Virus record (IMG/VR): IMGVR_UViG_3300047458_000106
DNA length: 64,000 nt
Origin: an uncultured virus (IMG/VR IMGVR_UViG_3300047458_000106)
Taxonomy: Duplodnaviria > Heunggongvirae > Uroviricota > Caudoviricetes
Direction: 5' to 3' (one strand)
Part shown: one piece after another, positions 1 to 64,000 of the stretch
Layout: each line of letters begins with the position of its first letter
Position numbering within the stretch: the stretch's first letter is position 1
The notes under the pieces: generated by a model
The model's database searches: none
The model's input: the letters and a program-made list of their open reading frames with translations, nothing else
Told to the model about the DNA's origin: nothing
Translations under genes and position numbers: made by a program

Positions 1-15
1 ATATGAGAAATATAT

Positions 16-1551
16 ATGGCAGAACAAGACAATAGTATTCTGAAACTTTTTGGTTTTGAACTAAAAAGAGCAGAAGATAAACAAAAAGAAGAGAAAAAGA
101 AAAAACTTCAATCAGTGGTCACACCCACAGACCCTGATGGTGCTGGATATGTAACTGCAAGTGGGTCTCACTATGGCCAGTTCATTGACATGGACGGCAA
201 TCAAGCAAAAGATAATAGACAACTAGTACTTAAATATCGTGGTGTTGCAGTTCACCCAGAAGTCGATGCGGCGATAGAAGATATTGTTAATGAAGCAATC
301 GTAGGGTCTGAAAATGAAGCACCAGTCGAATTAAATCTTGATAACGTAGATGCACCAGACAATATCAAGAAAACAATGATAGAAGAATTCAATAAAGTTA
401 TTGGTATGATGAAGTTTACTGAAATGGGTACAGATATCTTTAGGTCTTATTACATTGATGGTAGACTATATCATCACTTAATAGTCAACGAATCACAACC
501 TAAACTTGGTATACAAGACATTCGAAACATTGATGCTACTAAAATAAGAAAAGTTAAGAATGTCAAATACAAGAAAGACCCTGCAACTGGTGCCAAGATT
601 GTAGATAAAGTAGAAGAGTTTTACATCTTTCAAGAAAAGACTGGTAGTAATCAGGGTGTGAGATTATCACCTGATTCAGTATCATATGTTACATCTGGTC
701 TTATGGACCCAACAAAGAAAACTGTTGTATCTTATTTACACAAAGCATTAAAACCAATCAATCAATTAAGAATGATGGAAGACTCTCTTGTAATCTATCG
801 ATTAGCAAGAGCGCCAGAAAGAAGAATATTCTACATCGATGTTGGTAATATGCCAAGAGGTAAATCAGAAGCATATATGAAAGACATTATGACTCGTTAT
901 CGAAACAAGTTAGTTTATGATGCAAGTACTGGTGAATTAAAAGATGATAGAAAGCACATGTCAATGCTTGAGGACTTTTGGTTACCTAGACGTGAAGGTG
1001 GTAGAGGAACAGAAATTACTACATTACCTGGTGGTGAAAACTTAGGTCAAATAGATGATATTGTTTACTTTCAGAAAAGATTGTATCGTTCATTGAACGT
1101 ACCACTTAGCAGATTAGAACAAGAAGCACAATTTAGTCTTGGTAGAAGTACTGAGATTAATCGTGATGAAGTCAAGTTTCAAAAGTTTATTGACAAAGTA
1201 AGAAAAAGATTTTCAAAACTCTTTACTGAGATATTAAGAAAGCAACTAATCCTCAAAGGTATTATTACTGATGGAGATTGGAATCTCTGGAAGAACGACA
1301 TTACTGTTGACTTCTTAAGAGATAATCACTTTGCAGAGTTGAAAGACTCCGAGATATTACAGAATAGATTAAATACTATGGACCAAATATCTCAATACGT
1401 AGGTGAATATTTCTCACGTGAGTGGGTAATGAAAAACGTCATGCAAATGTCCGAAGAAGACATTGACGAAATGAAGGCGCAAGTTGAAGGTGAAAATGCC
1501 GCTAGTGGTGGCGATGAAGAATCAGATGCTGGCGGTGATGATAACTTTTAA
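16..1551 (+). CDS. g20: Portal vertex protein (T4 gp20)
   Basis: Motifs YRLARAPERRIFYIDVGN and EDFWLPRREGGRGTEITTLPGG; upstream of g21-g23. Confidence 0.97.
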   Translation: MAEQDNSILKLFGFELKRAEDKQKEEKKKKLQSVVTPTDPDGAGYVTASGSHYGQFIDMDGNQAKDNRQLVLKYRGVAVHPEVDAAIEDIVNEAIVGSENEAPVELNLDNVDAPDNIKKTMIEEFNKVIGMMKFTEMGTDIFRSYYIDGRLYHHLIVNESQPKLGIQDIRNIDATKIRKVKNVKYKKDPATGAKIVDKVEEFYIFQEKTGSNQGVRLSPDSVSYVTSGLMDPTKKTVVSYLHKALKPINQLRMMEDSLVIYRLARAPERRIFYIDVGNMPRGKSEAYMKDIMTRYRNKLVYDASTGELKDDRKHMSMLEDFWLPRREGGRGTEITTLPGGENLGQIDDIVYFQKRLYRSLNVPLSRLEQEAQFSLGRSTEINRDEVKFQKFIDKVRKRFSKLFTEILRKQLILKGIITDGDWNLWKNDITVDFLRDNHFAELKDSEILQNRLNTMDQISQYVGEYFSREWVMKNVMQMSEEDIDEMKAQVEGENAASGGDEESDAGGDDNF

Positions 1552-1565
1552 TCTAGGAGAATAGA

Positions 1566-1769
1566 ATGGATTATATAAAAGACTTGTATGCAAAAATTAA
1601 AGCATGGTTTATCGGTGTTGCTGACCAAGACGGTGACGGTGATGTAGATAAAGAAGATGCTAAGATTGTTGCTAAGAAGGCCAAAACTGCAGTAAAAAAG
1701 ACTGCAACTAAGGCAAAAACTGCAGTTAAGAAAGCAACTGCTAAAAAGAAAACAACTAAAAAGGCGTAA
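1566..1769 (+). CDS. Small protein with EF-hand-like DQDGDGDVD loop and histone-H1-like Lys/Ala/Thr tail
   Basis: AGGAGA SD; 67 aa; repeated KAKTAVKK. Confidence 0.75.
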   Translation: MDYIKDLYAKIKAWFIGVADQDGDGDVDKEDAKIVAKKAKTAVKKTATKAKTAVKKATAKKKTTKKA

Positions 1770-1771
1770 TT

Positions 1772-2203
1772 ATGATTAACGAAAACGAAGAACAACAAGA
1801 ATTAGAACTTGATGACAACGTTTCTGACCAAGAAGTTGAAGCAGAATTAGACCAACCTACAGAAGTAGAGTATCATGACCAAGATGATATGCCATCTGCG
1901 GTTGATGATGCCGCAGAGGTTATGTCTAATCCTCAAGCAGATATGATTGACCAGATATTAGATGGCGACTTAACTAATGCTGAAGGTTCTTTTAAAGATA
2001 TCTTAGATACTAAATTAAATGATGCTATGGACAGTAGAAAAGTAGAACTTGCTAATAGTGTTTATAATGGTATAGATGATATCGCAGAACCTACATACAC
2101 CTCAGATGAATTAGAAGTTAGTGCTGAAACTAGCGATGAGAGTGAATTAGAGACACCTGGCGAAGAAATCTCAGACGAAACGACAGATAGTATAGAGCAA
2201 TAA
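1772..2203 (+). CDS. g67: Acidic prohead core protein (gp67-like)
   Basis: Very acidic; lies between g20 and g21. Confidence 0.6.
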   Translation: MINENEEQQELELDDNVSDQEVEAELDQPTEVEYHDQDDMPSAVDDAAEVMSNPQADMIDQILDGDLTNAEGSFKDILDTKLNDAMDSRKVELANSVYNGIDDIAEPTYTSDELEVSAETSDESELETPGEEISDETTDSIEQ

Positions 2204-2223
2204 GTTTTAAAAAACCTCTTTTG

Positions 2224-2231
2224 TATAAATA
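2224..2231 (+). promoter_or_regulatory. T4-type late promoter TATAAATA
   Basis: Exact gp55 consensus upstream of the g68-g23 block. Confidence 0.85.
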
Positions 2232-2255
2232 ATAAGACAAAGAGGAAAACTTATT

Positions 2256-2465
2256 ATGAAAACATTTTTTTCGCTTAGAGAGGCGGTAAAACCAAAAGGT
2301 AAAATCGTCTTTAAGAAAAAGATGAATCGTATAGACGTGGTGATTACCAAAGATACTGGTAGTCTGCCATTTGTCGCATATGTGGATGGTGATAAGTTAG
2401 ATTCATATAAGAATCAAAAAGATGCCGAGAAGGCAATAAGTGCAACTATAAAGGAACTTACATGA
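2256..2465 (+). CDS. Small prohead core protein (gp68-like position)
   Basis: Directly upstream of and overlapping g21; N-terminus MKTFFSLRE. Confidence 0.55.
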   Translation: MKTFFSLREAVKPKGKIVFKKKMNRIDVVITKDTGSLPFVAYVDGDKLDSYKNQKDAEKAISATIKELT

Positions 2466-3121
2466 AATTAATTACAGAATATACAGAAAGTAGTTTAGAA
2501 TGTATTGTTGAAAAGAACGATGCTGGTGAAAAGCAGTATAAGATTCAAGGGATATTTGCACAAACCGACAAAAAGAATAGAAATGGTCGAGTATATCCCA
2601 AAGCAATCATGGAAAAGGCAGTTGCAAAATATGATAAAGAACAAATAAAAACTAACAGAGCGGTCGGTGAATTAAATCACCCAGAAGGACCAACTGTTAA
2701 TTTAGATAAGGTTTCACACTTAATCAAAGAACTCAAATTTGAGGGAAGTGATGTAGTAGGAAAGGCGCAAATACTTGATACGCCAAATGGTAAGATTGTA
2801 AAAGGTCTTCTTGATGGCGGAGTTCAACTAGGAGTGTCAACTCGTGGTATGGGTAGTCTTGAGAATAGAAACGGCGCTATGCAAGTCCGAGAGGACTTCA
2901 TTCTTAGCACAGTTGATATCGTGCAAGACCCATCGGCACCAGAAGCATTTGTTAATGGTATAATGGAAGGTGTTGAGTGGGTTTGGAATAACGGTGTTTT
3001 AAAACCTCAAGAAATTGAAGAAATGGAGACAGAAATTAAAAATGCTCCCAGAAAAGTCGCTTATGAGACTTCTGTAAGAGAATTTAAAAATTTCCTCTCG
3101 TTAATTAAATCTCGAAATTAA
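2462..3121 (+). CDS. g21: Prohead protease (gp21)
   Basis: NRNGRVYP, GELNHP, GVSTRGMGSL, DPSAP motifs. Confidence 0.96.
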   Translation: MKLITEYTESSLECIVEKNDAGEKQYKIQGIFAQTDKKNRNGRVYPKAIMEKAVAKYDKEQIKTNRAVGELNHPEGPTVNLDKVSHLIKELKFEGSDVVGKAQILDTPNGKIVKGLLDGGVQLGVSTRGMGSLENRNGAMQVREDFILSTVDIVQDPSAPEAFVNGIMEGVEWVWNNGVLKPQEIEEMETEIKNAPRKVAYETSVREFKNFLSLIKSRN

Positions 3122-3134
3122 TAGGGAGTCAATT

Positions 3135-4229
3135 ATGACAGATGAAATCAGAAATGATGAGGTCGAGACTTCTACTGATGAAGTAGTTAACGAAATCGTG
3201 GAAGAAACTCTCGAAGAAGCGGAAGCAATGTCAAGTGTAAAGGCAAAAGGTAGTGCTAAGGACGCCAGTCCAGTAAGCGAACCTGAGTCTATTGCATCTG
3301 TAGATAAAGCGGCCGATGCGGTAAAACCTAAGCAGGCACCTGCACCGAAAACAAAAGCAGGTATGATTAGTGCGATGACTGACAAAATGTTGAAAATGTC
3401 TAAATCAGACATGGAAAGCATGTATGCTAGTTATCATAAAATGAAAAAGGAAGAAGTAGAAGAAATGGAAGGTGAAGCAATTGTTGAATCACCAGAAGTT
3501 GACACTATGGGAGAACTTAATGCACTAGTCGAATCCGAAGCAACTCTAAGTGATGAGTTCAAGGAAAAAACTGCAGTAATATTTGAAGCGGCAGTAAAAT
3601 CTAAACTATCAGAAGAAATTGATAGATTAGAATCTCAATACAAAGAAGAGTTAGAAGAAGAATTGTCTTCAACTAAATCTGAAATGGTTGAGAAAGTCGA
3701 TTCATACCTTAACTATGTAGTTGAAAATTGGATGAAGGAAAATGAACTTCAAGTCGAAAACGGTCTTAGAACTGAAATCGCCGAAGGGTTTATGTCTAAG
3801 TTGAAAGATTTATTTAGTGAATCTTACATCGAAGTCCCTGAGTCTAAAGTTGACCTAGTTGACGAACTTGCTGAACAAGTAGAAGAACTTGAGTCTAAAC
3901 TCAATGAAACTACTCAGAAAGTTATCGACCAAAGTGGTGAGTTAGAAGAAATGAAGAAAGAGGAAATTATCAGAGAATCTTCTTCCGACCTTGCTGACAC
4001 ACAAGTTGAGAAGTTAAAAACTCTAGTAAACGACCTTGACTTTGAAGATGCAGAGAAATTTGCAGAAAAAGTTAAAACTGTTAAAGAAGCACACTTCTCT
4101 AACGAACCTAGCGGTAGTGACGAAATAATATCCGAAGAAAGTGAAGGAGAAAGTGACGAGTTAATCGAATCTAGTTCTTCAATGGATAAGTACGTTACTG
4201 CTTTAAGAAAAACTCAATCTAAAAATTAA
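3135..4229 (+). CDS. g22: Prohead scaffold (gp22)
   Basis: Acidic coiled coil; LSDEFKEK..IFEAAV, VDSYLNYVVENW. Confidence 0.93.
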   Translation: MTDEIRNDEVETSTDEVVNEIVEETLEEAEAMSSVKAKGSAKDASPVSEPESIASVDKAADAVKPKQAPAPKTKAGMISAMTDKMLKMSKSDMESMYASYHKMKKEEVEEMEGEAIVESPEVDTMGELNALVESEATLSDEFKEKTAVIFEAAVKSKLSEEIDRLESQYKEELEEELSSTKSEMVEKVDSYLNYVVENWMKENELQVENGLRTEIAEGFMSKLKDLFSESYIEVPESKVDLVDELAEQVEELESKLNETTQKVIDQSGELEEMKKEEIIRESSSDLADTQVEKLKTLVNDLDFEDAEKFAEKVKTVKEAHFSNEPSGSDEIISEESEGESDELIESSSSMDKYVTALRKTQSKN

Positions 4230-4254
4230 TTTAGATTAAACATAGGAAAAGAAA

Positions 4255-5559
4255 ATGGAAGTACAATCTTACGACCAATTGATTGAAAAATGGAAACCAG
4301 TCTTAGATGAAGAATCTGCTGGTGAAATTAAAGACAATCACAGACGTTCCGTAACTGCGGCACTTTTGGAAAACCAAGAGAAAGCAATTGCAGAACAAAA
4401 TGAGACTATGTTATTTGAGGCCGCACCTGCTAACAATACTTCAAGTGTGTCCAATTTTGACCCAGTCTTAATCTCATTAGTTAGACGTGCTATGCCTAAC
4501 TTAATCGCATACGATGTATGTGGTGTTCAACCAATGAATGGACCAACTGGTTTAATCTTTGCCATGAAGGCAAGATATCAAGGTGGTTCAACTTCTAATA
4601 GAGAAGCATTGTTCAACGAAGCAGAAACTAGATTCTCAGGTGATTCATCTGGAACTCATGATTCTGACAACGTTTCAGGTTACAATGGTATTGACTCAGA
4701 TGGTGACAGATTAACGTCTCTTGCCGCTTCTGGTATGCCTACTGTTGATGCTGAGGAACTTGGTGCATCTACTGGTAGTACCTTCAATGAAATGGGTTTC
4801 ACAATTGAGAAATCAACTGTAACTGCTGTTTCAAGGGCGCTAAAAGCAGAATACACTTTAGAACTTGCTCAAGACCTTAAAGCAATTCACGGTCTAGATG
4901 CTGAAACAGAACTTGCTAACATCTTATCTACTGAAATCTTAGCAGAAATCAATAGAGAAGTTATCAGAACTATTAACTCACAAGCAAAAGACGGTGCCCA
5001 ACAAGCAAACGTTACTGTTAATGGTGTGTTCAATATGTCTTCTGATGCTGATGGAAGATGGAGTGCTGAGAAGTTCAAAGGTTTAGGTGTTCAAATAGAC
5101 AGAGAATGTAATCAGATAGCGAAAGACTCAAGAAGAGGAAAAGGTAATATCCTAATCTGTTCTTCTGACGTTGCAACTGCTTTAGCGGCCGCTGGAACTT
5201 TAGATTACTCTCCAGGTATATCTAACAACTTAAACGTTGACGATACTGGTAATACTTTTGCTGGTCTTCTTAACGGAAGAATCAAAGTATACATCGACCC
5301 ATATGCAAATACTGACTACTGTACAGTAGGTTATAAAGGTACTAACCCTTATGACGCCGGTGTTTTCTACTGCCCATACGTACCATTACAAATGGTCAAA
5401 GCAGTTGGGGAAGATACTTTCCAACCTAGAATTGGTTTTAAAACAAGATACGGAATGGCGTCAAACCCATTTGTAGGTTCTACACCTGCTAACGGTCTTG
5501 CTAGTGTTAAAACTAACTTCTACTACAGAATATTCAAGGTAACTAATATCTTAACATAA
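4255..5559 (+). CDS. g23: Major capsid protein (gp23)
   Basis: RRAMPNLIAYDVCGVQPMNGPTGLIFAM; ELAQDLKAIHGLDAE; FQPRIGFKTRYG. Confidence 0.98.
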   Translation: MEVQSYDQLIEKWKPVLDEESAGEIKDNHRRSVTAALLENQEKAIAEQNETMLFEAAPANNTSSVSNFDPVLISLVRRAMPNLIAYDVCGVQPMNGPTGLIFAMKARYQGGSTSNREALFNEAETRFSGDSSGTHDSDNVSGYNGIDSDGDRLTSLAASGMPTVDAEELGASTGSTFNEMGFTIEKSTVTAVSRALKAEYTLELAQDLKAIHGLDAETELANILSTEILAEINREVIRTINSQAKDGAQQANVTVNGVFNMSSDADGRWSAEKFKGLGVQIDRECNQIAKDSRRGKGNILICSSDVATALAAAGTLDYSPGISNNLNVDDTGNTFAGLLNGRIKVYIDPYANTDYCTVGYKGTNPYDAGVFYCPYVPLQMVKAVGEDTFQPRIGFKTRYGMASNPFVGSTPANGLASVKTNFYYRIFKVTNILT

Positions 5560-5581
5560 TCTGTAAAGGTTAAAGACCAAA

Positions 5582-5608
5582 AGGGGCACTCTTCGGGGTG
5601 CCCTTTTT
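5582..5608 (+). terminator. Intrinsic terminator of g23
   Basis: GGGCACTC-TTCG-GGGTGCCC stem with C(UUCG)G loop followed by a T run. Confidence 0.9.
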
Positions 5609-5614
5609 ATATAC

Positions 5615-5636
5615 AAAAAAGGAGTGTCACCACTCC
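5615..5636 (-). terminator. Intrinsic terminator ending the minus-strand RNA
   Basis: Minus strand GGAGTG-GTGA-CACTCC-TTTTTT. Confidence 0.85.
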
Positions 5637-6120
5637 TTCTTCGCCTCGTATTGGGTCAATTCTCATTACTACTCACTACCATCGAGATTTGGCGCCTTGC
5701 AATTCCATGCTCATCAAGGTGCAGATACTTCGTCTTTCGGGTAAATTCCCCAACCTCTTTCAAAGTTGTTCACATTCTTTTACGGCCGTCAAACTGTGAT
5801 TCTACGTGATTAACTCATAGTCATTGTCTTACTTGCCTACCTTTTTGTATTCTCTAGATAATCAATCTATTGTTTCCATAGGGGTCACAAACCATGTATC
5901 TATACTCGCATCTACTTTCCCACGTTTTACCGCTTCGTCATTAATGAATTGGCCCTCGGCGCAAAACATTAACTTACATTGTTTATTGAGTCGCAAAACT
6001 CTCACCAACTAGGTTCAGGTCACAAGTCGACCGTGTATGATAGGTCTCTTCTTCAAGAGGACTTTCACCTCAATTGACCCTGAACTATTAACTCACACTA
6101 CAAAGTTAACGTTATCGAGT
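5615..6120 (-). ncRNA. Putative ~500-nt structured ncRNA (family not identified)
   Basis: Promoter upstream and terminator downstream; no minus-strand ORF of 60 aa or more; several local hairpins and long-range complementarity. Confidence 0.7.
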
Positions 6121-6126
6121 GTTGTT

Positions 6127-6167
6127 ATAATAACAAAACTAACAAGTTTTGTCAACCATTATTTATA
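6127..6167 (-). promoter_or_regulatory. Tandem promoters for the large RNA: sigma70 and late
   Basis: TTGACA (6155-6150), 17 bp, TATTAT (6132-6127); TATAAATA at 6167-6160. Confidence 0.8.
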
Positions 6168-6179
6168 AAATATTAAACT

Positions 6180-6229
6180 TATAAATAAATGTTACAGTTG
6201 TGACACACAATTGTCACACAAATGACACA
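6180..6229 (+). promoter_or_regulatory. Late promoter followed by four 11-bp-phased heptamers (PhoB/OmpR-type box)
   Basis: TATAAATA 6180-6187; TGTTACA 6190, TGACACA 6201, TGTCACA 6212, TGACACA 6223. Confidence 0.6.
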
Positions 6230-6231
6230 AT

Positions 6232-6384
6232 ATGAAAAAACTAGACAAATTGATGAAAAGTGGTAGATTAGATAAGATATGGTCTGGTATTGATACTGAG
6301 TTGAAACCATGGGAATGGCCCACTAGTATTTACATGATACCTTCATTATTTCTTTGTAGTATTGTACTACTGTCATTGATATAA
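6232..6384 (+). CDS. 50-aa peptide with C-terminal transmembrane segment
   Basis: Hand-translated MKKLDKLMKSGRLDKIWSGIDTELKPWEWPTSIYMIPSLFLCSIVLLSLI; below the ORF-track size cutoff. Confidence 0.6.
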   Translation: MKKLDKLMKSGRLDKIWSGIDTELKPWEWPTSIYMIPSLFLCSIVLLSLI

Positions 6385-6385
6385 A

Positions 6386-6416
6386 GAAAAAGGGCAGATG
6401 TTAAGTCTGCCCTTGT
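6386..6416. terminator. Terminator between convergent small ORFs
   Basis: GGGCAGA-TGTTAAG-TCTGCCC; T-rich tail on the minus strand. Confidence 0.75.
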
Positions 6417-6432
6417 TCTAGATGCTTATCTC

Positions 6433-6555
6433 TTAAGCGGCAATTTTACCAGTAATCCCACGATAAGTGATTTCATCACTTTTTTTCGCTTTGGATTTCT
6501 TAGCATTGCTCTTTAGAGTTTTAGCATCATATTTGATACCTCTGTAACAATACAT
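6433..6555 (-). CDS. 40-aa basic peptide with two YRG motifs (DUF4278-like)
   Basis: MYCYRGIKYDAKTLKSNAKKSKAKKSDEITYRGITGKIAA; GGAGG SD; downstream of a glnA-type riboswitch. Confidence 0.8.
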   Translation of the reverse strand: MYCYRGIKYDAKTLKSNAKKSKAKKSDEITYRGITGKIAA

Positions 6556-6619
6556 AGTATTTCCTCCAGTTTTCATTTCGATTTCGTACATACGATATAA
6601 ATCGTACACCCTTCTCCAT

Positions 6620-6768
6620 GCGTTCCTTCGGTTAACTTTCGGTCTCGTTCAGCACTGGAATATATTGACCCAAAAGTGCTTACTTGCTTACCTTTCTTTA
6701 TGAAAAAGAAAGAGGTTGTCAGGTTTTCCTACTTCCGTCTTAGTGGTCAATAACACTAAGATGAACGT
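6620..6768 (-). ncRNA. Glutamine riboswitch (glnA/glutamine-I type) with long P3 insertion
   Basis: Minus strand CGTTCATC-[TTAGTG/CACTAA]-GACGGAAGTAGG...CCGAAGGAACGC matches the marine glnA motif core. Confidence 0.8.
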
Positions 6769-6787
6769 GTATATTTCTATACATTAG

Positions 6788-6795
6788 TATTTATA
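6788..6795 (-). promoter_or_regulatory. Late promoter upstream of the riboswitch
   Basis: TATAAATA on the minus strand about 20 nt before the aptamer. Confidence 0.75.
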
Positions 6796-6960
6796 TAAAA
6801 TACAATCTCTACATTTAAGGGAAGATAGTCTACAATAGTTTCAATATCTTCCCTTATAGAGGTAATGTGACCTTTCTCATATTCACACGGGTGTTCAGTA
6901 ACCAACTCTATTCTGATTTCATTTTAGTCGAATAGTGACTATATGTTAGATAATTAAAGA

Positions 6961-7257
6961 CTATCTAATGCCTCTATTTCCCCTAAGGAAAGTATTCTTA
7001 AACTCTTCGTTTGCTCTTTTTTGTCTACGTATTGCTTTATCTTTTAGCAATCTACGTTTCTCTCTACGAGTGACAAAAAATTCTTTTTTCTTTAAGTCTT
7101 CAATAACACCAGCAGTTTTAACTTTCTTTTTAAATCTTCTGAGTGCTTGGTCGACATTGCCATCACGAACATATACAGTTAGACCAGTATCTTTTGGCCC
7201 ATCGTATCTTCGTTTCTTCGGTCTCTGTGGACGTCTGTTATAGTTATTTTTTCTCAT
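6961..7257 (-). CDS. rpsU: Ribosomal protein bS21 with basic N-terminal extension
   Basis: VYVRDGNVDQALRRFKKKV...LKKKEFF...EKRR...AIRR. Confidence 0.9.
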   Translation of the reverse strand: MRKNNYNRRPQRPKKRRYDGPKDTGLTVYVRDGNVDQALRRFKKKVKTAGVIEDLKKKEFFVTRREKRRLLKDKAIRRQKRANEEFKNTFLRGNRGIR

Positions 7258-7265
7258 TGTTTAGT

Positions 7266-7294
7266 ATTATACTTAACTAAACAAAAAATGTCAA
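7266..7294 (-). promoter_or_regulatory. sigma70 promoter of rpsU (near-leaderless)
   Basis: TTGACA-17-TATAAT, 8 nt before the ATG. Confidence 0.85.
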
Positions 7295-7297
7295 GAA

Positions 7298-7570
7298 CTA
7301 TTTTGTTGTGTATGGTCCATAAGTAGCAGATTTCTTTTTACTATATCTGATATCTGCCCAAACCCACTCTGAAGGAGTTACTTTGACTTTTTCAAAAGTT
7401 CTGTATCTCTTATCAAACTTTTTGATAGGAGTAGCAAAACGTCTTGCTCTAGTCTCACCTTCTCTAATAAAAGCAACTAAGTAACCTTTATCATCTACAA
7501 TGTAAGTGTTATTAGGAGTTTCGTATTCACCCCAATCTGTAGTTTCTTTTAGAAATGTAAGATTATTCAT
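7298..7570 (-). CDS. Hypothetical early protein
   Basis: 90-aa ORF with its own promoter. Confidence 0.75.
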   Translation of the reverse strand: MNNLTFLKETTDWGEYETPNNTYIVDDKGYLVAFIREGETRARRFATPIKKFDKRYRTFEKVKVTPSEWVWADIRYSKKKSATYGPYTTK

Positions 7571-7576
7571 ATTGTT

Positions 7577-7605
7577 ATAATAACAAGTTCAACAAGAATT
7601 GTCAA
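7577..7605 (-). promoter_or_regulatory. sigma70 promoter (leaderless)
   Basis: TTGACA-17-TATTAT, 6 nt before the ATG. Confidence 0.75.
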
Positions 7606-7628
7606 GTAAAATATTTTTTAAAAAATGG

Positions 7629-7657
7629 TTGACAATTGTTGCCGAACCTATTATAAT
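7629..7657 (+). promoter_or_regulatory. Consensus sigma70 promoter
   Basis: TTGACA-17-TATAAT. Confidence 0.85.
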
Positions 7658-7663
7658 ACTTGT

Positions 7664-7792
7664 ATTGAAAATAAGAAAGAGAGGTAAGATTCAGAATAAA
7701 ATAACGGCGTAAAGTCAAAGGTCGACAGACGTTCACCCCCGGTGAGGTAGATTTTGAAGTGGTAGCACCCTTCCCTTGACCGGGGTTTTTTT
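7664..7792 (+). ncRNA. Putative ~130-nt early small RNA
   Basis: Lies between the consensus promoter and a CCCCGGT/ACCGGGG stem + T7; no ATG ORF. Confidence 0.5.
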
Positions 7793-7799
7793 ATAAATA
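7792..7799 (+). promoter_or_regulatory. Late promoter for tRNA-Asp
   Basis: TATAAATA 5 nt before the tRNA 5' end. Confidence 0.8.
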
Positions 7800-7804
7800 A
7801 CATT

Positions 7805-7878
7805 GGTCTCTTAGTTTAATGGTAGAACTTGTCTCTGTCTAAGACGAAGTAGGGGTTCGATTCCCCTAGAGACCGCCA
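7805..7878 (+). tRNA. tRNA-Asp(GTC)
   Basis: Acceptor GGTCTCT/AGAGACC, D arm GTTT/GAAC, anticodon stem TGTCT/AGACG with loop CTGTCTA, T arm AGGGG-TTCGATT-CCCCT, G73, encoded CCA. Confidence 0.92.
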
Positions 7879-7894
7879 GAAATCACAAGTAGAG

Positions 7895-8160
7895 AAGAGT
7901 CGTAGTTGGTTGGTTGTTGTGAGACTCAGAAAAGATGTTCTAGTTGTTAAAGTCAATTAAGACGTGGCATATAGTAGTGAGACTAGAGTAAACATCGAAC
8001 AATGATTGCAATGAAATTCTTACGTAGTTGGGTTGGGATTTGCAGTAAAACGATACTTGTTATGGTGGAAGGCCGAAACCACCTAGATAAAAAATAGAGT
8101 GTAAGAAATCGGGCAGTCCCCGAGACATTGAACTACTATACAATCAACTACACGATTCTT
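7895..8160 (+). ncRNA. Putative ~270-nt structured RNA between tRNA-Asp and iscU
   Basis: Ends pair over ~18 bp (7895-7912 with 8141-8160); several internal helices; possible pseudoknot. Confidence 0.7.
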
Positions 8161-8172
8161 ATAAATAGTAGT

Positions 8173-8622
8173 ATGGCATATAGTAGTAAAGTAGTAGACA
8201 GATTTGAATCTGTATTAAAAAATCCAGAAAAACATGCGGTGGGTAGATTTGACCCAAAAGACCCGAATGTTGCAACAGGATTAGTAGGCGCACCAGCATG
8301 TGGTGATGTCATGAAATTAGATATCAAACTTAATCCTGATACAGATGTAATTGAAGACGTTAAGTTTAAAACATATGGGTGTGGTAGTGCGATAGCATCA
8401 TCAACGATGTTTGTCGAAATGCTAAAAGGTAAAACTATCGAAGAAGCAAAACTCATAAAAGATAAAGACATTGCCGAAGCATTAGAACTTCCTGCGATTA
8501 AATTGCATTGTTCTGTTCTTGCAGAAGAAGGTATTAAACGTGCAGTAGAAGATTGGGAAGAAAAGACTAAGCATAGAAAACATAATCAATCATGGGAAGA
8601 CCCGAACGGTTATGGTTATTGA
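8173..8622 (+). CDS. iscU: Fe-S cluster scaffold IscU
   Basis: GAPACGDVMKL, KTYGCGSAIASS, LPAIKLHCS; ATG 5 nt after TATAAATA (8160-8167). Confidence 0.95.
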   Translation: MAYSSKVVDRFESVLKNPEKHAVGRFDPKDPNVATGLVGAPACGDVMKLDIKLNPDTDVIEDVKFKTYGCGSAIASSTMFVEMLKGKTIEEAKLIKDKDIAEALELPAIKLHCSVLAEEGIKRAVEDWEEKTKHRKHNQSWEDPNGYGY

Positions 8623-8932
8623 GTTAACAGATGGAGCGATATCTAAAGCGATTGAGAGAACGGAGACAGGCAATCGAAGTGGTATTCGTCTTGGGGTCAC
8701 TGGTGGTGGGTGTGCTGGTTTTGAGTATTATATTGAATATGTTGAGTCCATTGCTGAAAGCGATACTATTTTAGATTACGGAAAGTTCAATATAGTAGTA
8801 GATGCAGTATCATTGCCATATCTAGAAGGTTCTACTTTAGATTGGGTTGTTGACGGAATCAACGAGTATTTTAAGATAATAAACCCTAAAGAAGTATCGT
8901 CATGTGGATGTGGCGTGTCAGTTCAGTTCTGA
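8612..8932 (+). CDS. iscA: A-type Fe-S carrier IscA
   Basis: GGGCAGFEY and NP...SCGCGVS. Confidence 0.93.
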   Translation: MVIELTDGAISKAIERTETGNRSGIRLGVTGGGCAGFEYYIEYVESIAESDTILDYGKFNIVVDAVSLPYLEGSTLDWVVDGINEYFKIINPKEVSSCGCGVSVQF

Positions 8933-8989
8933 AAAACTTAGTTCGTATATATACTATAGACTAGAGACTTATCCGGGGGTTCTGTATAC

Positions 8990-9595
8990 CTACTTTAAGA
9001 AATCTTTTAAATCTGAATCAACGTTTACTGCACGTCTCTTTCTTGTCTTCTTTTTCTCTTCTGTAACAATATCTTTCCAATATAAATCGTTTGCTCTAAC
9101 ACCATCGATTCTTGAACGTAGATTGTCTATAAATGCAGTAGATTCGTCTGGATTAATATCACCATCTTGTGTGTCAACTAAATCATCTATACCAACATTG
9201 GCGATGTATTTTAATTTAATGTCTTGTTGTTTCTTTTCTTTTTCGATTCTACGTAAGAATGCATACCAAGATATCTGAGTAAAATATGCAAATGCATTTG
9301 GTGTACCAGTTCTTGTTGCAGTTTTAATATCATAGTTTTTAATTGCTTTTAAACAATTTTCTACGGCGTCCATGACCATTTCTTCACGATACGTATATCT
9401 TATAAAGTTTGATTTATGTGACAACCCTTCTGCTATTTTTAAAAAACATTCTGCAATGTAGTCAGGTACGATTGGCACTTTTTTTGATTTCTGTTTTTTT
9501 GCCTTCTCTGCTTTCTCACAATAATCTACTACTGCTAACGAAAACTCTTTGTTGTTTACGTAATGTGGTTTTTCACTCGCTTTTGTCATTTTCAT
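8990..9595 (-). CDS. g55: Late transcription sigma factor (gp55)
   Basis: HYVNNKEF, IAEGLSHKSNF..Y.YREEMVMDA, NAFAYFTQI; own TTGACT-17-TATAAT promoter (9632-9604). Confidence 0.95.
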   Translation of the reverse strand: MKMTKASEKPHYVNNKEFSLAVVDYCEKAEKAKKQKSKKVPIVPDYIAECFLKIAEGLSHKSNFIRYTYREEMVMDAVENCLKAIKNYDIKTATRTGTPNAFAYFTQISWYAFLRRIEKEKKQQDIKLKYIANVGIDDLVDTQDGDINPDESTAFIDNLRSRIDGVRANDLYWKDIVTEEKKKTRKRRAVNVDSDLKDFLK

Positions 9596-9647
9596 TTCTC
9601 CATATTATACTCTATGTTACATATTTAGTCAATCTTTAAATTAATGG

Positions 9648-9676
9648 TTGACAATTTATGTTTTGTGTGGTATAAT
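9648..9676 (+). promoter_or_regulatory. Consensus sigma70 promoter with no sense gene (points antisense into the uvsW operon)
   Basis: TTGACA-17-TATAAT. Confidence 0.65.
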
Positions 9677-9704
9677 CTTTAAAGTTCGCCGGGGCGCTGA
9701 ATAC

Positions 9705-10208
9705 TCAATGAATTGTATCTGAATCATCACCATCTTTTTTAGGAAATAATTCAATCACATTATCTTCATACTCTTCTTTCGGTATACTTTCTTTTATATT
9801 ATCTAATAAATCTCCAATCAATTCTGATACAGGTTTATCTTTTGCTTTTTCATAAAAATTTTTCATTTTTGCAAATGTTTCTTTCTGTCTTTGATTATGA
9901 AGTTCTTGCATATCTAGAATAGCATCTTCCCATTGTATAATTAAATAATCTGGAGGCGTTGCCATACCGACAATATGATTTCTGTCTAACGTCATAACAT
10001 CTGAAAGGTTTTCTTGATACACCATCCATGGGCGTAGTGAATAAAAAGGTATACCAGTTGTTGTTTTAGTGTAAACTAATTTGGCCGCTTTACGAATTAT
10101 TATTTCGTCTTCAAACCCTTCTTCATCATGCCATTCTACCACTTCGCACAAAAGTTCTTCTCCTGTGTCTAACTTAAAATGTTTTACTTCCATAATACTA
10201 TTTATCAC
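9705..10208 (-). CDS. Conserved T4-like hypothetical protein
   Basis: KL.TGEELLC N-terminus; coupled to uvsW. Confidence 0.75.
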   Translation of the reverse strand: MINSIMEVKHFKLDTGEELLCEVVEWHDEEGFEDEIIIRKAAKLVYTKTTTGIPFYSLRPWMVYQENLSDVMTLDRNHIVGMATPPDYLIIQWEDAILDMQELHNQRQKETFAKMKNFYEKAKDKPVSELIGDLLDNIKESIPKEEYEDNVIELFPKKDGDDSDTIH

Positions 10209-11694
10209 CTTTTAAATTGATAGGAATAATTTTATATGGAAATTGTTCTTTCGCATATATCTTTATTCTTTCTCCACTATGTCTCAATGTAAAGTTTTTA
10301 TGTGACTTCACATGCATATCGTCTGCTATATCATACAAAGTTGTATTACTGCCATCGTCTGATTGTCGCAAACCACGACCAATCGACTGTAATACTTTTA
10401 TCTGACTCTTGCTAGGCGATGCAAAAACAATGTTGTGGAGATTCTTTATATTAATACCTGTACTAAATGTACCTAATGATGCAACAATAATCGCATTCTT
10501 TTGTGTTTCAACTATACCTCTTATTTGTTCTCTGTCTTTTGCATCTACTTCACCAGATACGTAAAAAACTTTTCGGTCTTTGTCTGCATCTTTCTTTATT
10601 ATTTCGAAAAGTTCTTTACCATGTTTTTCGACAAACTGAAATAAAACTAAAGTATTGCCTTTTAAATCTAGTGTCATATTCTTAATAAAGTTATTTCGTT
10701 TTTCGTGGCGTACAATATAATCTACTTCTTCTGCATATGTCTTGCCTTTCATCATGTGGCATACGTCATTATGATATCTTAACAATAGAACGTTAATATC
10801 TAAACCAGCAAGAGTACCACGTACCTGTAAATCACGTGTTGCGATTACTTTATGAGTTAGACCAAACAATCCTTCTAATACTAATTTATTTGTTTCTGTA
10901 CCGTCCAGTGTACCCGTAGTACCAAAACGATATTCTGCATTCTTACATTTGTTCATTACACCAGTTAATGATTTTGCTTTAAATAAATGCACTTCATCAC
11001 CAAAGACTGCACCAAACTGTTCGAACCAATCAAACTTAAGTCGATAGATAGATTGCCACGTAGAAATGATAATACGTTTGTCAGTCACTTTATCTTTACC
11101 AGAATAAATACGATGCACTTCATTGTCAACATCAAACCCATATTCATAGAAGTCTTTATATAATTGCTCTACTAAACTTGTTGTCGGAACAATAACTAAC
11201 ATTTTCTTGTCGTGATTATCATAGTACCAACGTAATAAATTGTAAATAATAAATGATTTACCACTACCAGTTGGCGATAATAATAAACATCTTTTGTTTT
11301 CTATACCATGCGATATTGCATCGTACTGATAATCTCTTATTTCAAATGGCGCATCTAAACTATCAAGATACTTTATTAAAGACTTGTGTTGTATTTTATT
11401 TTTTACTTCGGGGTGTCCATACTCGTCATTATCGACAAGTTGAATTGGGTACATTCTGTCTAGAGCAAACTTCTTTATATGTGGATATAGACCGACATTT
11501 AACTCACGTGTCATTTGATTAAATAATCTTATTTTGCCATCCCAGACTCTACGTTTAAATGCTGGCATATATCTATGCCCAGGGACAAAGAATGAAAAGT
11601 ATTCAGATAATTCTTTGAGTTGATGCCCTTCGGCATCTATCAACATCATCGAATGGTCTTTGAGACCAATCTCTATAGTATTTGCAGGTCGCAT
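10198..11694 (-). CDS. uvsW: UvsW SF2 helicase
   Basis: SPTGSGKS, DEVH, QSIGRGLR; start probably overlaps the uvsY stop. Confidence 0.95.
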   Translation of the reverse strand: MRPANTIEIGLKDHSMMLIDAEGHQLKELSEYFSFFVPGHRYMPAFKRRVWDGKIRLFNQMTRELNVGLYPHIKKFALDRMYPIQLVDNDEYGHPEVKNKIQHKSLIKYLDSLDAPFEIRDYQYDAISHGIENKRCLLLSPTGSGKSFIIYNLLRWYYDNHDKKMLVIVPTTSLVEQLYKDFYEYGFDVDNEVHRIYSGKDKVTDKRIIISTWQSIYRLKFDWFEQFGAVFGDEVHLFKAKSLTGVMNKCKNAEYRFGTTGTLDGTETNKLVLEGLFGLTHKVIATRDLQVRGTLAGLDINVLLLRYHNDVCHMMKGKTYAEEVDYIVRHEKRNNFIKNMTLDLKGNTLVLFQFVEKHGKELFEIIKKDADKDRKVFYVSGEVDAKDREQIRGIVETQKNAIIVASLGTFSTGINIKNLHNIVFASPSKSQIKVLQSIGRGLRQSDDGSNTTLYDIADDMHVKSHKNFTLRHSGERIKIYAKEQFPYKIIPINLKGDK

Positions 11695-12143
11695 TATATT
11701 CCAGTTTCGAATTGTCTCCACTTAATCATGTTCGATATCGTTTGATGTCGCCATGTAAGATTGTTTACTATTTCAGTTAGTGTTTCAATAGTTGTCTGTA
11801 AATATTGCAACTTTAATTCAGAATCTTGAATCTCTTTATCAGTATCATACCAATTTTCTTTCTGACCTTTTGTTGTGATAACAAGTCCATCATATGGGTC
11901 TGCTTTCCAACCTCTTTTCTCTATATCTTCTTGTGGCATTTTACCTTCGTAATATAACCATTTTTCTTTTAACAGATTTTTCTGGTCAAACTCTGCTCTT
12001 TTTAATCTGAGTTTAGTAAGTGAAAGATACTCTAGATATTTTGAGTGCAATGCAGGTGTGATTCTAGATACTTCATCTAATTGATTTTTTGATATCTGTG
12101 AATCTTCTTTCCACTCTGCAAGTATTGATTCTAAATTTACCAT
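11694..12143 (-). CDS. uvsY: UvsY recombination mediator
   Basis: LHSKYL, KWLYYEGK, I.NMIKWRQF; adjacent to uvsW. Confidence 0.88.
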   Translation of the reverse strand: MVNLESILAEWKEDSQISKNQLDEVSRITPALHSKYLEYLSLTKLRLKRAEFDQKNLLKEKWLYYEGKMPQEDIEKRGWKADPYDGLVITTKGQKENWYDTDKEIQDSELKLQYLQTTIETLTEIVNNLTWRHQTISNMIKWRQFETGI

Positions 12144-12186
12144 AATATATTTCCTATAAACTGCCTATTATACAGTATTAGGCAGA

Positions 12187-12387
12187 TTATGTAAAGTGTT
12201 TTTTTAGTACTTCTAGTCTATCTTCGTAGTGTGCAATCTTGTCTAGTTCTTCTTCAATAGTCACTATTAAATCACCATGTTCTGCAAGACCAACTCTTTT
12301 TTCAGTTAGCACTCTTACATTCATTTTATGTCTTTCAATGCCCGCTTCGCATTGTTTAATTAACACATCAATTATTTCACTTGTCAT
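12187..12387 (-). CDS. Small conserved hypothetical protein
   Basis: GLAEHGD..IEEELDKIAHYEDRL. Confidence 0.7.
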   Translation of the reverse strand: MTSEIIDVLIKQCEAGIERHKMNVRVLTEKRVGLAEHGDLIVTIEEELDKIAHYEDRLEVLKKHFT

Positions 12388-13469
12388 ACTGCCTCCTTCA
12401 ATGGTTTACTAAGTTCTTCCCAACTTGTTTCATAATCACTATCACCTTCTGCATAACCCATAACACCTAGTTTCTCATATTCAGGCGTAAGTTCTTCTCG
12501 TAATAGTCCTATCTTTTTAAGATTCGGCATTATTCTACTGAATAATACATCTTGAAACTGAGTTTGAAATACATGACCTTTTTCATACTCTTCTGTCTCT
12601 TCTATATTTAGACCATATTTATTCCATACTTCATATGCTTTTAATCTGTTTCTGCTGACAGTACATGCCTCTAAGGCAAACTTTGCTCTATCCATTTGTT
12701 CTTCTTCTGAAAGTGTTTGCACAAAATCAGTCAAATAATTTATACCAAAAGTAACGTGTCTTGCTTCGTCTCTTATAATATATTCTAACATTTGTTTATA
12801 AACTGGGTCATTAGTACCTTCTTTTGCCGCTTGAAAGGCCGCTAGTGCAAGACCTTCAATAATTACTTGCATACCGATAAATTTTAAATCCCATCTAGGG
12901 TCAGTAAGTATTTTATCTAGTAAACCTTTTAATGCTCTACCAACTGGCCATCTTTTTCCTAATCTTGTTTGAATATACTTATTAAATGCTTCAACGTGTC
13001 TTGCTTCATCAAAAGTTTGAGAGGCCGCATATAGTTTTGCATTAAATGTTGGCGCACATGATGTTAATTGACTTGCAACTAATAATGCGCCCTGTTCGCC
13101 ATGAAGAAACTGACTTGTTCCCCAACTATCTAAATCGTTAAAAAACTCTTCACGTCTCATTCTATCCCAAGTTTTATATTGTGGGTGATTTATCCACTGA
13201 GCATCTTTATGTTCGAACTCACCATCTGGCATTGTATCATTTAATTCTGGTGACCAGTCAACATCGACTTCTACATTCCAATTAAGTTCTTTACCTAATT
13301 CATATAGTTTTTTAATACGATTATCTTGAACAGTATAATCCCAGTTATAAGAACCAGTTAAAGGTGTTTGAAAAATTTCAACAACATCTGTTGGGTCTAA
13401 GTTTGCAGGATATTCCTCTCCGTTATATTCGACTATGTTTTTTGGAGTTTGAGTTTTTATTATTTTCAT
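12384..13469 (-). CDS. Ferritin-like diiron protein (AurF/N-oxygenase-like)
   Basis: HGEQGA...DEARH...IEGLALA...DEARH diiron pattern. Confidence 0.8.
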   Translation of the reverse strand: MKIIKTQTPKNIVEYNGEEYPANLDPTDVVEIFQTPLTGSYNWDYTVQDNRIKKLYELGKELNWNVEVDVDWSPELNDTMPDGEFEHKDAQWINHPQYKTWDRMRREEFFNDLDSWGTSQFLHGEQGALLVASQLTSCAPTFNAKLYAASQTFDEARHVEAFNKYIQTRLGKRWPVGRALKGLLDKILTDPRWDLKFIGMQVIIEGLALAAFQAAKEGTNDPVYKQMLEYIIRDEARHVTFGINYLTDFVQTLSEEEQMDRAKFALEACTVSRNRLKAYEVWNKYGLNIEETEEYEKGHVFQTQFQDVLFSRIMPNLKKIGLLREELTPEYEKLGVMGYAEGDSDYETSWEELSKPLKEAV

Positions 13470-13470
13470 A

Positions 13471-14007
13471 TTAGGTTTGTGCGATTATCTCAAATTGACT
13501 AAATCTAAACGTAGCATCAAAAGTTAAGTACGTTACTGAACCAGTCGTAGTAACAAAGTTTATAGCACCTAAACCAGTAGGTAAACAATCTTTGTATCTA
13601 ATTTTTTGAGTTGTGTTATTGTGACTCGATAATATTGCAAGAGTTATATCTGCATAAGTTGGAAATTTAGTATTTCTTTGTATAGGATTTACTTGTCCAT
13701 CATTTACTAGTCGTTGTAACCAATTAAACATTTCATTATAACCAGTCATGTTTTCATCAAGTATTATTGTAAATGTAATTTCACCATGAGTTATTTTATC
13801 ACCAGCAAGTGGTACAGATGTAATTCTTCTTGTAGGCAACTCGACAGGATTTAATTGAACACTCGGGTGTGCAACACCTTGACAAAAGTATTCTAAATTA
13901 GGATATTTAACTCTATCTATTAAAAGTTTAAATCCAGTTGGTTGTAGATAATTTAGATTCGTGGTTAGATTCTGGTCATCTACTTGTACTGTTGAGTTTA
14001 CTGCCAT
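13471..14007 (-). CDS. g3: Tail completion / tube terminator (gp3-like)
   Basis: NYLQPTGF, EYFCQ, GDKI...F.I.DENM..Y.EM..W; ATG 5 nt after TATAAATA (14020-14013). Confidence 0.75.
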   Translation of the reverse strand: MAVNSTVQVDDQNLTTNLNYLQPTGFKLLIDRVKYPNLEYFCQGVAHPSVQLNPVELPTRRITSVPLAGDKITHGEITFTIILDENMTGYNEMFNWLQRLVNDGQVNPIQRNTKFPTYADITLAILSSHNNTTQKIRYKDCLPTGLGAINFVTTTGSVTYLTFDATFRFSQFEIIAQT

Positions 14008-14099
14008 ACATCTATTTATATATTTTACAACCTGCAAATTAGTGGTTGACAAAAGTTGCCGAGATATATATAATACTACACAATTGTGAGGAACATTCA

Positions 14100-15158
14100 A
14101 TGAAAATTGCTATCTTAAATGATACCCATTGCGGTATTCGTAATTCTTCTGATATATTTATGGACTATCAAGAATTATTTTATCGTGATGTATTCTTTCC
14201 CTATTTACTAGAAAACAACATTACAAGAATATTACATCTTGGTGATTACTACGATAATCGTAAAACAGTCAATTTCAAATGCTTAAATCATAATCGTAAA
14301 ATATTTCTTGAGAAACTAAGAGAATATGGTATGACTATGGACATTATTCTAGGTAATCACGACACTTATTTTAAAAACACGAATGAGTTGAACTCACTAA
14401 AAGAATTACAAGGTCACTATATGAATGAAGTAAATATCATTCAAAAACCTACTGTCATGGATTATGATGGATTAAAAATAGGTCTAGTGCCATGGATTGC
14501 AGATGACAATGAAAAAGAATCACTAGAGTTTATTAACAATTGTAATGCATCTATCATTGGTGCCCACTTAGAACTAATTGGTTTTGACATGTATCGAGGT
14601 ATGCCAGCACATGACGGTATGGATAGAAAATTATTTGATAGATTCGAAATGGTATTGACTGGACATTTTCATGCTAAGTCTTCTCAGGGTAACATACATT
14701 ATCTAGGGGCACAAATGGAGTTCTTCTGGAATGATTGTGGCGATAAAAAATACTTTCATGTTCTTGATACTGAAACAAGAGAAATAGAAGCAATACTAAA
14801 TCCAAACACTATCTTTGAAAAAATATATTATGACCACGAAAAGATAAATGACTTTCAAGATTTAAGATATCTAGATAATAAATTTGTAAAACTAATTGTA
14901 GTCAACAAAGGTGATAGTTACAAGTTTGAAAGATTTGTTGATAGAATACAAAGTCAAAAAATACATGAACTAAAAATTGCAGAAGACTTTTCTGAGTTTA
15001 TTGGCACAAATGTAGATGACGGCGAAATAAACATTGACAATACTGAAACAGTAGTGTATAATTACATCGACTCAGTACAAACTGATTTAGATAAAAATAG
15101 AATTAAAAGAGAAATATCATCTTTGATGACAGAGGCACAGAATCTTGAAATACAATGA
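14100..15158 (+). CDS. g47: Recombination nuclease subunit (gp47)
   Basis: DTH.G, GDYYD, GNHD, GHFH; promoter TTGACA-17-TATAAT at 14046-14074. Confidence 0.95.
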   Translation: MKIAILNDTHCGIRNSSDIFMDYQELFYRDVFFPYLLENNITRILHLGDYYDNRKTVNFKCLNHNRKIFLEKLREYGMTMDIILGNHDTYFKNTNELNSLKELQGHYMNEVNIIQKPTVMDYDGLKIGLVPWIADDNEKESLEFINNCNASIIGAHLELIGFDMYRGMPAHDGMDRKLFDRFEMVLTGHFHAKSSQGNIHYLGAQMEFFWNDCGDKKYFHVLDTETREIEAILNPNTIFEKIYYDHEKINDFQDLRYLDNKFVKLIVVNKGDSYKFERFVDRIQSQKIHELKIAEDFSEFIGTNVDDGEINIDNTETVVYNYIDSVQTDLDKNRIKREISSLMTEAQNLEIQ

Positions 15159-15304
15159 GCAAGTGGCATGGTGGTAAAGGTTCAAAACAAAGACCAACTG
15201 ACAGGAAAAAATATGAAGAAAACTACGAAAGAATATTCAGGAAAAAACAGAAATCTAATTCTAGAAATGAAAGTGAGAACGATGAACGGGATTCCATTTC
15301 ATGA
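15155..15304 (+). CDS. 49-aa hypothetical protein
   Basis: MSKWHGGKGSKQRPTDRKKYEENYERIF...; ATGA overlap with g47. Confidence 0.6.
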   Translation: MSKWHGGKGSKQRPTDRKKYEENYERIFRKKQKSNSRNESENDERDSIS

Positions 15305-15340
15305 ACCCATACCAGAAAAAATAAAGAAACAATATAATTT

Positions 15341-17056
15341 ATGATACATTTTGAGAAATTGAGGTACAAGAATTTTCTTAGTACCGGTAACAACTTTACA
15401 GAAATCGATTTTGAAAAAACACCAACTACATTAGTAGTCGGACAAAATGGTGCTGGTAAATCTACAATGTTAGATGCGATATCTTTTGGGTTGTTTGGTA
15501 AACCACATCGTAAGATATCTAAAATGCAGTTAGTTAATTCTGTCAATCAGAAAGGTACTGTAGTCGAAGTAGAATTTAGAATCGGCAAAAAACAATTTAA
15601 AATAGTTAGAACAATCAAACCAAATAAGTTTGAAGTCTGGATAGATGGTAACATGGCAAATCAAAACTCTCATGTTACAGACTATCAGGCAATGCTAGAG
15701 AAAAACATTCTCAAATTAAATCATAAATCTTTTCACCAAATTGTAGTTTTAGGGTCTTCGAGTTTTATACCTTTTATGCAGTTATCCTCACAACAACGTA
15801 GAGGTGTAATCGAAGACCTACTCGATATTAATATGTTTTCTATAATGAATCAATTGTTAAAAGAAAAGATATCAATCTTAAGAGAAAAGATTACACAAAA
15901 CGAAAATGATATTAATCTAGTTGATTCAAAAATAAATGCACAGAAAAAATATCTAAGAGATATAGCAAGTGTAAATGCACAGTTTAGAAAAGAAAAAGAA
16001 GACATGATTGTTTCTACTCAAGAAGACATTAGAGTACTGAATGATAAAAATATAGAATTAACTAAACAAGTTGATATGTCATTACAACCTGCAATAGACA
16101 TGCAAAGTTCTGTAATAAAAGTAAAAGAGAGGTTTGAAGAAACTGTCGCAAATATAAATGCACAATTTAAAGTTGTTAAGAAAGAACATAAATTCTTTTC
16201 TGAAAACGATGAATGTCCTACATGTAGTCAAGAAATAGACTTGAAATTAAAACGAGAAAAAATAAAGACAACTAAAAAAAGACTAGACGATTTAAAAGTA
16301 GGTTTAGATAAATCAGATACAGAAAGAGAAAACTATAAAAAATCAATACAACTATTTCAAGATACGATTGATGATTGTGCAAAATATAATTCAGAGATAT
16401 CTGGTAATAATAAAACTATTGATAAATTAAATAAAGTAATTGATTCATTAAGAAATGAAATAGATTCTAAAATAGAATCAAGTGGCGATTTATCAGATGC
16501 GAATGCAGACCTAGAAGAATATAGAAAAGAGAAAGAAAAGCATCAAGACGAAAAATATAAATTGAATGAACAGTTTTCTTATCATCAAGTAAGTGGTGAA
16601 CTGTTAAGAGATACTGGTATCAAATCAAAAATAATAAAACAATATTTACCTGTAATAAATAAATTGACTAATCAATATTTACAGACACTAGATTTCTTTG
16701 TTCACTTTGACTTAGACGAAAGTTTCGTAGAGACTATTCGTTCTCGTCACCGTGATGCTTTTACTTATGATTCTTTTTCAGAAGGTGAAAAACAAAGAAT
16801 TGACCTGTCATTATTATTTACTTGGCGACAAATCGCTAAGATGAAAAATAGTGTAGCAACCAATCTTCTGGTACTTGATGAAACATTTGATTCATCTTTA
16901 GATATGGAAGGGGTTGACAATTTAATGAAAATACTGTATACTTTGCAGGAAGATACAAAAGTATTTGTAATATCCCATAAGGGAGAACTTGAGGATTCAA
17001 TCTTTGATAGAAAGATTGAGTTTATCAAAGATAAGAACTTTAGTAAAATTAGATAG
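15341..17056 (+). CDS. g46: Recombination ATPase subunit (gp46)
   Basis: GQNGAGKS, CPTC zinc hook, FSEGEK, LDE, ISH. Confidence 0.96.
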   Translation: MIHFEKLRYKNFLSTGNNFTEIDFEKTPTTLVVGQNGAGKSTMLDAISFGLFGKPHRKISKMQLVNSVNQKGTVVEVEFRIGKKQFKIVRTIKPNKFEVWIDGNMANQNSHVTDYQAMLEKNILKLNHKSFHQIVVLGSSSFIPFMQLSSQQRRGVIEDLLDINMFSIMNQLLKEKISILREKITQNENDINLVDSKINAQKKYLRDIASVNAQFRKEKEDMIVSTQEDIRVLNDKNIELTKQVDMSLQPAIDMQSSVIKVKERFEETVANINAQFKVVKKEHKFFSENDECPTCSQEIDLKLKREKIKTTKKRLDDLKVGLDKSDTERENYKKSIQLFQDTIDDCAKYNSEISGNNKTIDKLNKVIDSLRNEIDSKIESSGDLSDANADLEEYRKEKEKHQDEKYKLNEQFSYHQVSGELLRDTGIKSKIIKQYLPVINKLTNQYLQTLDFFVHFDLDESFVETIRSRHRDAFTYDSFSEGEKQRIDLSLLFTWRQIAKMKNSVATNLLVLDETFDSSLDMEGVDNLMKILYTLQEDTKVFVISHKGELEDSIFDRKIEFIKDKNFSKIR

Positions 17057-17065
17057 GAGTATATC

Positions 17066-17743
17066 ATGGAACTAAGTGACCAAACGATAGGTGTATTAAG
17101 AAATTATGCAACTATCAACCCGAACATCGTTGTCGAATCGGGTAATCAAATAAAGACTATTTCTGTAGCAAGAAATGTTCTTTCATCGGCAACAATTCAA
17201 GAGTCATTCCCACAAGGGTTTGGCATATATGATTTAGGTGAATTTCTAAACGTCTTAGATTTAGTAGATGGTGCGAATCTTTCATTTGAATCTGATTATG
17301 TAACTATCGGTGACAAGACTGGTCGTTCTGCAGTAAAGTATTACTATAGCGACCCAGATATGTTAACTTCATCTGGTAAAGACGTTGTTATGCCAGAAGC
17401 AGAAGTTAATTTTACACTAGATAGTGATACACTTGCAAGAGTTCGTAAGGCCGCTGGTGTTTTAGGGCATAGTGAATTGTCTATCTCTAATACTCAGGGC
17501 GCAGTAAGATTATCAATTGCTGATATATCAAATGCAACTTCGAACTTGTTTAGCATAGATGTTGAAGGTACTTACCCTGAAGGTGTAAACTTCAACTTTA
17601 TAATGAATGTGAATAATTTAAAAGTTATTGATGAAGACTTTCATGTAGCAATCTCTTCAAAATTAATTTCACAATTCACAAGTACTCAGAGTGACATAGA
17701 ATATTTTATTGCACTTGAGAAATCTTCAACATACGGAGCATAA
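17066..17743 (+). CDS. g45: Sliding clamp (gp45)
   Basis: L.NYATIN, FGIYDL.EFL, YFIALE; synteny. Confidence 0.93.
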   Translation: MELSDQTIGVLRNYATINPNIVVESGNQIKTISVARNVLSSATIQESFPQGFGIYDLGEFLNVLDLVDGANLSFESDYVTIGDKTGRSAVKYYYSDPDMLTSSGKDVVMPEAEVNFTLDSDTLARVRKAAGVLGHSELSISNTQGAVRLSIADISNATSNLFSIDVEGTYPEGVNFNFIMNVNNLKVIDEDFHVAISSKLISQFTSTQSDIEYFIALEKSSTYGA

Positions 17744-17744
17744 A

Positions 17745-17972
17745 ATGGCAAAACCAGTACCTGAAAAGAAAGAAGAAGACCACTCGCAAATATACGAAGT
17801 ATCAAATAGAGTTGCACGTTCAACAGTAGCAGTCATTGATACAGTAGTACAAAGAGGTGGTTTCAAAGGAGAAGAGTTGACAACTATAGGTCAACTTAGA
17901 GACCAAGCAACTCAGATTATACAATTGTGCGAACAATTTCAATCTAAGCAAGGTCTTGACAAGTCTAGTTAG
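17745..17972 (+). CDS. Hypothetical protein
   Basis: GGAG SD; QRGGFKGEELT motif. Confidence 0.7.
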   Translation: MAKPVPEKKEEDHSQIYEVSNRVARSTVAVIDTVVQRGGFKGEELTTIGQLRDQATQIIQLCEQFQSKQGLDKSS

Positions 17973-18083
17973 ACCTGTTATAATACTCTTTTTTAATTTC
18001 GAGAGTTGTAAGCACATTGCTAGGTGTCACAGTAATATTATACACAACGCTTTCTTACAACTCTCACCTTTGAACTTTATATT

Positions 18084-19019
18084 ATGAATGATGATTTCTT
18101 ATGGGTCGAGAAGTATCGACCAAAAACTGTCGAACAGACAATACTTCAAAAACAACTAAAAGATACATTTACTAAGATTGTTGAATCTGGTGAAATACCA
18201 AATATGTTATTCACTGGTACTGCAGGTCTTGGTAAGACAACTGTAGCAAAAGCAATATGCGAACAACTTCAACTTGATTACATTGTTATCAATGGGTCAG
18301 AAGAAGGTAACATAGATACACTTCGTGGTAAGATAAAACAGTTTGCATCTTCTATCTCATTACAGGGTGGTTACAAAGTAGTCATACTAGATGAAGCAGA
18401 CTATTTGAATCCACAATCAACTCAACCAGCACTTCGTGGTTTCATCGAAGAGTTTTCTCAGAACTGTAGATTTATTCTCACATGTAATTTTAAGAATCGT
18501 GTGATTGAACCACTACATTCAAGATGTGGTGTTTATGAGTTTAATACTGATAAGAAAACTATGGCACAATTGTGTATGCAATTTATGAAACGTCTTGAAG
18601 ATATTCTTACTCAAGAAAATATTAAATACAATAAAGATGTAATTGCAGAACTTATTAGTAAACATGCACCAGATTGGCGTAGAGTTTTAAATGAGTGTCA
18701 ACGTAACTCTATTGGTGGCACAATTGATGCAGAAGTTTTAATAAGACAAGATGACAGTTTCAATGATTTATATCCTGCCTTGAAAGCAAAAGATTTCAAA
18801 CGTATGCGAACATGGGTTGTAAACAATATTGATATTGACCCAGTGGCAATTATTCGTGGTGTCTATGATACTATGCACGAGAATGTCAAACCAGAAAGTA
18901 TACCACAACTTGTAATTATACTTGCTGATTATCAATACAAAAATTCTTTTGTTGCTGACCATGAACTAAATATGGTAGCATGTTTGACAGAGATTATGGC
19001 AAATGTTGAGTTTAAGTAA
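18084..19019 (+). CDS. g44: Clamp loader large subunit (gp44)
   Basis: WVEKYRP, GTAGLGKT, DEAD, SRC; promoter at 17956-17984. Confidence 0.96.
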   Translation: MNDDFLWVEKYRPKTVEQTILQKQLKDTFTKIVESGEIPNMLFTGTAGLGKTTVAKAICEQLQLDYIVINGSEEGNIDTLRGKIKQFASSISLQGGYKVVILDEADYLNPQSTQPALRGFIEEFSQNCRFILTCNFKNRVIEPLHSRCGVYEFNTDKKTMAQLCMQFMKRLEDILTQENIKYNKDVIAELISKHAPDWRRVLNECQRNSIGGTIDAEVLIRQDDSFNDLYPALKAKDFKRMRTWVVNNIDIDPVAIIRGVYDTMHENVKPESIPQLVIILADYQYKNSFVADHELNMVACLTEIMANVEFK

Positions 19020-19494
19020 ACTTGAAATAACACACAAAGACTTGATTATAAATCATATTCAAGAAAATGGCCATCGTGACCAAACAAGAACAAACATAAA
19101 TATCACTAGAATACTTGGTGGTAAAATATGGCAACCAGTATATGATTCGGAAAATTACAATAAAGAAATACCACTTTCTTGGACTATAACGACAAATGAA
19201 ATTGAAAATCATGTTAAAATGAAAGTTATAAAAATGTGGGCAACTGAGTATTCTGGTGGTCAAGGTTGTAAGTTTCATACTCATAGAAATGAACGTGCTG
19301 ATATGACTGCAGTATATTATTTAAAAGTTGGCGATGAATCAGGCAGTTTAGTTTTTCCAGATGAAGGTATAACAATAGAACCTAGAGAGAATTATTTTGT
19401 ATTATTTGATACTAATTTAGTTCATGGCGTTGAACCATCATTAGATGGTAGAATATGTTTATCAATGAATTTTAAAAATAATGAATCCATTTAA
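19003..19494 (+). CDS. Putative 2OG-Fe(II) oxygenase-like protein
   Basis: HTH...AVYY...HGV...R.C.S.N pattern. Confidence 0.7.
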   Translation: MLSLSKLEITHKDLIINHIQENGHRDQTRTNINITRILGGKIWQPVYDSENYNKEIPLSWTITTNEIENHVKMKVIKMWATEYSGGQGCKFHTHRNERADMTAVYYLKVGDESGSLVFPDEGITIEPRENYFVLFDTNLVHGVEPSLDGRICLSMNFKNNESI

Positions 19495-19858
19495 ATATTT
19501 AAACGAAATCAACTATGGTAAAAGAAATATCATGGTAGATGAAGAGACAGAAAAAGCATATGCACCTTTTATAATTAATAGGTCATTGTCTTACTTTCCT
19601 GATACTGTCGCACTTGCTAACGAAATGAATAGATATGGCCACTTAGAATCACGTCTACAATTCGCATTTCTTATAAATACTATTAGAAAGAGAAAACGAT
19701 TTAGTAAATGGATTAAACCAGAAATCGAAAATGATGTTGAAGTGGTGAAAGAATACTATGGATATAGCAATGAAAAAGCAAGACAAGTTATTCAACTACT
19801 TACACCTCAACAATTAGATGTATTAAGAAAGAAGGTGAGTAAAGGTGGAAGAAAATAA
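19481..19858 (+). CDS. g62: Clamp loader small subunit (gp62)
   Basis: Y.PFIINRSLSYF.DT, YYGYSNEKA. Confidence 0.93.
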   Translation: MNPFKYLNEINYGKRNIMVDEETEKAYAPFIINRSLSYFPDTVALANEMNRYGHLESRLQFAFLINTIRKRKRFSKWIKPEIENDVEVVKEYYGYSNEKARQVIQLLTPQQLDVLRKKVSKGGRK

Positions 19859-20258
19859 TATAGTAACGTGGTCACCTGCAGATATGTTAGAAGTAACAAT
19901 TGCAGAACCAGATGACTTTTTAAAAGTAAGAGAAACATTAACACGTATCGGTGTTGCATCAAGAAAAGAAAACAAATTATTTCAATCGTGTCATATATTA
20001 CATAAACAAGGTAGATACTTTATAGTACACTTTAAAGAGTTGTTTATGCTAGACGGAAAGAAATCTAATTTAGAGCAATCAGATTTAGAACGTAGAAATA
20101 CTATAGCAACATTGCTAAGTGATTGGGGATTAATTCAAATACAAAATACAGAACAAGTAAAAGAATGTAGTTCTCTAAAACAAATTAAAATAATACCTTT
20201 TAAAGAAAAGAATGAATGGGAACTTTGCCCAAAATATAACATCGGCAATACAAAATAA
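19845..20258 (+). CDS. regA: RegA translational repressor
   Basis: DDFLKVRETLTRIG, SCHILHKQGRYFIVHFKELF. Confidence 0.96.
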   Translation: MEENNIVTWSPADMLEVTIAEPDDFLKVRETLTRIGVASRKENKLFQSCHILHKQGRYFIVHFKELFMLDGKKSNLEQSDLERRNTIATLLSDWGLIQIQNTEQVKECSSLKQIKIIPFKEKNEWELCPKYNIGNTK

Positions 20259-20697
20259 TCGTGTTTTCGAAACAAGTATTGACCCTAAACTAATCAATCA
20301 AAACTGGACTACAATCGTTAACATGATTGATAGTCACCCTAACGATTTAGTTAAAAGAGAACCTAATAAAAATAGAATCATGTTAAATGATTTACATCAA
20401 AGACAATCTGTTAAACCTATTGTAAAAACAATTATTTCTTTATTGCAAGACATTTGTCCAAACAAAACAATTACAAATATTGCATTTATGGGTTTTGGTA
20501 AACATGAAAGTTATCCATTACACAGAGATAATATGGACGTTTTATTACTACAAGTAAAAGGTCGTATCAAGTTAGCAGTAGAAGAAATAGATAAAGTTAT
20601 GATGCCAGGCGATATTGTTTACATACCTAGAGGTACTGACCACGAAATAACGCCATTACAATCTCGTGTAACTTATTCTTTTGGAATTGAAGGTTAA
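20212..20697 (+). CDS. JmjC/cupin-like Fe(II) oxygenase
   Basis: HRD..DVLLLQVKG...PGD.VYIPRG..H; start uncertain. Confidence 0.7.
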   Translation: MNGNFAQNITSAIQNNRVFETSIDPKLINQNWTTIVNMIDSHPNDLVKREPNKNRIMLNDLHQRQSVKPIVKTIISLLQDICPNKTITNIAFMGFGKHESYPLHRDNMDVLLLQVKGRIKLAVEEIDKVMMPGDIVYIPRGTDHEITPLQSRVTYSFGIEG

Positions 20698-20912
20698 CAG
20701 ATGCCTGCTTGTTTTGAAGTACGAACTATCTTTACACCTCTACGAATCAATTCATTACGAATCTTTTGTTTCTTTTTATTTGGCGTAGAATCATTATTAA
20801 GTGCTGAAAACAATTCATTCTGAGGCACTTGTTTAAGATAATAATGTTTTACACTTATTTTTTTAGTTGCTCTATCAACAATTTTTTCTGTAGGTTTAAA
20901 CTTTGCTGGCAT
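20694..20912 (-). CDS. Small basic hypothetical protein
   Basis: 72-aa ORF. Confidence 0.65.
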   Translation of the reverse strand: MPAKFKPTEKIVDRATKKISVKHYYLKQVPQNELFSALNNDSTPNKKKQKIRNELIRRGVKIVRTSKQAGIC

Positions 20913-20928
20913 TTTTTTACTCTAGGGG

Positions 20929-21015
20929 TTGAAATTTAGAAATTCATACACATATATATAATAGTAGTATGTGCGAATGGTTCGGCATACACATAAACTT
21001 GCTTAATATTAGGAG
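20929..21015 (+). promoter_or_regulatory. sigma32-like promoter and ROSE-like RNA thermometer of hsp20
   Basis: TTGAAA-N13-ACACATAT; leader hairpin 20967-20990; CTTGCT (20998-21003) opposite AGGAG SD (21011-21015). Confidence 0.6.
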
Positions 21016-21020
21016 TTAAT

Positions 21021-21431
21021 ATGACACAAATAGAAGCATTTGGTCAATTCAGACCATTCTCGGTGGGATTCGATTCTATCTTTGATACTTTACAAAGAGT
21101 ATCGGTTCCTCAATCAAACTATCCTCCATATAACATCGTCAAGAAAGGCGAAAGTTATTTTGTTGAACTTGCAGTTGCAGGTTTTCAAAAGAAGGATATC
21201 AACATCGAAGTAGAAGATTCTTCACTTAAGATATCTGTTATCGCTAAGTCAGAAGACAAATTTGCTGAAATAATACACAAAGGTATTTCAACAAAAGACT
21301 TTGTAAAAACTTTTGCACTTGCAGAGTTTGTCGAAGTAAAATCTGCTGAACTTGATGATGGTATATTATCAATTGAATTGATAAAAAATATACCTGAAGA
21401 GAAAAAACCTAAAACTATTAAAATTAAATAA
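21021..21431 (+). CDS. hsp20: Small heat-shock protein (IbpA/Hsp20)
   Basis: NYPPYNI, ELAVAGF, HKGIS, A.L.DGIL.I. Confidence 0.95.
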   Translation: MTQIEAFGQFRPFSVGFDSIFDTLQRVSVPQSNYPPYNIVKKGESYFVELAVAGFQKKDINIEVEDSSLKISVIAKSEDKFAEIIHKGISTKDFVKTFALAEFVEVKSAELDDGILSIELIKNIPEEKKPKTIKIK

Positions 21432-21515
21432 TAGTATTTGTGTCAAGGGGTAGAAATATCCCTTGACATTTTCTGTTCAACCTAGTATAATACACAATAA
21501 CTACAGGATTATATT

Positions 21516-23984
21516 ATGAATTTTTATACTAACGTAACTCGTTATGGCAATAGTTTGCTCTATATGGGTTACAAAGGTGGACAAAGAGTCAAGCAAAGAA
21601 TTCCATTCAAACCAAAATTATACATTTCAACATCTAAACCAAAAACTGGTTATCAAACTTTAGACAATATTTTAGTAGAACCAATTGAGTTTGATTCTAT
21701 GAAAGATGCAACAGAATTTGTAAAGAGATATGAACATGTAGATGACTTTACAGTTTATGGTATGAATAATTATGTTTCACAATTTATTGCACAAAAATAT
21801 CCAGAAGAAATTAAATTTAATCGTGATGATATATCTGTCACAACAATTGATATTGAATGTCAATCAGACCAAGGTTTCCCTGAACCACATTTAGCAGAAT
21901 GGCCCATTACTGCAATCACAATCAAGAACAGTAAAGAAAATGTTTATCGCACATGGGGTTTTAATGAATTTAATCCAGCAGACAATGTAGTTTATATACA
22001 ATGTAAAAACGAAGCGGCCCTGCTTCACAAATTTCTAGAGTATTGGAAAGATAACTATCCAGATATTGTCACTGGTTGGAATAGTATTGGTTTTGATATG
22101 GTATACATCGTCAATAGAATTAGAAAAGTTTATGGTGAAGAAGAAATTAAAAAACTATCACCCTGGGGTAATGTCAAAGAAGACAATAGAAAAGATAAGT
22201 TTACTGGTAATACTAATTATGCATATGACATTATGGGCATAACTCAACTTGACTATTTAGAATTATATAAGAAGTTTACATATGTGCAACAAGAAATGTA
22301 TTCATTAAATCATATTGCACACGTAGAACTTGGTGAAGGTAAGTTATCATATGAAGACCAAGGCAGTTTGTTTTCATTATATAAAAATGATTATCAAAAG
22401 TTTATTGAATACAATATTAAAGACGTTGAATTAGTTGATAGATTCGAAGAAAAGTTAGGTCTTATTACATTAGCATTGACTATGGCATATCGTGGTGGTG
22501 TGAACTACAGAGACGTGCTAGGCACGACAATGATATGGGACACTATTATCTATCGCATACTCGAACAGAATAAAGTTGTTTGTCCACCTAAAATAGAAAA
22601 GAGTAAATCAGATTTTGTTGGCGCATATGTCAAAGAACCTCAGATTGGTGCCCATGATTGGGTAGTATCATTTGACTTGAACTCACTATATCCTAATATT
22701 ATCGTTCAGAATAATATGTCACCCGAAACTGTAGTTGATGGATTAGTCGATACGTCTATTGAACATATGTTAAGAAAACAAACAGACATTGATACAACAT
22801 ATGCAACTACACCAAATGGTGCAAGATTTAAAAAAGATAGACAAGGTGTAATCCCATTTGTTATTCAGAAATATTATGAAGAACGTGTAGAGATTAAAAA
22901 AGAAATGTTGAAGTTACAACAAGAGTATGAGACTACACCAACAAAAGCATTATCAAATAAGATATCGCATCTGTACAATGAACAAATGGCAATTAAGATT
23001 TTAATGAACTCACTTTATGGTGCATTAGGCAATCGTTGGTTTAGATACTTTGACCAACGTGTTGCAGAATCTATCACAATGTCAGGTCAGTTAGCAATTC
23101 TTTGGGCAGAACGAACTGTCAATAAAGAAATGAATAAGTTATTAGAAACAGATGAAGAAGATTATGTCATAGCAATTGACACAGATTCACTATACATTCG
23201 TATGGGTGAACTCGTCCAGAAATTCAATCCTAAAAATCCTGTTAAGTTTCTGGACGAGATATCTAAAACTCATTTTGAAAAAGTCTTAACAGATTCATAT
23301 CAAGAGTTCGCAGATTATTCTGGTGCAATGAGTAATCGTATGGAAATGGGTAGAGAAGTTATTGCAGACAAGGGTATCTGGCAGGCAAAGAAAAGATATA
23401 TTCTAAATGTACATAACTCAGAAGGTGTTCAATATGCAAAACCAAAACTAAAAATTATGGGCATTGAAGCAATTAAATCTTCTACACCAGAATTAGTTCG
23501 TAACAAAATGAAAGAGTTGTTTCCTATCTTAGTTGGTAAAACTCAAGATGAAGCACAAAGTTTTGTTGCAGATTTTCGTAAAGAGTTTAGTGAAATACGC
23601 CCAGAAGATATTGCATTTCCTCGTGGTGTTCGTCATGTAAAAAAATACAAAGACAACAAAAACATTTATACCAAAGGCACACCAATACATTCTAGAGGCA
23701 GTTTGCTACATAATCATTACGTAGAAAAACACCAATTGACTAAAAGATATGAAATGATTGGTAATGGTGAAAAGATTAAATTTTGTTATCTAAAAACACC
23801 AAACCCAATTAATGAAAATGTTATTTCTTTTAAAATGAGATTACCAGAAGAGTTTAATTTGCATAAATACATTGACTATGATACAATGTTTGAAAAAACT
23901 TTTCTTGAACCGCTTGAACCAATCTTCGATGCAATTGATTGGTCGGCAGAACCAAAAGCATCGTTGGAGAGTTTCTTTGAATAG
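21516..23984 (+). CDS. g43: Family B DNA polymerase (gp43)
   Basis: DIE exo, [20 protein letters not shown]; promoter 21463-21491. Confidence 0.97.
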
Positions 23985-23993
23985 GGGTTAAGG

Positions 23994-24173
23994 ATGACCG
24001 AATTTATTTTAATGACATTAGTATTTTTATGTATTATTTTAATGATAGGGGAGAATTCAAACCCTAGGGGTATGAACATTTTTTGGTATAAAGTTGGTGT
24101 AAAAACAAGAGAATATTGGAAAGCACTTAGAGAATATGATTCAGGTAATAATAAAGGTAACGGACCGAGGTAA
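23994..24173 (+). CDS. 59-aa protein with N-terminal hydrophobic segment
   Basis: Hand-translated MTEFILMTLVFLCIILMIGENS... Confidence 0.55.
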   Translation: MTEFILMTLVFLCIILMIGENSNPRGMNIFWYKVGVKTREYWKALREYDSGNNKGNGPR

Positions 24174-24175
24174 TT

Positions 24176-24511
24176 ATGGCATCAGTACATGAAATGATTT
24201 ATATGAAGATGACTAACGGAGAGTACATCTATGGTACTAATTTAGATATTGGTAAGTATAGTGTCAAACACAACTGCGAATGTGAACATGAGTTTGACCA
24301 CGTACCACCATGTAAGTTAGAAGGTCAAGGTGGATATTCAGAAGGTTCGAAAGCATTTAAATATGTTGGCACAGAACACGACCCTATGTCTGCTTCTCAT
24401 GGAGTTGCTGAACAAAAAGAAGGTGTCGATGCTTATGGTGAAAAATACTTGTATAAAACTAATGGTTGGGATTACAAGACTGGTGAATTAATTGACGAGG
24501 AAAAATGGTAG
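24176..24511 (+). CDS. Hypothetical protein
   Basis: GAGG SD; 111 aa. Confidence 0.7.
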   Translation: MASVHEMIYMKMTNGEYIYGTNLDIGKYSVKHNCECEHEFDHVPPCKLEGQGGYSEGSKAFKYVGTEHDPMSASHGVAEQKEGVDAYGEKYLYKTNGWDYKTGELIDEEKW

Positions 24512-24660
24512 AGTGGATTGAAGCAATATTACAAATAATAGGTATACTAACTGTAGTATATTTATTTACTATATGGGGACTCAGTGGTGGTTTCAAAAGA
24601 TTTTTTACTTTCAAAAAGAAAGAAAAAGATGATGTAAATAGTGGAGCGAAGTTTGGGTAA
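24505..24660 (+). CDS. 51-aa membrane peptide
   Basis: GAGG SD; MVEWIEAILQIIGILTVVYLFTIWGLSGGF... Confidence 0.55.
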   Translation: MVEWIEAILQIIGILTVVYLFTIWGLSGGFKRFFTFKKKEKDDVNSGAKFG

Positions 24661-24802
24661 TTTTACAAAAAAACAAAAAAAGTTACAAGAAGAACACGAA
24701 AAACGAATGGCCAAATATCGCAAGATATGGAAAGAACAAGGTTGTATGCACTGGAGAGATTCTTCTGATTGACAATTATTGTTATATTATGTATAATAAT
24801 AG

Positions 24803-25759
24803 GTGATGTATAGTTTAACAATATTCAAAAATACTTATGATAATAAGACTCATAGAACTATGAGTTTTGATTCATGGGATAAATTTGAAGAGTTGCTATA
24901 CAAATTATCTAATGAACGAGGTGCAAAAGGTGGAAATAATAGTTCTGCTCTTATTAGTCCTGCTAGGTTTGACGAAGGTCGGACAAGAAGTAATAAGAGT
25001 GTTAATAAATGGGGTGCTTGGTCTTGTCTTGATGTTGATAGTTATATACTTGCTGATACATCTGGCGATGTTCTTGTGCAATTAAAAAAAGAGTTGTATG
25101 AAAAGTTTGGTGCTTATCATTATGTATGTTATAGTACTGCATCATCTACAGAAAAACGACCAAAGTTTCGTTTAGTCTTTCCTCTTACTAAAGAAGTAGA
25201 TGCGAAGGACTTATCACATTTCTGGTTTGCGATGAACAAACAATTCAAAGAAATTGGTGACGAACAAACAAAAGACCTTGCCCGTATGTATTATGTTCCT
25301 GCACAATACCCAAATGCATTTAATTTTATCTTTACTAACGATGGTGTCAAACTTGACCCAGAAATGTTAATGGAGAAACATTCTTATATTGAAAACAAGG
25401 GTGTAAACTTTCTAGATAGATTACCACCAGAATTACAGAAAGCAGTTGTTGAACATCGTAAAAGCAAACTAAATAATACCAACGTCAATTGGTCTAGTTA
25501 TAGAGATTGTCCTTTCTGGTCAAAGAAACTTGAAACAGAATATCGAACTATAACAGAAAGTGGTTGGTATTATAAAATGTATCAGATTATGGTCGCAACA
25601 TCTGGTAATGCAGTATCGAAAGGTTACCCAATTACTGCTCAACAAGTCGCAACTCTATGCAAAGAGTTTGATGCAGAAACTGGTGGTTGGTATAAAAACA
25701 GAGATATGGTACGAGAAGCAGATAGGGCCTTAGAATATGTCTACAGAAACAGAAGTTAA
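24803..25759 (+). CDS. Putative AEP-superfamily primase (Prim-Pol-like)
   Basis: LDVD, YSTASS...PKFRLV.PL, D...D..R.YY.P; own promoter 24769-24797. Confidence 0.6.
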   Translation: MMYSLTIFKNTYDNKTHRTMSFDSWDKFEELLYKLSNERGAKGGNNSSALISPARFDEGRTRSNKSVNKWGAWSCLDVDSYILADTSGDVLVQLKKELYEKFGAYHYVCYSTASSTEKRPKFRLVFPLTKEVDAKDLSHFWFAMNKQFKEIGDEQTKDLARMYYVPAQYPNAFNFIFTNDGVKLDPEMLMEKHSYIENKGVNFLDRLPPELQKAVVEHRKSKLNNTNVNWSSYRDCPFWSKKLETEYRTITESGWYYKMYQIMVATSGNAVSKGYPITAQQVATLCKEFDAETGGWYKNRDMVREADRALEYVYRNRS

Positions 25760-26705
25760 CTACGTGAAAATTTTAGTTACAGGTGGAGCAGGATTTATCG
25801 GCAGTCATTTGATGAATTCTTTACTAACAGAAGAATATGATTTGTATTGTGTTGGTATTGATAACTTTAATAACTATTACGACCCACAAATAAAAGAAGA
25901 TAGATGTGATGCTTTTGGATTAGAAATAAGAAATTGTGATTTAAATGACTTTGAAAAACTAGATTATCTTTTTCAGGATTATGAACCAGATATTGTCGTA
26001 CATTTAGCGGCACGTGCTGGAGTTCGCCAAAGTGTCGGCAACGAACACTTGTATCACAGAGATAATATAGATGGCACACAAAATTTAATTAACGTATGTA
26101 AGTTACATAACGTCACTAAAGTAATTTATGCATCAACATCATCTGTTTATAGTGGCACAAAAACATTGCCATGGACAGAAGAGATAGTTCAACCACATCA
26201 AAAGAATCCATATGCATATACTAAGTATGTAAATGAATGTCAATTTAAAATGTCTGGTTTACATAATATAGGTCTAAGATTTTTTACAGTATATGGTCCA
26301 TGGGGTAGACCAGATATGGCATTGTATGATATGACAAAAAATATCGTTGCTGGTAATCCTGTTAGAGCATTTAATTGGGGTCTCATGAAAAGAGACTTTA
26401 CGTATATATCTGACATAATCTCTGGTATTAAATTATGTATCTTTAATCAAGATATACCTTCAAATGAAATTTTTAATATTGGTAGAGGCAGACAAGTCGA
26501 CCTAATGCATTTTATAAATAGAATAGGAATTGAATTGAATAGGAAACCAGATATTATAAAAACACCACCTCACCCTGCAGACGTAATCGAAACTTGGAGT
26601 AATACATCTAAGATTGAAAAGATTGGATATCAACCAGTAGTTGATATCGAAGAAGGTGTTGCAGAGTTTGTAAGTTGGTACAAAGATTATCATGAGGTTA
26701 ATTAA
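25737..26705 (+). CDS. NAD-dependent sugar epimerase (UDP-glucuronate 4-epimerase/WcaG-like)
   Basis: TGGAGFIG, HLAARAGVR, YAYTK, RFFTVYGPWGRPDMA. Confidence 0.92.
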   Translation: MSTETEVNYVKILVTGGAGFIGSHLMNSLLTEEYDLYCVGIDNFNNYYDPQIKEDRCDAFGLEIRNCDLNDFEKLDYLFQDYEPDIVVHLAARAGVRQSVGNEHLYHRDNIDGTQNLINVCKLHNVTKVIYASTSSVYSGTKTLPWTEEIVQPHQKNPYAYTKYVNECQFKMSGLHNIGLRFFTVYGPWGRPDMALYDMTKNIVAGNPVRAFNWGLMKRDFTYISDIISGIKLCIFNQDIPSNEIFNIGRGRQVDLMHFINRIGIELNRKPDIIKTPPHPADVIETWSNTSKIEKIGYQPVVDIEEGVAEFVSWYKDYHEVN

Positions 26706-26836
26706 TGAAATATAATAAAGAAGAATGGGATAATCTCGCATTTTGCATTAAGACAGAACAAATTTCACCACGTGATGTATATGCAATATTTAAAGATAAT
26801 CCAGAGTTTGAAGAATGGTACAAAAAGAAAAAGTAA
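26705..26836 (+). CDS. 43-aa hypothetical protein
   Basis: GAGG SD; MKYNKEEWDNLAFCIKTEQIS...F..NPEFEEWY. Confidence 0.55.
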   Translation: MKYNKEEWDNLAFCIKTEQISPRDVYAIFKDNPEFEEWYKKKK

Positions 26837-27672
26837 AAATAGGTATTGTTGGTTATGGATTTGTAGGTCAAGCAATTGACTATGCATTTACTCACGACTT
26901 AGTTGATAAGTTTTATGTTGACCCAAAATTAAATACCAACATTGACGAATTATGTAAATGGGACCCAGCATGTGTTTTCGTGTGTGCGCCAACACCAATG
27001 TCTGATAATGGAACAGTTGATGGTGCTATCGTAGAAGATGCAGTATTAAAAATAATTCAACACACAAATGCACTTGTTGTTATTAAATCAACAGTAACAC
27101 CAGATATTCTGACTAGATTATATAATTCAGTACATGACGATGATAAACTTAGAATCACACACAATCCAGAGTTTTTAACAGAAAATAATGCAAAAGAACA
27201 ATTTGTGACTTCTAGAATGAGAATTATTGGTGGACCAACAGAAGAATCTTGCCAAAGAATTATGTCACTCTATAATACGTTTAGTCTATGTATTAATCTT
27301 TCTTGGGTTAGTATGACACCACAAGAAGCGGCCATGGTAAAATATGGTGTGAATAGTTATCTTGGCATGAAAGTTACATTCATGAATCAAATATATGATA
27401 GTGCAAAAAAACAAAGTTTAAGTCCACAAAGAATAATCAATGGTATCTGTAACGATGATAGAATAGGTTTTGCACACTCTAGAGTTCCTGGGTATGATGG
27501 TAAACGTGGATTTGGTGGTGCATGTTTGCCAAAAGATATGAATGCAATTACTAAATTTGACGAAGACTTGACTTTGATTGCCGAGTCTGTTAAAATAAAC
27601 AACAAAATGCGAGAAGAGTATGAACTCGATGAACGAGAGAAATCTAACAACATAAATTTTGAGGATAAATAA
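26815..27672 (+). CDS. UDP-glucose/GDP-mannose dehydrogenase family
   Basis: GYGFVG, APTP, KSTV, NPEFL, GFGGACLPKD. Confidence 0.9.
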   Translation: MVQKEKVKIGIVGYGFVGQAIDYAFTHDLVDKFYVDPKLNTNIDELCKWDPACVFVCAPTPMSDNGTVDGAIVEDAVLKIIQHTNALVVIKSTVTPDILTRLYNSVHDDDKLRITHNPEFLTENNAKEQFVTSRMRIIGGPTEESCQRIMSLYNTFSLCINLSWVSMTPQEAAMVKYGVNSYLGMKVTFMNQIYDSAKKQSLSPQRIINGICNDDRIGFAHSRVPGYDGKRGFGGACLPKDMNAITKFDEDLTLIAESVKINNKMREEYELDEREKSNNINFEDK

Positions 27673-27673
27673 T

Positions 27674-28723
27674 ATGGCATCTATAATGGATAAGTTGAAG
27701 AAAAATTCAACACTAGGAAATACTGCGATACTTTCTGATTCTAAATTCTTTACTGAATCAGATATGGTAACTACAGACGTACCCATGATTAACGTAGCAT
27801 TAAGTGGTAACTTCGATGGTGGTGTAATGCCAGGTCTTACTGTTCTTGCTGGACCAAGTAAACACTTCAAGACATCGTTTGCATTAAAAATGGCATCGTC
27901 TTATTTAAAAGAAAAGAAAGATGCAGTATTACTATTTTATGATTCAGAGTTTGGTTCACCACAATCTTACTTTGAACAATTTGATATTGACACAAAGAGA
28001 GTTTTACATACACCTATTACTAACGTAGAAGAATTAAAGTTTGACTTGATTAGACAACTAGAAGAATTAGATAGAGACGATGATGTAATCGTTGTGATTG
28101 ATTCTATTGGTAACCTTGCAAGTAAAAAAGAACTTGAAGACACGTTCAATGAAAAGTCAGTCGCAGATATGTCTCGTGCAAAATCATTGAAAGGTTTATT
28201 TAGAATGACAACACCTTATTTAAAAATGAAAAACATACCGCTTCTTGCAGTAAATCATACTTATAAAGAAATTGGTCTGTTCCCTAAAGACGTTGTTGGT
28301 GGTGGTACTGGTATCTATTATTCTGCAGACAACATCTGGATTATAGGTAGAAGACAACAAAAAACTGGCACAGAAGTTACTGGTTATGAATTTGTTATCA
28401 ACATTGAAAAAAGTAGATATGTTAAAGAAAAGTCTAAGATTCCTATTTCAGTATCATGGGAAGGTGGCATAGAAGAGTTTAGTGGTCTACTCGATGTTGC
28501 ACTTGCTGGTGGTTATGTAGTCAAACCTAGTAATGGTTGGTACCAAGTAGTCAATAAAGAATCTGGTGAAATGATTGGCAGTAAACTAAGAGAAAAAGAT
28601 ACTTTGACAGGCGAGTTCTGGAATCCTATCTTTGCAGATACAGACTTTAAAGATTTTGTTAAGAATCAATATTCTATTGGTTTGACTTCAAAAGTAGATA
28701 TGGAAGAAATCGTTAGTGAATGA
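27674..28723 (+). CDS. uvsX: UvsX RecA-like recombinase
   Basis: GPSKHFKT, YDSEFG, DSIGNLASKKE. Confidence 0.96.
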   Translation: MASIMDKLKKNSTLGNTAILSDSKFFTESDMVTTDVPMINVALSGNFDGGVMPGLTVLAGPSKHFKTSFALKMASSYLKEKKDAVLLFYDSEFGSPQSYFEQFDIDTKRVLHTPITNVEELKFDLIRQLEELDRDDDVIVVIDSIGNLASKKELEDTFNEKSVADMSRAKSLKGLFRMTTPYLKMKNIPLLAVNHTYKEIGLFPKDVVGGGTGIYYSADNIWIIGRRQQKTGTEVTGYEFVINIEKSRYVKEKSKIPISVSWEGGIEEFSGLLDVALAGGYVVKPSNGWYQVVNKESGEMIGSKLREKDTLTGEFWNPIFADTDFKDFVKNQYSIGLTSKVDMEEIVSE

Positions 28724-29099
28724 TATCGTAGATAAACTTAGTGAAGGTATTCACTATGAAATTATTCCAAGTTCGTTAGATGAAAAGGGTTGGGACGTAA
28801 GACTGCTAGAAGAGTTTCCCGAAACTGTTATACGTTATGGTAATGTTGCATTCGATGGTAAACAAGATGCACTTACTTTTAACTATAATATAGTTAGCAG
28901 TCCTGACCCTGAGTTAGAAATAGAAGGCAACTTTGAATTCCAAGAGTACTGTGGGAGAATACTAAGTAATATTATAGAGGCATCTATTGCCGATGGGTCA
29001 ATGATGGCATGGGACAAAGAGAATGAAGAAGTTCTTGCAACAAAAGAAAATTTAGAATGGGCAGAAAATGAATATAAATCTAGAACAGACGATACTTAG
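28716..29099 (+). CDS. Hypothetical protein (position of T4 gp40)
   Basis: Between uvsX and g41. Confidence 0.65.
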   Translation: MNDIVDKLSEGIHYEIIPSSLDEKGWDVRLLEEFPETVIRYGNVAFDGKQDALTFNYNIVSSPDPELEIEGNFEFQEYCGRILSNIIEASIADGSMMAWDKENEEVLATKENLEWAENEYKSRTDDT

Positions 29100-30456
29100 A
29101 AATCTTCTTACTAATGAAGAATACACACGTAGAGTATTACCATTTCTAGCACCTGATTATTTCGAAGGTGTTTACAAAGACTTATTTAAAGAAGTCGCAA
29201 AGTTTGTATCTAAGTATAATAAGATACCAACTCTTGAATCATTTAAAATTGAAGTCGATGAAGGCAACAGATTAAGTGAAGAAAACTATCGACAAGCAAT
29301 TGAAATGTTGCCTAATATTTTTACTGCTGAATCTGAGAATCTAGACTGGTTAGTTGAAAGAACTGAAAAGTGGTGTCAAGACCGTTCTGTATATAATGCA
29401 GTTATGGAATCTATATCTATCATCGATGGTAAACATGCAACACTTCAAAAGAATGCAATACCCGATGTTCTATCGAAAGCACTTGGTGTTTCTTTTGATA
29501 CTAATATTGGTCACGATTATCTTGAACAAGTAGATGAACGTTATGATTATTATCATGAACAAGAAGAACGTATTCCTTTTGACTTAGATAACTTTAATAA
29601 AATAACTAAAGGTGGTTTACCAAACAAAACTTTAAACATTGCTCTTGCAGGCACTGGTGTTGGTAAATCTTTATTCATGTGTCACTTAGCATCTAATATA
29701 TTATCACAAGGTAGAAACGTCTTATATATTACTATGGAAATGGCAGAAGAAAAAATTGCAGAAAGAATCGATGCTAACTTATTAAATATACCAATCGACC
29801 AGATTGAGAATCTATCTAAAGATATGTTTAAAGATAAAGTATCTCAGATAACTGCAAAGACAGATGGTAAATTAATTATCAAAGAATATCCAACTGGTCA
29901 AGCAAACACTTCACACTTTCGTGCATTACTTAATGAATTAAAACTTAAGAAAAACTTTATACCAGAAATAATCTTTGTTGACTATCTAAACATTTGTGCA
30001 TCAAGTAGAATGAAAATGATTGGTGGTAGTATCAACTCTTATTCTTATATCAAGAGTATTGCAGAAGAAATGCGAGGTCTTGCAGTAGAATTCAATGTCC
30101 CGATTATGAGTGCAACACAAACAAATAGAAGCGGGTTTACTAGTGACGACCCTGGGTTAGAAGATACTTCTGAGTCATTTGGTTTGCCAGCAACTGCTGA
30201 CTTAATGTTTGCATTAATATCAAATGAAGAATTAAATACAATGGGTAAGATACTTGTCAAGCAACTAAAAAACAGGTATAACGACCCAACTAAATACAAT
30301 AGATTCACACTAAAAATTGACAGAAGTAAAATGCGATTATCAGATGATGATAATCAAAATGTTGTGACAAATGATGATGATACACCTGTATTTGATAAGT
30401 CAACATCAGGCGAAAGAGTAAGTTCAGAAAAATTTAAAGATTTTAAATGGGAATAG
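29068..30456 (+). CDS. g41: Replicative helicase (gp41)
   Basis: AGTGVGKS, TMEM, DYLNI, SATQ, SESFGLPATAD, KQLKNRY. Confidence 0.96.
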   Translation: MNINLEQTILRNLLTNEEYTRRVLPFLAPDYFEGVYKDLFKEVAKFVSKYNKIPTLESFKIEVDEGNRLSEENYRQAIEMLPNIFTAESENLDWLVERTEKWCQDRSVYNAVMESISIIDGKHATLQKNAIPDVLSKALGVSFDTNIGHDYLEQVDERYDYYHEQEERIPFDLDNFNKITKGGLPNKTLNIALAGTGVGKSLFMCHLASNILSQGRNVLYITMEMAEEKIAERIDANLLNIPIDQIENLSKDMFKDKVSQITAKTDGKLIIKEYPTGQANTSHFRALLNELKLKKNFIPEIIFVDYLNICASSRMKMIGGSINSYSYIKSIAEEMRGLAVEFNVPIMSATQTNRSGFTSDDPGLEDTSESFGLPATADLMFALISNEELNTMGKILVKQLKNRYNDPTKYNRFTLKIDRSKMRLSDDDNQNVVTNDDDTPVFDKSTSGERVSSEKFKDFKWE

Positions 30457-30650
30457 TAAATAAAGTAAAAGACACATTATGGGGTGCACCAGACAAAGGT
30501 ATATCTGGTGAACCAGACCCAGGAGAATTAAGTGTTGACAATGCATATAAAACTAGATGGATATGGTATCATACTATCTTGGGTATTGAATTGTTGATAG
30601 TTATATTAATACAGTTAGCAATATTAGTTGTGTTAGCAGTAAAATTATAG
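30447..30650 (+). CDS. Small membrane protein
   Basis: C-terminal hydrophobic helix. Confidence 0.65.
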   Translation: MGIVNKVKDTLWGAPDKGISGEPDPGELSVDNAYKTRWIWYHTILGIELLIVILIQLAILVVLAVKL

Positions 30651-30658
30651 GAGAAAAT

Positions 30659-30925
30659 ATGGCAGATATAAAAACTGTTGTGACTACTTATGGAGAATAT
30701 ATAGGTGCAATTGAAGAAGGTGCAGATGTAATCAGATTAAAAAACCCTAGAATGGTTATACAATCTCAAGAAGGTTTTGGTTTTGCAAAAGGAGTTTGTG
30801 TAACTTCTGTAGAATCACCAGAAGAAATTATACTTAAGAAACCACAAGTTGTTTTAGTTGTTGATACTCATGCAGATGTTAAAAAAGCATATGAAGAAGC
30901 AACATCGGTAATAGAAAGAGTATGA
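30659..30925 (+). CDS. Hypothetical protein (possible Sm-like fold)
   Basis: AGGAG SD; T..GE.IG...L.NPR. Confidence 0.65.
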   Translation: MADIKTVVTTYGEYIGAIEEGADVIRLKNPRMVIQSQEGFGFAKGVCVTSVESPEEIILKKPQVVLVVDTHADVKKAYEEATSVIERV

Positions 30926-31599
30926 CAAAAGTATTAATTACTGGACATACTTCTGGTATTGGTAAAGCAATACTAGAAAATTGTCCTAGTGATTACGAAG
31001 TGCAAGGCATTTCCCGTGCAACTGGTCATGACATTGTACAAAATCTTTCAGACATTCTTGGTTTTATAAAAGAATATAAACCAGATATATTATTCAATAA
31101 TGTTTGGGGAGATGGCAATCAAAATCAGATTGCTACTTGGTTTGTAGATAGATTTGAAAAAGGTATTATGATTACAACTGGTTCAATTCTTGGTTACAAA
31201 TATTTAGCAGACAATATTGATAATTTTTATGACCATTTATTAAAACAACCATATATGCAGTATAACGAAAATAAAGCAAAATTATTATTAGAAGCATTTA
31301 TGTGGAAATTAAGAAACAGAAATGGAAAAGATGTATACTGGACAAACTATAGTCTTGGTCTAACTAAAACAGGATTGACAAACAGAGACATACATGGTAA
31401 CTTTGACCCAACAAAACACAAAGATTACCCAATGTTAGAACCAGATGATGTTGCTAAAAGAATGTGGAAAGATATAGAGAATAAATTATACTTAGAGCAG
31501 TTTGAAGTCGCACTTGAACAAAACAGAAACTGGGAAGACAAAGACAGAGTACAAGTTTTTATGGACTTAATTACAAATATAGAAATGTATGGTGCATAA
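30922..31599 (+). CDS. Short-chain dehydrogenase-like protein
   Basis: ITGHTSGIG, NN, YxxxK (YNENK). Confidence 0.7.
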   Translation: MTKVLITGHTSGIGKAILENCPSDYEVQGISRATGHDIVQNLSDILGFIKEYKPDILFNNVWGDGNQNQIATWFVDRFEKGIMITTGSILGYKYLADNIDNFYDHLLKQPYMQYNENKAKLLLEAFMWKLRNRNGKDVYWTNYSLGLTKTGLTNRDIHGNFDPTKHKDYPMLEPDDVAKRMWKDIENKLYLEQFEVALEQNRNWEDKDRVQVFMDLITNIEMYGA

Positions 31600-31878
31600 A
31601 TGACTGAGTATAGCGAAGCAGTAGAACGACAAAAAATATTAATTGAAGCAGAAAAGTGGGCAAAACAAATTAACCAAATACATTGTCACTCACTAACATC
31701 AATGTACTACGATACTGTAGAAACTAAAGAAGAACTAATAAAAAATGGACCTGTTACAGACACAACATATAATAGTGGTCTTATTATCAGAACAAGAAAC
31801 AATAAAGAAGTTTGTAGATTTGGTATAGAAAGAACTGGTGATGATTTAATAAATTGGTATGGCAGAAGTAGTAGTTAA
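31600..31878 (+). CDS. Hypothetical protein
   Basis: 92-aa coupled ORF. Confidence 0.65.
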   Translation: MTEYSEAVERQKILIEAEKWAKQINQIHCHSLTSMYYDTVETKEELIKNGPVTDTTYNSGLIIRTRNNKEVCRFGIERTGDDLINWYGRSSS

Positions 31879-32491
31879 TAATTCTTATTATAACAACAAG
31901 TTAAATAATTTAATAGATGAATTTTATTCTTTAGATTATGACAATATGGACTATGCGACAATTAGTGGTGATTTAGATAATGGCGAATACTATTGCTCTA
32001 GAGAATACTTAAATGATGTTATGTCAAGAGAACATGCTGGGTTTCCTGATGCTTATTATAATAGTTCTATAAGTAATGCATTTGAAAAAAATCCAAATAA
32101 ATGGAAATTGTTTTTTGAATATTACAAATACGAATTTCCACCAGAAATTGGTGCAAAACATAATGCTTTATTAAATTACTATCCACCAGGTGGATTCATA
32201 GGTTGGCACACAAACTGGAATGCATCTGCCTATCAAATGTTATTTACGTATAGTCTTGATGGTAATGGGTATTTTAATTACTTAGACAATAAAACAAATG
32301 AAATAGTTACTATACCAGACAAGAAAGGTTGGCAATGTCGTTGGTTCTATTTTGGTGAAAAGAATGACCCAGACAATCATTGTTGGCATTCTGCATATAC
32401 TTCGTGTGATAGATTTACAATGGCAGTTAAGTTTGACGATTTAAATTATTTACATGATGTAATTGAAGACTTGACAAGTAATGATGATTAA
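31859..32491 (+). CDS. Cupin/2OG-Fe(II)-like protein
   Basis: YYPPGGFIGWHTN...CWHSA....R. Confidence 0.6.
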   Translation: MAEVVVNNSYYNNKLNNLIDEFYSLDYDNMDYATISGDLDNGEYYCSREYLNDVMSREHAGFPDAYYNSSISNAFEKNPNKWKLFFEYYKYEFPPEIGAKHNALLNYYPPGGFIGWHTNWNASAYQMLFTYSLDGNGYFNYLDNKTNEIVTIPDKKGWQCRWFYFGEKNDPDNHCWHSAYTSCDRFTMAVKFDDLNYLHDVIEDLTSNDD

Positions 32492-32736
32492 TGTATAATA
32501 TAGGAAAAAAAATGAAATATACAATTATTGTAACAACACTTGCATTTATAATTAGTTGCTCGTCATTACCTTTGACTAGTAAATCATGGGGAATGAAAGA
32601 GAACACTAACATATGCTTTTTTAATAACAAGGGTAATCCTATCTGTCAGAAAAAACTTAACGGAACTATCTTATGTGGTAAGACAGAAGTTGGTCAAGAG
32701 ATTTGTGTAGATATGACACCCGCAACTATATACTAA
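32491..32736 (+). CDS. Small Cys-rich putative lipoprotein
   Basis: Signal-like N-terminus with IISC lipobox. Confidence 0.5.
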   Translation: MYNIGKKMKYTIIVTTLAFIISCSSLPLTSKSWGMKENTNICFFNNKGNPICQKKLNGTILCGKTEVGQEICVDMTPATIY

Positions 32737-33023
32737 TGATGAAGAAAAAAATAGATTACAAATATAATGAGAATGATAATATTCTTGAATTATTAAAATA
32801 TGTTAACTCGACTTACGAGCAACATTATTCTAAAAACAAGTTTCAAGCAACTGAGTTTATCATTGATGGTGGTCATGGTGAAGGTTTTTGTATCGGTAAT
32901 ATTATGAAATATGCACAACGATATGGAAACAAGAATGGGTACAATAGACAAGACTTATTAAAAGTTATTCACTATGCCCTAATTATGCTTCACGTTCACG
33001 ACAAGACTCATTCGAAACGATAA
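32736..33023 (+). CDS. DUF3310-like protein (T7 gp1.7 nucleotide-kinase-like)
   Basis: HY, GFCIGNIMKY..RYG.K....DL.K..HY. Confidence 0.7.
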   Translation: MMKKKIDYKYNENDNILELLKYVNSTYEQHYSKNKFQATEFIIDGGHGEGFCIGNIMKYAQRYGNKNGYNRQDLLKVIHYALIMLHVHDKTHSKR

Positions 33024-33204
33024 ACTCTTTCATATCAGTTATCCAATTTCGCATTCTTTGTGCCTGCTTTTCATGAAAGTTTTTGTTTTTTAAATCTTTC
33101 ATAGATTGTTCAATATGAAAATCGTATAGTCTAGTTGCAAATGCAATTGCATCTTGATATGGCATACGAACTGAATTTGAAAAAGACCTCTCTACTTTTT
33201 TCAT
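32983..33204 (-). CDS. Hypothetical protein, last gene of the curli operon
   Basis: ATGA overlap with the cyclase stop. Confidence 0.65.
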   Translation of the reverse strand: MKKVERSFSNSVRMPYQDAIAFATRLYDFHIEQSMKDLKNKNFHEKQAQRMRNWITDMKEFIVSNESCREREA

Positions 33205-35027
33205 GGTGAATATATTTCTATTTTTTCTTCTTTACCTTTTACTTTAATTACATCTAACTTTTTAAATAAAAAGTCTTTACGACTATATCCATATTGACGA
33301 ATAGAGTTTACAGTATCTTGACTGATAAGTATTCTGTTGTTTTTATATTTGCCTCTGGCCGCTAATGCTTCCAAACGAGCGGCGAGATTAACAGAGTCTC
33401 CGATGACGGAATAATCAAATCGGGAAACAGAACCCATGTTCCCAACGATGCAGTCACCAGTATTAATACCAATGCCGACATTGATGCTAGGAAGATTTTT
33501 TCTTTTAAATTCATCTTGTATTATCTCTAGTTCTTGTTCTATTTCTACTGCAGAAATACATGCCATTTCTGCATGATACGTATTGTCTAATGGTGCATTC
33601 CAAAATGCCATTATACAATCACCCATGTATTTATCAATTGTGCCTCCATTACTTAGTATAATATTAGACGTTCTATCTAAAAAGTTATTAACTAATTCCA
33701 CTAGACCTTCAGGGTCATCATTATTTTTGTAATGTTCTGATATTGGTGTAAACCCAACTATGTCCATAAAAAAGAATGTCATGTTCTTTCTCTCACCACC
33801 AAGTTTTAGTAGACTTGGGTCTTCTGCAAGTTTATCTACCATGTCTGGTGATAGATACGTTTTGAACTGGCCTTTTATCATTTCTTTTAGTTTGTATGTC
33901 ACGTAGTACTTGTTAAATGATGCATGTCCGAACACCAGAAGCGATGCCAGTGACGTATAAATTACATCGATAAGCAATAAAGCAGTAAACCAATAATATA
34001 GTCCTGTTGCGACTATACTACCAATCATAGCAAGAGATAATATGCCACTTAGATACGTAGGCAATCTATATACCATAAGTAGTATTAATAACATACTCAT
34101 TGTTAAAACAAGTATCTCTAATTGTTCAAGAAAGAAATGTCTTTGTACTTGTACACCACTTACAACAGTTTGAATTAAGTTTGCTTGAACATCATGTGGG
34201 TACATCGCACCCATTGGTGTTGGCACTGGATTTACTAATCCACCAGCAGATAAACCAATGATATACATTTGTCCATCTGGCATTGGTTCACCAAAAGAGA
34301 TACGTTTAAACTTATTCCAATATGCAATTTGTATGTTAGAGTTAGGTGTGGTAGACATTTTATCTAATTTACCCATTCTTACCCATTCAACACCTGCTTC
34401 TTTTACTTTCATCGCATAATTAGGTTGACGATTCCAAACACGTAAAGTTTCTAGTGCGAGAGAAGGATAGATATGACTATTTGCAATTACCATTAATGGT
34501 GCTTCACGAACTATACCATCAATACTTGGTGCGGCACTTACAACACCGACACCAACAGGATTTAATTCTTTTATAGGTGTAGAAATACCTTTATAAGTAT
34601 ACAACCAGTCACTAGGGTCACCTTTACCTAGTTTACCAAAACCAAGAAAAGGTTTATCGCCTTTATTTGATACGTTTGTAGGAATAGAAGATAATATAAC
34701 TTCTCTTTTTGACATCGCATATGCAAGGTCATTGTCACCATCAAATCTATCGGGTTCAGTAAATCCCATGTTCATTACATACAAAGACAATGCCCCATTT
34801 GAAGTTAAAACTTTTGCATAGACATCACGTGGAAATGGAAATTGTCCAAACTTCTCTAGAGACTTTTCATCGATATCGACTAGAACAATCCCAGAGTCTA
34901 CAGGAGTTTGTAGATATTGTAGTGAATCAAAATAGTTTAAACGAAACTGTTCTACTAATTTAGGGTCAACAACACGAACACCAATTAATAATACTATTGT
35001 TATAAGAACAACTTTCCAATTGTACAT
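33201..35027 (-). CDS. CHASE2-domain class III adenylate cyclase
   Basis: VDIDEKSL..GQFPFPR (CHASE2); 3 TM helices; FFMDIVGFT, DKYMGDCIMAFW, DYSVIGDSVNLAARLE. Confidence 0.93.
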   Translation of the reverse strand: MYNWKVVLITIVLLIGVRVVDPKLVEQFRLNYFDSLQYLQTPVDSGIVLVDIDEKSLEKFGQFPFPRDVYAKVLTSNGALSLYVMNMGFTEPDRFDGDNDLAYAMSKREVILSSIPTNVSNKGDKPFLGFGKLGKGDPSDWLYTYKGISTPIKELNPVGVGVVSAAPSIDGIVREAPLMVIANSHIYPSLALETLRVWNRQPNYAMKVKEAGVEWVRMGKLDKMSTTPNSNIQIAYWNKFKRISFGEPMPDGQMYIIGLSAGGLVNPVPTPMGAMYPHDVQANLIQTVVSGVQVQRHFFLEQLEILVLTMSMLLILLMVYRLPTYLSGILSLAMIGSIVATGLYYWFTALLLIDVIYTSLASLLVFGHASFNKYYVTYKLKEMIKGQFKTYLSPDMVDKLAEDPSLLKLGGERKNMTFFFMDIVGFTPISEHYKNNDDPEGLVELVNNFLDRTSNIILSNGGTIDKYMGDCIMAFWNAPLDNTYHAEMACISAVEIEQELEIIQDEFKRKNLPSINVGIGINTGDCIVGNMGSVSRFDYSVIGDSVNLAARLEALAARGKYKNNRILISQDTVNSIRQYGYSRKDFLFKKLDVIKVKGKEEKIEIYSP

Positions 35028-35030
35028 TGT

Positions 35031-35876
35031 TTATTGTTGTGTAACAGAAATGCTACAACCACCCATAGTTTGACAGTTTTGTGATAGTGAATAAGACTGA
35101 GCAGAGTTGCCTTGCTGACTTAAATTTAATGTTGTTGGACTAGAACCAGTTAAAGATATATTTGCAGTATGTGTTGCATAACCACTTTGATACCCTGTGA
35201 CATTATTTCCATCATTGTACGTATATAGATTTACAGTTTTTACACCATCAGTATTTTGTCTCCAGAATACATTATTATTATCAGAGTAAAGATAAAATGT
35301 TGCTTGGTGTTCACTATAGATACCTGCAGATGAATTTCTTTGACTACCTGCAAGATTATTATTATCTCCGTGAATATCGATAGTTGCATCATGACCACCA
35401 CCTTCACTTCCGTCCCATGCAAAAGTCGTATCGTTCAGAGAACTAAGAATATATCCTTGACCCCAACGAACATTGTTATCGTCACCATAAATGTGAAGAC
35501 CTATGTGAGATTCTTTACAGAGTGAACCACGACCACATATTTGTGCAAAGTGTAAATTATTAAATGTTCCGTCTATATCACCACTACTTAAACTACCCCA
35601 ATGCCCATAACTTACTTTGTTATTATGTCCATGCTGAATTATTTTTACTTCGTTACCTTGATGTTGCATCGAGAAGTCTACTTTATTATCTTTACCTTCT
35701 TGTTCTATAAACAACTTTGTGCCTTCGCCACTTTGAGTGATATATATTTCGTTATCTGCAAATGCATACTCACAACCTGCAATACCAAATGCAAATAGAA
35801 TCCACATTGTCAAAATAGTTTTGAAACCCTGTGGTGATATTTCTTCTTTAATACGTTGTATGTAATATTTAATCAT
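35031..35876 (-). CDS. Curlin-like repeat protein
   Basis: Signal ending AFA-DNEIYITQSG; Q.G..N repeats. Confidence 0.75.
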   Translation of the reverse strand: MIKYYIQRIKEEISPQGFKTILTMWILFAFGIAGCEYAFADNEIYITQSGEGTKLFIEQEGKDNKVDFSMQHQGNEVKIIQHGHNNKVSYGHWGSLSSGDIDGTFNNLHFAQICGRGSLCKESHIGLHIYGDDNNVRWGQGYILSSLNDTTFAWDGSEGGGHDATIDIHGDNNNLAGSQRNSSAGIYSEHQATFYLYSDNNNVFWRQNTDGVKTVNLYTYNDGNNVTGYQSGYATHTANISLTGSSPTTLNLSQQGNSAQSYSLSQNCQTMGGCSISVTQQ

Positions 35877-37024
35877 TCTTGTATTATTATGATTCTTGCT
35901 TGTGAACCATCCCCTAGAGTTATTTCACTTGGTTTTTGATTAGTATATGTTTCAATAACGGCATTAGTATATATTGCATGTGTTATTCTAATAATACCTT
36001 CTACCTCTCTGGTCATAACAATAGTTTCTTCTTCTTTGTTGATAAATGTATTATATTGACTATCTTCATCAAAACCAACTTGAGTGCCTTCAATATTAAT
36101 ATTACCTGTATCTGCGACTTCTCTATCAATTTCATTTATCTTATCAAGTTCTGCAGTAATATCTAATAAGTCTTGAAGAAACTCAACATCTAATAAATTA
36201 ATATCTAATTCAGTATACTCTAATTCTTCTTTGTCTTCTAGTGCATCATCTTCTAAGGCATCGTATGCCAAAAAGTCAACATCTAAAATCCCTTGAGTAT
36301 CGTCTTCTTTACTTTCTCTTTCTCTTTCTACTTCTTTTATTTCTTTTGGTGGATTGACAATAAACATATTGTTGATTGAATCAGGTGTAATTCCTTCAAG
36401 AATAACTGTTCTTTGTGGCATGACATCATATGACTGTAACATCATAGATTGATATGCTTCATTTAATGTAATCGTGCCACCAGCATTTGTAATAAATATT
36501 TCACCAGATGATTTACCAGTTTTATCAGGTAGTAATACTACTAGAGTTCTACCGAGTTCATCAACTGTAGTTGTAAAATCTGTACCACGAATACCTATCT
36601 GAGCAGTGGGCGTAGAGATATCGACATTTGCCTTATCAATTCTTGCACCTGTACCAGAAGTAAATCTAGCAGTACCCAATGCCATTCGCATCGTCATCTT
36701 CGACAACGATGGGTCTGGGTCATAATATACTTCGTCAATATAAATTCTTGTGTGTTCAGTCAATGCTAATTCTTCTTCATCTTTGAACTCAATTAACATT
36801 CTGCCATTACCAGTAATAGCAGTATCATTCATTTCTACATCAGGTAGACTTGTATCTGAAACAACAATCTCTTCACCAGATTGTCTTTCAAGTGCGGCAC
36901 TACCCGTGTGTTCACGAATGTCACCAATAGAGTCTGCATAAACAGACCCTATTAGTATTAGATTACTCGCCAGTATCTTGCTGAATAATCGTAATTTCTG
37001 AACCGTCTGTAACAAAACTTGCAT
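35873..37024 (-). CDS. FecR-domain protein
   Basis: D...TGNG...I.F.D, TPTAQIGIRGTDF; true start probably downstream. Confidence 0.82.
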   Translation of the reverse strand: MQVLLQTVQKLRLFSKILASNLILIGSVYADSIGDIREHTGSAALERQSGEEIVVSDTSLPDVEMNDTAITGNGRMLIEFKDEEELALTEHTRIYIDEVYYDPDPSLSKMTMRMALGTARFTSGTGARIDKANVDISTPTAQIGIRGTDFTTTVDELGRTLVVLLPDKTGKSSGEIFITNAGGTITLNEAYQSMMLQSYDVMPQRTVILEGITPDSINNMFIVNPPKEIKEVERERESKEDDTQGILDVDFLAYDALEDDALEDKEELEYTELDINLLDVEFLQDLLDITAELDKINEIDREVADTGNINIEGTQVGFDEDSQYNTFINKEEETIVMTREVEGIIRITHAIYTNAVIETYTNQKPSEITLGDGSQARIIIIQE

Positions 37025-37880
37025 CTAATATCGCCTCTGTACTATTTAAACCTGTACCTGTTCTTTGACCAACAAATACATAGTTTTTATCACCTGTTAA
37101 ATCTACAGATATTTTATTATCACTTCCATCTTCTTGAGTTGTTAATATCCAGTTGTTTGAACCAGTTATATCCCAATCCCAGATAGCATTCGAAGAGTTT
37201 ATAAAAGCACCAATAGTGTTTGAAGCACCACTACCATCAACTAGTAAGTCAATGTTGGCACCATCTGCACTACCTTCTGTAATATTCCAGGCATCCCAAT
37301 ATGCGGCATTTGACCCATAATTACTTGTAGCATTACCACCATAAGTTCCATAACCAGTGATATTACTACCAGTGAATGTATGAGCAGAGTAAGTTCTAAA
37401 ACCTGCACTATTGTTAAAAAATGCACCATCACCTAAATTATAAGGTGTGTTATAAGTTTCAGATTTATTACCCAATCTAAATGCAGTTTGGTTGTAACTG
37501 CCTTGAATATCTACATTCATATCAATGGCATCTGCACTATAGTTACTACTAGTATTACCAGATACAGTACCAATCAATTGATTGATTCTGTTATTTGAAC
37601 CTACTAGATTGTAATCTATGTTTGACCCATCTGAATTGATATCACCAAATAACAAGTTATTACTACCATTAAATAACCAGTATGCATTACTGTTACCTAT
37701 TTGTAGTTTCATATCGGTCGCATTAGAACCAGTGTTAGTATTTTGTCCAATCAAGTTTCCATTACCTGTTTGTTCAATAATAATTTCTACACCTTCTCCA
37801 ACTTGCTCGATATATATCTCATTATCTGCAAATGCAAATGCACTTACTGTTAATAATAAAGCGAGAATTAAAGTTCTCAT
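36963..37880 (-). CDS. Curlin-like repeat protein
   Basis: Signal peptide then DNEIYIEQVG; GSNN/G..N repeats. Confidence 0.75.
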   Translation of the reverse strand: MRTLILALLLTVSAFAFADNEIYIEQVGEGVEIIIEQTGNGNLIGQNTNTGSNATDMKLQIGNSNAYWLFNGSNNLLFGDINSDGSNIDYNLVGSNNRINQLIGTVSGNTSSNYSADAIDMNVDIQGSYNQTAFRLGNKSETYNTPYNLGDGAFFNNSAGFRTYSAHTFTGSNITGYGTYGGNATSNYGSNAAYWDAWNITEGSADGANIDLLVDGSGASNTIGAFINSSNAIWDWDITGSNNWILTTQEDGSDNKISVDLTGDKNYVFVGQRTGTGLNSTEAILDASFVTDGSEITIIQQDTGE

Positions 37881-38755
37881 TCTTTCTCCTTAGTTAATGA
37901 GTGTTTATCGTTGACTCCATCTGATTGATGTGGGTGACGATGACCACTCTTCATTTGCCAATAACCTCTATCGTGGCCTTGGTAAATAAGTTCTAATACT
38001 GCAACTTCAATAGCGGAGCGAACTGCAAAAGTCACACTCTCGTTAAATCCATTACCGTCTTCAAATTCCAATAACTTTGTGTCCATATCAAAGAATCGGA
38101 ATAAATCATAACCACCACCGACAGACAAAATAGTTTTTTTCGCCTGAACATTCATTAAAATTTCACCTGTTAGTGTTGAGGTTGCCCTTAGACTAACAAT
38201 TACTGAATCTCTTCTATATGATGTGTTGTGTCCAATACCTAAATATCTGGCACCACGACCACCACTTTCGATGTTAGTATCATACCCGACAACACCACCA
38301 TCGATTATAATTCCTGCAAACACTAAAGAACTTAGTGCTTTGTCTTCGTTAAACTCTTCTCTAGAACTTCTTATTATTTGTCTTTCTCTTATGAGAGCAT
38401 CTATGTTAGTTCTTTCAACTACTCTAAACCACTCTCCATTACCTGCAGTTTTAAGTGCATCAATAACAAGTAAATCTGCACCCTGTGTTACTGCAGTAGA
38501 GAAGTCTGAGAAGTTATCTCTACTTTTTCTTTGTCCTGTCTTATCTGCAAATCCATAAACTGCAACTACTACGGGTTTATCATTACTTGGACCTGGTACG
38601 TTTTTTAATTCTACTGTTGATGGCAATTTTTCTACAGTTGCACTTTCTCTACATGCTAATTGGTCATCATCGCAATCTATACGAGAATAAGAAGGTATAC
38701 TTGCACAACTTGATAGAACTAGGCATAAAAGTCCTATCAACAAAAATATTTTCAC
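37877..38755 (-). CDS. csgG: Curli secretion channel CsgG
   Basis: Lipobox LSSC; VAVYGF.DKTGQRK, FSTAVTQGA, WFRVVER, GG.GARYLGIG. Confidence 0.95.
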   Translation of the reverse strand: MKIFLLIGLLCLVLSSCASIPSYSRIDCDDDQLACRESATVEKLPSTVELKNVPGPSNDKPVVVAVYGFADKTGQRKSRDNFSDFSTAVTQGADLLVIDALKTAGNGEWFRVVERTNIDALIRERQIIRSSREEFNEDKALSSLVFAGIIIDGGVVGYDTNIESGGRGARYLGIGHNTSYRRDSVIVSLRATSTLTGEILMNVQAKKTILSVGGGYDLFRFFDMDTKLLEFEDGNGFNESVTFAVRSAIEVAVLELIYQGHDRGYWQMKSGHRHPHQSDGVNDKHSLTKEKE

Positions 38756-39222
38756 TAGAATGCTCCACTACCTACTGGTACATCTAACGTTGTTATTGTT
38801 CCATCATCACCTGTTATAGTGATTCTAATTACATCAATACCATCTTCACCACAACCAGTGCATAAATCATATGCAACTGTATTACCAAGCATATCAAAGA
38901 AACCTGATATTTCACCTTCATTTGTTCCATCACCAAACATTTGGTCAACTAATTGTTTTGATATTTGAGCATAAATTCTTGATTCTAAGTTTCTAAGGAA
39001 TTTAGCATGGGTTGTACTTTCTGATTCACGTTCTGCTTTTGCAATTGCAGATTCAATGTCTTCTTGAATCTTATCTCTACGAGACTTCTGTTGGTTTTCT
39101 ATAGTCAAATAATGCGAACTAGTTCCGATACCACTAAATGATGGTGATTTAAATTTATGAACTATTTGGTCTGCAAATACATTACTTACGAGTAGACTTG
39201 CGACTAGTACTAATTTTTTCAT
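38755..39222 (-). CDS. csgF: Curli assembly component CsgF
   Basis: Signal then .VHKFKSPSF.G; adjacent to csgG. Confidence 0.85.
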   Translation of the reverse strand: MKKLVLVASLLVSNVFADQIVHKFKSPSFSGIGTSSHYLTIENQQKSRRDKIQEDIESAIAKAERESESTTHAKFLRNLESRIYAQISKQLVDQMFGDGTNEGEISGFFDMLGNTVAYDLCTGCGEDGIDVIRITITGDDGTITTLDVPVGSGAF

Positions 39223-39487
39223 CTTGTTTTCCTTCTTTTTTTAACTCTTGTTGTTTTCTGTATTCTACTACAGTATTTACTTTCTGTTGTAATCTAATTA
39301 AATCATTATCTAACATTCTTATTTGGTCGAGAAGATTGATTAGCATTTTATGTGATGCACTAATTGTTGGTTTCAACTTCTTAGTCACATACTGCCATAC
39401 ATACCAGATAAAATATCCCATACCAAAAGTCATTAGAACAGGATATCCTAATTCGTTGATAATTAAAACTATTTGGTCAATGTTCAC
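39182..39487 (-). CDS. Small membrane/coiled-coil protein
   Basis: TM helix then DNDLIR; paralog of the next gene. Confidence 0.75.
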   Translation of the reverse strand: MNIDQIVLIINELGYPVLMTFGMGYFIWYVWQYVTKKLKPTISASHKMLINLLDQIRMLDNDLIRLQQKVNTVVEYRKQQELKKEGKQDEKISTSRKSTRK

Positions 39488-39783
39488 TAGTCTCGTCTCG
39501 CATCAATTTTACCGTCTTCCATAAAATTTTCTGCACGAGCAACCCTGTCTATATCGGGTCTTAGTTCTAATGCCTCACTAACGATTAAATCAATTTTAAT
39601 CATGTCGTTGTTCATTTGACGAACTCTAGATTCTAAACCACTCATAATGTTTGTAAGTCCTTGTACAGAACCTGCAACACCATCAAGAATGTATTTTAAT
39701 GTCAAAAAGATAAAGAATCCCATAACGATAGCAGAACCTATCGGGATACCCACCTCCATTAATAATTTCACTACAGTTGTCAT
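39487..39783 (-). CDS. Small membrane/coiled-coil protein, first gene of the curli operon
   Basis: TM helix then NNDMIK. Confidence 0.75.
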   Translation of the reverse strand: MTTVVKLLMEVGIPIGSAIVMGFFIFLTLKYILDGVAGSVQGLTNIMSGLESRVRQMNNDMIKIDLIVSEALELRPDIDRVARAENFMEDGKIDARRD

Positions 39784-39790
39784 ACACTCC

Positions 39791-39798
39791 TATTTATA
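39791..39798 (-). promoter_or_regulatory. Late promoter of the curli-cyclase operon
   Basis: TATAAATA on the minus strand just before the first ATG. Confidence 0.8.
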
Positions 39799-39896
39799 AG
39801 AAAATCGACTTATAATAAGCATATATAATGAAATAATGGTTGACATTCGTTGTTTTACCATGTATAATTTTGTTACTATAAATTTGGAGTAATATA

Positions 39897-40526
39897 ATGA
39901 AAAGATTATTAATCTTATTAGCATTGATATCTGCGCCAGTATTTTCTGCAGAAAACTGGGATAGAACACAACTAAACTTAAAATTGCAAAAGAATGACTG
40001 GTCTATTAAATATAGAGAGTATGTTGCAGGTTTAGATAGTGATGGTGAAGTTGATAAATTTCACTGGCAAATGTCGTACAAATATGATAATTGGAGATTT
40101 GATTATCAATATTGGGAAAAAGATGGTAAAGTTGAACTTAGACCTAGATTTCAAGTAAAACTATTTAAACAAGAAAATGGTTTTTACTTTAGACCTAGGG
40201 TAGAGTATCGTGACAGAAGAGGCAAAGAAGAGTACTTTAGAGTCTGGACAACATTAGGTTGGGATGGCAACTATAGTTGTAACTCTGCACTTTTGTGTGT
40301 TGCACCTGCTATTCAATTTAGTCCTAGATTTGCATTTGATAAAGACCTTAAAAAAGGTGGTACTGACAATGGAGAACTAGAAGATATTCAAATGAGATTT
40401 CAAGTTAAAATCAAACCTAATGGTAGTAAAAAGATTACTATAAAACCTGGTTTTTGGTATGTAATGGATAATGATTACAATACAAAAAATCTTTATGCGA
40501 CATTTCAATTAGATGTCAAATTCTAA
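39897..40526 (+). CDS. Outer-membrane beta-barrel (small porin-like)
   Basis: Signal peptide; alternating aromatic strands; C-terminal FQLDVKF; promoter 39840-39868. Confidence 0.75.
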   Translation: MKRLLILLALISAPVFSAENWDRTQLNLKLQKNDWSIKYREYVAGLDSDGEVDKFHWQMSYKYDNWRFDYQYWEKDGKVELRPRFQVKLFKQENGFYFRPRVEYRDRRGKEEYFRVWTTLGWDGNYSCNSALLCVAPAIQFSPRFAFDKDLKKGGTDNGELEDIQMRFQVKIKPNGSKKITIKPGFWYVMDNDYNTKNLYATFQLDVKF

Positions 40527-40977
40527 ATATCAAATATTTGATGATTTTCTTGACGACCCAGATGAAGTCTTAGAGTTTTCTAAGAGTTCTAATTATTATA
40601 CTGCAAAACAATATGCAGAATATAATAAAAGCGAATCCATTGGTAAATGGCCAGGACTTCGAACTAAGAATCTTATGTTCGAACTTCCTGAGGTCGTCAA
40701 TAAAATACAAAACATGTTTGATGTAAAAGTTGGTTGGATTACTTTTTACAAACATTTACTAGAACAAAACATATCTGCACCCATGCCACATATTGATAAA
40801 GCATGGGATTTTTCGGGTGTCATTTATCTAGAAGGTAATGGTGGTACTTGGATAGATGGTGACGAAGTCCCATTCAAATACAATCGTGCAGTTTGTTTCA
40901 ATGCAAACGTACCACATCACCCACTTCACGGTAATACAGATAGAACTGTAATTACATTCTTTTCTTGGTTTAAATAA
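40513..40977 (+). CDS. 2OG-Fe(II) oxygenase-like protein
   Basis: DDF.DDP, WPG.RT, PHID, GVIYL, NR...F...H, R. Confidence 0.7.
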   Translation: MSNSKYQIFDDFLDDPDEVLEFSKSSNYYTAKQYAEYNKSESIGKWPGLRTKNLMFELPEVVNKIQNMFDVKVGWITFYKHLLEQNISAPMPHIDKAWDFSGVIYLEGNGGTWIDGDEVPFKYNRAVCFNANVPHHPLHGNTDRTVITFFSWFK

Positions 40978-41082
40978 GCGACATATTCTGTCGTAGCATT
41001 ACACTTATTTTAATTACAAGTATTGACAATTCTTGTCTGACCCTGTAAAATACTTGTATTAAGAATGAGAAAAGAGGTAAAA

Positions 41083-41493
41083 ATGCAAAATGATAAATTT
41101 ATTGAAAAGGTAAAAGATTACCTTTATGGTTCAAATGCAATAGGTTACGAAAATAGTGAATATACTTTCCACTGGGATTACGATGAAAATGTAAAAGAAG
41201 TAGAAATCACCGATGAAAAATTAGCAGAAGAATTAGGTGAGTCTTTGCCTTGGGTCAGAGGTTATGTTGACTTTAGAAAAAATGACTTCAAGAAAGGTAT
41301 AAACATAAAATTTCAGAAAAAACAGGTATTTGTTCCTTACGAAGACTTTATTGAAAAACGAGTAAAAGTTTGGTTAGATGGTTATCAAACAAATTACAGT
41401 CGTGATGGTTATTTTTCTGACCCATTGTGTGAGAATTTTGAATATTGGAATTTTAACTTTCAACCAGAGGTAGAAAAATTTCAATTAATATGA
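41083..41493 (+). CDS. Early hypothetical protein
   Basis: Promoter 41023-41051 and AGAGGT SD. Confidence 0.75.
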   Translation: MQNDKFIEKVKDYLYGSNAIGYENSEYTFHWDYDENVKEVEITDEKLAEELGESLPWVRGYVDFRKNDFKKGINIKFQKKQVFVPYEDFIEKRVKVWLDGYQTNYSRDGYFSDPLCENFEYWNFNFQPEVEKFQLI

Positions 41494-41562
41494 AAAAAAG
41501 AGTTGACAATTATTGTTTGACTTGTTATAATAACAACATAAATTAATAAACAGAGAGGTAAA

Positions 41563-41823
41563 ATGTTAAGTAAAACTTTAATAAAAGAACTGTCAAAGAT
41601 TCAGACACCTGAACAATTGGCAGAAGTCTACAATTTCGGTAAAAATATTTTAGACACTCTTGCGAAAGCAAGTTTTCAAGAAGGTGACGGCGTGTTCGTT
41701 GTTCAAAAAACTAAAAAAACTTTTGGTACAATCATTGAGATTAAACAAAAGAAAGCAATTATTCAAATGAGAGGTTCACAATACAGAGTTCCTCTTTCAA
41801 TGCTTGAAAAAGCAGATATCTAA
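41563..41823 (+). CDS. Early hypothetical protein
   Basis: Promoter 41503-41531 and AGAGGT SD. Confidence 0.75.
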   Translation: MLSKTLIKELSKIQTPEQLAEVYNFGKNILDTLAKASFQEGDGVFVVQKTKKTFGTIIEIKQKKAIIQMRGSQYRVPLSMLEKADI

Positions 41824-41839
41824 TATAAGAGAGGTATAT

Positions 41840-42274
41840 ATGAAACAAAATATTAATTACGAAGTATCCGAAGATACGAGTAATATCGGCGGTACTTGTC
41901 TTCAAGCATCATTTAGTGAAATGGGTATCAAACCAATGACATTCAAAGAATTAGTTGGTGTATTTGGTGCTCCCACTGACATTATGTTTGGCGATGAAAA
42001 AAGTGAGTACACTTGGGCAATTGAAGGTAAAAGAGAATTCTTCAACGAAGAATTACAATGCGATGATTTTGAAACTTTTCAGTTCACTATCTACGATTGG
42101 AAAGAAAGTCTTTATGGACCTCAGTCTTTAGAGACCATGCCTGTAGATTGGCATGTTGGCGGTTTCGACTACAACTCAAGTGTAGATTACGCATACAGAA
42201 TTTTGGTTAAAGAAATTCAACCAGAATATAATTTTAACAAACTACCCGAGACTATTTCTTGGGTGCAATCATAA
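41840..42274 (+). CDS. Early hypothetical protein
   Basis: AGAGGT SD; FG.P...W...TIYDWK...WHVGG. Confidence 0.75.
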   Translation: MKQNINYEVSEDTSNIGGTCLQASFSEMGIKPMTFKELVGVFGAPTDIMFGDEKSEYTWAIEGKREFFNEELQCDDFETFQFTIYDWKESLYGPQSLETMPVDWHVGGFDYNSSVDYAYRILVKEIQPEYNFNKLPETISWVQS

Positions 42275-42284
42275 AGGAGGTTAT

Positions 42285-43241
42285 ATGGTAGCGGCAGTTG
42301 AAAGTATGGCATATGCAGGAGAAGTTCCATGGCATGGCCTTGGTACGAAAGTTAGTGATGACTTGAGTCCCAACCAAATAATGGTGAAAGCAGGACTTGA
42401 TTGGCAAGTCGACAAGGTGCCAACTTATGCAAGAGTTGGTGAAATTGAAGTTCCTACTGGGCAAGAAGCACTAGTAAGAAGTTCTGATAATAAAGTTCTT
42501 ACTCAAGTTGGTAAGAATTGGTACCCAGTACAAAACGAAGAGGCATTTGAATTCTTCTCAGAGTACTGTTTAGCAGGTGACATGAGTATGGAAACTGCTG
42601 GTTCATTACGTGATGGTAAAATGGTTTGGGGACTTGCAAAAGTCAAAGAGTCATTTGACATTGGTAAAAATGACCAGGTAGATTCGTACTTATTATTTGC
42701 AAACCCACACGAGTATGGAAAGTCTATTGATATTAGATTTACTCCAATCAGAGTTGTTTGCAATAATACTTTAAGTATGGCATTAGCATCTGTTAAAAAC
42801 CAGGGTGCAAAATTGAACCACAGAAAAGTGTTTGATGCTGACCACGTGAAAGAGACTATGGGTCTTGCAAGTGAGAAGTTTTCTCAATACAAAGATGTGG
42901 CACAATTTCTTGCAAGTAAAAACTTTAGTGCGAAAGCATTAGTTCAATACTACAATGAAGTGTTCCCTAGAACTTACCAAGGTAAAAAACCTGTGACAGT
43001 TGAAAAGTTTGAAGACTTATCTACTACAGGTCAAGATGCATACTCAGTTCTTGAGACCCAACCGGGTGCTGAAATGGGTGCAGGAACTTGGTGGCAGGCA
43101 CTTAACTCAGTTACTTATCTTACAGACCACAAGATGGGTAGAGAGGCAGATTCGAGAATGGCATCTGCATGGTTTGGTAGAAACCAAACTAGAAAGATTA
43201 AAGCAGTCGAGAAGGCAGTAGAATACGCCGAAGCGGCATAA
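42285..43241 (+). CDS. DUF932 family phage/plasmid protein
   Basis: PWHGLG, AGLDW.V, ETAGSL, TPIRVVCNNTL. Confidence 0.88.
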   Translation: MVAAVESMAYAGEVPWHGLGTKVSDDLSPNQIMVKAGLDWQVDKVPTYARVGEIEVPTGQEALVRSSDNKVLTQVGKNWYPVQNEEAFEFFSEYCLAGDMSMETAGSLRDGKMVWGLAKVKESFDIGKNDQVDSYLLFANPHEYGKSIDIRFTPIRVVCNNTLSMALASVKNQGAKLNHRKVFDADHVKETMGLASEKFSQYKDVAQFLASKNFSAKALVQYYNEVFPRTYQGKKPVTVEKFEDLSTTGQDAYSVLETQPGAEMGAGTWWQALNSVTYLTDHKMGREADSRMASAWFGRNQTRKIKAVEKAVEYAEAA

Positions 43242-43399
43242 TCTTTTCAAACGAGGAAAGTCAACTTTAGGGTTGACTTTTCTTGTATATATAAGTATAA
43301 TGTAGGCAAGATTAATGATTAATTGGTTCAAAAAGTTATTCTCAAAACAAGAAGAAAAAGAAGAATGTCATTACGAACTTTGGATTAAAGAACAAGAAG

Positions 43400-43699
43400 A
43401 TGAACATTATTTGCAAAAACGAAAAGATTCAAAACAAAGCAGTAGACCTAGTAAAACAACTCAAGATTGATGACAAAGACGTAATCGTTTCGATTAGAAA
43501 ATTACCAAAAAACATTTCATTACAAAATACTAAAGGGTATATTGAGTTTGATGAACAATTAGAACATTTAGATATCTACATTAGATACGATGAAGAAAAA
43601 TATATCACACTTGCACATGAGTTAATTCATGCACAACAATTGTTGACGAAAGGTGAGATAGATGAAGACGATGCTTATGAAAGAGAAACAAAATTTTAA
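43400..43699 (+). CDS. Small zincin-like protein
   Basis: TLAHELIHAQQ...E..AY. Confidence 0.65.
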   Translation: MNIICKNEKIQNKAVDLVKQLKIDDKDVIVSIRKLPKNISLQNTKGYIEFDEQLEHLDIYIRYDEEKYITLAHELIHAQQLLTKGEIDEDDAYERETKF

Positions 43700-44363
43700 A
43701 CACGTTCCAGTAGAACTAACTGAAATGGATGCGGTTACGACAGATGAAGGTCGTAAGTATCACACACCCGAAGGCATAGACTTACCATCGATTACTACAG
43801 TATTATCGATACTTAGCAGAGATAGTATTGCAAAGTGGCGTAAAAGAGTCGGTGAAGTAGAAGCAAATAAGATATCAACTCGTGCGGCGAATCGTGGTAC
43901 TGCAGTTCATACAGTTTGCGAAAAGTATCTAGACAATGATGCTGACTATCTAGATGGCGTAATGCCAAACAATATAGAAACGTTTCAAAAGATAAGACCT
44001 ATTCTAGATGAAAACATAAACAATATTCATGCTCAAGAGGCACCACTTTATTCTAATTATCTAGGTGTTGCTGGTAGAGTTGATTGTGTTGCAGAATGGC
44101 AGGGCAAACTATCTATTATTGATTTCAAAACAAGTCGTAAGTTTAAAAAGAAACAGTGGTGTCACAACTACTTTATGCAAGAATCTGCATATGCGATTAT
44201 GTGGGAAGAACGAACACAAATACCTATCACTCAACTCGTAACTCTTATTGCAGTTGATGATAGAGACCCAATTGTATACATTGAGCATAGAGACAATTGG
44301 GTCACACCACTTAAATCAGTAATTACTCAATGGAACGAAGAAAATACTAGTATAAAATTTTAA
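43662..44363 (+). CDS. PD-(D/E)XK exonuclease
   Basis: PSITTVL, RGT.VH, AGRVD, IDFKTS, Q..AY. Confidence 0.88.
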   Translation: MKTMLMKEKQNFKHVPVELTEMDAVTTDEGRKYHTPEGIDLPSITTVLSILSRDSIAKWRKRVGEVEANKISTRAANRGTAVHTVCEKYLDNDADYLDGVMPNNIETFQKIRPILDENINNIHAQEAPLYSNYLGVAGRVDCVAEWQGKLSIIDFKTSRKFKKKQWCHNYFMQESAYAIMWEERTQIPITQLVTLIAVDDRDPIVYIEHRDNWVTPLKSVITQWNEENTSIKF

Positions 44364-44381
44364 CTATTATAAATAGTAGTT

Positions 44382-45443
44382 ATGCAACCATTACTAGAAG
44401 CAAAATTAAAAGCAGAAGATTACGAAGCGGCAATAGTTATGGGTTTTTATACTGTAACTAAAAGAGTAATGGAATCTACAGAAAACTATGGCATTAAACA
44501 AAGTCTTTATGATAAAATAGAAAATACTCCAAGTGCCAAAAAAGCAGGTGAATTAATTGCGACAAAAATACTAAAAGATTACCCACAACTAAAGAATAAA
44601 AAAGCAGAAGTATTTGGTAGAGCAAAATCTAATTTAACAGATTTTTGGAAATCATATGGTGGTTCAGACACTACACCAAAAACAGATATAAAAATAGGTG
44701 ATAAAAACTTTTCAGTTAAAATAGGTTTAGCACAATTAATGTCTGGTGGTAAAGCAGAATCAACTGCAACGTTTCAAGCGGCAGTCAAGAATTCTAATCC
44801 AGATTTAGTAAAAAGTCCTCAGTATAAAAAAACAACTCAAGTATTAGAAGGTTTTGTAAAGAATACATTAGCACCATCACAACTTAGACCTTTGATTAAA
44901 TCTGGCACAGATAAAGTTGTTAATGCCGCGGAAAAAGCACACAAAGATTGTATGTCTGAACTTGGTAAATTATTTAATGAATCAGAGTCATTCAAAGTAG
45001 AATTTGCCAAAGAAGCAATGTCTGGTTATGAAAAGTTTGGTAAAAATAGTCCAGCATCTGCAGATTTAATGCTGGTTGCTACTGCTGACGGTGGTAAAAC
45101 AGTAATTCAAGATGTTAATGACGATGCTTATTGTTTAAAAATAGCAAACGCAATGAGACTTCAAGCAAGATTTAAAACATCATCAAGAAAAATAAAAGGT
45201 GTAAAAACAGGAGAATATAATTATTGGTCAGTTGTATCTTTAATAGTAAATTCTATGTCAGAAGAATTAGAATCAGGCGAAAAAGAAATGTTGATTGAAA
45301 TCAATATATTAAATAAAGTTAAATCATTTGTAAGTAAAACATGGAGTAAAGTTACAAACTTTTTTAAAAAAGGTTTGAGACAACTTACATCTTTTCTTGG
45401 TGCAATACCAGATATTAGAGTAAAAAGAAATGTTAAGTTTTAA
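44382..45443 (+). CDS. Late protein, possible PD-(D/E)XK-like fold
   Basis: TATAAATA 44368-44375; TPKTD...SVK. Confidence 0.6.
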   Translation: MQPLLEAKLKAEDYEAAIVMGFYTVTKRVMESTENYGIKQSLYDKIENTPSAKKAGELIATKILKDYPQLKNKKAEVFGRAKSNLTDFWKSYGGSDTTPKTDIKIGDKNFSVKIGLAQLMSGGKAESTATFQAAVKNSNPDLVKSPQYKKTTQVLEGFVKNTLAPSQLRPLIKSGTDKVVNAAEKAHKDCMSELGKLFNESESFKVEFAKEAMSGYEKFGKNSPASADLMLVATADGGKTVIQDVNDDAYCLKIANAMRLQARFKTSSRKIKGVKTGEYNYWSVVSLIVNSMSEELESGEKEMLIEINILNKVKSFVSKTWSKVTNFFKKGLRQLTSFLGAIPDIRVKRNVKF

Positions 45444-47679
45444 TGAACACATAGCAGAAGTTGAAGAAGGTGTTAATGACCCTGCAATCTTCAAAGCAAT
45501 CTTTCTTGCTGGTGGACCAGGTAGTGGTAAATCATTTATTGTTGGTAAAACAGGACTTACATCTTTAGGGTTTAAAGTTGTAAATTCTGATACTGCATTT
45601 GAACGTGCAATGAATCAAGCAGGTATGGAAATGAACCCTGATAATATTTTTTCTGTTGGTGGTCAACAAATGAGAGGTAAAGCAAAAGAGTTGACTGCAA
45701 AACAACAAATGTTATATATGAAAGGCAGACTTGGTTTAGTTATTGATGGTACTGGACGTGATGCAGATAAAATAATTAGACAGAATGAAAAACTAAAAGA
45801 ACTAGGTTATTCTACTGCAATGATATTTGTCAATACAGACAAAGAAACTGCTTTACGTAGAAATATGGAAAGAGCAAGAAGACTAGACCCGAAAGAAGTT
45901 GCAAAGATGTGGGATAACGTTCAAAGAAATGTTGGTAAGTATCAAAGAGCATTTAAAAGTAGATTAACAATAGTTGACAACTCAGATGGAAAAGACTATA
46001 ATAAAGAAACAACTAGAGCATTTAGAATAATGAAACAATTTGCAGAGAAGAAACCTATGAATCCGATTGCACAAAAGTGGATAAAGACTCAGAAAGAAGA
46101 GACGAACCCTAGAATACCTAGAAAGAAAGGTCAACCTGCTAATTCTAAGAAACATTCTGATTTATATACAGATGAAAATCCTAGAGGTACAATACACGGA
46201 TTGGGTTTCAAAGATGTTGAAACTGCACGAGCAAGTATTAAAAAGATAGAAAACTCTGGTAAAAAACATGCACATAAAATACAGGCGGCAGTTGCTATGG
46301 AACAACGTGCAAGAGAAATGGGTAAAACTGCAGAAGCGGCCATCTATCGTACATATATTAATAAGATGAAAAAGAAAACAAAAGAAATGAACAAAGAAGA
46401 TTACATGGAGTATCACCCAAAGAACAATAAAAAGTATCGTAAGTTGACACCATTTCAAACAGAATCTTACAAAAGTCTTTTTCTACCAGAAGAAAAGAAT
46501 ACACATATGACACATATAGAAGATAAAGTTCTGTATGGTGGAGTCAAAGGTACAAGAGAGGCAATCAATGCCTTGAGAAGTATACGTGATATGTTAGCAG
46601 GTAAATCATCAACTAAGATGTCAGTTAAGTGGGATGGTGCACCAGCAATCTTCTGTGGTGAAGACCCAAGTGATGGTAAGTTCTTTGTTGCTAAGAAAGG
46701 TATCTTTGCTAAGAATCCGAAAGTATACAAATCAAATGCTGATATTGATGCTGATACTTCAGGAGATTTAGCAGAGAAATTAAAACTTGCATTGAAGCAT
46801 TTAAAGAATCTTGGTATTAAAGATGTCATACAAGGTGACTTCTTGTACTCAAAACAAGACTTAAGTAAAACTAAAATAGATGGTAAGCAGTATATTACAT
46901 TTCACCCAAACACAATTGTCTATGCAGTAGAGGCAGGCACAGAAGCGGCCAAACGTATTACTAAGTCACAGATTGGCATAGTTTGGCATACAACATATAA
47001 AGGTAAAGACTTTGCATCGATGAAAGCATCATATGGTGTGAAAAAGATACCATCTTCTCCAGCAGTTTGGTCGCAAGATGCAGAACTAAGTGGCGCTGGT
47101 GAGGCAACAATGAATGAAAAAGAAACTAAAGAAGTTACAAGTTATTTAAGTACTGCTGGTTTTCTATTCAATAAAGTCGCTGGTGATACACTTCGAGAAC
47201 TAGAAAAGAATCCAGAACTTGCACAATTAATCGAACAATACAACAATACTTTTGTTAGAGCAGGGCAAATGTTACCAGATAGTAAGAAACATACTGCAAG
47301 ATTGATACGTTGGATAGAGAATAAGTATAAAAAAGAAATGGACAAACGTAAAACTGCAAAAGGAAAACAAACACAACAAGACAAGTTAGACACAATTTTA
47401 AAGTTTTTTTCACCACAAAATAGAGTTTCGCTTGTCAATATGTTTGATTTACAAAAGAATATAGTTCTCGCAAAACTAAAACTTATAAATAGATTAAACA
47501 ACATTAGCAATATTGATGCATTTGTGAAAACACCGAAAGGTTATAAAACTACTGGTGCAGAAGGATATGTTGCTATTGATAAATTAGGTGGTGGCGCAGT
47601 TAAGTTAGTTGATAGATTAGAATTCTCTTACAACAACTTTTCTCCAAATATATTGAAAGGATGGGATAAACCGAGGTAA
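45430..47679 (+). CDS. Fusion: P-loop kinase + conserved basic domain + KxDG (DUF6267-like) domain
   Basis: AGGPGSGKS/DGT; HSDLYTDENP; KNTH..H.ED...SVKWDGAPA...EGYV. Confidence 0.7.
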   Translation: MLSFNEHIAEVEEGVNDPAIFKAIFLAGGPGSGKSFIVGKTGLTSLGFKVVNSDTAFERAMNQAGMEMNPDNIFSVGGQQMRGKAKELTAKQQMLYMKGRLGLVIDGTGRDADKIIRQNEKLKELGYSTAMIFVNTDKETALRRNMERARRLDPKEVAKMWDNVQRNVGKYQRAFKSRLTIVDNSDGKDYNKETTRAFRIMKQFAEKKPMNPIAQKWIKTQKEETNPRIPRKKGQPANSKKHSDLYTDENPRGTIHGLGFKDVETARASIKKIENSGKKHAHKIQAAVAMEQRAREMGKTAEAAIYRTYINKMKKKTKEMNKEDYMEYHPKNNKKYRKLTPFQTESYKSLFLPEEKNTHMTHIEDKVLYGGVKGTREAINALRSIRDMLAGKSSTKMSVKWDGAPAIFCGEDPSDGKFFVAKKGIFAKNPKVYKSNADIDADTSGDLAEKLKLALKHLKNLGIKDVIQGDFLYSKQDLSKTKIDGKQYITFHPNTIVYAVEAGTEAAKRITKSQIGIVWHTTYKGKDFASMKASYGVKKIPSSPAVWSQDAELSGAGEATMNEKETKEVTSYLSTAGFLFNKVAGDTLRELEKNPELAQLIEQYNNTFVRAGQMLPDSKKHTARLIRWIENKYKKEMDKRKTAKGKQTQQDKLDTILKFFSPQNRVSLVNMFDLQKNIVLAKLKLINRLNNISNIDAFVKTPKGYKTTGAEGYVAIDKLGGGAVKLVDRLEFSYNNFSPNILKGWDKPR

Positions 47680-47680
47680 A

Positions 47681-48043
47681 ATGAAATCATTTAAAGAGTT
47701 CACAACTACAGACGAAGCAATGACTGTTCAACAAAGGTTGAAAAGGTCTCGTCAATTCAAAAAAATCAAGGCAAAAATCGCAATGGGTCGAAAGAAAGCG
47801 GCCCGTAAAATAGCATCACCTGAGAAACTAAAGAAACGTGCATTGAAAAAAGCACGTCTAAAGTTCTTTAAGAAAATAACTAAAGGTCAAGCACCACAAG
47901 ATATATCTCTTGCTCGAAGAAATGAGATAGAGAAAAAACTTGATAAGATGAAACCTAAGATTCAAAAGTTTGCTAGGAAGATTTTACCACAAGTAAGGAA
48001 AGATGAATTAGCAAAGAAAAAGAAATCTAAAGAAAACAAATAA
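47681..48043 (+). CDS. Very basic protein with capsid-targeting-like N-terminus
   Basis: MKSFKEFTTTDE. Confidence 0.7.
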   Translation: MKSFKEFTTTDEAMTVQQRLKRSRQFKKIKAKIAMGRKKAARKIASPEKLKKRALKKARLKFFKKITKGQAPQDISLARRNEIEKKLDKMKPKIQKFARKILPQVRKDELAKKKKSKENK

Positions 48044-48049
48044 TATATC

Positions 48050-49294
48050 ATGGCAATCAAAAACTTTTCACAATATTTAATTGAAGCAGAAAGAGAGGTG
48101 TTCTTCACATTTGGTAGAATGAATCCACCCACTATCGGACATGGTAAAGTTCTAGAAACGTTAGCAAAGAAATCTGGTAGAAATGACTATAAAGTTTTTA
48201 CCTCACAAGTATCTAATCCAAAGAAAGACCCACTATCTTACTCAGATAAAATAAAACATATGCGAAAAATGTTTCCAAAACATGGCAGAAGTATCATTAT
48301 TAATAAAAAGATAAGAACTGCCTTTGATGCGGTGACAGAACTATATGACCAAGGATATCGTAAAGTAAATATGATTGTTGGTTCTGATAGAGTTAGAGAG
48401 TTTGATACACTATTGAAAAAGTACAATGGTGTAAAAGGTAGACATGGTTTCTATAACTTTGAGTCAATCAATGTGTTATCTGCAGGTGAACGTGACCCAG
48501 ATGCTGAAGGAGTTGCTGGTATGTCTGCATCAAAACAAAGAGCAAATGCTCAAGAAAATGATTATACTGCATTCTCTCAAGGTGTACCAAAGAATATGAA
48601 TGATAAAGATACTCGTAAGTTATTTAACGATGTTCGTAAAGGTATGGGACTTAAAGAAGAGAAAAAGTTCAAACGTCATGTTGACCTTGGTAAATTAAAC
48701 GAACTTCGAGAAAACTATGTCAAAGGTAGTCTTTATGAAATAGGCGATACTGTTGTTATCAAAGAATCAGAAGAAGTTGGTATTATTACAGTATTAGGTT
48801 CTAATTATGTTATTATTGAAACAAATGATAAGAAAAAAGTACGTAAATGGTTAGATGCGATAGAACTTGTTGAAAAGAAACTAACACCAGCAGAACTTAA
48901 GAAAAGAGAAGAGATTGCTAAAGCAATAGAAAAAGATAACCCTAAAATGCCTATGGATAAGAAAATGGCAATTGCTACTGCTACTGCTAAACGTGTTGCA
49001 GAAAAGATTGTCGATGATGTTTCTACTATCATAGAAAAAGAAAAAGAAAAGGCAAGAGTTGCTCAAGATAAAGATGTCAAAGACAAGAAAGGTTCGCAAC
49101 CATCTGTTTACTATAAAGGCGTAGCAAAGAAAACAAAAAGTTCTAGAGCATCACATTTTGCTAAACATGGTAAGATGGACGATGATAATCCAGCGGCATA
49201 CAAAGATGCACCTGGGGATAAAAAAGCAAGAAAGAAAGGAACGAAACTTAGTAAACACACAAAATCATACAGACAAATGTTTGGAGATGACTAA
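48050..49294 (+). CDS. HIGH-class (cytidylyl/NMN-adenylyltransferase-like) nucleotidyltransferase with C-terminal extensions
   Basis: FGRMNPPTIGH, GSDR, MSASK. Confidence 0.8.
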   Translation: MAIKNFSQYLIEAEREVFFTFGRMNPPTIGHGKVLETLAKKSGRNDYKVFTSQVSNPKKDPLSYSDKIKHMRKMFPKHGRSIIINKKIRTAFDAVTELYDQGYRKVNMIVGSDRVREFDTLLKKYNGVKGRHGFYNFESINVLSAGERDPDAEGVAGMSASKQRANAQENDYTAFSQGVPKNMNDKDTRKLFNDVRKGMGLKEEKKFKRHVDLGKLNELRENYVKGSLYEIGDTVVIKESEEVGIITVLGSNYVIIETNDKKKVRKWLDAIELVEKKLTPAELKKREEIAKAIEKDNPKMPMDKKMAIATATAKRVAEKIVDDVSTIIEKEKEKARVAQDKDVKDKKGSQPSVYYKGVAKKTKSSRASHFAKHGKMDDDNPAAYKDAPGDKKARKKGTKLSKHTKSYRQMFGDD

Positions 49295-49310
49295 TAGTAT
49301 AAATAGAAAC

Positions 49311-49556
49311 ATGATATCTTTTAAAGAATATGCAGAAATAGAAGAAAGTTCGACTAAAGGTCTTCAAAACAAGGCATCAAAGTCTGGATTTGCATATAAA
49401 ACTTTAAAAAAAGTATTCGATAGAGGTGTTGCCGCATGGAGAACTGGTCACAGACCAGGGACAACTCCAGCACAATGGGGTATGGCGAGAGTTAATGCCT
49501 TTATTACTAAGAAAAAGAAAGGTATTAAATTAAATCACGACCAAGATTTAGGTTAG
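49311..49556 (+). CDS. Conserved small protein (DUF5824-like)
   Basis: RG.AAW.TGHRPG....WG.ARVN; TATAAATA 49298-49305. Confidence 0.7.
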   Translation: MISFKEYAEIEESSTKGLQNKASKSGFAYKTLKKVFDRGVAAWRTGHRPGTTPAQWGMARVNAFITKKKKGIKLNHDQDLG

Positions 49557-49565
49557 GAGAAAAAC

Positions 49566-49832
49566 ATGGCAAGATATATTCAAGTATTAGGTACAGAGGC
49601 CGCTTGTGGTACATCGACTGGAAATGGTAGTAATTTTGGTAATGCAGGATTAGTTCGCCTTCTCAATAGCACTGGTACTGCAAGATTAGTTACAGTTGAA
49701 ACTTCTGCAAACGTCACTATCGGAACTTTTACACTTGCTGGTAACCAAGAGATATACGTAAGAAAAGGTAAAACAGACGAGATATTTGCCGCGGCAACTA
49801 CAGTTCTTGGAGTTTCAGTAGCATTTAGATAG
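49566..49832 (+). CDS. Hypothetical virion-associated protein
   Basis: AGGAG SD; late cluster. Confidence 0.65.
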   Translation: MARYIQVLGTEAACGTSTGNGSNFGNAGLVRLLNSTGTARLVTVETSANVTIGTFTLAGNQEIYVRKGKTDEIFAAATTVLGVSVAFR

Positions 49833-49840
49833 GAGTATCA

Positions 49841-52258
49841 ATGAAGTTCAGAGACATATCTGAAAGAGTTAAAGGTGGTAAGTTAGACCCATTGTCTAAA
49901 ATGGGAAAACAAAAACTTACTGGGCAAGAAGTTGCAAGGTATTATAAAGATAATCCCAAAGCAAAACAGGCCGCTAGAGATAAAACAGTTAAAAAAGCAA
50001 TCGAACTTGCTCTTGATTTAGGTGGCGCTCAATCGTATGCAATAAAAGAAATAGAAAAACTTAAAAGAGGTCTTTCAAAAATGCCTGTTGTTCAACAAGC
50101 ACTTAGAACTGCAAACGAAGAAATGACAAGTACATCTTCTGTTGCAATGCCTGAAATACCTTTAGGTCGTAAACACAAAGTAATGAAAAGAAAAGAACTT
50201 GACGAAGTTACAAGACAAGAAGTTGATGCGATGAAAAAAGTTTCTAAAGACATGCAAAAAGTCTTAGTATCTTATCAGAAGGTTGCAAACATAGGTGATA
50301 AAGAACTCAAGAATACAATTCATAACAAAGATTACGAAAAAGTTTTAGATGCAAGAAATACAATCCTTAAGAAGATTGGAACTCTTAATACCAAAATGTT
50401 ATTGCAAAAAGAAGCAGTACTTGGACACGATTTTGGTACTAACCCATTCTCTAAAAAAGAAGCAGAACAGGCGAAAAAACTTGCTAGACAATATAGTGTA
50501 AAAGTAAAACCGCACAGAAACCCTAAGAGCAAAAATCATCTAGAGTTTCATGGTGGCACACGTAATTTACAAGCATTCTACAGAAATTTACAAATGATAA
50601 TGAACGAAAGTCTTGAAGAAAACAAAGAAAAGTTATCACCAGCAAAGGCGCAATATAAGAAATTTAATATAATAAGAACCAAACTCTATAGGTTTGTGAA
50701 GGCAAAAACTAAAGCACATAAATTTGCAATTGATGACCTAATGTTAATGACTTCTCCTAAAGTTATTGAAGGAATGTACAAACAAAATCCTCGAGGTTTT
50801 ACAAGAATGATGGATAAGATGTACCCCAACGAAAGAGAAAAAATGACCAAAATGGATTTTACTGTTCTGGGTGACTTTATTGATGCTAGAGGTAAAGTGA
50901 TAAAAGGACAAGGAGACAAAGTAGATGAAAGTACTTCACTTAATGAAGAGACAATACTTTACCGAGTTAAAGATATCAAAAAACCTGAACTGGACAAGTT
51001 TAAATCGTCTGCAAGGTTAATGAAGTTAAAAATAAACATTAAACAAAGTCCTAGAGGTAAAGAAACTATTATAAGACTGGAAGGTGGTAAGAAACAGATA
51101 AGAGATTTTGATGCAGTAGCAAGAGGTAAATCATCTTACGGAGACCCTTCTTTAGCAATGAAAGAAGAGTTTGACTTGAATGAAGAGTCTGCAACTATGA
51201 AGAAAGTTCGTCAAGTAGTTAAGAAGAAAGGCATGATGAACATTGATGGCATGAAACTTGACCTGACCACTGCAAGTATGATAGCATCTGTATATGACAA
51301 AGTTAATCCACAGAACAAAAAAAGAATGGACTCACTTAAATTACCACAACTTGTTAATCTTACAATGAAAGTTGCTGGTAAAGGCAAAATGAAAAAAGAA
51401 GATGCAGTTGAAAGAGCAAAAGAACTTGCTGACTTAAAAGCAAAACATAAAAGAGAAGTAGAGCAAGAAAAAGACGAAATTGCCGCAACTAAACAAACTA
51501 ACGAATCTTTGTGGAGAAACATACACAACAAGAGAAAAAGTGGTAAGAAGATGCGAAAACCTGGTGAGAAAGGCGCACCTACGGCACAAGATTTTAAAAA
51601 TGCTAGAGGTGAAGCAGTATCACCTGCACAACAGGCCGCAATCGCAATCTCTAAAAAAGAAAGAGGCGAGAAACCTAAGAATGAATGTGCAGATGAAAAA
51701 GACTTTAAACCACATAAAATGTATAAGGGTGATAAAGAAGTCATGGCAAATACATATGCTGACCATGTGAAGTATGACAAAATGGGTTACACTCACGAGA
51801 AACCTAAGAAAGAGGCATTAGATGCCAAAGACAAACCATTTGTCAAAGACTTAGTTAAAAAGTTAAGAGGTGGTTCTAAAACTCATGCAAAACAGGCAGA
51901 TGATTTAGAAAAAGCAATGAATACAGAATCTATGTCTCGTGCAAGACGTGATGCAATGAGAGATATGGGCACACGTAAAGACAGAGACGATGATGGTAAC
52001 CCTGTAGCAACTGCAGATGACAGAAAGGCCGCAGATAAAAATGTTGTTATGCAAATAAGAAGAGTTACAGATTTAAGTAAACCTGCACAAATAGAATTAC
52101 GAAATGGTAAAAAAGTAATGCTGAAACCAGCAGATGCTAAAATGATGATGAAAAAGTTTGATGCAATTCGTAAACCACAAGACAGACTTAAAGTTCAAAA
52201 TGCAATGAACGATAAGAAAATGACAGTTCAAGGTTTAAAAAGATTACTCGGAAAATAA
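49841..52258 (+). CDS. Large Lys-rich modular protein, putative head-internal polyprotein
   Basis: Basic modules separated by LDE/LEE/LNEE/MKEE/TNES motifs. Confidence 0.65.
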   Translation: MKFRDISERVKGGKLDPLSKMGKQKLTGQEVARYYKDNPKAKQAARDKTVKKAIELALDLGGAQSYAIKEIEKLKRGLSKMPVVQQALRTANEEMTSTSSVAMPEIPLGRKHKVMKRKELDEVTRQEVDAMKKVSKDMQKVLVSYQKVANIGDKELKNTIHNKDYEKVLDARNTILKKIGTLNTKMLLQKEAVLGHDFGTNPFSKKEAEQAKKLARQYSVKVKPHRNPKSKNHLEFHGGTRNLQAFYRNLQMIMNESLEENKEKLSPAKAQYKKFNIIRTKLYRFVKAKTKAHKFAIDDLMLMTSPKVIEGMYKQNPRGFTRMMDKMYPNEREKMTKMDFTVLGDFIDARGKVIKGQGDKVDESTSLNEETILYRVKDIKKPELDKFKSSARLMKLKINIKQSPRGKETIIRLEGGKKQIRDFDAVARGKSSYGDPSLAMKEEFDLNEESATMKKVRQVVKKKGMMNIDGMKLDLTTASMIASVYDKVNPQNKKRMDSLKLPQLVNLTMKVAGKGKMKKEDAVERAKELADLKAKHKREVEQEKDEIAATKQTNESLWRNIHNKRKSGKKMRKPGEKGAPTAQDFKNARGEAVSPAQQAAIAISKKERGEKPKNECADEKDFKPHKMYKGDKEVMANTYADHVKYDKMGYTHEKPKKEALDAKDKPFVKDLVKKLRGGSKTHAKQADDLEKAMNTESMSRARRDAMRDMGTRKDRDDDGNPVATADDRKAADKNVVMQIRRVTDLSKPAQIELRNGKKVMLKPADAKMMMKKFDAIRKPQDRLKVQNAMNDKKMTVQGLKRLLGK

Positions 52259-52259
52259 A

Positions 52260-52469
52260 ATGAAAACTTTTGCTCAACACAGTAAAGAACTTGAAGAAGC
52301 ACCACTGATTCAAGACCAAATACCTGCAGTAAAATCTATGGCAACTAAATTAGTAAATCTATTAACAAAAGAAAACTCTAAAAGAAGAATTCAACTAATG
52401 ACTCAAGTAGGAAGAGCAGTTGGTATTAAAGTAAAAGAATTACCGAATGGGAAAATAGAATTACGTTAA
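52260..52469 (+). CDS. Small protein with capsid-targeting-like N-terminus
   Basis: MKTFAQHSKELEE. Confidence 0.65.
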   Translation: MKTFAQHSKELEEAPLIQDQIPAVKSMATKLVNLLTKENSKRRIQLMTQVGRAVGIKVKELPNGKIELR

Positions 52470-52484
52470 GAATAAATACTTTTC

Positions 52485-53276
52485 GTGAAGCGACATAAAT
52501 TATTAAATATACATTATTTAGGTGGAAATGGTGGCGAGTTTTTAGCATCATATCTACAACACCACCGTGAATTCAATCAACACGAAACTGACCAAATGGA
52601 TAGTATTACTAAATACGAATTCAAAAGAGACAGATTCGACCATGCATCACATATCTATTTAGGTTTAGGTACTCACAAATGTCTTGCTCATTATAGTCCT
52701 AGAAAATTTCTTCAAGAACTTTGGAAAACTTCAAACGATAAATGGACATTACGTATTGACCATGGTTATGGATATACAGTACAAGAAGAACAATGGATAA
52801 AAGGATTGTATGAAGATTGGAATGTATCTAAGACTATTATTTTAAATACAACAGAACTTGAAGGTTCAAAGTTTTGTCGAGACTTAGCACAAATAAAAGT
52901 TTTTGGTAAAGGCACTCATACTATGTCTGAAACTGCAGAATTTAATCAACCAAAAGCATATGCAGTTAATAGATTAGCACCACTACTTCAAGAGTTTAGT
53001 GGTTTTGATTTAGGCGATATCTGGGAAACTCCATTAGAATTCAATGAATTTGCTACACAACGATATAAAGACTTGATACCAGAACCTCATGACTGGTTGC
53101 ATGTAGACCCAATGAGACTACTTCATACGAAAGATGAACAAGAAAGAGAAGAACAATTAATAAGAATTTTTGATTATTTAGGGTTTGATTATTCAATAGT
53201 TGATTTAGGTATGTTATTATGTGAAAAATACATGCAAGATAATATAAAATTACATAAAAAAAGAGGTTTTTCCTAA
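52485..53276 (+). CDS. Hypothetical protein
   Basis: 263-aa ORF, GTG start; Y.GG.GGEFL. Confidence 0.65.
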   Translation: MKRHKLLNIHYLGGNGGEFLASYLQHHREFNQHETDQMDSITKYEFKRDRFDHASHIYLGLGTHKCLAHYSPRKFLQELWKTSNDKWTLRIDHGYGYTVQEEQWIKGLYEDWNVSKTIILNTTELEGSKFCRDLAQIKVFGKGTHTMSETAEFNQPKAYAVNRLAPLLQEFSGFDLGDIWETPLEFNEFATQRYKDLIPEPHDWLHVDPMRLLHTKDEQEREEQLIRIFDYLGFDYSIVDLGMLLCEKYMQDNIKLHKKRGFS

Positions 53277-53341
53277 TAAGACTTAAGGTCTAGAAAGTAA
53301 TTTGTATAAATAAAAGTATAATTTTACTATAATGGGAAAAT

Positions 53342-53638
53342 ATGGCCGTAAGGGAAACACAATCTACTCGATTGGATAGAATCGAAGATAAAATCGACAA
53401 ACTATCTGATGCTATAATCTCACTTGCAAGAGTAGAAGAGAAGATTGCCAGTATGGAAAAACAGTTAGAAAATGGGCATGATAGAATGAATAATCATGGC
53501 ATAAAACTTGATGCAATAGAGTCTCAAGTTACCTCAAATGCTCAAACTGTTTCAGTAATACATCGTGTTTTTTGGATAGTAATAGTTTCTTGTGCAACAG
53601 TTGTTGCTAGTGTAGTAGGCAACATGCTTTGGGGATAA
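53342..53638 (+). CDS. Coiled-coil protein with C-terminal TM helix
   Basis: RLDRIEDKIDKL...; TATAAATA 53305-53312. Confidence 0.7.
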   Translation: MAVRETQSTRLDRIEDKIDKLSDAIISLARVEEKIASMEKQLENGHDRMNNHGIKLDAIESQVTSNAQTVSVIHRVFWIVIVSCATVVASVVGNMLWG

Positions 53639-53641
53639 AAA

Positions 53642-55090
53642 ATGGTAGACGTAAACAAAAATATTAAAAATGCATACTTAAGTATGTATGAACAAAAAGA
53701 AGAAGTTCTTGATGAAACAAACAAGAACGATAAGTCAGACGATGGCGATGGGTTAGATGCAGTTCAACCTAAAGCAGTTAAGAAAAAGTTTGACGATAGA
53801 AAAGACAAAGACATTGATAACGATGGCGATGTTGATTCTTCTGACAAATATCTCCACAAAAGAAGAAAAGCAGTATCTAAAGAAATCGAAAAAGAAGGTA
53901 ATGCATTTAGTAAAGCATTGATGGCCGCTAAAGAGAAAGGTGAGAAAACATTTAAAGTTGGCGACAAAGAATACAATGTTCAATCAGAACTAAACAAACT
54001 TCAAAAAGAATCATTTACTTTAGATGACATTCGTGAAATGTGTCACTCTAAAGACCACGATTGTGCAACTTACGTTGACCACCCAGAGTTTGGTCTTGGT
54101 AAACCAGTATATGAATCTCATGCGATACCAAACGATGACGGTTCTGTTGACTGGTATGACGTTGAGTTTGCTCATGGTATCGAAAGAGAAGTTCCTGCAG
54201 AAGACATGCAAATTCTTCAAACAGAAGCACACAAAGAAAAAGTCCACAAAGATGATGAAAAAATGATTAAGAGTCAAAAGAAAAAAATGAAAGAAGAGGA
54301 CGAAGAAGAAGAAGAACCAAAAATGATGGACTCAGATGAAAACCCAATGAAGAAGAAAAAGAAAGTCATGGTGCCTGATGCAGACAAACCTAGCGAAGAT
54401 GATGCAGAAGAAGACAAACCAAAAGTTGGTGTAGAAAAACCTGAAGACAAAAAGAAAAAGAAAACTTCTGGTAATTCTGGTGAGAAAGAAGCAGAAATCT
54501 CTAAAATTGGCGAACAAGTATCAGAGTTCACTAATCTTTTAAATGAACTAATGGCAGTTGATGCAGTTGGTAAAAAGAAAAAAGATAAAGATGGTTCTGA
54601 ACCAGACGAAAGAGACGAGAACAACCCAGAAGGTGAAAAAGACTTTGTAGATGCACATGGTAAAAAAGATGTAGTCGTTGATGGTGAGAAAGCAATAGAC
54701 GATACTTCTAAAACTGCTAAAGACACTAAACAAGGTAAACACGTCAAACAACAACAAGCAAAAGGCGACTCTAAACCTATTAAATCTACCGAAGCACCTG
54801 TTAAAGGTGAAAAAGAACCTAAAGAAGGTGAAGGTAAGAAATCAGTTAAAACTGAAAATACTCTTATGGACTTAGCACTTAAGGCATTATCAGGTAAAAA
54901 CATTCCTGAAATGAAGAAGATAGTTGCTAGTGCTAAAGAAGAAAATAAGAACCCTTTTGATGCACGAACTAAAGATGCTAAATCATTTTTAGAAAGAATG
55001 GCAAAAAGAAAGAATGGTGATAAAGGTACAAGTCAACAATATAAAGACAATGACCCGAAAGATTTACCAATGATTAAAGGAGAAAAGTAA
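53642..55090 (+). CDS. Large charged low-complexity protein with DxDxDG motif
   Basis: DKDIDNDGDVDSSDKYLHKRRKA. Confidence 0.7.
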   Translation: MVDVNKNIKNAYLSMYEQKEEVLDETNKNDKSDDGDGLDAVQPKAVKKKFDDRKDKDIDNDGDVDSSDKYLHKRRKAVSKEIEKEGNAFSKALMAAKEKGEKTFKVGDKEYNVQSELNKLQKESFTLDDIREMCHSKDHDCATYVDHPEFGLGKPVYESHAIPNDDGSVDWYDVEFAHGIEREVPAEDMQILQTEAHKEKVHKDDEKMIKSQKKKMKEEDEEEEEPKMMDSDENPMKKKKKVMVPDADKPSEDDAEEDKPKVGVEKPEDKKKKKTSGNSGEKEAEISKIGEQVSEFTNLLNELMAVDAVGKKKKDKDGSEPDERDENNPEGEKDFVDAHGKKDVVVDGEKAIDDTSKTAKDTKQGKHVKQQQAKGDSKPIKSTEAPVKGEKEPKEGEGKKSVKTENTLMDLALKALSGKNIPEMKKIVASAKEENKNPFDARTKDAKSFLERMAKRKNGDKGTSQQYKDNDPKDLPMIKGEK

Positions 55091-55392
55091 TGGCAAAATT
55101 AGTTGCACCTCCATGGTGTGAAAATGCAGTACCTACTGCTAATGGTTGGGAAGACCCAGACACTGGTGAATTATACGTAAGTGGTGGATTTACTCAAGAG
55201 CAAATCGATGAATTCTTCGGTGCTAAACCTAAAAAAGCACAAGTGTTAACAGAAGCACCTGCTAATAATAAAGGTTTAGACCAAATGAATAAGTTAGAAC
55301 TTGAATCACTTGCTAGAGAAAAAGGTGTTGAGTTAGATAGAAGAAAATCAAAAGCAACACTATTACAGACTGTAAAAGAACTTTTTAGTTAA
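55090..55392 (+). CDS. Hypothetical protein with C-terminal HeH/Rho-N-like helices
   Basis: L..M.K.ELE..ARE.GVELDRR.SK..L. Confidence 0.65.
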   Translation: MAKLVAPPWCENAVPTANGWEDPDTGELYVSGGFTQEQIDEFFGAKPKKAQVLTEAPANNKGLDQMNKLELESLAREKGVELDRRKSKATLLQTVKELFS

Positions 55393-55417
55393 GAATCGAT
55401 ATACATAATAGTATATC

Positions 55418-55774
55418 ATGAAGTTAACGAAAGATAATCTATTAGTATATGCCGCTCAGAACTACTATAATCCAAAGTGTATTGACACAGACGATTTTCT
55501 TGAAGACTTAAAACGTTTTAAATACATCAAACGATTACTCAATCGTTATCGAGATAGTGGTGTTCTTTCTGAACGACTTATACTAAATCACTTAATTATA
55601 ATCTTTAATGTCTTTGACATTGAAGCAGGTCTTAATATTTTAGAACTGAAACTAGAAGTAGAATATTGGCCAGTTATCAAACCATTTCTTATTTTTCTCA
55701 AGACAATCAAAAATGACGAATATACAAACATAGATATGGATAAAAATGTTGTCGAAAAACTTCGGGAGATATAA
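55418..55774 (+). CDS. Conserved T4-like hypothetical protein
   Basis: YYNP.C, F.EDLKRFKYIKRL, ERLILNH. Confidence 0.75.
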   Translation: MKLTKDNLLVYAAQNYYNPKCIDTDDFLEDLKRFKYIKRLLNRYRDSGVLSERLILNHLIIIFNVFDIEAGLNILELKLEVEYWPVIKPFLIFLKTIKNDEYTNIDMDKNVVEKLREI

Positions 55775-55782
55775 ATAGAGTT

Positions 55783-56388
55783 ATGGGAATTCTAAAATCT
55801 GCCGCAGACCTGGTATATACACTTCGATTTTTAAAGTTGTTGACTACACCTTTTGAAAAGTTAGGTGCATATGAGATTGGTCTCATTGACAAAGATGGTG
55901 TGGTAGATAAGAAAAGAAAAGCAGAACTTAAATTAACAATGGATGGTAGAATGGATTTGTCTACTCATTACACTACATTTCTACGTCTTGTTATTAGATT
56001 AAAATCATTATTAGCAAAAATACCTGGTGGTAAATCATTTGTTGCAAGATATGGTGCCGCACTAGCACTTATCAAAGAACATGGCGAACTATCAGATAAG
56101 AATCTACTTAAGATTCACGAAGCAACAGGTATTGATATTCTAGATGTCCTTGCAGAAGATACACAATGGTTTATGTTAGAAGACAAACAATTATCTCCTG
56201 GTGTCTATAGAATGAAACATGAGAGTATGACTTGCATTTATACTGACACATATAAAGATGATAAAATAAGAATTCTTGAAGAAGAATCAACTCCTGTAGA
56301 CGAAGTTTTAGGACTTGACATATATTCTGCAATTCACTTGCCAAGCAATCAAAAAATGTATGTGACTACAGGAGATATAACTAAGTGA
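55783..56388 (+). CDS. Conserved hypothetical late protein
   Basis: TATAAATA 55770-55777; RFLKLLTTPF...GLIDKDG. Confidence 0.72.
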   Translation: MGILKSAADLVYTLRFLKLLTTPFEKLGAYEIGLIDKDGVVDKKRKAELKLTMDGRMDLSTHYTTFLRLVIRLKSLLAKIPGGKSFVARYGAALALIKEHGELSDKNLLKIHEATGIDILDVLAEDTQWFMLEDKQLSPGVYRMKHESMTCIYTDTYKDDKIRILEEESTPVDEVLGLDIYSAIHLPSNQKMYVTTGDITK

Positions 56389-57407
56389 GATTTAATACTT
56401 ACGTACAAACTCAAGAACTAACAGAAGGCACATTCTTGTTTGAACAACAAGTTAATCGTGAACTTGCTGAATGCACATACGAAGACTGGTGTATATTACT
56501 AGAAGACGAACAGAAACCTTGGTGGCAAGACAAAGGTGAAAAGTTTCAACAAGATTATATTAAAAAGAATCCACAATCTGATACTGCAAAAGCAATGCGG
56601 TCTTATCTGTCAACTAAAGAAAAACCCACTACTGATACTGATACTGATACTGATAAAAATGTTGATGTCAAAACAAGTTCTACAGATGCAGATGAACCGA
56701 GTAAAGATAGATATAACGAACCTCTCAGTAAACACCCAACATTAAAGAAAGCACTTACTAGTGAAGTAAATGAGATTACAAAAGATTTAGGTGTGGCACG
56801 AGACGAACTTGTAAATGCAATCAAAGAAAAAAGTGTCTTTAAAGCAGTTAAGGCAGTTGGTATGGGTGGTGGTAAAGTCGCACTTGATGGTCTTAAAACA
56901 GTAGATACTGCAGTAAACTTTGCGGCAGATAAAGTAGCGGCCACACAAATGGTACAAGGATTACAAAAAGGTACAATAAAAGTTGACGAGTTTCTTAACA
57001 AATACCCTAAATTAAAAAAAGTTGCTGGTGTAGGAATAGCAGGGTTTTTAACATATCAATGGTTACAAATGTCATTCTCAGGTAACTTAGATAGTGATTA
57101 TGACTTGTCAAATATACCAGAAGCAATCGCTGGTAATATAGGATTCACAGAAGTATTGGCAACACCTGCTGGCATTAAAGGTATGGGTCTACTGGCCGCA
57201 GGTGTTGCCACAGGTGGTATGACAACTATTTGGGCAGGTGGTAGAAGAGGTTTGATGATGGCCGCGGCATACACTGGTGCCAAGAAAGCAGGTAATACTA
57301 ATCTAGCAAATAAGTTGTTTGGAAAGATGCGACAAATGGTGAAAGGTGATGCTGGAGATTTAGACAACAAAGACAGAGAACCTGAAGAACCAGTAAAAGA
57401 TAAATAG
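56385..57407 (+). CDS. Hypothetical protein with Gly/Ala-rich hydrophobic C-terminus
   Basis: 340 aa, GTG start overlapping the upstream stop. Confidence 0.68.
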   Translation: MRFNTYVQTQELTEGTFLFEQQVNRELAECTYEDWCILLEDEQKPWWQDKGEKFQQDYIKKNPQSDTAKAMRSYLSTKEKPTTDTDTDTDKNVDVKTSSTDADEPSKDRYNEPLSKHPTLKKALTSEVNEITKDLGVARDELVNAIKEKSVFKAVKAVGMGGGKVALDGLKTVDTAVNFAADKVAATQMVQGLQKGTIKVDEFLNKYPKLKKVAGVGIAGFLTYQWLQMSFSGNLDSDYDLSNIPEAIAGNIGFTEVLATPAGIKGMGLLAAGVATGGMTTIWAGGRRGLMMAAAYTGAKKAGNTNLANKLFGKMRQMVKGDAGDLDNKDREPEEPVKDK

Positions 57408-57411
57408 AACT

Positions 57412-57717
57412 ATGAAGAAATGCAATTGTGAAGACTTACTACAAGAGGCCGCAGAGTATCAAGGTAGAAAAGTCACATTAAACAACCCAACTAGGTCTAG
57501 CGATGGCAAGAAAAAGTTCTATGTCTATGTCAAGAACGAGAAGGGTAATGTTATTAAATTAGGTTTTGGTGACCCAAATATGGAAATCAAACGTGATGAC
57601 CCAGCGAGAAGAAAATCTTTTAGAGCAAGACACAATTGCGACAACCCTGGACCTAAATGGAAAGCACGATATTGGTCATGTTATCAGTGGAGAGCAAGTG
57701 CAAAAGTTGACAATTAA
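57412..57717 (+). CDS. Conserved small basic protein
   Basis: FGDP.M, RRKSFRARHNC, ARYWSC. Confidence 0.72.
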   Translation: MKKCNCEDLLQEAAEYQGRKVTLNNPTRSSDGKKKFYVYVKNEKGNVIKLGFGDPNMEIKRDDPARRKSFRARHNCDNPGPKWKARYWSCYQWRASAKVDN

Positions 57718-57759
57718 ACTCTAAAGTTTTAATTGTATATATAAGAATAGGAGAAAATT

Positions 57760-58257
57760 ATGTTGAGTTTATTAGGTAGTTTATTAGGTTTCGGTGGGTC
57801 CATAATCCCAGGTATATTAGACAGTTTCAAAGAAAAATCAGACCAAAAATTCGAACTCAAAAAGTTAGAAGTCCAAGCAAAAATACAATCAGAACAACTT
57901 CAAGTTCAAGCAAAACTCCAAAAAGAATTAGGTAAAGCAACACTTAATTTATTCGAAGCACAAGCAAAAGATAAAGAACACGAAAGATTAATTCAACACG
58001 ATATGGTGTTGCAACAAGGTACAGGATTTATAGGTGGATTAGCGAGGTCAGTACGACCAATCATTACATATGCATTCTTTCTTTTATTCGCAGTTATAGA
58101 AGGTACACTTCTTTATGGCGCAATACAGGCGGGAACAGACTTTCAAGAAGCAATCAATATATTGTGGGACGAAGATACAAAGGCAATCTTTGCGGCAATA
58201 ATATCATTCTGGTTTGGGTCTAGAGCAATCGACAAGAATCGTAAAGCGAAGAAATAA
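57760..58257 (+). CDS. Holin-like membrane protein (3TM/GTA-holin type)
   Basis: SVRPIITY, TM helices, C-terminal FWFGSR. Confidence 0.7.
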   Translation: MLSLLGSLLGFGGSIIPGILDSFKEKSDQKFELKKLEVQAKIQSEQLQVQAKLQKELGKATLNLFEAQAKDKEHERLIQHDMVLQQGTGFIGGLARSVRPIITYAFFLLFAVIEGTLLYGAIQAGTDFQEAINILWDEDTKAIFAAIISFWFGSRAIDKNRKAKK

Positions 58258-58322
58258 TCATTGACAATACTTTCTAAGTAGAGTATAATAGTCCACTTTA
58301 ACTTCACATACAAGGAGAAGAC

Positions 58323-60326
58323 TTGGACTACTCAGACTTAGTAATAGAAATTGACAAAAAAAGAGATAAATTATTAGAAGATTACTCAGTCGGAATGCTG
58401 AAAGATTTTTATCTGACAGATTACGAAAAATCACCACAAGAAGGATTTGCACGTGCCAGTTTAGCATGGTCGACATATAATGATAAACTAGATGTAGAAC
58501 TTGCACAACGTCTCTATGATTATGTAAGCAATAAATGGTTTATGTTTGCAAGTCCTGTTCTATCAAATGCGCCCAATGGACAAAATAAGAAAAATAAAGG
58601 TATGCCTATATCTTGTTTTCTTACTTACGTACCAGACACACTTGAAGGTTTAATTGACCACTCGTCTGAACTTAGATGGTTATCTATCATGGGTGGTGGT
58701 GTTGGTGGACATTGGTCAGATGTCAGAACTGTATCAGACATTGCACCAGGTCCAATACCATTTTTACATACAGTAGATGCTGACATGATTGCATATCGTC
58801 AAGGTAAAACACGTAAAGGTAGTTATGCGGCATACATGAATGTTGACCACCCAGATATCATGGAGTTTCTAAACATTCGTATACCTACTGGTGATGTTCA
58901 ACGTAAAGCATTGAATATACACAATGCGATTAACATAACTGATAAGTTTATGGAAGCAGTTATGACAAATAGTGATTTTGACTTGATTGACCCAAATGAT
59001 GGCACAGTAAAAGAAACTGTCAAAGCAAGAAAACTATGGGAAAGAATACTAGAGATAAGATTTAGAACTGGTGAACCATATTTAAACTTTATTGATACTG
59101 CAAACAATAGTCTACCAGAACCACTCAAAGAAGCAGGACTTAAAATACATGGTAGTAATCTATGTAATGAAATACATTTACCAACAAGTGCTGAACGAAC
59201 TGCAGTCTGTTGTTTATCATCATTAAATTTAGAATATTACGATGAATGGAAAGACACTACAATTGTAAGAGATTTAATACGAATGTTAGATAATGTGCTG
59301 GAGTACTTCATACAGAATGCACCTGACACGATTGCACGTGCAAAATATTCTGCTATGAGAGAAAGAAGTTTGGGTCTTGGTGCGATGGGATTTCACTCTC
59401 TCCTACATAAGCACGGTGTTGCATGGGAATCTGAGTTAGCAAAAGAAATTAACGAGCAAGTTTTTAGTTTCATTCATAATGAAGCACATGCAGAAACAGA
59501 ATTACTTGCAGAAGAACGTGGTGCATATTTAGATGGACCAAAGAGTGGTAAAAGAAACTCTCACTTACTTGCGATTGCCCCAAATGCATCTAGTGGTGTT
59601 ATTCTTGGAACAAGTCCTTCAATAGAACCACTGAAAGCAAATGCATATACACACAGAACTCGTGCTGGTAGTTTTCTTGTAAAGAACAAATATCTAGAAG
59701 AACTGCTTGAAACAAAAGAAATGAATAATGATAGCATTTGGAGTTCTATCATCACTAATAAGGGGTCTGTCCAGCATCTTTCGTTTCTCACAGAAGGTGA
59801 AAAAAGTATATATAAAACTGCTGATGAATTAGACCAAAACTGGGTAGTTCAACATGCAGGAGATAGACAACCTTATATATGTCAAGGCCAGTCTGTCAAT
59901 TTATTCTTTCCTGCTGGAGCAGATAAATCATACGTGAACAAAGTACATTTACGTGCATGGAGTTCAGGTCTGAAAGGATTATACTATTTGCGAACAGAAG
60001 CAAAATCTCGTGCTGAGAATGTTTCTGAGAAAGTAGAGAGAGTCGCACTCCAAAGTGATACAAGTACAATTGTGTATACAAAACCCAATTGTCCTTTTTG
60101 TCAACTTGCAAAAGAAGAACTTAAACTTCGCGGTATACCATATGATGAAATTAATCTTGAAGAGATTGGTAAAACTGCGAGAGAAGTCACGGGTCGTAAG
60201 GGTGTTAAAACTGTCCCACAAATATATTTACATGGTGAATATGTGGGTGGTTACGATGACCTTATGGAAATATTTAACAAGGCACAAGCAGAAGAATCAG
60301 AGGATTGTAAAGCATGTGAAGGATAG
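58323..60326 (+). CDS. nrdA: Class I ribonucleotide reductase alpha subunit with fused glutaredoxin
   Basis: ISCF, SNLCNEI, APNASS, LYYLR; CPFC..TVPQI..GGY Grx; terminal CKACEG; TTG start after AGGAG; promoter 58261-58289. Confidence 0.95.
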   Translation: MDYSDLVIEIDKKRDKLLEDYSVGMLKDFYLTDYEKSPQEGFARASLAWSTYNDKLDVELAQRLYDYVSNKWFMFASPVLSNAPNGQNKKNKGMPISCFLTYVPDTLEGLIDHSSELRWLSIMGGGVGGHWSDVRTVSDIAPGPIPFLHTVDADMIAYRQGKTRKGSYAAYMNVDHPDIMEFLNIRIPTGDVQRKALNIHNAINITDKFMEAVMTNSDFDLIDPNDGTVKETVKARKLWERILEIRFRTGEPYLNFIDTANNSLPEPLKEAGLKIHGSNLCNEIHLPTSAERTAVCCLSSLNLEYYDEWKDTTIVRDLIRMLDNVLEYFIQNAPDTIARAKYSAMRERSLGLGAMGFHSLLHKHGVAWESELAKEINEQVFSFIHNEAHAETELLAEERGAYLDGPKSGKRNSHLLAIAPNASSGVILGTSPSIEPLKANAYTHRTRAGSFLVKNKYLEELLETKEMNNDSIWSSIITNKGSVQHLSFLTEGEKSIYKTADELDQNWVVQHAGDRQPYICQGQSVNLFFPAGADKSYVNKVHLRAWSSGLKGLYYLRTEAKSRAENVSEKVERVALQSDTSTIVYTKPNCPFCQLAKEELKLRGIPYDEINLEEIGKTAREVTGRKGVKTVPQIYLHGEYVGGYDDLMEIFNKAQAEESEDCKACEG

Positions 60327-60433
60327 GGATATATGGCACAACCAATGCAACAACAAACTGCAAGGATAACCAGAAAAGAACTAAAAAAAATAATTAAACA
60401 ACAACAAGACAAAAGACACAATCAGGAATAATT

Positions 60434-61456
60434 ATGGCATTACTAGAGTTTTCAAAAACATACAAACCATTCATCTACCCATGGGCAGTTGAACTAACTA
60501 AAAAACATGAAGAGATACATTGGATAGAAGACGAAGCAGAACTCTCAGAAGACGTGCAAGATTGGCGAACTAAACTGAACGAAGACGAAAAATTGTTTAT
60601 TACTCAAGTACTAAGACTATTTACTCAAAGCGATGTTCAAGTGGGCGAAAACTACCATGAACTACTAATACCTAAGTTCAAGAATAATGAAGTAAGAAAT
60701 ATGTTATCGTCTTTTGCAAACAGAGAAGGTGTACACCAACGTGCATATGCATTATTAAATGATACTCTTGGTTTACCAGATGAAGACTTTAGTGCATTTT
60801 TAGAATACAAAGAAATGGCAGATAAGATTGACTTTATGAAAGATGGTGATATTTCAAGTCACACAGGTTTAGCATTAGCACTAGCACAATCAGTATTTAA
60901 CGAAGGTCTGTCTGTCTTTGCATCTTTTGTAATGTTATTAAACTTTCAAAGATTTGGTAAGATGAAAGGTATGGGGACAATTGTCGAGTGGTCTATTCGT
61001 GACGAAACTCTACACGTCCAAGGTAATGCAAAACTGTTTAGAGATTTTTGTGGTGAACACACACGTATTGTCACAGATGAACTTAAGTCTAAAATCTACA
61101 AGATTGCAAAAGATGTAGTTAAGTTAGAAGATAAATTTATTGACCTTGCATACAACGACCACGAAATAGAAGGTCTTAAAAAAGAAGATGTCAAACAATA
61201 TATCAGACATATTGCAGACAGAAGACTATTACAACTTGGCATGAAACCAAACTTTAATGCAAAAGACAATCCACTACCATGGTTAGATTGGGTACTCAAT
61301 GGTGCATCACATGATAACTTTTTTGAAAAAAGAGTCACAGAGTATTCTGTCAATGGTCTTGAAGGCGATTGGGGTTGGGAAGAAGTTGATACACCACAAA
61401 CATTAGAACGTATTGAAGATAAACTAGATGAAGCAATAGCAAACGTAGGTTGTTAA
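60434..61456 (+). CDS. nrdB: Ribonucleotide reductase beta subunit
   Basis: FTQSD, EGVHQRAY, RDETLH, NFFE.RVTEY. Confidence 0.95.
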   Translation: MALLEFSKTYKPFIYPWAVELTKKHEEIHWIEDEAELSEDVQDWRTKLNEDEKLFITQVLRLFTQSDVQVGENYHELLIPKFKNNEVRNMLSSFANREGVHQRAYALLNDTLGLPDEDFSAFLEYKEMADKIDFMKDGDISSHTGLALALAQSVFNEGLSVFASFVMLLNFQRFGKMKGMGTIVEWSIRDETLHVQGNAKLFRDFCGEHTRIVTDELKSKIYKIAKDVVKLEDKFIDLAYNDHEIEGLKKEDVKQYIRHIADRRLLQLGMKPNFNAKDNPLPWLDWVLNGASHDNFFEKRVTEYSVNGLEGDWGWEEVDTPQTLERIEDKLDEAIANVGC

Positions 61457-61469
61457 TTTGTTAGATTCT

Positions 61470-61607
61470 ATGGAAAAAGAATACGAAGTAAGATGCGATG
61501 TGTGTGGCGTAGATACACATATTATAGTCGAAGACGGTGAAGATGAAGAACCAATTTACTGTCCAATGTGTGGAGCAGATGCTATTGTAACAGAACTGTT
61601 AAATTAA
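61470..61607 (+). CDS. 45-aa zinc-ribbon/rubredoxin-like peptide
   Basis: CDVC...CPMCG. Confidence 0.65.
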   Translation: MEKEYEVRCDVCGVDTHIIVEDGEDEEPIYCPMCGADAIVTELLN

Positions 61608-61621
61608 GTCTATATATCATT

Positions 61622-62062
61622 ATGTGGTATTATAATGATGAACCATTTAATATGAGTGAAGAAGACCTTGAAAACTACCAAGGTTTTGTCTACGAAGTAA
61701 CAGAACTTGAAACTGGTATGAAATATATCGGTAAGAAATTCTTTTGGAAAAAGAAAGTTCTACCTAAAAATAAATCAAGAAAACGTAAAATCATAACCAG
61801 AGTTCAATCAGACTGGCAAACATACTATGGTTCTTCTGCAGAAGTTAAACAACTTGCAGAACAAGGATTTCAATTTGATAGAAAAATACTACAATTATGT
61901 CGAACAAAAGGTGAGTGTTCTTATTACGAAGCAAAACTTCAATTTGAAAATGATGTTCTACTAAGAAATGATTACTTCAATGAGTTTATTGGTTGTAAGA
62001 TACATTCTAAATTTATAAAGGAGATGAAGAATGATTATTTCAAGAGAACTAATAAATCCTAA
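61622..62062 (+). CDS. GIY-YIG-like protein
   Basis: GFVY...YIGKK...YYGSS...E...N. Confidence 0.75.
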   Translation: MWYYNDEPFNMSEEDLENYQGFVYEVTELETGMKYIGKKFFWKKKVLPKNKSRKRKIITRVQSDWQTYYGSSAEVKQLAEQGFQFDRKILQLCRTKGECSYYEAKLQFENDVLLRNDYFNEFIGCKIHSKFIKEMKNDYFKRTNKS

Positions 62063-63038
62063 TATTATCATAAATGGCATGACATATGAAAAAATGTGTC
62101 ACAGAATTAACAAATTCAAACACATGTTTCTTGATAAAGGTGTAAAACAACATGATAGTATTAGTGTCACAACGTTAAATTGTCCAAACGATTACTATGC
62201 GGCCTTGTTTGCGGCATGGGAACTTGGCATACAAGTAATTACGTGTTCAGATAGAATATTAAAAACAAGAGAAGATGCAAAACATATGCTTGATGGTGTA
62301 AAACATTTAGTAGATGTATTAAGTAAAAACTTTACTGGTTATCGAGAGTTTTGTGTGCATGATTTAAATAGACCATTAGACCCAAATAATTCAGGTGGAT
62401 TAACTCGTATGGATTTAAAAGATGGTCTTTATGCTGAGGTAGTAAACTTATATTCTCATTGGAAAAACATGGATGGTACTAACAACGTTATGTTAATGGA
62501 CGATGTTGCACCATATCCTGGTACACCGATTCAACCATGGGAAGTAGATGAAAATAATGGTGCTATTATGTCAATTGACCCTGTTATGAATATCAAAGAA
62601 TCTAATGAATGGTGGCACCCAGATTACTTTACTCATAAAGAAATTATCGAGTCTGCAAAACAATACTCGTTTCCTTATAAAAAGTGTGCGATGTCTAGAA
62701 CAATTCATCACAATAGATGTATTGATTATTATTTTTTACCAGCATTAATGAATTGTGAAGAAATATTCGATGTCACTTTGATGGACCATACTGAACGCCC
62801 CGAAGAAGTATTCATTTACGAATATGTTACAGATTATGCAGTCAAGGCAGTTCGTGAGCATGAAATAGAAAGAATACTATTTCCTGACCCAGAATCACTT
62901 GAGTTTTTTAAAAGTAAACTTACAGAACCTTTTACACATGAAGTTTTATATAATGTTGGTAAACAAGAAATTAGTTCTAAAACTAGAGTAGTAGATGATG
63001 CTGGTGTTGACATAGAAACAGGTAAGTTTGTTGGATAA
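62031..63038 (+). CDS. Degenerate ANL (AMP-binding) family paralog
   Basis: Shares MIISR.(L/I)IN, A..ELG, FTHKEI and HH with the next gene; lacks the TSG loop. Confidence 0.55.
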   Translation: MIISRELINPNIIINGMTYEKMCHRINKFKHMFLDKGVKQHDSISVTTLNCPNDYYAALFAAWELGIQVITCSDRILKTREDAKHMLDGVKHLVDVLSKNFTGYREFCVHDLNRPLDPNNSGGLTRMDLKDGLYAEVVNLYSHWKNMDGTNNVMLMDDVAPYPGTPIQPWEVDENNGAIMSIDPVMNIKESNEWWHPDYFTHKEIIESAKQYSFPYKKCAMSRTIHHNRCIDYYFLPALMNCEEIFDVTLMDHTERPEEVFIYEYVTDYAVKAVREHEIERILFPDPESLEFFKSKLTEPFTHEVLYNVGKQEISSKTRVVDDAGVDIETGKFVG

Positions 63039-64000
63039 TGATAATTAGTCGTGACATTATTAATGATGAAATAGATTTTGATGATAATAAATCAAAAGCA
63101 GAACTTGTTTATGAAATAAGACAATGGAAAATGTTACTCAAAGAGAACTACAATGTTCGTAAAGGAGAAACAGTTGCTATTGGCATTCTAGATGTAAATC
63201 ATTTACATTTAACATCTATTATTGCATGTGCCGAGTTAGGTCTAAAAATATTTTTGATTGATGCACCTGCAACAGAAGAATCTTTACCTTACACAAAAAT
63301 CGCACTTCATGGTCCAGTAGATTATCTGATTCACGATAATTTTAAAGGTGATAACCTTTATGGTGGCCTACATGGCAAGATGATTCGTGAATATAGTAAA
63401 GAACTAATTGATGCAAGAGAACTCAAATTAAAAGTACCAAAAGGTATGGACTATATTAATCAGGTATCAGAAGATGATATATTTTTAATTAGTTCTACAT
63501 CTGGTTCTACTAAACCTTCTCGTAAAATTGAGTTTACACACAAAGAAATATATGCAATAGCAAAAAGAAATATTGATATTTTTAAATTAAAACCTGATAC
63601 TAAAATACTACACAGTAAAAATATGCACCATGTTAGTGCAATGTTGTGTACACTTTTGCCGTCACTTATGATAGTCAAAAAACACAGGTCGTTTACACTA
63701 GCAGAATTTACTGAGTGGCAAGGCGCAAATCTTCATTTGGTTGATTTTAATCACGTAATGATACCAAACGAAAAAATGTTAGATTGGTTTGTTGAATTCT
63801 TTGATAAAAATGGTGGTCTAGAAAAAAGCACAGTACTAGTCATGTGTGGATTTACCATGACAAAAAAACATGTAGACATGTGTAAAAGATATAATATAGA
63901 ATTCATTTCGCATTATGGTAGTGTGGACACCGCAATTCCATTGTTAGTTAATTATATTGATGGTAATTCTGAATGCATACCAGACTCTCTAGGAGTCGCT
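63038..64000 (+). CDS. ANL adenylate-forming (acyl-CoA ligase-like) enzyme, truncated by the window end
   Basis: Open frame from ATG 63038; ISSTSGSTKPSRK and HYGS motifs. Confidence 0.75.
   Translation, partial: MIISRDIINDEIDFDDNKSKAELVYEIRQWKMLLKENYNVRKGETVAIGILDVNHLHLTSIIACAELGLKIFLIDAPATEESLPYTKIALHGPVDYLIHDNFKGDNLYGGLHGKMIREYSKELIDARELKLKVPKGMDYINQVSEDDIFLISSTSGSTKPSRKIEFTHKEIYAIAKRNIDIFKLKPDTKILHSKNMHHVSAMLCTLLPSLMIVKKHRSFTLAEFTEWQGANLHLVDFNHVMIPNEKMLDWFVEFFDKNGGLEKSTVLVMCGFTMTKKHVDMCKRYNIEFISHYGSVDTAIPLLVNYIDGNSECIPDSLGVA

Follow-up and report, generated by a model that had tools for sequence, protein, structure and literature searches.

Organization of the region downstream of the major capsid gene

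The window analyzed here, i.e., the whole 64,000-nt stretch of IMG/VR record IMGVR_UViG_3300047458_000106, derives from a marine T4-like myophage of a pelagimyophage-like lineage. At the DNA level, the nearest named relatives of its major capsid gene g23 are Pelagibacter phage Mosig (70.8% identity across 78% of the gene) and the Methylophilales Melnitz phages (68.9% identity across 84% of the gene), and the closest virus record has 73% of the window's sampled words in common. The 3 kb located 3' of g23 contain, in this order, an ORF-free unit on the minus strand, a 50-aa ORF (+), a DUF4278-like 58-aa ORF (-) preceded by a glutamine riboswitch (-), a homolog of ribosomal protein S21 (-), a 90-aa ORF (-), a 135-nt promoter-leader-terminator module (+), tRNA-Asp (+), an ORF-free spacer and, past this spacer, the gene for IscU followed by a HesB/IscA-like gene (+). 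The names S21, IscU and HesB are a reading of the translations. The coordinates of the features are given in Table 1.

Table 1. Features of the window in and around the ORF-free unit located behind g23.
Feature	Position	Strand	Details
Major capsid gene g23	4255-5559	+	
Candidate target site in g23, codons 238-243 (RTINSQ)	4967-4982	+	
Second hairpin, terminator-like on both strands	5584-5603	.	terminator scan
Intrinsic terminator of the unit	5613-5644	-	core stem 5636-5621, U-tract 5620-5615
ORF-free transcribed body	5645-6120	-	no frame, indels among variants, RNA-library contigs
83-nt near-invariant block	5671-5753	-	no changes in four variants, 1 in L111
Hairpin CAACTTT-GAAA-GAGGTTG	5751-5768	-	fold z -3.0
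Candidate 16-nt seed (RNA nt 25-40)	6082-6097	-	perfect complement of capsid mRNA 4967-4982
Extended -10, TGtTATTAT	6127-6134	-	predicted start ~6120
-35 hexamer TTGACA	6150-6155	-	end of promoter module AAATAATGGTTGACA
T4-late-promoter-like box TATAAATA	6160-6167	-	5' of -35
Glutamine riboswitch RF01739	6617-6769	-	42 bits, 94-nt insert within one stem
Ribosomal protein S21 homolog, 98 aa	6961-7257	-	translation
Early promoter and ~135-nt leader module	7629-7792	+	AGAGAGG Shine-Dalgarno-like, no kept ORF, strong terminator
tRNA-Asp	7805-7878	+	sole ARAGORN find
ORF-free spacer, tRNA-Asp to likely IscU start	7879-8172	+	

Several of these neighbors have features of their own. The riboswitch lies immediately 5' of the 58-aa ORF (6433-6609, minus strand), which contains YRG repeats and matches DUF4278 weakly (23.1 bits, slightly below the cut-off); the riboswitch is present in 6 of 15 related loci. 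Riboswitch Scanner is reported in PMC7029224 to have found no riboswitches in pelagimyophages, and the same source reports S21 from these phages. The S21 homologs of loci L010 and L016 are encoded on the other strand and at a different location. In L010, the HesB-like gene and the S21 gene are separated by ~1.1 kb (5262-6374) that contain only short overlapping ORFs on both strands and gave no match in an Rfam search; this region may be a further non-coding stretch or a decayed gene. The 135-nt module sits just before a TATAAATA box and tRNA-Asp. Copies of it are present in 18 of 80 loci, and its leader resembles the early-gene leader at window positions 41052-41084.

In ten loci, identity across the spacer from tRNA-Asp to the likely IscU start amounts to 93.7-98.0%, and the g23 DNA of these loci is 87.5-97.5% identical (87.5-89.6% in nine of the ten). 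In one helix of the spacer (alignment columns 132-136/165-169), four of the ten sequences have two pairs with both sides changed, a change that may represent a single event. The spacer has no match in Rfam, and contigs from RNA libraries lie on it. It is possibly a structured RNA that is conserved, or else a leader.

A promoter and two terminators delimit a minus-strand unit

The preliminary description of this DNA had proposed a stand-alone minus-strand unit convergent with g23, consisting of a sigma70 promoter (TTGACA-17-TATTAT, 6155-6127), an intrinsic terminator (5636-5615) and no sizeable ORF in between, and all of these elements were confirmed. The promoter scores 11/12, has a TG extension and is the top one of 11 promoter-like sites in the region 5300-7000. 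The promoter module to which its -35 hexamer belongs, AAATAATGGTTGACA, is common to other early-type promoters of the window: allowing at most three mismatches, 19 sites were found vs 7.6 expected, and none of 100 shuffles reached 19.

The late-type box upstream of the -35 hexamer had been taken as an indication that the RNA is made both early and late. The sequence TATAAATA is indeed present at 6167-6160; however, such boxes occur at a near-chance frequency across the window (15 vs 9.6 expected), and in the variant represented by L012 and L085 the box has changed to TACAAATA. Its function is therefore doubtful, and the proposed late expression is not borne out.

The core of the terminator, GGAGTG-GTGA-CACTCC-T6 at 5636-5615, is part of a hairpin of 14 pairs with a predicted stability of -20.6 kcal/mol (z -6.6), and none of 200 shuffles was equally stable. 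A simple terminator scan passed over this signal and instead gave a minus-strand terminator at 5603-5584. This second hairpin terminates g23 on the plus strand; on the minus strand it serves as a backup for the terminator of the unit. Both terminators of the unit (5644-5613 and 5603-5584) are located outside g23, whose stop codon is at 5559. Because these two terminators stand between, the predicted transcript does not overlap the g23 coding region, and their positions do not identify it as a cis-antisense RNA of g23.

The body of the unit has no conserved reading frame

The longest ORFs on the minus strand within the unit encode 48 and 35 aa. Stop-codon reassignment was considered and rejected: no single change opens a frame, because each of the six frames has 3-21 stops. 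Next to these counts, the variants of the body described below are informative, as the indels that distinguish them are 2, 1 and 1 nt long. In L012 and L111 the 2-nt indel disrupts the 48-aa frame. As for the 35-aa frame, a 1-nt indel removes its start, and the other variants have an upstream TGA that closes it, so that no frame is kept among the homologs. Seven pieces of ORFs, taken from the two strands of the unit, had no match in Pfam and PHROG, and tblastn searches with two of these pieces against 50,697 phage records did not give a match either. Moreover, the promoter at 6155-6127 is not followed by a Shine-Dalgarno sequence, a start codon and an ORF, all of which are present at the sister promoters, and the predicted transcript does not have the leader and Shine-Dalgarno sequence typical of the early genes of this phage.

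Judging from these sequence comparisons, we conclude that the body is most probably non-coding. It is very improbable that the unit instead produces an mRNA for at least one micro-peptide. Small frames can be found, for instance one of 13 codons (TTG AAG AAG ... TGA, 6058-6017) and one of 12 codons (MSMELQGAKSRW) in the near-invariant block, and two of the three variant differences in the 13-codon frame are synonymous. Three substitutions have no statistical weight, however, good Shine-Dalgarno spacing and an early-gene leader are both absent, and not even the 35-aa and 48-aa frames survive in the variants. The unit is a genuine transcription unit of ~500 nt, with a promoter, terminators and no kept frame.

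Contigs from RNA libraries match the unit

Among the runs listed, the stretch is present in 18 runs from 8 studies, and 8 runs from 5 studies are recorded as RNA. Four RNA runs, one each from four studies, were compared at the level of contigs, not reads. Three runs from three studies each contain one contig that is restricted to the unit. These contigs measure 466 nt (5645-6110), 451 nt (5655-6105) and 472 nt, the last with 452 nt lying on 5660-6111. Each of them has 3 differences with respect to the window. Their 5' ends (6105, 6110 and 6111) are located 9-15 nt inside the predicted start at ~6120, a distance that agrees better with the sigma70-type promoter than with the TATAAATA box located upstream. 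The 3' ends (5645-5660) coincide with a strain-variable site, 5661-5653, and may be breaks in the assembly graph rather than RNA ends. The contig of the fourth run, X1, is 602 nt long (5604-6205) and extends beyond both ends of the unit; it is little informative, because 27 of 30 bins of the compared stretch are covered in this run.

Contigs reveal neither the strand, nor the true ends, nor the level of an RNA, and their depth cannot rank the RNA of the unit against that of g23. Likewise, the uncovered parts in X9, X11 and X13 (e.g., 6216-6517) cannot be read as silence. With regard to the discrete ~500-nt transcript that had been predicted, contigs of ~450-470 nt fit the predicted size, but they do not define the strand and the true ends of the molecule. 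They provide a weak hint that a discrete RNA of ~450-500 nt is expressed, and on the whole we consider such expression probable.

The body belongs to a small family without relatives among known RNAs

A search of 5615-6167 with the 4227 models of Rfam 15, which include GOLLD, ROOL, RNase P, tmRNA and group I/II introns, gave no match at the gathering threshold, in line with the preliminary description. At E values up to 10, only weak matches appeared (11.7-24.8 bits vs gathering thresholds of 38-80), to unrelated families and located in the terminators, in flanking DNA or in short segments of the body. ARAGORN detected neither a tRNA nor a tmRNA in the unit.

Among the best 80 g23 loci in IMG/VR, the body is present in five, L001, L003, L006, L012 and L002, the last of which is cut. 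Pattern scans of IMG/VR added two contigs, L081 and L087, resulting in a total of seven; five additional IMG/VR stretches were rejected as chance matches to 16-mers. In a metagenome scan, three of 13 stretches are true homologs. The family thus comprises 10 contigs that represent five distinct variants, all at least 90% identical. No homolog of the body was detected by blastn ("distant") in 50,697 GenBank phage records, by a 23-mer scan of a prokaryote genome collection, or by BLAST in five related virus records, one of which is a complete genome of 149 kb; another scan of the prokaryote collection found phage-like contigs in MAGs only. An nhmmer search of every retrieved locus and of the remainder of the window did not reveal remote copies, and no paper on a non-coding RNA of pelagimyophages came up in full-text searches.

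An origin from the host or another bacterium was also considered. A search of 401 genomes of one bacterial class gave just seven matches of 20-45 nt. The five that were inspected lie in or match unrelated genes (among others, a portal gene with an intein, PBP1a and a large repeat protein), and they were judged to be due to chance because the genes are unrelated and none of the matches extends at the protein level. Among them is the portal-like gene of L128, which has 29/32 nt identical to the body. This gene (73-1611, plus strand) contains an intein-like insert, and its contig was binned into a small bacterial genome. The body therefore appears, from its sequence distribution, to be confined to one narrow, young pelagimyophage-like lineage.

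The unit occupies an exchangeable slot

Three loci, L004, L005 and L008, have g23 DNA that is 97.5-97.9% identical to that of the window, and the body is absent from all of them. They match the window upstream of the unit through the -35 hexamer and the first bases of the promoter spacer, then continue with another -10 and a ~135-nt unit with its own terminator, and homology with the window resumes at the g23 terminator. The ~135-nt unit is 90-95% identical to window positions 7658-7792, i.e., to the module located before tRNA-Asp. In L005 the module is present behind g23 only, and the promoter before its tRNA gene is followed by three small ORFs under its control (81, 108 and 40 aa), whose Shine-Dalgarno sequences are good. 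The whole block behind g23 is rearranged again in L010 and L016. The presence of the body does not follow the g23 tree, because L012, whose g23 is 95.1% identical to that of the window, retains it.

The module behind g23 is in reversed orientation in L004, L005, L007 and L008. L012 contains the ~500-nt body and does not contain tRNA-Asp and the conserved spacer; its alignment skips from window position 7799 to 8156 (L012 7597-7608).

Possible sources of the body within these loci were examined and rejected. It does not derive detectably from decayed small ORFs of the L005 type, as tblastn gave no match at E values up to 5, and its local alignments with the 135-nt module are no better than those of shuffles (452/500 and 32/500 as good). 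A motif present three times in the body, AGTTAAT, is not exceptional, since a 7-mer occurring thrice was found in 196/1000 shuffles.

Divergence of the body and of its surroundings

We compared the window with L012 for signs of constraint. The RNA core is 90.7% identical (408/450), similar to the third codon positions of g23 (89.7%), and thus there is no detectable purifying selection on the core. The power of this test is low, because the known glutamine riboswitch, which is 88.4% identical, looks alike in the same comparison. Other non-coding stretches are 73-88% identical. The length of the core is held, at 450 vs 452 nt, over ~10% divergence. In addition, the core contains the 83-nt near-invariant block, for which we made a rough estimate, not computed with a tool, of ~0.01-0.02 for its occurrence by chance; this block may reflect a local constraint or a recombination patch.

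The predicted fold of the body

The preliminary description considered the unit to be a structured RNA, possibly a new class of large, ornately folded ncRNA comparable to GOLLD and ROOL. At first sight there is some basis for this: the unit is an ORF-free phage sequence of ~0.5 kb that has a tRNA gene 1.7 kb away and matches no Rfam family. The core (6121-5672, 450 nt) is not, however, unusually stable, with a fold z of -0.36 and 51/150 shuffles equally stable; z is 0.03 for its reverse complement and ranges from -0.08 to -4.91 for six coding controls of the same length. When the terminator is included, z of the 511-nt fold is -1.75.

The individual helices that had been pointed out, GTTCAGG/CCTGAAC, GGGTCAATT/AATTGACCC and CAACTTT-GAAA-GAGGTTG, are present at their places, but such pairings are no commoner than expected by chance. 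The body contains five perfect inverted pairs of 7 nt vs a mean of 6.3 in dinucleotide shuffles (at least five in 346/500), and a 9-nt inverted pair arises in 129/500 shuffles. The long-distance pairing over ~410 nt did not survive the comparison of variants: in three of the four distinct variants that reach the site, AATTGACCC is replaced by AAATGAATC, which breaks two pairs and turns one into a wobble, while the 5' arm GGGTCAATT is unaltered.

RNAalifold predicts from the five sequences a structure of 142 pairs with a helix closing the 5' and 3' ends. Two pairs are changed on both sides, 14 vary on one side and stay paired, and two have one unpaired cell. These covariation measures are matched by 65/500 shuffles, on a structure that itself derives from this five-sequence alignment, whose variants (10 contigs) are at least 90% identical. 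The only helix of the body that is still paired through several changes is the GNRA-capped hairpin at 5751-5768 (helix 17), with one pair changed on both sides and four on one side. This hairpin counts in favor of an ornate RNA. Given the chance-level stability and inverted repeats, covariation values that 65/500 shuffles reach, and the loss of the long-distance pairing, we consider such an RNA improbable. Nothing supports an ornate conserved fold of the unit or its kinship with GOLLD or ROOL, and the comparison with these RNAs is further weakened by a family that is tiny, young and exchangeable.

Complementarity between the unit and the capsid mRNA

The predicted RNA contains a stretch of 16 nt that is perfectly complementary to the capsid mRNA. 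A match of at least 16 nt in the antisense sense was obtained in 6/1000 dinucleotide shuffles of the RNA searched against the whole window; its location in the neighboring late gene, which is convergent with the unit, is a bonus noted post hoc. The putative seed is identical in all five variants. Sister genomes devoid of the RNA, and also one distant locus, have an identical target site, the conservation of which is thus uninformative, reflecting phylogeny. Half of the seed is inside a predicted hairpin stem. This match, which may be due to chance, is the only lead to a function that the sequence offers.

It is conceivable, although we think it improbable, that a long, strain-variable RNA, borne by the cassette of this abundant marine phage and transcribed early from a host-type promoter, uses this seed (6097-6082) to pair with the capsid mRNA and thereby would time or tune capsid synthesis, with the other co-occurring strains having an empty module.

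Discussion

In our best reading, to which we give about even chances, the unit is a swappable cargo without coding content, carried by an early promoter/terminator cassette within the hyperplastic DNA that follows g23. The host RNA polymerase would make the RNA early in infection, and the two tandem terminators (5644-5613 and 5603-5584) would halt the transcript before the convergent capsid gene. The cassette would be swapped, in the manner of PeSLs, through recombination between repeated promoter/terminator modules. If active, the RNA may be a lineage-specific regulator that acts via short base pairing and has no conserved ornate fold, for which the site in the capsid mRNA at 4967-4982 would be the only concrete candidate target.

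Whether the body itself is a functional ncRNA without an ornate fold is, in our view, close to evenly balanced. A less probable explanation, though one to be taken seriously, is that the body is neutral cargo, i.e., decayed small genes or captured DNA that is transcribed between a maintained promoter and maintained terminators. Divergence at the rate of third codon positions, a stability no greater than that of shuffles, the missing body in the complete 149-kb relative and four more related records, the 135-nt module found in its place in sister genomes, and the small ORFs present as other cargo under such promoters would all be expected of neutral DNA. On the other hand, neither a frame nor a leader nor a Shine-Dalgarno sequence has left a trace in the body, which also has no protein similarity, and a recent pseudogene is expected to retain pieces of its ORF. 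The near-constant length in the face of ~10% divergence and the nearly invariant 83-nt block also argue against neutrality. To our knowledge, phage genomes rarely keep 0.5 kb of junk.

The region behind g23 is hyperplastic and exchanges cargo among near-identical strains. If the body is functional, it would be one of the earliest non-coding RNAs to be reported from the myophages that infect SAR11-type marine bacteria, and it would mean that RNA, and not an ORFan, can be the cargo that moves via the shuffling of promoter/terminator cassettes. The analysis also indicates that an ORF-free unit running from promoter to terminator is in itself no evidence for an ornate RNA. The better-supported RNA elements in the same 3 kb are the glutamine riboswitch and the tRNA-Asp/IscU spacer, the latter being a better candidate for a conserved structured RNA than the ORF-free unit.

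GOLLD and ROOL are large ornate RNAs of phages and prophages that constitute Rfam families. The unit is similarly large, ORF-free and phage-encoded, and is located in a region with a tRNA gene. Unlike them, it has no Rfam match of any substance at E values up to 10, no excess stability and no covariation support, and its distribution is very narrow and young.

Trans-acting base-pairing sRNAs are well known, as are the early "anti-late" transcripts of T4. The unit shares with them an early promoter, convergence with a late gene and the perfect complementarity of 16 nt. Its RNA is about five times longer than typical sRNAs, however, and the candidate seed is partly buried in a predicted hairpin; in contrast to the anti-late transcripts of T4, it does not overlap g23, from which it is separated by two terminators.

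The closest parallel is provided by the PeSL (promoter-early stem-loop) cassettes of T4-type phages. These are repeated early promoters with stem-loops that are concentrated in hyperplastic regions, mark the break points of indels and shield late genes from early transcription, as described in PMC2839356 and PMC4122927. There are differences with these elements. The cargo of the unit contains no ORF, and a Shine-Dalgarno sequence and start codon are absent from the 3' end of the motif. A stem-loop within the promoter motif is inconsistent: a 7-bp AT-rich stem, ACAAAAC/GTTTTGT, lies between -35 and -10, present as such in the window only and weakened in L085 and L087. The phage of the window is, moreover, distant from the coliphages in which PeSLs were defined. 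The inconsistent stem-loop, and a cargo lacking both a start codon and a Shine-Dalgarno sequence, do not allow the unit to be assigned to the PeSL family, and the resemblance is best regarded as functional only. As an analogy it extends to several features. Like a PeSL, the unit has a strong promoter of the sigma70 consensus with an AT-rich upstream region that is repeated in the genome, and strong stem-loop terminators at the far end of its cargo would keep early transcription from the late virion genes. It also has a hyperplastic position, and the replacements between very close relatives (L004, L005 and L008) are bounded by modules, with break points in the promoter spacer and the capsid terminator.

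Follow-up and report, generated by a model that had tools for sequence, protein, structure and literature searches.

A new, uncatalogued family of compact RNAs with four pseudoknots is widespread in ocean phage sequence, and a reduced copy lies between a tRNA-Asp gene and iscU in the stretch of DNA analysed here (the window, 64,000 nt, part of a T4-like phage genome). The RNA is very probably a free-standing structured element, and comparison of the loci that carry it establishes, at the level of sequence, its independence of the downstream gene. In the window, the major capsid gene (4255-5559; best cultured relatives C48C1 at 69%, Melnitz at 62% and HTVC008M at 61%) is followed by a glutamine riboswitch, rpsU, tRNA-Asp, the RNA element, iscU and iscA, in this order. 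The immediate surroundings of the RNA are:

7629..7657, + strand: perfect sigma70-type promoter, driving another RNA, small and structured (7664-7790), that precedes the tRNA
7792..7799, + strand: T4-type late promoter TATAAATA, 5 nt upstream of the first base of tRNA-Asp
7805..7878, + strand: tRNA-Asp(GUC), found by ARAGORN, with CCA encoded, ~7 nt upstream of the RNA
7886..8152, + strand: non-coding RNA gene of ~267 nt, a reduced subtype A of the new family, matched by covariance model R1
8160..8167, + strand: T4-type late promoter TATAAATA, 5 nt upstream of the iscU ATG
8173..8622, + strand: iscU (NifU_N; PF01592, E 4.6e-41), a neighbour of the RNA and not its partner

Extent and distribution of the family

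The ends of the window copy come from its homologues (plus or minus ~5 nt), and R1 matches 7885-8152 with 216.7 bits. Members of the family are 265-310 nt long, lie on uncultured marine T4-like phage contigs and fall into the subtypes A (that of the window), B, C and D, representatives of the other subtypes being 38-65% identical to the window copy; subtype C, left out of the R1 model, still scores 88-118 bits. Pattern scans returned 19, 99, at least 120 and 96 viral stretches (overlapping sets) and at least 120 metagenome stretches. R1 confirmed 80 of the 80 viral loci tested, which were drawn from the scan with at least 120 stretches, and 74 of the 80 metagenome loci tested. In 96 sequences, 92 positions are at least 97% conserved. 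A P6-based pattern recovered the known subtypes only, plus one chance match, and a pattern for variants with a different first P5 pair recovered none. Among 185,579 prokaryote genomes, the pattern scan gave seven matches, one of them real (L322). This locus is contig NYUU01000005.1 in a Synechococcus bin (MAG), where the RNA accompanies phage-like genes, one neighbour being presumably peptide-deformylase-like; it is probably a phage-like contig contaminating the bacterial bin. R1 found nothing in 151 genomes of one class, a set without positive control.

Proteins of the T4-like window are matched by 47 of 67 RNA loci. The element is nearby (blastn) in 15 of the best 80 of 582 iscU loci, and in L004 and L018 tRNA-Asp runs directly into TATAAATAGTAGT-ATG, with the RNA absent, which makes the element an optional module. 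R1 is also without a match in the four cultured relatives C48C1, Melnitz, HTVC008M and Mosig, so that the wider group can do without the RNA; when three subtypes were compared with cultured phages by blastn, only tRNA or short chance matches came back. In each of the 8 pairs compared, the RNA is 93-99.6% identical, against 79-82% for the iscU DNA next to it.

Rfam 15 gave nothing over 7880-8170, even at E 10, nor at the gathering cut-off over the RNA in the window, in 7 loci or in 20 loci; manA, one of the marine phage motifs to which the original prediction had pointed, is among the models without a match, together with the T-box, intron and ribozyme models. No description of the RNA was found in the literature searched, mostly outside subscription journals, including the available parts of PMC12286853, PMC10861870, PMC10690425, PMC9004378, PMC2988020, PMC10085705 and 10.64898/2026.09.22.753630, and its motifs occur neither in three supplementary files of PMC10690425 nor in the accessible supplement of PMC10085705. 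A fragment of the RNA could be among the short candidates of PMC10690425.

Fold of the RNA

Comparison of homologous sequences establishes the fold, with four pseudoknots in the full-length forms. The region folds better than its shuffles (z -2.56, 0/100). In a 27-member sequence-only alignment, a 56-pair model has 95.2% of its cells paired and double changes in 34 of the 56 pairs, against 33-48% paired for slid controls, and a tree test counted 52 compensatory events on seven helices (null mean 2.2, maximum 14). Additionally, the model pairs rank top in a blind all-against-all column-pair scan of 96 sequences. From 5' to 3', the plan consists of P1, P2/P3, P4, P5, P6, P7 and a tail pairing as PK1, PK2 and PK3. 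This is an unusual arrangement, in which the 3' tail closes onto three different loops in turn and locks them, with no closing stem. The elements present in the window copy are:

7897..7927, + strand: hairpin P1, GAGUC/GACUC, stem 7897-7901/7923-7927, with a 21-nt G/U-rich loop (7902-7922)
7934..7996, + strand: P2 (7934-7939/7991-7996) and P3 (7940-7945/7981-7986), around a conserved loop
7953..8131, + strand: pseudoknot PK1, UCAAU (7953-7957) with AUUGA (8127-8131)
7972..8138, + strand: pseudoknot PK2, UAGUAGU (7972-7978) with ACUACUA (8132-8138)
8007..8044, + strand: P4b (8007-8011/8040-8044) and P4c (8015-8018/8031-8034)
8024..8151, + strand: pseudoknot PK3, GUAGUUG (8024-8030) with the 3' end CAACUAC (8145-8151)
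8045..8053, + strand: conserved unpaired bulge GUAAAACGA, with AAACGA conserved to at least 97% across 96 sequences
8061..8092, + strand: P5 (8064-8068/8079-8083) in a UAUGG...CCUAG context, then AUAAAA
8109..8123, + strand: hairpin P7, variable in loop length, 100% paired and top-ranked pair of the blind scan

The conservation of AAACGA is partly selected, because the motif belonged to the search pattern. P1, whose loop holds a conserved G(U/A)UGG(U/A)UG (loop variants exist), has 7 independent compensatory changes and no breaks on 4 pairs, counted after a one-column register correction for subtype B. P3 is 100% paired, with double changes in 5 of 6 pairs, and a small predicted helix P3a (7947-7949/7958-7960) is invariant across the alignment. 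P4b has 17 independent compensatory events and 3 breaks, and P4c is 93.5% paired; between them lies a tandem GA/GA internal loop with a GG bulge, which we take to be kink-turn-like, and the context of P5 presumably resembles the 11-nt tetraloop receptor. The window copy is a natural deletion form that marks a dispensable part: it lacks the P6 hairpin (loop UAAGG) and a GAAGGAC linker, ~24 nt after 8092, and P6 is absent from 12 of 67 contexts.

The pseudoknots differ in their comparative support. PK1 (5/5 pairs in 55 of 67 contexts, 4/5 in 12) is invariant in subtypes A, B and D, so that its covariation comes from subtype C, where UCUGU/ACAAA represents two compensatory changes and one mismatch. 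PK2 is 98.4% paired, with double changes in 5 of 7 pairs, 7 independent events and 2 breaks. As the loop lengths vary, PK3 was assessed by permutation: over 49 variants, the cognate loop-tail duplex reaches -6.8 kcal/mol, against -4.1 for non-cognate ones (z -8.8), compared with z -0.8 when the 5' loop is the tail partner. PK4 joins the P5 loop to the linker, with the variants ACC/GGU, AGC/GCU and AGU/ACU, 6 compensatory events and 9 breaks, and it is degenerate in the window copy.

The helix motifs proposed earlier for this RNA, namely GATGTT/AACATC (7934/7991), CTAGT/ACTAG (7940/7982), TTCTTAC/GTAAGAA (8017/8101), GGTGG/CCACC (8064/8079) and TCGGG/CCCGA (8109/8119), all lie where they had been placed. 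The second and the last two hold with compensatory changes, as does the internal pseudoknot 7972-7978/8132-8138, and the first (P2 here) is kept less cleanly, at 82% paired. TTCTTAC/GTAAGAA was abandoned (82.8% paired, no compensatory events, 9 breaks), and so was the pairing of the two ends (7895-7912 with 8141-8160), with 49.8% of cells paired, no compensatory events and 31 breaks: the 3' end pairs with 8024-8030, not with the 5' end, which forms a hairpin of its own. Within subtype A, a change from CUAC to CUGC in the tail is followed by the P4 loop, the 5' loop remaining fixed. Nevertheless, in the window copy the end-paired fold has the lower nested energy (-61.2 vs -46.4 kcal/mol for the nested part of the model, pseudoknots not counted) and the tail pairs more strongly with the 5' loop (-15.7) than with the P4 loop (-9.8), so that this copy could misfold, and a second conformer in vitro is possible on these calculated energies.

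Genomic contexts, expression and the iscU start

Contexts were compared for 67 clusters of loci whose flanks reach at least 150 nt upstream and 200 nt downstream; 12 chance loci had been removed by hand, and one D copy is misfiled as C. A tRNA (Asp, Glu or Arg) adjoins the RNA in 28 of the clusters (11 upstream, 17 downstream), and none is adjacent in 39; rpsU is also among the neighbours. The RNA ends in a terminator-like hairpin in 20 of 67, and a promoter-like word, searched with a loose pattern and no null, precedes it in 41 of 67. In L089 promoter, RNA and terminator follow one another, with no downstream gene on the same strand.

T4 late promoters occupy positions -13 to -6. Given that TATAAATA lies 5 nt upstream of the iscU ATG and equally of the first tRNA base, we predict that tRNA and RNA share a leaderless transcript and that iscU has an mRNA of its own, nearly leaderless and without the RNA. 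The 5-nt spacing is repeated in 9 of 17 distinct tRNA-Asp upstream sequences, and a late promoter lies 4-6 nt before the ATG in 19 of 58 distinct iscU upstreams (an SD-like word in 2 of 58). The accessible text of PMC2988020 places T4 late promoters about one helical turn upstream of the start. For the promoter region 7792-7805 (+), the start would fall on the mature 5' end of tRNA-Asp, a candidate for a leaderless tRNA-Asp independent of RNase P. In the window, TATAAATA-N5/6-ATG occurs at 8160, 44368, 49298 and 55770.

Among the RNA-library runs listed, 18 of 24 contain part of 7650-8650. In the four runs used for coverage, X7 contigs span ~7695-8150 (tRNA and RNA), X10 includes a 251-nt contig that is exact over 7883-8133 (X7 and X10 come from two studies), X9 covers 7814-7960 and X1 spans the whole region evenly. 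In X7, iscU is not covered, a gap to which no weight is given. These are contigs only, with neither strand, ends nor level and possibly including DNA, and they therefore speak for presence in RNA libraries only, being a weak hint of a discrete RNA.

The original prediction was right in seeing a structured, tRNA-linked RNA with an internal pseudoknot, but read it as a candidate translational switch for iscU, pointing to the 14-base word TGGCATATAGTAGT, whose only two occurrences in the window are at 7965 and 8174; ACTACTATA at 8132 and the late promoter at 8160 were confirmed as well. A shared word of at least 14 bases between a 60-mer and the preceding 260 bases occurs at 5 of 2117 comparable places in the window, so that the match is locally rare. 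The switch was rejected on context, loss of the 14-mer, RNA-less relatives and internal covariation. Homologues of the RNA precede tRNAs, terminators or unrelated genes, the outcome that the prediction itself had named as refuting it; iscU follows in 8 of 67 contexts, all of subtype A. Across the 67 contexts, the RNA neither stands consistently 5' of one gene class nor has an expression platform or any one gene that always follows it. Of 13 distinct iscU-adjacent variants, 2 keep the whole 14-mer; L004 and L018 keep tRNA-Asp, late promoter and iscU with the RNA absent, and on a single contig iscU (L011) and the RNA (L212) are ~70 kb apart. Regarding the proposed three-way complementarity, 8132-8138 and its internal partner covary, but iscU does not. 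Of the 14 shared bases, eight make up the start codons MAY that are usual in these iscU genes (ATGGCATAT in 47 of 58 distinct starts), and TGGCATAT, an ordinary MAY start (47/58), is also an RNA loop independently conserved in iscU-free copies. The match is explained as a coincidence of two independent constraints; that so striking a start-codon match can be a coincidence gives this negative result its importance.

It is extremely improbable that, in this lineage at least, 8132-8140 would leave the pseudoknot and mask the iscU start on a read-through transcript. The identity is real and locally rare, and a terminator-like site between RNA and iscU is absent. The best argument remaining is that the strand can pair with the AGUAGU immediately ahead of the ATG: 11 of 13 iscU-adjacent variants retain this pairing at -6.7 kcal/mol or better, though without covariation, and in four of them it is better than that with the internal partner. 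Nevertheless, AGTAGT likewise precedes the ATG in the RNA-less L004 and L018, and the full 14/14 identity is confined to 2 of 13 variants, pairing with the iscU codons being weaker than the internal pairing in the other 11. Additionally, 59 of 67 contexts are not upstream of iscU, near-identical RNAs stand next to exchanged iscU alleles (L006: RNA 99.6% vs iscU 80.2%) and iscU has a late promoter of its own.

Three further observations concern sequences flanking the RNA. In L199, a structured-looking stretch without an Rfam match (1323-1425, +), closed by GAUUGGAGG/CCUCCAAUC, directly follows it. In L007, a 215-aa ORF without a Pfam match (735-1382, +) is inserted between RNA and iscU. In L171, the place of tRNA-Asp, ~100 nt upstream of an RNA copy of subtype A, is taken by an element that looks like a tRNA but was not detected as one.

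Known RNA classes and possible functions

The RNA resembles the ornate RNAs of tRNA islands in setting but is not a member of their classes. According to the available text of PMC12286853, ROOL and GOLLD are large, multi-pseudoknot phage-encoded RNAs of unknown function, often near tRNA genes. The new RNA is similarly phage-encoded, rich in pseudoknots and found beside tRNAs (28 of 67 contexts), but at 265-310 nt it is far shorter than the ROOL model (RF03087, 574 positions) or GOLLD (RF02032, often >800 nt) and, unlike both, it has no closing stem. No match to the ROOL model with its ~550-600-nt P1-P19 fold was found in G001 or G002 (the positive control pMP118 scoring 130 bits), and R1 does not match the pMP118 ROOL. 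The conserved 3' domain model of GOLLD matched none of 3 records at E<=1, and cmscan gave the same result; a GOLLD example to serve as positive control was found in 0 of 141 genomes, so that the comparison with GOLLD is at the level of the models. The raiA motif RNA, described in the accessible part of PMC10861870 as having two or more pseudoknots, many invariant bases and its own transcript, shares these features and the size class, and even the short words AAAGUC, AAACGA, AUGGUG and GGUAAG in the same order. However, raiA (RF03072) is cellular (Bacillota, Actinomycetota) and closed by P1, the new RNA is not so closed and its look-alike words pair differently. Neither a model match with raiA, in either direction, nor a P1-closed fold was found, the positive controls being detected in 32 of 81 genomes; the ordered-word likeness against shuffles has z 0.3-2.9, with p<0.05 in 3 of 11 members and none above z 3 (RNase P control, p<0.05 in 1 of 11). 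Type A RNase P RNA (RF00010) has AAAGUC, GGUAAAC, CCUAGAU and a pseudoknot between 5' loop and 3' end in common with the new RNA, but its P4 pairing, 3' conserved region and P1/P2 closure are not kept; there is no model match in either direction, and P4 with its bulged U is not formed. Kinship with raiA or RNase P, first suggested by shared motifs, found no convincing support in the examples compared. For a one- or two-piece tmRNA (tRNA-like domain with T-arm and CCA, tag frame), ARAGORN returned only tRNA-Asp and Rfam nothing. Finally, the cis-regulatory RNAs manA, glutamine riboswitch and wcaG share the marine phage setting, but the new RNA has neither their Rfam matches nor a fixed downstream gene; the true glutamine riboswitch is on the opposite strand at a distance of 1.1 kb (6617-6769, -); its P3 carries an insert of 94 nt, and a weak DUF4278 match follows downstream of it.

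We favour, as the probable reading, a free-standing phage structural RNA acting in trans, and commit ourselves to a translation-linked target as a guess; this last part is tentative, drawn from genomic company and loop sequence. In the window, the RNA would be made late on the same transcript as tRNA-Asp and freed by tRNA processing; elsewhere, it would have its own promoter and end at a terminator or at a tRNA 5' end. Its knotted 3' end would protect it and so allow accumulation, and it might then serve, in its folded state, as a scaffold or decoy for components of host translation (a tRNA, the ribosome or an RNA-binding protein), making contact through its conserved bulges and through the G/U-rich loop of P1, which is exposed. 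A more specific picture, rather unlikely, is a catalytic or tRNA-gripping machine in which the four-pseudoknot core would place the invariant UGG of the P1 loop on tRNA CCA ends, with kink-turn-like and T-loop-like modules perhaps, and just as doubtfully, helping to position it; if true, the phage would sense, protect, sequester or process tRNAs by RNA alone.

The RNA presumably carries receptor-like, kink-turn-like and T-loop-like motifs. Known ribozymes have comparable size and knot density, and this likeness, together with the many conserved unpaired bases, the frequent tRNA company and the motifs just mentioned, would fit a new ribozyme class, with the four-pseudoknot core and invariant junctions as the active site for, e.g., processing or joining in trans. 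This is improbable: models of RNase P, introns and small ribozymes are all without a match, the complement of RNase P P4 is not formed, the varying position relative to tRNAs misfits a ribozyme trimming tRNAs in cis, and subtype A is conserved despite having lost P6 and PK4. Type III antitoxin mimics have repeats and 6S RNA is rod-like, and neither repeats nor such a rod are present here. It is quite improbable that the RNA is a decoy with no link to translation, which would engage a defence of the host or a regulatory protein that binds RNA and work as a nuclease sink or as a sigma/RNA polymerase or antitoxin mimic. Its patchiness among close relatives (nearby in 15 of the best 80 iscU loci) and its several genomic sites would nevertheless fit an exchangeable counter-defence cassette. 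A self-assembling multimer or cage like those of ROOL and GOLLD, with open loops bridging copies, is unlikely as well: the size is half that of ROOL and GOLLD or less, palindromic covariation is not seen, and the GGCC close to the P6 loop lies partly within a stem and is broken in some copies, even though the P1 and P6 loops are conserved without an intramolecular partner in the blind scan and the setting (phage, tRNA islands, many pseudoknots) is that described in the available text of PMC12286853.

There are few classes of large and highly structured non-coding RNA, and the ones whose function is understood play central parts. The present one is compact enough for probing and cryo-EM, and opens a practicable way to ask why ornate RNAs accompany the tRNAs of phages.

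Elsewhere in the window, 12384-13469 (-) encodes a ferritin-like protein of 361 aa, which matches AurF and the RNR small chain weakly, below cut-off. The small structured RNA at 7664-7790 (+), without an Rfam match, has an invariant ACGGCGUAAAGUCAAANGUCGAUAGAC that may form an H-type pseudoknot, and a covarying GC-rich stem with a U-tract (double changes in 9 of 30 predicted pairs), and is kept in L004 and L018, where the larger RNA is absent. The anticodon stem of tRNA-Asp (7805-7878, compared with L007, L018 and L096) shows several compensating changes between close relatives.
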